A DNA stretch of 30,344 nt from positions 1-30,344 of the forward strand of contig DATJEQ010000307.1 in NCBI GenBank assembly GCA_035496495.1, in the 5' to 3' direction. The stretch's first letter is position 1, and each line of letters opens with the position of its first letter. The DNA is from Polyangiaceae bacterium (GTDB taxonomy: Bacteria; Myxococcota_A; Polyangia; Polyangiales; Polyangiaceae). Positions 1-30,344 of this stretch are shown piece by piece. Made by a program: the position numbers and the translations under genes. Under the pieces are notes generated by a model that saw only the letters and a program-made list of their open reading frames with translations, made no database searches and was not told where the DNA came from.

Positions 1-1
1 G

Positions 2-907
2 GCCCAGCTCGCACAAGGCTGCCGATCCCTAAAAGGCGACGAGCGATTCCGGCATTTCTTCAGCAACCTGGAACAGCTGGAGCAACTGGTAAAAGAACGG
101 TCGCAGGCGCTCGCTGGCGACAATCAACAATACGCTGAAGAATCCGCCAAAGTGGATCAGGTCATCGCGGCGAACCAAGCCCAAATCAATGCGATGAACG
201 CGGAACTGATCACCCGCTCGCAAAAGCTCTCGGAGCAACAGCAGCTACTCACGCGCGCCGAAGGGTTGTACAAGCGTCTCTTGATCGAGATCCGCTCACT
301 GAAAAGCGCCGAAGAAGAAGGCAGGATCCAGGGCAAGCCTGTCGATCACGGCACTCGCATCGCTGCCTTGATGGAGCAAGTGCCCAACCATCAGGCCGCG
401 GTTGCCAAGCGCACCGCGGATCGCTCGGCTGTGCAAGCCCATGTGGACGCCGCTCGCAAAGAAGTCGATCGCTTTACCGAAGAAGGTCGTCGCTTGCACA
501 AACAGAAGGCGGAATTCGAGAAGAGTTTCCGCCAGCGCTTGGGCGTGCGCAGCCAGGGTGTGGAAGAGGCGGAGAAAGAGATCCTTGCAGAGGGCGCCCA
601 CATCGCGCGCGGTCTTTTGAGCCAACGCGGCGGCATCGCCATTCCAGAAGAGGCGTTGGACGCAGTGCGCACAGCGGATGCGGAGGTGTTGCGCGAAATG
701 AAGACCCAGCGCCTGCTCGAAATGGCGCTCACTGCCTACGATCACAACTGTTACAAACAAGGAAGAAATTTCATCATCGCCGCTGTGGTGGTTCTGGTGA
801 TGATCGTCGTCATCAAGGTGGTCGGCTCCCACCAGCCCGACGAAAGCGACGATTCCTCATCTGAGAGCTCGCGCATCACTTGTGTTGAATTACAGCGTCC
901 AGTGTGA
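2..907 (+). CDS. Hypothetical coiled-coil protein with a C-terminal transmembrane helix (5'-truncated)
   Basis: The frame of ORF 152..907 stays open back to position 2 (AQLAQGCRSLKGDERF...). The protein is E/Q/K/R/A-rich and helical, followed by the hydrophobic FIIAAVVVLVMIVVIKVV. No family recognised. Confidence 0.7.
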   Translation, partial: AQLAQGCRSLKGDERFRHFFSNLEQLEQLVKERSQALAGDNQQYAEESAKVDQVIAANQAQINAMNAELITRSQKLSEQQQLLTRAEGLYKRLLIEIRSLKSAEEEGRIQGKPVDHGTRIAALMEQVPNHQAAVAKRTADRSAVQAHVDAARKEVDRFTEEGRRLHKQKAEFEKSFRQRLGVRSQGVEEAEKEILAEGAHIARGLLSQRGGIAIPEEALDAVRTADAEVLREMKTQRLLEMALTAYDHNCYKQGRNFIIAAVVVLVMIVVIKVVGSHQPDESDDSSSESSRITCVELQRPV

Positions 908-940
908 AAACCTGCCGCGAAATGAGGCTCCGGTAGATCT

Positions 941-2197
941 GTGACTTCCGTGCCCCCCGGCGACGGCTCTGCCTTCGCCTCATTCCGCTTTCGCGATTTT
1001 CGGTTGTATCAGGCCGCGCGCCTGCTCAGTGTGATCGGTCTGCAAATGCAGACAGTCGCTGTGGGCTGGCAAGTCTACGCGCTCACGCACAGCCCATTGC
1101 AATTAGGCTACGTGGGCCTGGTTCAATTCCTGCCGGCTGTGGGCTTTGCCCTGCTCACAGGCGATGCGGCAGATCGTTTTGATCGTCGCAATCTTTTGGG
1201 GCTGTCGAGTTTGCTGCTCACCTTGGGGGGCGTGATGCTGTGGATCTTCAGCTTTCAAGCGATGGCTCCGCTGCTCGGGATCTACTTCGCAGCAACCGTC
1301 GTCGGCACCGCCCGCGCTATCTCCAGCCCCGCGGGGCAGGCGCTGGTGCCCAACTTGGTGCCGATCGAATTCTTTCCCAATGCCGTGGCTTGGAGCAGCT
1401 CCATTTGGCAGGTGTCCACTGCAGTGGGCCCTGCCATAGGCGGCCTCGTCTACGCCTTGAGCGGAAGCCCGCGGGGCGTCTACGGCTGCACCGTCGTGCT
1501 CGAATTGCTCACCACCTGTCTTTACTTCAACATCCGTACCAGGAGTCGAGGCACACCCAAGACAGAGGGCTATTGGCACCGCTTGAGCGCAGGCATTCGC
1601 TACGTCTGGCGGCACAAAGCGATCTTGGGTGCCATTTCTCTGGATCTTTTCGCCGTGCTTTTTGGCGGTGCTGTGGCGTTGCTGCCCGTATTCGCCAGCG
1701 ACATCCTGCATGTTGGGCCTTCCGGATTAGGGTGGCTGCGTAGCGCGCCCTCCCTCGGCGCGGTGCTGATGGCCCTGATCCTGGCAAAGAAGCCGGTGGA
1801 GCGGCACGCGGGCCGCACATTGTTCAGCTGCGTCGCGCTTTTTGGCTTGTCGATGATCGCCTTTGGCCTGTCGCGCAACTTTTGGCTCTCACTGGCGTTG
1901 CTCACGTTTTCCGGGGCCGTCGACATGGTGAGCGTCGTGATGCGTCACACCTTGGTGCAACTGCACACTCCCGATGACATGCGCGGCCGCGTGGGCGCAG
2001 TGAGCCTGATTTTCGTGGGCGCCTCTAACGAGCTGGGCGAATTTGAATCCGGCATCACGGCAAGCGCTTTCGGCACGGTGCCGTCCGTAGCCCTAGGCGG
2101 CCTCGCCACCTTGGCCGTGGTGCTCATTTGGTCGCGCTTGTTCCCCACCTTGCGACAGGTGGATCGATTGCATGCCACTCACGCAGAACACGCCTAG
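941..2197 (+). CDS. MFS transporter (EntS/MFS_3-like, substrate unknown)
   Basis: 418 aa with about 12 hydrophobic segments. It has an MFS motif A-like [10 protein letters not shown] and a PDDMRGRV loop before the last helices. Confidence 0.9.
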
Positions 2198-3768
2198 AGC
2201 GGGATGTTGCCGTGCTTTCGGCTGGGGTTCTTATCCCGCTTATTCTTGAGCAGCTCCAAGTAACTGGCCAGACGCAGGCGCACTTCCTTGGGATCGATCA
2301 CCTCGTCGATGAAGCCCAACTCAGCAGCCTTGTACGGGCTGGCAAACTTCTGCCGGTATTCCTCGACGAACACCGCGCGCGCCGCATTCGGATCGGGCGC
2401 TTCATTGATCGCCTGACGGTGGATGATGTTCACGGCGCCTTCCGGCCCCATCACGGCGATCTCCGCCGTTGGAAAGGCGAGGTTCACATCCGCGCGAATG
2501 TGTTTGCTGTTCATCACGTCGTACGCGCCGCCGTAAGCCTTGCGCGTGATAACAGTGAGCTTTGGTACGGTTGCTTCGCAGAACGCATACAACAACTTGG
2601 CCCCGTGAACGATGATGCCGCCCTGCTCTTGCGCCACCCCCGGCAAGAACCCGGGAACATCCACCCAAACCAAGAGTGGGATGTTGAAGGCATCACAAAA
2701 ACGCACAAAACGCGCCGCTTTGACGCTCCCGTCGATATCCAGCACGCCCGCGAGCACCGCAGGCTGATTGGCCACAATGCCCACGCTTCGGCCGCCAATG
2801 CGCGCAAAGCCCACAATCATGTTCTTGGCGAAATGCTCGTGCACCTCGAACAAATCCCCCTCGTCGACCACGGCCCGGATCACGCGCTTCATGTCGTAAG
2901 GCTTGTTGCTTTCCTTAGGGATCAATTGCTCCAACTCTGGAACGGCGCGCGTCGTCGGGTCAGTGTTGCTCTTTATGGGCGCACCATCCAGGTTGTTCGC
3001 GGGCAAGAAAGCGAGCAGCCGTCGCAGTTGTTGCAAGCAGTCTGCGTCGTCCTGCGCCACAAAGTGTGCCACCCCACTGTGTTGCGCGTGGGTCATCGCG
3101 CCGCCCAAGTCTTCTTTGCTCACCTCCTCATGGGTGACGGCGCGGATCACGTCGGGCCCGGTAATGAACATGTGACTGGTGCCGTTGACCATGAACACGA
3201 AATCCGTGATCGCTGGGGAATACACAGCGCCGCCCGCGCACGGCCCCATCACGCAACTGATCTGCGGGATCACCCCGCTGCACAGCGTATTGCGTAGAAA
3301 TATATCCGCGTAGCCCGCGAGCGCGCTGACCCCCTCTTGAATGCGCGCGCCGCCTGAATCATTGAGCCCCACCACGGGTGCGCCCACTTTGAGTGCCAGA
3401 TCCATCACTTTCGTGATCTTTTTCGCGTGCGCTTCTCCCAAAGTGCCGCCCAGCACCGTGAAATCCTGCGCGAACACACAAATCCTGCGGCCGTCGACCA
3501 GGCCATAACCCACCACGACACCGTCGCCGGGCAATGAACGATCCTGCAATCCGAATTCGCTTGAACGCGAAGTGACGAAGCGATCCATTTCCACAAACGT
3601 GCCCGGATCGAGCAGCAAATCGATGCGCTCGCGCGCGGTCAACTTGCCCGCCTCATGCTGCTTGGCAATTCGCTCCGCGCCCCCGCCCGCCAGCGCCACC
3701 GCATCGCGCCGCACCAGTTCATCACCCGGCGCGTCCGCCGCTTTCGAATCACTGCGCGGCTTGGTCAT
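2194..3768 (-). CDS. pccB: Acyl-CoA carboxylase carboxyltransferase beta subunit (propionyl-CoA carboxylase beta / methylmalonyl-CoA decarboxylase alpha type)
   Basis: Motifs [41 protein letters not shown] and the C-terminal KHGNIPL. The exact acyl-CoA substrate cannot be determined from the sequence. Confidence 0.9.
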
Positions 3769-3870
3769 CCCAATTCGGTATCACGGCCTGCGTCGGGCGG
3801 CACCCCTCAGACGGGAGAGTCGAAAACTTCGCAGGTTGACTGAGCAAATGAGCTGCGTCATACAGATCGA

Positions 3871-4079
3871 ATGACAAGGCGCCCGAACGCTCGAGTGACC
3901 GACGATCTGGCGCGGCAAGCGAGCCATTTACGCCAGCTCACAGGCCGCTCCGAGGGGCCCGAAAATCTGTCCAATGACTACAAGCCCCTCCTTGCGGATT
4001 CTCTGGCGAGGAAACACGGGGTAGCCAGGCCAACGCAAGAGGCGTCACGCGCTCGAAAGCGTGAGCCGGGCCATTGACA
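3871..4079 (+). ncRNA. Candidate structured non-coding RNA (6S-RNA-like rod with central bubble)
   Basis: Seven or more nested short helices symmetric around ~3971 (see findings). TTGACT at 3836-3841 with a weak -10 (CATACA, 3859-3864) would put +1 near 3871. The call rests on shape only, I saw no 6S primary-sequence motif, and the strand is uncertain. Confidence 0.35.
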
Positions 4080-4162
4080 CCCGCGATTTCGGCGCCTACC
4101 GGTGGAAGAATAGGAAGCCGTTCGAAAATCTGCTGCGACTCTGACGCCCGCACGCGTTGCGA

Positions 4163-5299
4163 TCAAACCGGCGGATCGAAGTAGTCCACTTCGACATTGC
4201 GCGGCGTGATGAAGCGCGTAATGCCGGCTTCGCTGCTGAGCACGTAGTTCGGCGCGAGGGGGACTTTGCCGAAGCCCCCGGGGGTGTCGACGATGAACTT
4301 GGGCAGCGCGATGCCGCTCAATTGGCCTTGCAACGCCCGCACGATTTCCAATCCTCGTGCAATCGGTGTGCGCAAATGGCCGGTACCTTTGACGGGGTCG
4401 GCTTGCAGCAAATAATACGGTCGGACCCGCTCGCGCACTAGGCCGCGAAATAGCGCACTGAGCACCGCAGGATCGTCGTTCACGCCGCGCAGCAGCACTG
4501 TTTGATTCATCACCGGGAAGCCGGCATTGGCCAGATCGCGACACGCTTGCCGCGCCCGTTCGGTCAATTCCTTGGGGTGATTGAAGTGCGTCATGATCCA
4601 CAGCGGATGAAACGGGGCTAGCGCGCTCAGCAGTTCACCCGTGATGCGCTGGGGCAATACCACCGGCACCCGCGTGCCAATGCGGATCGTCTCCACGCTG
4701 GGCACCGCGCGTACCGCCGCCACGATGTCGCGGATCTTCTCGCTCGCCATCACCAGTGGATCCCCGCCACTGATGATCACATCGCGAATTTCCGGGTGAT
4801 CCTTTAGGTACTGCAGCGCGGGGCCCAATCGATCTAGTGACCGCGGCCCACCGCCGTCCCCCACCATTCTGCTGCGCGTGCAGAAGCGGCAGTACACCGC
4901 ACAGCGATCGCTCACGAGTAACAGCGCGCGATCGGGGTAACGCTGCACCAGATCCGGCGCCACCTCGTGCGCCACTTCACCCAACGGATCGTGCAAATCG
5001 CCGGGCGCTGAATCGCCCTCTTCAATGCGTGGCACCACTTGCCTTCGAATTGGGCACTGCGGATCGTGTGCGTCAATCAGCGACAGATAATGCGGCGTGA
5101 TCGAAATAGGAAAGCCGCTTTCTTGAGCGCGCTGCGCGCCCGTCAATTCTTCGGCTGAAAGATCGATGACCTGGGCCAACTGATCGGCCCGCGTGACGGC
5201 ATTTTGCAGCTGCCAGCGCCAATCGTCGCTGCGCTCAACGTCACGGAGCTGACCCTCCACGAGCGGTGGTGTTCTCTTCAGCTGCACCAAGGAGCTCAT
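4163..5299 (-). CDS. KamA-family radical SAM aminomutase (lysine 2,3-aminomutase / EpmB-like)
   Basis: WRWQL N-terminus, CxxxCxxC (CAVYCRFC), SGGDPL, THFNHPKE, NQTVLLRGVND, PYYL and the PLP-lysine region PGGFGK. Confidence 0.92.
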   Translation of the reverse strand: MSSLVQLKRTPPLVEGQLRDVERSDDWRWQLQNAVTRADQLAQVIDLSAEELTGAQRAQESGFPISITPHYLSLIDAHDPQCPIRRQVVPRIEEGDSAPGDLHDPLGEVAHEVAPDLVQRYPDRALLLVSDRCAVYCRFCTRSRMVGDGGGPRSLDRLGPALQYLKDHPEIRDVIISGGDPLVMASEKIRDIVAAVRAVPSVETIRIGTRVPVVLPQRITGELLSALAPFHPLWIMTHFNHPKELTERARQACRDLANAGFPVMNQTVLLRGVNDDPAVLSALFRGLVRERVRPYYLLQADPVKGTGHLRTPIARGLEIVRALQGQLSGIALPKFIVDTPGGFGKVPLAPNYVLSSEAGITRFITPRNVEVDYFDPPV

Positions 5300-6342
5300 G
5301 GTTTGGGCTCGTTGGGCACTTTGATCTGCGCCAGCGCCGCTTCGTTGATAGTGACAGGAATGGTCTTCTTCAAATCCGCGATCAACTCAGCTTCTTTCTG
5401 CTCGGCGATCTCCTGCAACACGCGGACGCGGATGGTGCGCTCGGCTTCGGCGAAACTGCGATCGCGCTCGGGGCTGATACCCATCAGTCGAACGATGTGC
5501 AACTCATCGTTGTATTCCACCAGACCATCATAAACCTGCCCCACCTTGTTCAAGGTGAACAACGCTTTGCGCACGGGTTCGGGCACGCTGAGGTTCTCCC
5601 CTCGTTCGCTACCCGGTGCGCTCACCAGCCCCAAATCCCCAGTCAGCTCCTGGGGTTTATCATCCTGCTTGTCAGCGCTGATCGAGCTGGATTTATCGAG
5701 CGAATAGCGTTTGACCAGATCGCCCCATTGCTCAGGGCTCGCCGTTTTTGCCTGACTCAAAACTTGCTCAGCCTCGCTGCGCTCATGAAGCAGGATGTGT
5801 GAAACGCGACGTCGCTCGGGCTCCCGCAATTCATTACGATGCGCGTCGTAATATTCATGCAACCGCGCGGCCGGCAAATCCTCCAGCTTGGGCAGGTTGT
5901 TCTTCTGCCTGCGCAACATCTCGTCTCGCAGCAGCTGCCGCAACATCTCCTGCGCCTCGGCGCTCTTATCCAATCCGCGGCGCTCTGCTTCACGCGCTAG
6001 TAGCTCCACCGTGATGATCTCGTTGAGCAGCGCCAAGCGACGCTCTGGCGTCTGATAGCGTCGGCGCTCGAATTGATCCATCCGCTCGAGCGTCGCGGCG
6101 TAGTCGCCCAGCGTGATGGTGCGCCCGCCCACTTTGGCCAGCACCTTGCCCGCGAGGTCGGCGGTCAACTGCTCGGGCGGAATTTGAGCGGAGGGCGCCG
6201 CCAACGGCTCAGCGGCATCCTTGTCGCAGCCTGTCAAAAGCAGCGCTGTGAGCGAAAGGGCGGGCACAGCAGGCGCGGCCCTGAAGAGAGCGCTCAGCCA
6301 AACCCTTGGCACGCGATTGCCCCCGGGGCGAACGACTCCCAT
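5296..6342 (-). CDS. Parvulin/PpiC-type peptidyl-prolyl isomerase lipoprotein (PrsA/SurA-like)
   Basis: Lipobox LLTGC, VLAKVGGRTITL N-domain, and a parvulin core RRVSHILL...YSLD...GDLG...LHIVRL. The ORF track starts at 6444, but I prefer ATG 6342 because it gives a normal signal-peptide length and has a TAGTAT -10-like hexamer 11 nt upstream. Confidence 0.82.
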   Translation of the reverse strand: MGVVRPGGNRVPRVWLSALFRAAPAVPALSLTALLLTGCDKDAAEPLAAPSAQIPPEQLTADLAGKVLAKVGGRTITLGDYAATLERMDQFERRRYQTPERRLALLNEIITVELLAREAERRGLDKSAEAQEMLRQLLRDEMLRRQKNNLPKLEDLPAARLHEYYDAHRNELREPERRRVSHILLHERSEAEQVLSQAKTASPEQWGDLVKRYSLDKSSSISADKQDDKPQELTGDLGLVSAPGSERGENLSVPEPVRKALFTLNKVGQVYDGLVEYNDELHIVRLMGISPERDRSFAEAERTIRVRVLQEIAEQKEAELIADLKKTIPVTINEAALAQIKVPNEPKP

Positions 6343-6463
6343 GGATCGGGCACATACTACGACCGGCCCACCCTCGCCACCCCAAGGCAGCGTTCCAGCA
6401 GATGGGGGCAATCTGTGCGCACCTGCATTGCGCTCGCGCCGCACACTGAGTAAGCCTGGCCGC

Positions 6464-7195
6464 GTGCCGTCACCCCATGCCCAGCTGCGTTACCGCCGTG
6501 TTGTGCTCAAGCTGAGTGGCGAAGCCTTGTGTGGGAAAGAGGGCGGTTACGGCATTGACACGCAGACTTTGAAAGATACCGCACGCGAACTCGGCGAGGT
6601 GCATCGCACGGGTGTGCAGATCGGTATTGTCGTCGGTGGCGGCAACATCTTTCGTGGACTCAAGGGCGCAAGCCAAGGGATGGACCGCGCGCAGAGCGAT
6701 TTCATGGGCATGCTCGCCACGGTGATCAATTCACTGGCCATGCAAGACGCGCTGGAGCGCGAGAATGTCCCGACGCGGGTGATGACCGCATTGGAGATCC
6801 GGCAGGTGGCCGAGCCGTACATCCGCCGAAAAGCCATGAAGCACCTCGATCAGGGTTGCATCACCATCTTCGCCGCAGGTACAGGCAACCCATATTTTTC
6901 CACTGATACCGCTGCGGCGCTGCGCGCGATGGAGATCCGAGCCGAGGCGCTGCTCAAGGCCACCAAGGTCGACGGGGTGTACGACCGCGATCCGAACCGT
7001 CACAAAGACGCAAAGATGTACGAAAGCGTCAGTTACGATGCGTTTCTGAGCCAACACTTGGGCGTGATGGATTCAACCGCCGTCACCCTCTGCCGCGAGA
7101 ACGGTATGCCAATCCGGGTTTTCCGCATGACGCCGGGCAATATTCGGCGCGTGTGCCTGGGTGAAAACGTCGGCACAACCGTTCAGGAAAGCTGA
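6464..7195 (+). CDS. pyrH: Uridylate (UMP) kinase
   Basis: YRRVVLKLSGEAL, IVVGGGNIFRG, DFMGMLATVIN, GTGNPYFSTDTAAALRA, KVDGVY and VMDSTA. GTG 6464 gives 243 aa. The longer ORF from 6221 would overlap the divergent PPIase gene. Confidence 0.95.
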   Translation: MPSPHAQLRYRRVVLKLSGEALCGKEGGYGIDTQTLKDTARELGEVHRTGVQIGIVVGGGNIFRGLKGASQGMDRAQSDFMGMLATVINSLAMQDALERENVPTRVMTALEIRQVAEPYIRRKAMKHLDQGCITIFAAGTGNPYFSTDTAAALRAMEIRAEALLKATKVDGVYDRDPNRHKDAKMYESVSYDAFLSQHLGVMDSTAVTLCRENGMPIRVFRMTPGNIRRVCLGENVGTTVQES

Positions 7196-7272
7196 AAATC
7201 CGCGCCGCGGGTGCGGCTTCGCAGCGTTTCAGGACTAAATCGCGCGCCTTTGCACGTTATTGCCACCGGACG

Positions 7273-7301
7273 TTGCGGCGATCGGTGACCGCCTCTACAG
7301 T
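7273..7301 (+). promoter_or_regulatory. Putative sigma70-type promoter of the ccmF operon
   Basis: TTGCGG (7273-7278), 17-nt spacer, TACAGT (7296-7301), about 30 nt upstream of the ccmF start. Confidence 0.5.
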
Positions 7302-7330
7302 CCAAGAGACCACGGGCCAGAAACTGGTCA

Positions 7331-9661
7331 GTGGCAACCATAGAGACGACCATGCTGTGGCAATCACTCCCTGAGTTTGGAACCGGCGTCCTGTACGCCA
7401 TCTTGGTGTGCGCCGCGTACACATTCGCCGTGTCCATCGCAGCGGGACGCAATCGACCGCGCTTGCTCGAATCGGCGCGCCTGGGGGCGTACGGCGTGTG
7501 CGGGCTGGTGTTACTCGGGGTCTTCTGTCTCGCTTACGCGTTCATCACTCACGATTTTCGCATTCGCTATGTCGCTCACTACAGCGAGCGCGCCATGTCG
7601 AACACCTTCTTGCTCACCGCCTTGTGGGGTGGACAAGACGGCTCGCTGTTGTGGTGGCTGTTCTTACTCAGCGTTTACATCACGGCCTGCGTGGCATGGC
7701 TCAAAGGGAAGTACCGGCATCTGCAGCCATACGTGATCGCGACGTTGATGGTGATCGTTAGCTTCTTCGCCATGTTGATGCTCTTCGCGGCAAATCCCTT
7801 TGAGACCAATCTCGCCGGATCACCGGTCGACGGGGAGGGGTTGAACCCGCTGCTGCAAGATTTCTACATGATCATCCATCCGCCCAGCCTGTACACCGGG
7901 TTCGTCGGCTGTTCGATTCCGTTCTCTTTTGCAATGGCCGCACTGATCACCGGCCGGCTCGATAACGAGTGGATCAACGCCACGCGCAAATGGATGATGT
8001 TCGCCTGGATGTTCCTGTCCATCGGCAACGCGCTGGGCATGCTGTGGGCGTACAAAGAGCTCGGCTGGGGTGGCTATTGGGCGTGGGATCCGGTGGAAAA
8101 TGCGGCCTGTTTGCCCTGGTTTACCGCCAGCGCCTACGTGCACTCGACCATGATCCAGGAGCGGCGCAACCTGATGAAGACGTGGAACTTAGTGCTGATC
8201 TGCATCACGTTCTTCCTGACCATTTTCGGCACATTCTTGACGCGCTCGGGTCTGATCAGCAGCGTCCACAGCTTTGCCAAGAGCGACATCGGCTCCTATT
8301 TTTTGTGGGCCATGGGCGCCATCGTGGCCACCTCTGCCGGTCTCATCGTGTGGCGCAGGCCGCTGCTCAAGGGCAGTGGGCGCATTGAATCCGTGCTCAG
8401 CCGTGAAGCGGCGTTCGTGGTCAACAATTGGGCCTTTCTGGGCGGCTGCACCTTCATTGGTGTCGCCACCATCTGGCCGCGCATCAGCGAGTGGCTGTGG
8501 CAGCAATCGGTCACCGTGGGGCCACCCTTCTTCAATCGCTGGATGACGCCCATTGGGCTGGTGATCTTGCTGCTCATGGGGGTCGCGCCGCTGTTCGGCT
8601 GGCGCAAGACGAGCGGCGTGTCACTCAAACGAGCCTTCGCTTTCCCCCTCGGCGCAGCCGCGCTCGTCGCGGTCGCTCACATGTTGTTCGGTGCCTCCGT
8701 CGGCTTTCCACCGCTGGTCTACGAAGAGGCTCATTACGAAGGCATTGTCGGTCAGCTGCTCAAACAAGTCGGGGCCACGGCACCGCTCATCACCACCACC
8801 CTGGTGGGGCTGAATTTCGCAGTAATTCTGCAGGAATTCGCACGAGGCATCGCGGCGCGCCGCAAGAATTCGCAAGAAGGCGTGTTCGAAGCCTTGCTCA
8901 ACTTGGTTAGCAAGAGTCGCCGCCGCTATGGCGGATACGTGGTCCATTTTGGCATCGGTCTCATCTTCCTCGGCTTCGCGGGCAAGGCGTGGGAGATCGA
9001 AAAAGAGGCGAATCTACTGCCGGGGCAAAGCGTGCAAGTGGGCGCTTACACCTTGACCTACAAGGCTCCTAGGATGGAAGTCGACGCAGAGAAGCGAATG
9101 ATCTTCACCGATCTCGCCGTCACCAGTGGCGGCAGAGAGCTGGGAAACGTCTCACCGGGCAAGTTCATCTACAAAAAACAACAAATGCCCACCACCGAGG
9201 TGAGCATCTTGAGCAGCTTGCGCGATGATCTTTATCTCGCGATCGGCACTGTCGATCCTTCCAGCAAGCTTGCGACCTTCCGCATTCACGTCAATCCACT
9301 GGTCAGTTGGATCTGGGTCGGCGTGCTGATTTTGATCGGCGGCGCGGGCATTTCGCTGTGGCCGGATGTCAGCTTCAAACAGCTGGGCGTCTGGCAATAT
9401 GTGCGCGCCTCGGCGGGCGTCACCTCGGGCGTGATGATGGCAATCTTGATCGCCACCAGCCCCGCCCACGCCCTGACCCTGCACGCCTTAGCGCCCCCCA
9501 TCGCGAGCGAAATGACCGCTGTTTCGGGCCAAGGATCGTCCGGGTCGTCGCCGCTGCCGCAGGCGCCTCAGGTGCCTTGGGCGCCGCTTGGGGCTCTCTT
9601 AGGCGGGTTCGTCTTGGCCGGCGTGTTCACCCCTTGGGTGCTGCGCAAACAACAAAAATAG
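7331..9661 (+). CDS. ccmF: Cytochrome c biogenesis heme lyase CcmF/NrfE with a ~98-aa C-terminal extension
   Basis: DFRIRYVA, LWGGQDGSLLWW, IIHPPSLY, the WWD motif WGGYWAWDPVENA, SAYVHS, FGTFLTRSG, SVHSF, YGGYVVHFG and NPLVSWIW. Alternative start ATG 7352. Confidence 0.95.
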   Translation: MATIETTMLWQSLPEFGTGVLYAILVCAAYTFAVSIAAGRNRPRLLESARLGAYGVCGLVLLGVFCLAYAFITHDFRIRYVAHYSERAMSNTFLLTALWGGQDGSLLWWLFLLSVYITACVAWLKGKYRHLQPYVIATLMVIVSFFAMLMLFAANPFETNLAGSPVDGEGLNPLLQDFYMIIHPPSLYTGFVGCSIPFSFAMAALITGRLDNEWINATRKWMMFAWMFLSIGNALGMLWAYKELGWGGYWAWDPVENAACLPWFTASAYVHSTMIQERRNLMKTWNLVLICITFFLTIFGTFLTRSGLISSVHSFAKSDIGSYFLWAMGAIVATSAGLIVWRRPLLKGSGRIESVLSREAAFVVNNWAFLGGCTFIGVATIWPRISEWLWQQSVTVGPPFFNRWMTPIGLVILLLMGVAPLFGWRKTSGVSLKRAFAFPLGAAALVAVAHMLFGASVGFPPLVYEEAHYEGIVGQLLKQVGATAPLITTTLVGLNFAVILQEFARGIAARRKNSQEGVFEALLNLVSKSRRRYGGYVVHFGIGLIFLGFAGKAWEIEKEANLLPGQSVQVGAYTLTYKAPRMEVDAEKRMIFTDLAVTSGGRELGNVSPGKFIYKKQQMPTTEVSILSSLRDDLYLAIGTVDPSSKLATFRIHVNPLVSWIWVGVLILIGGAGISLWPDVSFKQLGVWQYVRASAGVTSGVMMAILIATSPAHALTLHALAPPIASEMTAVSGQGSSGSSPLPQAPQVPWAPLGALLGGFVLAGVFTPWVLRKQQK

Positions 9662-9676
9662 GCTACGGAAAGCGGC

Positions 9677-10330
9677 GTGAGCAATTCGGTGGGCCACCAT
9701 TTGAGCTCGCTGCTGCCCAATCACCTGCAGAAGATGGGGGCGCTGCGAAAAATCGCGCTGTTCCTATTGGGGATCGCTGCGCTTGCTTGCGGGCTGTTAT
9801 TCGGGCTGGCAACTGCGCTGCTGTTGCTCGCCGGGGCCGCACTGCTCAATTGCATTCTACTCCTGTGGTCCAGCTTGCAAGGCCTTGCGGGCGAATCTCC
9901 AATGACCCTGGAAGAAGCCCTGAGCCTGGGTGCCCCCTCCGCCGAAGAAGAACAGAAGCAAGCCGTGCTGCGCGCGCTGAAAGATCTGGAATACGAGCGC
10001 AGCGTCGGAAAGATCAGCGATCAGGATTATCACGAGCTGTCGCAACGCTACCGTGCCGAGGCCAAAGCACTGTTGCTCCTCGTTGATCGCGATCTCAGCC
10101 CCGCGGTGAAAAAAGCCGAAGAACTGCTGGCAAAGCGCTTAGGCCACGCCCCAAGGAGCATCGAGGAACCCGCCCCAACGCAGACGGAGCCAGCGCAGAC
10201 GGAGCCAGCGCAAGCTGAGCCCGCAAAAGCCTTCGACGGCACATGCCCCCAATGCAGCACGCGCAACGACGCAGACGCCCGATTTTGCAAGAGCTGTGGC
10301 ACCCTCTTGACCCCCAAGGAAGGCGTATGA
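9677..10330 (+). CDS. Membrane protein with a CcmI-N/SHOCT-like helical hairpin and a C-terminal zinc ribbon
   Basis: Two N-terminal hydrophobic helices, LRALKDLEYERSVGKISDQDYHEL, and CPQC-x10-CKSC. It starts 15 nt after the ccmF stop. Confidence 0.8.
   Translation: MSNSVGHHLSSLLPNHLQKMGALRKIALFLLGIAALACGLLFGLATALLLLAGAALLNCILLLWSSLQGLAGESPMTLEEALSLGAPSAEEEQKQAVLRALKDLEYERSVGKISDQDYHELSQRYRAEAKALLLLVDRDLSPAVKKAEELLAKRLGHAPRSIEEPAPTQTEPAQTEPAQAEPAKAFDGTCPQCSTRNDADARFCKSCGTLLTPKEGV
10181..10225 (+). repeat. In-frame 15-bp tandem repeat (2 exact copies plus 1 degenerate) encoding QTEPA-QTEPA-QAEPA
   Basis: CAGACGGAGCCAGCG at 10181-10195 and 10196-10210, then CAAGCTGAGCCCGCA at 10211-10225. It forms the linker before the zinc ribbon. 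Confidence 0.85.
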
Positions 10331-11586
10331 AAACGCGATTCCTTATTGGGCTAGTCGCTCCCTTAGCGCTGGTCTTTTCGAGTTCAATTTGTAATGCACA
10401 GGCTCCTGCAGCGAGTGGCTCCGCTCCGGCGTCTGCTCACGCATCAGACGGAATGCAGGCTCCCAGCGGGCCGAAGTCACAAGACACTGCCGAGCTGCCA
10501 GTGGGCACCATTGAAGCACTGCTGCTCGATCCCAATGGGAATCCGGTTGCAGGGCACGCCATTAAGCTGACTGCTTTTCGCCAATCGATCGCCGAAGGCG
10601 ATTCACACACTGAGCGCACGCAAGTCAGCGATTCTCAGGGAAAAGCGACCTTTTCTGGCCTAGCAACCACCACCGACTTCAGCTACCGCGTCACCGTCTC
10701 TTCCGGGCCTGCGCAATTTGGCGCAGGAACTTTTCCCATCCGCCGCGACATGGGTCACCGCGAGGTGATCACGCTGTATCCGGTCAGCCGCGATCAAAAA
10801 GACGGTCCCGTTGTCGGTCGCGGCGTGATCGCCATTCATCCGGCTGAAGATGATTTTGTGATCGATGTGCTCTACCAGATCATCAACATCGGCAAAGTCG
10901 CGTGGGTGCCGGACGATCTAGTAATGAAACTCCCCACGGGGTGGAAGGCGTTCACCGCCCAAGAATCCCCCACCGACACCCATTTCGAAGAAGCAGGCGA
11001 TGTGGGGGCCAAGTTGATGGGCACCTTCGGGCCTGGTGCCAATGAAGTCGGCTTTCGTTTCAGTTTGACCAATCCGCACGAAGCCGCATTTGGACTCACC
11101 ATTCCGATCTTCCCGCGCACCATTGAAATGCGCGTGATCGTCGACTCGGGAACGGAGATGACACTCAAAGTTCCCGGCTTCAGCGACGCGACACCCGATC
11201 GCATGCGCTCAGGGCAACGCGTTTTGGTGGCTGAGCACAATTACCTTGAGCGGCGCGAAGCAAGCCCAGAGGCGATCAGCATCGACATTGGCGGCATGCG
11301 CACCAAAGGCAACGGCCATTACATCGCGCTGGGGATTGCACTGGCCATTGCCGCATACGGTCTGTGGAACGGCTGGCAGCAGCCTCGCAGCAAGAAGACC
11401 AAAGGCAACCTACCCGCAGCCGATCGAGGCGCCGCGCAAGGGCTACTGCTCGATGAACTCGTCGCACTCGAGAAAGCCCGAGAGGACAAATTGATTGGCA
11501 CCAAGGCCTACAGCCAAACCCGCCAAGTGCTGCTCACGAGCTTGGCGCGTCTAGAGTCCGCCGGAACAACTGCGCCCGCGGCCTAG
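10327..11586 (+). CDS. Exported beta-sandwich (carboxypeptidase-regulatory-like) protein with a C-terminal TM helix and CcmI-N/SHOCT-like tail
   Basis: ATG 10327 overlaps the upstream TGA (ATGA). It has a signal peptide MKTRFLIG...ICNA, DPNGNPVAGHAIKL...SDSQGKATFSGL (transthyretin-like fold pattern), the TM YIALGIALAIAAYGLW and the tail LLDELVALEKAREDKLIGTKAY. Confidence 0.75.
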   Translation: MKTRFLIGLVAPLALVFSSSICNAQAPAASGSAPASAHASDGMQAPSGPKSQDTAELPVGTIEALLLDPNGNPVAGHAIKLTAFRQSIAEGDSHTERTQVSDSQGKATFSGLATTTDFSYRVTVSSGPAQFGAGTFPIRRDMGHREVITLYPVSRDQKDGPVVGRGVIAIHPAEDDFVIDVLYQIINIGKVAWVPDDLVMKLPTGWKAFTAQESPTDTHFEEAGDVGAKLMGTFGPGANEVGFRFSLTNPHEAAFGLTIPIFPRTIEMRVIVDSGTEMTLKVPGFSDATPDRMRSGQRVLVAEHNYLERREASPEAISIDIGGMRTKGNGHYIALGIALAIAAYGLWNGWQQPRSKKTKGNLPAADRGAAQGLLLDELVALEKAREDKLIGTKAYSQTRQVLLTSLARLESAGTTAPAA

Positions 11587-11812
11587 TCGTCGCCCTGAGG
11601 CATGCCCCTGCTGAAATAATCCGGCACAACCTCTGTGCTCACCCTGTGGGCAACCCTCCGCATAGCCTGGGCTTCGTTCCTGTACAGACTGGGGGCCAAT
11701 TCGAAAACCTCTAGCCGTCCACGATTAGGTCACAGCTAAGCCCCCTGACCGATCCCGAAGCAATCCCCAACGTTGAAGACAAAAAACCCTTTTAACTCAG
11801 CTACTTGTAGTG

Positions 11813-11886
11813 TTTTCCACAAGGTCCACAGGGCCTACTGATACCACTACTAATTTTATTAATAAGTTAGATCTTAGAAGCGATCT
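11813..11886 (+). other. Putative chromosomal replication origin (oriC) unwinding module
   Basis: TTTTCCACA (11813-11821, matches TTWTNCACA) abuts AGGTCCACA (11822-11830), then GGGC, then CTA-CTG-ATA-CCA-CTA-CTA (11835-11852). A run of 15 consecutive A/T follows (11851-11865), then GATCT at 11870 and 11882. It lies directly upstream of dnaN-recF-gyrB. Confidence 0.75.
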
Positions 11887-11962
11887 GGCTTGAGCTTGAG
11901 CGGGCCAATGGGGACAGTTCGGAACCCTAGCGCCGCTCACGCGGTCCGGGTACACGAGGCCC

Positions 11963-13093
11963 ATGCAGATCGTTGTCAGCAAAAAAGACCTGCAACGGAT
12001 CCTGTCGCGATGTCAGGGCGTTGCCGACCGCAAAAGCACCATGCCCGTGTTGGGCAATGTGCTGTTGGAAGTAGAGGGCCCCGATCGTTTGCGTTTGGCA
12101 GCCACGGATTTGTACGTCGCGATCACGGGGAGCATTCCCGCTGAAGTTGAAAAGGGCGGGGCAATTGCGTTAGGCGCACGCGAACTCCTTGAGCGGATCC
12201 GTCATATGCCTGACGGAAAGATCTCCATCTCAACCAACGGCGCGGCCACCACCATTCGCGCTGTGGGTCATCCGCGGCGCTATACGTTGCAGGCGCTGCC
12301 CGGCGAAGAATTTCCCGCGCTGCCCGCAGCTGCAGCAAATGCCGAACGTCTCACGTTGCCCGCCAATGCATTGGCGCGTCTAATTGCGGCAACTCACTTT
12401 GCCATTTCCACCGATGAGACACGGCTGCATCTGAGCAGCGCCTTGTTCGAGTGGGACGGTGATCGCGTGCGCATGGTCAGCACGGATGGACATCGCTTGA
12501 GCAAGATGGAAGTGAAACTCAAGAGCACCCAAGCTTCCGCTTCGATGTTGATACCACTGAAGGGCATCAGTGAACTCAAGCGCCTGTGCGATGAGGCGAT
12601 TTCGGATACGGCAGACTTGGAGATTGTCATCACCCAGAGCGGACCGAACGCCTTCTTCGATCTGAAATCATTTCAATTCAGCGTGAAGCTGGTCGATGCG
12701 CAATTCCCGCCGTATCAACAGGTGATCCCTGCCAGCAGCGAGCGCCGCGTCGTGGCGCCGCGCTTAGCGGTGATGGAAGCGCTGAGCGCGGTGCAAGTGG
12801 CCGCTAGCGACCGCACCGGTGGGGTCAAGTTGTCACTGAGCAAGAACATGCTCCGCTTCAGCAGCGAGAGCCCGGATGGTGGGGATTGCTTGGACGAACT
12901 GGGCGCGGAATATTCCGGCGGTGAAATTGCCGTGGGCTTCAACGCCAAGTATTTGTTGGATGTGCTGGGCGCTGTGGGCGCTGAGAACGTTGCCATTGAG
13001 TTGAGCGGGGAGCTCGACCCCGCCGTGATCTCCCCCGCCACGCAGCCGCCAGATGGCAGCTACACGGCGGTGATCATGCCCATGCGGATTTGA
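11963..13093 (+). CDS. dnaN: DNA polymerase III beta sliding clamp
   Basis: KSTMPVLGNVLL, LAATDL, STDETR, MVSTDGHRL, FPPYQQVIP, VGFNAKYLLDVL and the terminal VIMPMRI. Confidence 0.97.
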   Translation: MQIVVSKKDLQRILSRCQGVADRKSTMPVLGNVLLEVEGPDRLRLAATDLYVAITGSIPAEVEKGGAIALGARELLERIRHMPDGKISISTNGAATTIRAVGHPRRYTLQALPGEEFPALPAAAANAERLTLPANALARLIAATHFAISTDETRLHLSSALFEWDGDRVRMVSTDGHRLSKMEVKLKSTQASASMLIPLKGISELKRLCDEAISDTADLEIVITQSGPNAFFDLKSFQFSVKLVDAQFPPYQQVIPASSERRVVAPRLAVMEALSAVQVAASDRTGGVKLSLSKNMLRFSSESPDGGDCLDELGAEYSGGEIAVGFNAKYLLDVLGAVGAENVAIELSGELDPAVISPATQPPDGSYTAVIMPMRI

Positions 13094-13149
13094 CGGCTCT
13101 GTAGATTTGAGGGTGACGCTCCACGGAGGGCACTGAATGGGCGTCGCGG

Positions 13150-13158
13150 TGGTAGACT
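13150..13158 (+). promoter_or_regulatory. Putative extended -10 promoter (possibly leaderless) for recF
   Basis: TGG-TAGACT, 8 nt before ATG 13167, with no clear Shine-Dalgarno sequence. Confidence 0.35.
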
Positions 13159-13166
13159 GAGCAACG

Positions 13167-14267
13167 ATGGCCGTCGAACTGGGTGTGGTGAGCCTGCAGG
13201 TGCGCGGCTTTCGCAACCTCACTGCGGTGGATCTGAAGCCCGGGCCGCGCTTCAACGTGATCAGCGGCGACAATGGTCAAGGCAAGACAAGCCTTTTGGA
13301 AGCGCTATACGTGCTGTGCACCTCGCGCAGCTTCAGAATTGAAAAGCTCACTGAGGTGATTCAGGCGGGCAACGCGGTTGCCGTTGTCAGCGGGCAGCTG
13401 AAGGAAGCGGGCGTCGTTCGACGGCAACGCGCGAGCGTGGCACGAGACGAGCGCCAGTTCGTCATTGACGACAAACCGCAAGCACGCCTTTCCGATTACG
13501 CAACGCGCACGCCGGTGGTGGTCTTTCAGCCGGGCGATCTGCAGCTCATTTCCGGTAGCGCGGCGGGGCGCCGCAAGCTGCTCGATCGGGTGTCGCTGTT
13601 CCTCAATCCGCTGAGCATGGATCACCGTCAACGCTTTGCCAGCGCGCAACGCGAACGCCAACGCTTGCTCGATACGCGTGGCTCGGGTGCGCGCGAACTT
13701 GACGCATACGAACGAGTCATGGCCAAACATGGCACAGAGCTTGAGCGCATGCGCCTTTTGGCTGCGGAGAAATTGCAGCACGCCGCCACCAGTGCGTTCG
13801 AACGACTGGGTGATCCGCGGGTGAAGGTGGCGTTGCGCTTTGCTCCGGGTGGCCCGTACGAAGAAGAACAATTGCGTTTGCAACTGTACCAAGGGCGCTC
13901 CGACGATCAGCGGCGCAAGTCGACGCGTATTGGACCGCACAAAGACGATTTGGAAATCGAACTGGATCACCGCTTGGCGCGCCGGCACGCCTCCCAGGGG
14001 CAACAGCGCATGCTCGCCCTTGCGCTCAAGCTGGCGGAACTCGAATGCCTGTGCCACGCACGCGGGGCCTTTCCGTTGCTGCTGCTTGATGACGTCTCAA
14101 GCGAGCTCGATCACAGCCGCACCAACGCCGTGTACGACTTTCTTAAGCAGAGCCAGAGTCAGGTCTTCCTCACCACGACCCGTCCGGAGCTGTTTTCCTT
14201 CGCGCCGAGCAGCAGCACTGAGCGCTGTGATTTCAGGTTGGAACAGGGAGCTTTGCGCGATGGCTGA
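13167..14267 (+). CDS. recF: DNA replication/repair protein RecF
   Basis: GFRNL, Walker A GDNGQGKTS, SRSFR, IGPHKDDL, signature ASQGQQR and Walker B LLLLDDVSSELD. It sits between dnaN and gyrB. Confidence 0.96.
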   Translation: MAVELGVVSLQVRGFRNLTAVDLKPGPRFNVISGDNGQGKTSLLEALYVLCTSRSFRIEKLTEVIQAGNAVAVVSGQLKEAGVVRRQRASVARDERQFVIDDKPQARLSDYATRTPVVVFQPGDLQLISGSAAGRRKLLDRVSLFLNPLSMDHRQRFASAQRERQRLLDTRGSGARELDAYERVMAKHGTELERMRLLAAEKLQHAATSAFERLGDPRVKVALRFAPGGPYEEEQLRLQLYQGRSDDQRRKSTRIGPHKDDLEIELDHRLARRHASQGQQRMLALALKLAELECLCHARGAFPLLLLDDVSSELDHSRTNAVYDFLKQSQSQVFLTTTRPELFSFAPSSSTERCDFRLEQGALRDG

Positions 14268-14323
14268 ACAGGGACGGATCCGCGTCGGGAATCCCCGTAA
14301 ATGGGCCCCAAAAACCCCTTTAA

Positions 14324-16894
<2,571 letters not shown>

Positions 16895-17035
16895 CCGAGC
16901 CGGATCGCAAAAATTGCGCGGAAATGCGCAGATCCGAAGCAGCCCTTCATCGAGGGGGCCTGGACAAATCTGGCGTGCGACACAGCTTGAGCATTGGAGC
17001 CAAGCGACGCTTGGAGACGGGAAGGATTTACTTTG

Positions 17036-19678
17036 ATGCGCCCAGAACGCATGACCACCAAGAGCCAGGAAGCAATTCGTGACGCCCTCAGCCTCGCGCA
17101 GCGACGCGGGCATCCGGAGTTGGTGCCGGAGCATCTGCTGTTGGCGGTGATAGAACAGGACGGGGGAATTGGCGGTCCGTTGCTCGAGCGTGCTGGCGCC
17201 AAAGTCGGCACCTTGGTCTTGGATCTGCAGGAACGGCTCAATGGTTTGCCTCAAGTATCGGGTGGTGCAGCGCCGAATTTGGGCCGCCGTGCCAACACGT
17301 TGTTTGAGGCGGCTGAGAATGAAGCGAAGAAGCTGAAAGACGATTTTGTCTCTGTCGAGCACTTCTTGCTCGCGGCCAGCAAAGATAAAGACATCAAGGC
17401 CGTCTTTGATCGCCACAAGTTGACTCACGACGCACTCTTATCGGCGCTCACCCAGATCCGCGGATCGCAACGCGTGACCGATCAAGATCCGGAACAGAAG
17501 TTTCAGGCGCTCGAAAAGTACACTCGGGATCTCACCGCACTGGCGCGGCGCAGCAAGATTGACCCCGTGATCGGTCGCGATGAGGAAATTCGTCGCGTGA
17601 TGCAGGTGCTGACGCGTCGCACTAAGAACAATCCGGTGTTGATCGGCGAACCTGGCGTAGGAAAGACGGCCATTGCTGAAGGCATTGCTCAGCGCATTGC
17701 CAATGGCGATGTGCCGGAATCGCTGAAAGACAAGCGACTGCTCGCGCTCGACTTAGCAGCGTTGGTTGCCGGTGCGAAATTCCGTGGTGAGTTCGAAGAG
17801 CGGCTGAAGGCGGTGCTCAAGGAAGTCGAAGGTGCGGCGGGCACCATCATTCTGTTCATCGATGAACTGCACACACTGGTGGGTGCCGGCTCCGCCGAAG
17901 GATCGATGGACGCCGCGAACATGCTCAAGCCAGCGCTGGCGCGCGGCGAATTGAAGGCCATTGGCGCGACCACGCTCGATGAGTACCGCAAGCGTATTGA
18001 GAAGGATGCCGCGCTTGAACGCCGTTTCCAACCGGTGTTCGTGGATCAACCGAGCGTGGAAGCCACGATAGCGATCTTGCGCGGCCTTAAGCCTAAGTAC
18101 GAAACACATCACGGAATTCGCATTCAAGATCCGGCGCTGATCGCTGCGGCTACACTCAGCCATCGCTACATCACCGACCGCTTTCTACCCGACAAGGCCA
18201 TCGATTTGGTGGATGAAGCCGCCAGCAAGCTCAAGATGGAAATCGACAGCCTGCCGTTCGAAATCGACCAATTCGAACGCCGTTTGATCCAGCTGAAGGT
18301 CGAAGAGCAGGCGCTCAAGCGCGAGCGCGACAAAGGGTCACAGTCTCGCCTTGTGGAACTGCAACGCGAGGTGGCGGAACTGACCACAGAGCGCGACGCC
18401 GCCCGTGCGCAGTGGATGCGCGAAAAAGAAATCATCTCGAAAATCCAAACGCGGCAGCAAGAGCTGGAGGAGCTGAAGGGCCAGGAAGATCAAGCGCGCC
18501 GCAGTGCGGATCTCGGCAAGGCCGCAGAGATCCTTTACGGCAAGATCCCGCAAACAGAGAAAGACATCATCAAGTTGCGCGAAGAGTTGACGCAGGTGCA
18601 GAAGAAGAGCGCTTACTTGAAGGAGGAAGTCACGGAAGAAGACATCGCTGCGGTCGTGTCCAAGTGGACGGGTGTACCCGTGAGCAAGATGCTCGAAGGC
18701 GAGATGCACAAGCTTCTGACCATGGAAGAGAAGCTCAAGCTGCGCGTCGTGGGCCAAGATGAGGCGTTGCGCGCGGTGGCTAATGCGGTACGCCGCTCGC
18801 GCGCCGGGCTCGGGGAAGAGCGCCGCCCCATCGGCTCGTTCTTGTTCCTGGGCCCCACAGGCGTCGGCAAGACGGAGACCGCGCGGGCCCTGGCGGAGTT
18901 TTTGTTCGATGACGAGCGCGCGATGATCCGCATCGACATGAGCGAATACATGGAGCGACACACCGTGTCGCGTTTGGTGGGTGCACCGCCAGGCTACGTC
19001 GGTTACGAGGAAGGTGGGCAGCTCACGGAGCCGGTGCGCCGGCGTCCGTACAGCGTGATCTTGTTCGACGAGGTCGAAAAGGCGCACCCTGACGTCTTCA
19101 ATACCCTGTTGCAGATCTTGGACGACGGTCGACTCACCGACGGTCAAGGTCGCACCGTCGACTTCACAAACACGGTGATCATCCTCACCAGCAACATCGC
19201 CTCAGCGGAATTGAGCGAAGTGGAAGAACGCAGGGACTTGGACGCTTCTCAAAAAGGGGCGCTGATGCGCGAAGTGTCAGCCACCGCACTGCGCCAAGTG
19301 TTCCGCCCCGAGTTCATCAATCGACTGGACGAGATTGCCCTCTATCGCAGGCTGGCGCGCGAACAGATCCGCAGCATTGTCGATATCCAATTGGCGGCTC
19401 TGGAGAAGCGGCTTTCGCGGCGCGACCTCAAGCTGTCCGTTTCGACGGCCGCGAAAGATCGCTTGGCGAATCTGGGCTGGGATCCGCAATACGGCGCCCG
19501 GCCGCTCAAGCGGGCGATTCAAAAGAACCTGGAGGACAAACTCGCTGAGCGGGTGCTTGCCGGGGCTTTCGTCGCCGGTACCACGGTGCAGGTCGATGTG
19601 GAAGGCGACGCGCTGACGTTGGCTCAGCTGCAAGAAGGCGACGCACCAAAGCGTGGCACGAACGCCGCGCTAAACTAG
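17036..19678 (+). CDS. clpB: ATP-dependent disaggregase ClpB
   Basis: Two AAA+ modules (GEPGVGKT and GPTGVGKT), a coiled-coil middle domain, [13 protein letters not shown] and [11 protein letters not shown] 17036 follows the RBS GGAAGGA. Confidence 0.96.
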
Positions 19679-19758
19679 AGCCGCTGCAGCTCGATTCAAA
19701 ACGTCTGGCATATTTCCGGGCTCCTGTGACAGGCTGCGCCGCGAAAGGCCAGGCGTCC

Positions 19759-20460
19759 GTGCACTTCGACTTCGCGAGCTTCGCTGTCTGGTTTTTGGCG
19801 TTTCTATTCAGCACGACGTGTCACGAGGCCGCGCACGCCTGGGCCGCCTATAAAGGGGGCGATACCACCGCCTATGAGGGTGGGCAGGTCACGCTCGATC
19901 CGCTGCCGCACATTCGTCGCGAGCCTTTCGGGATGCTGCTTGCGCCTTTGCTCTCTTATTATTGGTGGGGGTGGATGATGGGCTGGGCCTCGGCCCCCTA
20001 CGATCCAAATTGGGGCAGGAGACACCCGCGGCGTTGGGCGCTGATGGCGTTGGCCGGCCCAATGGCGAATTTGGCGTTAGCCGTGATCGCTTTCGTTGCG
20101 ATCAAGGTGCTGCTGGGAATGGGGATTTTTCAGGTGCCCTCCCATTTCGATTTGTTCTCCAACTTGGTTGAGCCGGCGGGTGAAGTGGCGGCACGTTCCC
20201 CGCTGCGTGCCATTTCAATGCTGCTCAGTGTGATGCTGAGCTTGAACGTAATGTTGACGTTGTTTAATCTGATGCCCGTGCTGCCGCTCGACGGCGCGTC
20301 TGTGTTACAGGGTTTGTTCCCGAACAGCTTGGGAAAGCTGTACGATTCCATGCGCGGCACGCCGATGATCGAGCTGCTCGGTCTACTGATCGCCTGGAAT
20401 CTATTCCCTCACCTTTCGAGGCCGGCGTTTCAGATCCTGTTGCGATTGGTGTACGGTTGA
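19759..20460 (+). CDS. Site-2 protease family (M50) membrane metalloprotease
   Basis: HEAAH zinc motif, ALAGP and FNLMPVLPLDG. GTG 19759 is preferred (AAAGG upstream); the ORF track starts at 19726. Confidence 0.9.
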   Translation: MHFDFASFAVWFLAFLFSTTCHEAAHAWAAYKGGDTTAYEGGQVTLDPLPHIRREPFGMLLAPLLSYYWWGWMMGWASAPYDPNWGRRHPRRWALMALAGPMANLALAVIAFVAIKVLLGMGIFQVPSHFDLFSNLVEPAGEVAARSPLRAISMLLSVMLSLNVMLTLFNLMPVLPLDGASVLQGLFPNSLGKLYDSMRGTPMIELLGLLIAWNLFPHLSRPAFQILLRLVYG

Positions 20461-20477
20461 TGGTGTTCACAACGCCG

Positions 20478-21701
20478 CTAGCCCAGCGCTCGGCGTACTA
20501 ACATCAGCGCACTGTAAGCTGCGTGCAACCTCACTTGATCACGCGACCGTGGGAATTGGGTTTGCGACAGCATGACGCCCGCGGGCGTGGCCACGGCGTA
20601 GTGAACTAGACCCACCGGCTTTTCACTGCTGCCTCCACTGGGCCCAGCAATGCCGGTGACCGCGAGCCCCACGTCCGCGCCGAGCACGCGACGGGCCCCC
20701 AAAGCCATTTGCTCTGCGACTTCCGCGCTGACGGCTCCCTTGTCGCGAAGCAAATCGGGATTCACCCCTAAAACCTGCTCTTTGATCTGATTGGCGTAAC
20801 ACACGACGCTGCCGAGAAAATAGTCACTCGCGGGGCGTTCGCACACCAAATGCGAAATCAAGCCACCTGTGCATGATTCAGCTAGGCCCAAAGTCAGCCC
20901 GCGGGCGCTCAGCAACCGGCCGACACTTTGAGCCAGGGTGACATCGCCCTCGGCGAATACGATTTGCCCCAGCCGCTCACGCACGACGCGGGCGGCCCCG
21001 TTCGCTCGCTCTTCGGCACTGCTCTGGCTTGCATCGCGGGCAAGCACTTTGACTTCGATTTCCGGAAAATGTGCGCGGTAGCCCAACGTGACGGCGAATT
21101 GCTCTTCTACCCCGGTCAGCAATTCCCCCACCGCCGCTTCTGCCATCCCGAATGTTTTCAGGCGCACTTGGTGTTCGCCGCCCTGCACCAACGACGCCAA
21201 CTGCGGCCGAATCGAGCACTCGAACATCGGCTTCATCTCAGCGGGTACGCCCGGCACAAAGAAAGCCAGGGCTTTGCCAATAGTCACGGAAAATCCCGGC
21301 GCAGTGCCCACCTCATTGGGCAATGGGTGCGCCCCTTGCGGAAAATCGAGTTGCTTGATGTTAGATTCGTAAAAGGTGCGCCCCGCTTGAACGAATCGCT
21401 GTTTGAGCGCAGCAACACCGGCTTCATCGCGCACCAAAGGAACGGAAAGCAGTTTTGCAACACAAGCACTGGTGATGTCGTCCGTGGTTGGCCCCAGGCC
21501 GCCCGTCGATATGACCAGATCGTAGCGCTGCCCCAAGCGCGTGAGCGCGGCGATGATCTCTTTTTCGTCATCGGCCACCGCGAGCGTCTCCACAACTTCA
21601 TGGCGCAAAGCCGTGAGCTGCTCGCACAACCACGTCGCGTTCGTATTCACGATTTCACCGCGCACAAGTTCGGTGCCAACGCAAAGAACAGCGGCGGTCA
21701 T
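20478..21701 (-). CDS. cinA: Competence/damage-inducible protein CinA (MoCF-like domain plus PncC NMN deamidase)
   Basis: VGTELVRGEIVNTN, TGGLGPTTDD, PGVPAEM and C-terminal AESCTGG, GAVSAEVA, TGIAGPSGG, KPVGLV. Confidence 0.94.
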   Translation of the reverse strand: MTAAVLCVGTELVRGEIVNTNATWLCEQLTALRHEVVETLAVADDEKEIIAALTRLGQRYDLVISTGGLGPTTDDITSACVAKLLSVPLVRDEAGVAALKQRFVQAGRTFYESNIKQLDFPQGAHPLPNEVGTAPGFSVTIGKALAFFVPGVPAEMKPMFECSIRPQLASLVQGGEHQVRLKTFGMAEAAVGELLTGVEEQFAVTLGYRAHFPEIEVKVLARDASQSSAEERANGAARVVRERLGQIVFAEGDVTLAQSVGRLLSARGLTLGLAESCTGGLISHLVCERPASDYFLGSVVCYANQIKEQVLGVNPDLLRDKGAVSAEVAEQMALGARRVLGADVGLAVTGIAGPSGGSSEKPVGLVHYAVATPAGVMLSQTQFPRSRDQVRLHAAYSALMLVRRALG

Positions 21702-21709
21702 GGGCTGCT

Positions 21710-21718
21710 AAGATACCA
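21710..21718 (-). promoter_or_regulatory. Putative extended -10 promoter (possibly leaderless) for cinA
   Basis: On the minus strand, TGG-TATCTT lies 8 nt before ATG 21701, with no Shine-Dalgarno sequence. Confidence 0.35.
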
Positions 21719-21719
21719 G

Positions 21720-22625
21720 CTAGTTGCGGTCGTACACGCAACGAAAACCAATGTGTGAGGAGGGGCCGTTTGCTGCCTCGCTGGCCCATGTTTTCAGTTG
21801 CCCCGCGACAGTGGAGAGGAATGAGCCACCGCGCGCCAAGTGGCCTTGTGGCTCCACTGTCCACTCTGCGACGTTGCCGGCCAGATCCAACGTGCCTTCC
21901 GGCGTGGCGCCGTCGGGCCGCGATCCGGCGAGCTCGGGGGAATTGGCCCCGTGCGCACAGGGCCCATGCGCGAGCCCAAAAGCGGCCCTGCGACACACAA
22001 GGCCGGTGGAGCCCCAGGGGAAGCGCCGACCCTCGGTGCCCGCGGCTGCAAAGATCCACTCGTCTCCGCTGGGCAAGCGACCTCCCGCTGCGCCGCACAG
22101 GGCGGCGGCTTTCTGCGGCGCAATGTTCGTGATCGGTGTGCCTGCCTCTGGAGGTGCGGCCGGGAAAGCAAGAATGTTCGGGTCGCATTGATGAGCGGCG
22201 ATGCAATCGCTGTAACGCCCCCACGTGTATTCAATGTTGTCGATGGTGAACGCATGCACCGTGATGGTGCGCGGCGCAAACAAGCCTTCGGTCTCCCAAT
22301 CCGCTGGCGCGAGCGTGATCGTGCCGCCCGCAATATTGATCCGTTGTGCAACGGCCGCGCATTGCTCAGAGCCAGCGACGTTCTTCATGGACATGTTTTG
22401 AGGGCAGCCCACCGCATTCCCAATGCAGAGTCCGTGATCTTCACGCTCCCCCGCAGGGCAACAGCGCGAGGCAGTGGGCAATAGCCCCAGGGGGCAGCGA
22501 TCCGGCGCGGGCGGTCTAACATCGGCCAGCAACCACGCCATGACACCACAGCCCACAACAATGACCAAGCAGCCAGCGATCACAAGCGTGCGTCGCGAAT
22601 ACGAACGGCTGCGCGATGGGCTCAC
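21720..22625 (-). CDS. Formylglycine-generating-enzyme (SUMF1/FGE-sulfatase) fold protein, membrane-anchored, probably non-catalytic
   Basis: GRLPSGDEWIFAA, RRFPWG, DLAGNVAEW, RGGSF and IGFRC. It has an N-terminal TM segment and a Cys-rich linker. Confidence 0.85.
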   Translation of the reverse strand: MSPSRSRSYSRRTLVIAGCLVIVVGCGVMAWLLADVRPPAPDRCPLGLLPTASRCCPAGEREDHGLCIGNAVGCPQNMSMKNVAGSEQCAAVAQRINIAGGTITLAPADWETEGLFAPRTITVHAFTIDNIEYTWGRYSDCIAAHQCDPNILAFPAAPPEAGTPITNIAPQKAAALCGAAGGRLPSGDEWIFAAAGTEGRRFPWGSTGLVCRRAAFGLAHGPCAHGANSPELAGSRPDGATPEGTLDLAGNVAEWTVEPQGHLARGGSFLSTVAGQLKTWASEAANGPSSHIGFRCVYDRN

Positions 22626-22630
22626 GGAGT

Positions 22631-23401
22631 TCAGCCAGCAACGACAGGGAACGACAGATCCCCAATCTGTGAAATGCTCACCACAATCTCATCCCCAGGA
22701 TTCATGGGGCCTACCCCGTGTGGCGTGCCGGTTGAGATCAAATCGCCTGGCTCCAAGGTCATCACGCTGGAGATGTGGGCGATCAGCTGCGCCACATCGA
22801 AGATCATGTCTTTCGTGTTGCCGTCTTGCTTGATTTCGCCATTCTGTCGCAGCTGCACAGCAACCGAATTGGGATTCAAGCCCTGCACGACCCAAGGCCC
22901 CACAGGGCAGAAGGTGTCAAAGCCTTTGGCGCGCGTCCATTGTCCGTCTTTCTCTTGCAGATCGCGTGCGGTCACGTCGCACACCACTGTGTAGCCAAAG
23001 ACAAAGGAGAGCGCTTCGGCCACCGTGACGTTGCGCGCTCGCTTGCCCATCACCACGCCCAACTCTGCTTCGTAGTCCACGCGCGCACTCTGCGGCGGTA
23101 GCAGCACGGCGTTTTTCGGCCCTTGCAGTGAAGAAGGCGGCTTCAAAAAAATCAGCGGCTCTTTCGGCAGATCGTGCCCCAGCTCCGCAGCGTGCGCGCG
23201 GTAGTTGCGCCCAATGCACACGATCTTGCTGGGCTCCACTGGGCACAACACAGTCACTTCGCTCAGCCGAGCAGTTTGCCCTGTGGGCTTTCCACCTGAC
23301 CACGGCGCGGCAGAGAGAAGGGCAACTCGGTCTTCGTTTTCTAACGCGCCATAGTGAGCGCCACTTGCTGTTCGTATCCGGAGATAACTAGCTGTATTCA
23401 T
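22631..23401 (-). CDS. Fumarylacetoacetate hydrolase family protein
   Basis: [33 protein letters not shown]-like [18 protein letters not shown] and [12 protein letters not shown] 23401 is preferred (GTG 23413 is also possible). Confidence 0.92.
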
Positions 23402-23409
23402 AGAGACTT

Positions 23410-26540
<3,131 letters not shown>

Positions 26541-27272
26541 ATGCCCTCTCCCATGCCCGTACCCGCTCCTGCGGCTGCGGAGGCGCTCAGGAAGACGGCC
26601 AGCACGCCGTGGACGGATCTGGCGCTCACATTGCCCATCTTCGTCGTCTACCACCTGGGCGTTGTGTGGTTACCTCAGCGCAATGCGGCGGATTGGGTGA
26701 CTTTCCAATTGGTGCGGCTCGCCGAACAAGATTTGTGGGCTTACGCAGGGCTCACGCTGTCCATCGCCTTGGTCTACGTGGGCCTCTTGGTGCTGGCGGG
26801 GCGTGGTCAGGCGTTGCATTGGGGCCGCTTCGTGTGGCTGTTCACTGAAGCCGTCACCTACGCGGTTGCCATGCGCTTGGTAGCTTCTTACGTCGTGGGG
26901 CGGGTGCTCATGGCGGCGATGCCAGAGATGGGGCTGATCCCCACCGCGATCATGAGCCTGGGCGCTGGGTTCTACGAAGAGATCGCGTTTCGCGTCGTGC
27001 TTTTTGGTTTGGGTTTCAAGCTGGTAAAATTGCTGTTCACCGGTGCCGGTGCCCTCAAGCGCTTGCTGCTCGGTATGGCTTGGGCACTGCTGTGCTCGCT
27101 GGTGTTCAGCGGTTGGCACCATGTGGGCGAAATGGCCGATCCGTTCGATCTGCGTATCTTTCTCTTCCGCACCGTGTGCGGTTTGGTGTTCACGTTGATC
27201 TACACCTTTCGCGGATTTGCTCCCGCAGTGTGGACCCACGCGCTGTACGACTTGTGGGTGCTGCTGCTCTAA
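26541..27272 (+). CDS. CPBP-family (CAAX protease/Abi/Rce1-like) intramembrane glutamic protease
   Basis: Motif 1 EEIAFR (EExxxR), motif 2 FSGWH (FxxxH) and motif 3 HALYD. It is polytopic, and its ATG directly follows the upstream TAA. Confidence 0.85.
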   Translation: MPSPMPVPAPAAAEALRKTASTPWTDLALTLPIFVVYHLGVVWLPQRNAADWVTFQLVRLAEQDLWAYAGLTLSIALVYVGLLVLAGRGQALHWGRFVWLFTEAVTYAVAMRLVASYVVGRVLMAAMPEMGLIPTAIMSLGAGFYEEIAFRVVLFGLGFKLVKLLFTGAGALKRLLLGMAWALLCSLVFSGWHHVGEMADPFDLRIFLFRTVCGLVFTLIYTFRGFAPAVWTHALYDLWVLLL

Positions 27273-27294
27273 TGCGCCGCGGCCGAGGTCCCCG

Positions 27295-28053
27295 CTAAGG
27301 CTGAAGTCGTGTGCACAGCATGAAGCGCTCCAGGTTGCCCTTGGGCCCCCGCAAGCGCGAATCGCACTCTGCCTTTATTGCGAAACCGGCGCTCCCGAGT
27401 TGCCTACGAACGCCCGCGAGCACTTGCTCGCGCACCCCGTCGTCGCTGATCACTCCTTTGCCTTCGCGTGCTTGCTGGGGGCCCGCTTCAAATTGCGGTT
27501 TGATCATGGCCAGCATTCGACCACTCGGCTTGAGAATACGAACAATTGCGGGAAGCAGCTTCTCAATGCCAATGAACGACGCGTCCACGACGACCAAGTC
27601 AATTTCCTCTTCGAAGTCATTCAGTTGCAGGTGTCGCGCATTGATCCGCTCGCGCACCACCACGCGTGGATCATGGCGCAGCTTGTGCGCGAGTTGCCCC
27701 TGGCCAACATCCACGGCGTAGATCTTGCGCGCTCCATGTTGCAGCAAACAATCCGTGAAGCCCCCGGTGGAGGCGCCCACGTCGACGCACACCCAAGACT
27801 CAATCGTGAACGGCAGATCCTCGAGCGCGCCCTGCAGCTTGTTGCCGCCGCGAGAGACGTAGCGATCCGGCTCGCGCACGGTGAGCGCCTCTTCAGCGCC
27901 GATCATTTCGCCCGCTTTTTGAATGGATCGATCGGCGCTGCACACGCGTCCCGCCAAGATCAGTGCTTGGGCTTTGCTGCGCGAGTCGACCAAGCCGCGT
28001 TCAACCAACGCCAGATCGGCTCTCAACTTGGGTGATATCGCTGGTTTCCCCAT
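27295..28053 (-). CDS. tlyA: TlyA-family rRNA 2'-O-methyltransferase
   Basis: S4 domain RADLALVERGL...SRSKAQALI, YVSRGG, DVGASTGGFTD, AVDVG, DASFI, KPQFEAG and GPKGN. Confidence 0.94.
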   Translation of the reverse strand: MGKPAISPKLRADLALVERGLVDSRSKAQALILAGRVCSADRSIQKAGEMIGAEEALTVREPDRYVSRGGNKLQGALEDLPFTIESWVCVDVGASTGGFTDCLLQHGARKIYAVDVGQGQLAHKLRHDPRVVVRERINARHLQLNDFEEEIDLVVVDASFIGIEKLLPAIVRILKPSGRMLAMIKPQFEAGPQQAREGKGVISDDGVREQVLAGVRRQLGSAGFAIKAECDSRLRGPKGNLERFMLCTRLQP

Positions 28054-28411
28054 GAGTGCTTACTAAAGCCCCTATGGATTTATTGCTGCCGATAGGCAGA
28101 GGGGAGAAAATTACTCACGACGCTGTAACCCAAACGCCGCTGACCGGGTCGATAGTAATGCAAGGTGGGATTGAGCGGTAACTGTCAGGAATGAGTTAGG
28201 AAAGGGTGGCTATATAACGCGGCGCGTTAGCAAGGATTTTTCCCAATCCGAAAAGATCTGGAAATATGCCCCCCGTTGATGAACAAGGGCGTCCAACATC
28301 TTGGCGCTCGAAACAGAAAACCAGGCCGGTAATCGAGGCACAATGACTCAATCGATGGGTCTCAACCCGGCAGTGTCGAGTCGACAGGAATCATTAGGAG
28401 GAAGCAGGAAC

Positions 28412-29221
28412 ATGTTGCGAACCATGACTTCAATCAAATTGGGCGTTCTCAGTTCAGTGGCTGTGTTGGCCGCGAGTGGTGTGTGCTTCGCGCAGGATCC
28501 AGCTCCTGCCGCCGCCGCCCCCGCCCCGGCACCCGCAGCTGAGGCGAGTGCAAGTGGGACGGCAGACATGGGCATGGCGACGCCAGCTCCGGCACCCGCA
28601 GCAGCGGCGGCCCCCGGTGGTTCTGACCACGATCAAATGGCCGGTCGCTTGGCGATTGGTTACCTGGGCAAGTCCACCATGGGCTTGCGCGCCGTCAATG
28701 ACACCGTGGCGCCAGTGATTGGCGTCCGTTACTGGCTGGATTCCGGCATGGGTATCGACGCCGGCTTGGGCCTGCTCATCGCTAGCTCATCCGCCAAGAA
28801 CGCGGCCGGTGCGACCGTGGATGGCCCCAGCACCACGGCGTTCATCCTGCACGGCGGTTTGCCGCTGTCGCTCGCCTCTGAAGGCTCATTCAGCTTCCAG
28901 ATCGTTCCGGAACTCAACCTGGGTATCGCCAGCGGCACCGATCACGGCGTTGCCGGCGGTCCGGACACCGACCACTCCGGGTTCTCCTTCGACATCGGCG
29001 CTCGCGCCGGCAGCGAAGTGAGCTTCGGTTTCATCGGCATTCCGCAATTGTCGCTGCAAGCTGGCATTGGGCTGTCGGTCGCGCTGCAGAGCATGACCCA
29101 CAAGTCCACCGCCCCGGGCGCAGTGGAGACCTCCGAGAGCGCCACGACCATCGGCACAACGGTCAACGGCAACCCCTGGGATATCTTCACCAGCAGCATC
29201 GCGGCGCTCTACTACTTCTAA
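28412..29221 (+). CDS. Putative outer-membrane beta-barrel protein (~8 strands) with an Ala/Pro-rich N-terminal linker
   Basis: ATG 28412 follows AGGAGG. It has a signal peptide ending VCFA-Q, alternating amphipathic strands (VIGVRYWL, GIDAGLGL, FQIVPELNLG, FDIGARAGSEV, LSLQAGIGL) and a terminal aromatic ...ALYYF. Confidence 0.75.
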   Translation: MLRTMTSIKLGVLSSVAVLAASGVCFAQDPAPAAAAPAPAPAAEASASGTADMGMATPAPAPAAAAAPGGSDHDQMAGRLAIGYLGKSTMGLRAVNDTVAPVIGVRYWLDSGMGIDAGLGLLIASSSAKNAAGATVDGPSTTAFILHGGLPLSLASEGSFSFQIVPELNLGIASGTDHGVAGGPDTDHSGFSFDIGARAGSEVSFGFIGIPQLSLQAGIGLSVALQSMTHKSTAPGAVETSESATTIGTTVNGNPWDIFTSSIAALYYF

Positions 29222-29235
29222 GTAGGCACCAAAAT

Positions 29236-29273
29236 AGGGCTTCCGGGATGCCAACTGGTTTCCCGGGAGCCCT
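29236..29273 (+). terminator. 13-bp GC-rich stem-loop after the OMP gene (terminator or stabilising hairpin)
   Basis: AGGGCTTCCGGGA (29236-29248) pairs with TCCCGGGAGCCCT (29261-29273), with one G:U pair. The downstream U-tract is weak. Confidence 0.6.
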
Positions 29274-29310
29274 TGTCGTATACTGAAGAACTTTTTGTTG
29301 GAGGTGCGGC

Positions 29311-30105
29311 ATGAAATGCACATCAGGTCTTTATGCGTTCGTGAGTGTTCTGGCGCTCGCCTGTAGCGGCAGTAGCAACAGTGGTGGCGCCGGCGGCGCC
29401 GGTGGTGGCGCGATGGCTGCACAGCAGCCCCCTCAGCAGGCCACAACGGCCTCGGGTGTGAAGCTGGGCGGTGACCCGCCTCCCAAAAATCCGGCCGGTG
29501 ATCCCAGCAATGCGTCTGGGAATGTTGCTTCATCGACCCAGCCCCCTCCATCCAACCCGTCTGAGCCGCCCGCAAGCAGCACCGACCAGTACCCCAGCGA
29601 GGGCATCGCTGGCGTGGCAGGCGGCGGCAATTGCGATGACATCTGTGCAGCAGCTGGAAAGGCGTGTCCTGAAGCGGCGAGTGCAGAAAACCAGCAGCAG
29701 TGTCGCAGCATCTGCGCGGCAGCAATGGCATCCGGCTGTTTGACTCAAATGGGCGTGCTCCTCTCATGCACGCTTGGGCTCGGTTGCGCGCAAGGGTTCG
29801 ACCACATCGACAACTCAATCGAGGCCGCATGCGGGGCCCAGATCGCTCAGGTCCAGTCCTGTGACGCGAATCTGCTCGACAGCGTCGGGGGCATGACCAC
29901 AACCGTCCAGCCCGACCAGGGTGGCGGCGCAGCGGGCGCAGGCTCAACACCGAACGATGTGATCACGCAAGCCTGCAACTCGGCCTGCCAGATCGCTGTG
30001 ATTGGCAATTGTGCTCCAGGAGGGGACCAGGCTTCCTGTGTGCAGAGTTGCACCGCACAAGGACAAGCAGGGCCCGCCGCTGTCGTGGCAGCCTGCGGTC
30101 AGTAA
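29311..30105 (+). CDS. Cys-rich lipoprotein (myxobacterial type), function unknown
   Basis: Lipobox LALAC at residue 18, a Gly/Ser/Pro linker, and two Cys clusters (10 and 6 Cys). GGAGG RBS upstream. Confidence 0.8.
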   Translation: MKCTSGLYAFVSVLALACSGSSNSGGAGGAGGGAMAAQQPPQQATTASGVKLGGDPPPKNPAGDPSNASGNVASSTQPPPSNPSEPPASSTDQYPSEGIAGVAGGGNCDDICAAAGKACPEAASAENQQQCRSICAAAMASGCLTQMGVLLSCTLGLGCAQGFDHIDNSIEAACGAQIAQVQSCDANLLDSVGGMTTTVQPDQGGGAAGAGSTPNDVITQACNSACQIAVIGNCAPGGDQASCVQSCTAQGQAGPAAVVAACGQ

Positions 30106-30120
30106 CAGCGCTCTCCGAAG

Positions 30121-30166
30121 AACAACGAGCGCGGTTCCCCCTGTGGGCGCCGCGTTCGCTGTTTTT
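30121..30166 (+). terminator. Putative rho-independent terminator
   Basis: AACAACGAGCGCGG pairs with CCGCGTTCGCTGTT (one mismatch, one G:U), followed by a T-run. It lies 15 nt after the lipoprotein stop. Confidence 0.6.
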
Positions 30167-30284
30167 GTGACCATTTTCGGCCTCGGGCTGCGGGTGGCGC
30201 CACCTCTCACCGATTTCGCCACCTTTGGGGCGGCGAAATGGCCGCTGAAAGCAGCTGGCAGAGAAGCTGCACTCGCGCGCGGCT

Positions 30285-30344
30285 GTGCGTGTCGATCCAT
30301 TGCTCGTGATTGCGACGGCGCTGGCAGCCGGTGCCTATGCGTCG
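30285..30344 (+). CDS. Possible 5' end of a membrane protein running off the window
   Basis: GTG 30285 opens MRVDPLLVIATALAAGAYAS, which is hydrophobic and open to the window edge. It is too short to identify. Confidence 0.3.
   Translation, partial: MRVDPLLVIATALAAGAYAS

Follow-up and report, generated by a model that had tools for sequence, protein, structure and literature searches.

A Bacillus-type basal unwinding module in front of dnaN very probably marks the chromosomal origin of a Polyangiaceae bacterium whose dnaA lies elsewhere

Where the chromosome starts to replicate when the gene in front of dnaN is not dnaA is the question raised by a 376-nt intergenic gap (positions 11587-11962, plus strand) of a Polyangiaceae genome. 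The window analysed here, 30,344 nucleotides long, is the whole of contig C307 of the host assembly (G000: 4.05 Mb, 519 contigs, 87.6% complete). Gene calls and Pfam matches place on the left of the gap the ccmF operon, with ccmF (7331-9661), a zinc-ribbon protein gene (9677-10330) and, as the last gene before the gap, a gene for a 447-aa protein whose Ig-like match is weak (10243-11586); and on its right dnaN (11963-13093, plus strand; beta sliding clamp, three DNA_pol3_beta domains, E 6e-24 to 3e-27), recF (13167-14267), gyrB (14426-16894) and clpB (16994-19678). This is the neighbourhood that the initial annotation had described, a ccm accessory gene upstream and dnaN-recF-gyrB downstream, and its statement that dnaA is not beside the module also holds: no dnaA is present in the 11.9 kb upstream or in the 17 kb downstream of dnaN. 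The ccm operon does run toward the gap without an obvious terminator, the plus-strand scan of the gap finding no terminator-like site after the upstream gene. The promoter scan found no sigma-70-like promoter in the gap, and an Rfam search of 11400-12100 (E up to 1) gave no match, hence no sign of a known RNA element. Layout, uniqueness within the assembly, conservation and the skew switch of relatives all support the proposal that the gap is the chromosomal origin; in our judgement the gap is very probably oriC, with 11813-11869 as its Bacillus-type basal unwinding module.

Sequence inspection recovered, base for base, every element that had been listed for the gap. The putative module begins with two abutting co-oriented DnaA boxes on the plus strand: box 1, TTTTCCACA (11813-11821), with one mismatch to TTATCCACA, and box 2, AGGTCCACA (11822-11830), with three mismatches. 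They are followed by the GC spacer GGGC (11831-11834, plus strand), which lies between box 2 and the first trio, and by six predicted DnaA-trios on the minus strand (11835-11852; plus strand CTA CTG ATA CCA CTA CTA), which read 3'-GAT GAC TAT GGT GAT GAT-5' on the bottom strand, with a central A in five of the six and a central G in the other. The A/T cluster (11851-11869), made of 15 straight A/T (11851-11865) followed by GTTA, is the putative first-melting region, and it is adjoined by two GATCT words (11870-11874 and 11882-11886) whose starts are 12 nt apart. Further upstream lies an inverted DnaA-box-like site on the minus strand (11645-11653; TGTGGGCAA on the plus strand, TTGCCCACA on the minus), with two mismatches to TGTGGATAA. 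Boxes close to the consensus are as few as had been claimed, only one differing from the E. coli consensus at no more than one position. Our inspection adds a third co-oriented box, CAATCCCCA (11761-11769, plus strand; core TCCCCA at 11764-11769), 52 nt upstream of box 1; a second, A/T-richer patch (11772-11800) between box 3 and box 1; and a possible weak inverted box (11909-11917, minus strand; TGGGGACAG on the plus strand), with the minus-strand core TCCCCA and three consensus mismatches, located between the A/T cluster and dnaN.

The basal unwinding system (BUS) was reportedly defined in the incC region of the Bacillus subtilis oriC by Richardson (2016 and 2019). It has since been treated in B. 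subtilis by Pelliciari (2021, PMC8287927; 2023, PMC10721633), and the rules applied here ask for a DnaA box with up to two mismatches at 0-16 bp from the first trio (PMC8287927), together with a tandem co-oriented second box with up to four mismatches, at least three consecutive trios of the form 3'-NAN-5', and a distal A/T region. At the level of sequence, the predicted module conforms to every one of these rules. Box 1 has a single mismatch and the first trio, 3'-GAT-5', starts 13 bp past it, the commonest spacing among the published BUS predictions (PMC8287927); box 2 stays within the limit with three mismatches, the upstream box being the better match, as is usual in BUS; the spacer GGGC compares with a family consensus of G-(G/C)-C-C; the central A in five of six trios and the 15-nt A/T run complete the pattern. 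As to location, dnaN-recF-gyrB lie alongside, and in three relatives the skew switches 2.7-11 kb from the module.

Since the published trio rule is loose (NAN three times beside a box with up to two mismatches; PMC8287927), a pattern of this kind could arise by chance in an intergenic gap richer in A/T. This possibility was weighed with a 66-column position matrix derived from 35 relatives, G000 being left out, with which both strands of the 519 contigs were scanned. The window site scored 48.6 bits over 66 nt and the runner-up among 8.04 million positions 16.1 bits, a margin of 32 bits; for the 36-nt core (boxes, spacer and trios) the values were 32.1 bits versus 20.2 for the next best. The matrix thus finds no second module anywhere in the 87.6%-complete assembly. 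Only eight A/T runs of at least 15 nt exist in the 4.05 Mb, one of which adjoins the trios, and the 376-nt gap contains four TCCACA or TCCCCA box cores versus ~0.3 expected. The site being the unique top match of a matrix built without its own genome, and its place, strand and register being conserved across more than 100 genomes, the chance reading is refuted by matrix uniqueness and by conservation among the named loci, and we give it practically no weight.

Conservation was followed in two sets of sequences: dnaN was found in 40 relatives of the same order, for 35 of which up to 6 kb of upstream sequence was taken, and 80 further loci came from a public genome-contig collection, most of them labelled Polyangiaceae, Sorangium sp. 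or Myxococcales. The module is present in 35/35 of the order relatives, on the dnaN strand and 89-354 nt before the start codon. When both strands of each ~8-kb named locus were scanned, the best matrix match was upstream of dnaN and on its strand in 78 of the 80 (74 of these 78 with more than 25 bits); the remaining two have less than 170 nt of upstream sequence, so that the module is found in every locus with more. Over the 101 distinct sites, the column consensus of box 1 is T-T-a-T-C-C-C-C-A (TTATCCCCA), of which TTTTCCACA is a minority variant; that of box 2 is n-n-n-T-C-C-A-C-A, its core TCCACA being conserved at 86-99% per column; and the G-(G/C)-C-C spacer consensus is drawn from the same sites. 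Outside the gap's central module, relatives carry TGTGGA(C/T)AA at the inverted site (11645-11653 in the window), in the same orientation and at ~-315 to -330 from dnaN; and many Polyangiaceae relatives show a TCCCCA/TCCACA core at the same offset as the third box, followed by an A/T-richer patch.

Conservation of the trios upstream of dnaN, which the initial annotation had named as a check, was borne out in the 35 order relatives and in the 101 distinct sites. The consensus runs CTA, C(T/G)A, (C/A)(G/T)A, C(G/T)A, C(T/G)N in a strict three-base register; the three positions of the first trio, CTA, are conserved at 88, 97 and 100%, and beyond the trios every relative has an A/T-rich block. At trios 2-5 the central base on the strand predicted to be bound is A or C in 75-85% of the sites and T in 1-6%, so that, read from sequence, the family trio pattern is 3'-G(A/C)T-5', with hardly any T at the centre. 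In vitro, a central cytosine separates the strands as well as adenine, and G, T and U fail (PMC10721633); the natural trio pattern agrees with this cytosine-for-adenine result.

The dnaA gene of G000 is located on another contig (C143), beside a gene of unknown function, a Ser/Thr kinase gene, dnaK and grpE; the contig ends put dnaN and dnaA no less than 13.5 kb apart. Elsewhere in the order, 11 families have dnaA at most 6 kb upstream of dnaN, often directly adjacent, and the module is in or near the dnaA-dnaN spacer. In the Polyangiaceae, dnaA was near dnaN in none of 24 genomes and in none of the 80 named loci (0/104); 67-76 of these 80 loci have the ccmF, zinc-ribbon and 447-aa genes in front of the module, and in three long-read genomes dnaA and dnaN are on one contig, 449, 629 and 743 kb apart. 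Because dnaA is adjacent in other families and never in the Polyangiaceae, comparison of gene order makes the dnaA-module-dnaN adjacency look ancestral in the order, and the break of the dnaA-dnaN pair is, on the same gene-order comparison, a family-level trait of the Polyangiaceae. The earlier proposal that the module stayed with dnaN-recF-gyrB while dnaA moved thus fits the family, which keeps it beside the ccmF operon with dnaA elsewhere. The suggestion that the displacement is shared with other myxobacteria is right throughout the Polyangiaceae and wrong for myxobacteria in general, 11 other families having kept the adjacency. In one of the long-read Polyangiaceae genomes (G041), dnaA matches occur in two adjacent frames (C4:4931185-4932076), which is probably a sequencing frameshift and not a broken gene. 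On C143 of G000, the region upstream of dnaA (L002, 1326-1600) is A/T-richer; this contig contains no DnaA box with fewer than two consensus mismatches, and with none of that quality upstream of dnaA the usual box-based dnaA autoregulation is not evident.

Strand asymmetry, also named as a check, switches at dnaN in three relatives (G002, G023 and G012) and not around dnaA where this could be followed. In a 259-kb contig of the same genus (G002), the skew minimum is at 111,456 and the module near 114,150, 2.7 kb apart, and the 10-kb bins range from -0.04 to -0.11 left of dnaN and from +0.03 to +0.10 from the dnaN bin rightward. A 342-kb contig of the same family (G023) has its cumulative minimum at 161,153 and the module near 165,840, 4.7 kb apart; in a 229-kb contig of the same genus (G012) the switch is less marked and the minimum is 11 kb away from the module. 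No sign change was found around dnaA across 140 kb (G002), 60 kb (G012) and 100 kb (G005). The cumulative GC-skew minimum of the window's own 30-kb stretch is at 11850; the skew is weak (-0.037 on the left, +0.062 over the next 8.5 kb) and flips again at 20.5 kb, where the genes switch strand, so that this minimum is supportive and short of decisive. Skew samples of 20 kb along the long contigs of G041 (5.7 Mb), G043 (2.0 Mb) and G038 (1.0 Mb) gave values of ~±0.02, with signs loosely compatible with a switch at dnaN and too weak and noisy to locate it; ordering the G000 contigs along the relatives' long contigs placed only 3-5 of them.

Two other readings of the locus have to be weighed against an origin opened through its boxes and trios. 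The module could be a DnaA-controlled regulatory region of dnaN-recF-gyrB, or a relic origin, with replication starting elsewhere, near dnaA or at another box cluster. DnaA boxes do control promoters in many bacteria, dnaA is encoded elsewhere with an A/T-richer region upstream of it on C143, and the assembly holds two other DnaA-box clusters (C346:3424-3443 and C193:6716-6790). A site of this kind, however, needs neither registered trios nor an A/T cluster, both of which are kept in more than 100 genomes; the skew of relatives flips at dnaN and not at dnaA; C143 is free of boxes within one mismatch of the consensus; the relatives-derived matrix gives no second module in the assembly; and the C346 and C193 clusters have neither a GC spacer with trios nor an A/T block. 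We therefore hold this reading to be improbable.

Even less probable, in our view, is that the gap is the origin and opens by a route other than from box to trio, through melting at 11772-11800, read-through transcription from ccmF or an accessory protein. The A/T-richer patch between box 3 and box 1 is conserved in position, the plus strand carries no terminator between the ccmF operon and the gap, and a non-canonical trio is present among the six, all of which would suit such a route. Against it, the first trio (CTA, 88-100% per position) is the strongest conservation outside the boxes, the register continues for five trios and then gives way to the A/T block, as expected if the trios are read, and the 13-bp spacing is the modal BUS value (PMC8287927).

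Under the preferred reading, an oriC with a Bacillus-type module, and by analogy with B. subtilis, ATP-bound DnaA would dock on the co-oriented boxes (11813-11830), probably helped by the third co-oriented box 52 nt upstream and by the inverted box ~165 nt upstream. From there the DnaA oligomer would extend past the 4-bp GC spacer to reach the trios of the bottom strand, its binding would stretch the trio strand, and the adjacent 15-19-nt A/T cluster would melt; the helicase would then load and the forks would go both ways, the rightward fork co-directional with dnaN-recF-gyrB. From homology with B. subtilis we infer that DnaA binds, in what sequence the events follow and where the duplex melts. 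Since dnaA is encoded elsewhere, DnaA must act in trans.

The segment predicted to melt first is also rich in GATC. At least one GATC is found in the 62-nt post-trio segment of 72 of the 101 distinct sites (113 copies in total), compared with 18-32 of 100 control segments of equal length, and CTAG, whose base composition is identical, has only 12 occurrences in those post-trio segments; GATC is concentrated 3-5 fold in these ~60 nt. Genome-wide, GATC is 2.2 times commoner than base composition predicts. G000 encodes a Dam-family methyltransferase (C228:12760-13638; L211:1438-2319) whose whole length matches DpnM (8e-67) and E. coli Dam (4e-46), and 38 of the 40 relatives have a DpnM/Dam-like gene of the GATC-type adenine methyltransferases. 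Of the same 40, 34 carry a MutH-family gene (~230-250 aa), on contigs other than that of the methyltransferase gene; none was found in the 87.6%-complete G000 assembly. The pairing of Dam with MutH is generally regarded as a feature of certain Gammaproteobacteria. Of the features of an E. coli-type origin, the GATC cluster and a predicted GATC adenine methyltransferase are found here, and SeqA (PF03925) was not found in G000 and four other Polyangiaceae genomes, in a search that detected the E. coli control. That origin firing in the Polyangiaceae and their order is coupled to Dam methylation is a speculative and rather unlikely possibility, suggested by the distribution of these words and genes; if true, hemimethylation-sensing or duplex-destabilising origin control would have arisen outside the Gammaproteobacteria, via an unknown reader protein.

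Compared with known systems, the locus shares its plan with the B. subtilis oriC, which has two tandem co-oriented boxes, a ~4-bp GC-rich spacer, 3'-GAT-5'-type trios on one strand and an A/T region, with the melting end toward dnaN. In B. subtilis, dnaA is directly upstream, with the incA/B box cluster before dnaA, whereas here the ccmF operon is upstream; the Polyangiaceae further differ in the C at position 7 of the box 1 consensus (TTATCCCCA), in the 3'-G(A/C)T-5' trios and in the clustering of GATC words at the predicted melting site. The oriC of E. coli is located between gidA and mioC, not beside dnaN. It resembles the Polyangiaceae locus in that dnaA is not adjacent, in the concentration of GATC in the unwinding element and in having Dam and MutH, homologues of which are encoded in Polyangiaceae genomes; it differs in box number and layout, and in SeqA, not found in the five Polyangiaceae genomes. 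Origins linked to dnaN without dnaA are the rule in cyanobacteria. Those of Microcystis and Synechococcus share with the window an oriC beside dnaN without dnaA, and the box word TTTTCCACA (PMC2650636). Cyanobacteria are an unrelated lineage, and in the Polyangiaceae this word is the minority form of box 1. For Haliangium ochraceum DSM 14365, which belongs to a different order, the predicted BUS is listed at genome position ~2.2 kb, which we take to be next to dnaA. As given in its row of Supplementary Table S2 (PMC8287927), this BUS is alike in its tandem boxes ending in TCCACA, its GGCC spacer and its trios starting with CTA.

A published case from the same family is Sorangium cellulosum So ce56, whose origin was first reported as undiscoverable and which was originally stated to show no skew inversion (PMC2650636), a statement that the weak sampled skew of G041, G043 and G038 brings to mind. 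A dnaN-linked oriC ~2 Mb from dnaA was predicted for it by Gao and Zhang in 2008 (PMC2650636) and repeated in a 2021 review (PMC8538405); as here, the origin is placed directly upstream of dnaN, with dnaA far outside the neighbourhood. A dnaN-linked origin with a displaced dnaA is therefore not new. The published Sorangium box TTATCCCCC, a GC-rich variant compared by the published word alone, resembles TTATCCCCA, the window having TTTTCCACA; the upstream gene is a kinase gene in Sorangium and the ccm accessory gene here. The Sorangium prediction rested on Z-curve disparity and three boxes, and the tandem-box, trio and A/T module was not described there; nor is there a Sorangium or Chondromyces row among the rows listed in the supplementary BUS predictions (PMC8287927). 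What is added here is modest: evidence that the arrangement is family-wide, the Polyangiaceae module itself, the ccmF-operon neighbour, the 3'-G(A/C)T-5' rule and the GATC enrichment.

For the Polyangiaceae, a large and mostly uncultured family in which a usable GC skew is often missing, these results place the predicted origin, and they provide an origin-finding rule for fragmented assemblies: ccmF operon, TCCCCA/TCCACA pair, GsCC, C(T/G)A repeats, A/T block, dnaN. They also indicate that, when the dnaA-dnaN pair breaks, it is the unwinding module, not dnaA, that keeps its linkage to dnaN. The accepted picture of bacterial initiation is unchanged by them.

DnaA-box words occur elsewhere in the assembly, which has seven perfect and 337 one-mismatch boxes. 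Two of the seven perfect boxes are a tandem pair of TGTGGATAA, 2 nt apart (C346:3424-3443; L209), in the 13-nt gap before a gene for an 817-aa HEAT-repeat protein, and likely serve either DnaA-dependent promoter control or DnaA titration. Between a TPR protein gene and a gene of unknown function lie three 33-nt repeats in tandem, each with TGTGGAAAA (C193:6716-6790; L210). Neither cluster is retained as an alternative origin: trios and an A/T block are absent from both, and the module matrix scores them low. Within the window, a bipartite motif, ATCCCC(A/G), 13 nt, AAAAACCC(T/C)TTTAA, is found at 11762-11795 and again at 14290-14323, upstream of gyrB; in the origin copy, the first half of the motif corresponds to the conserved third DnaA-type box, and the copy upstream of gyrB may for this reason be a DnaA-related control site.
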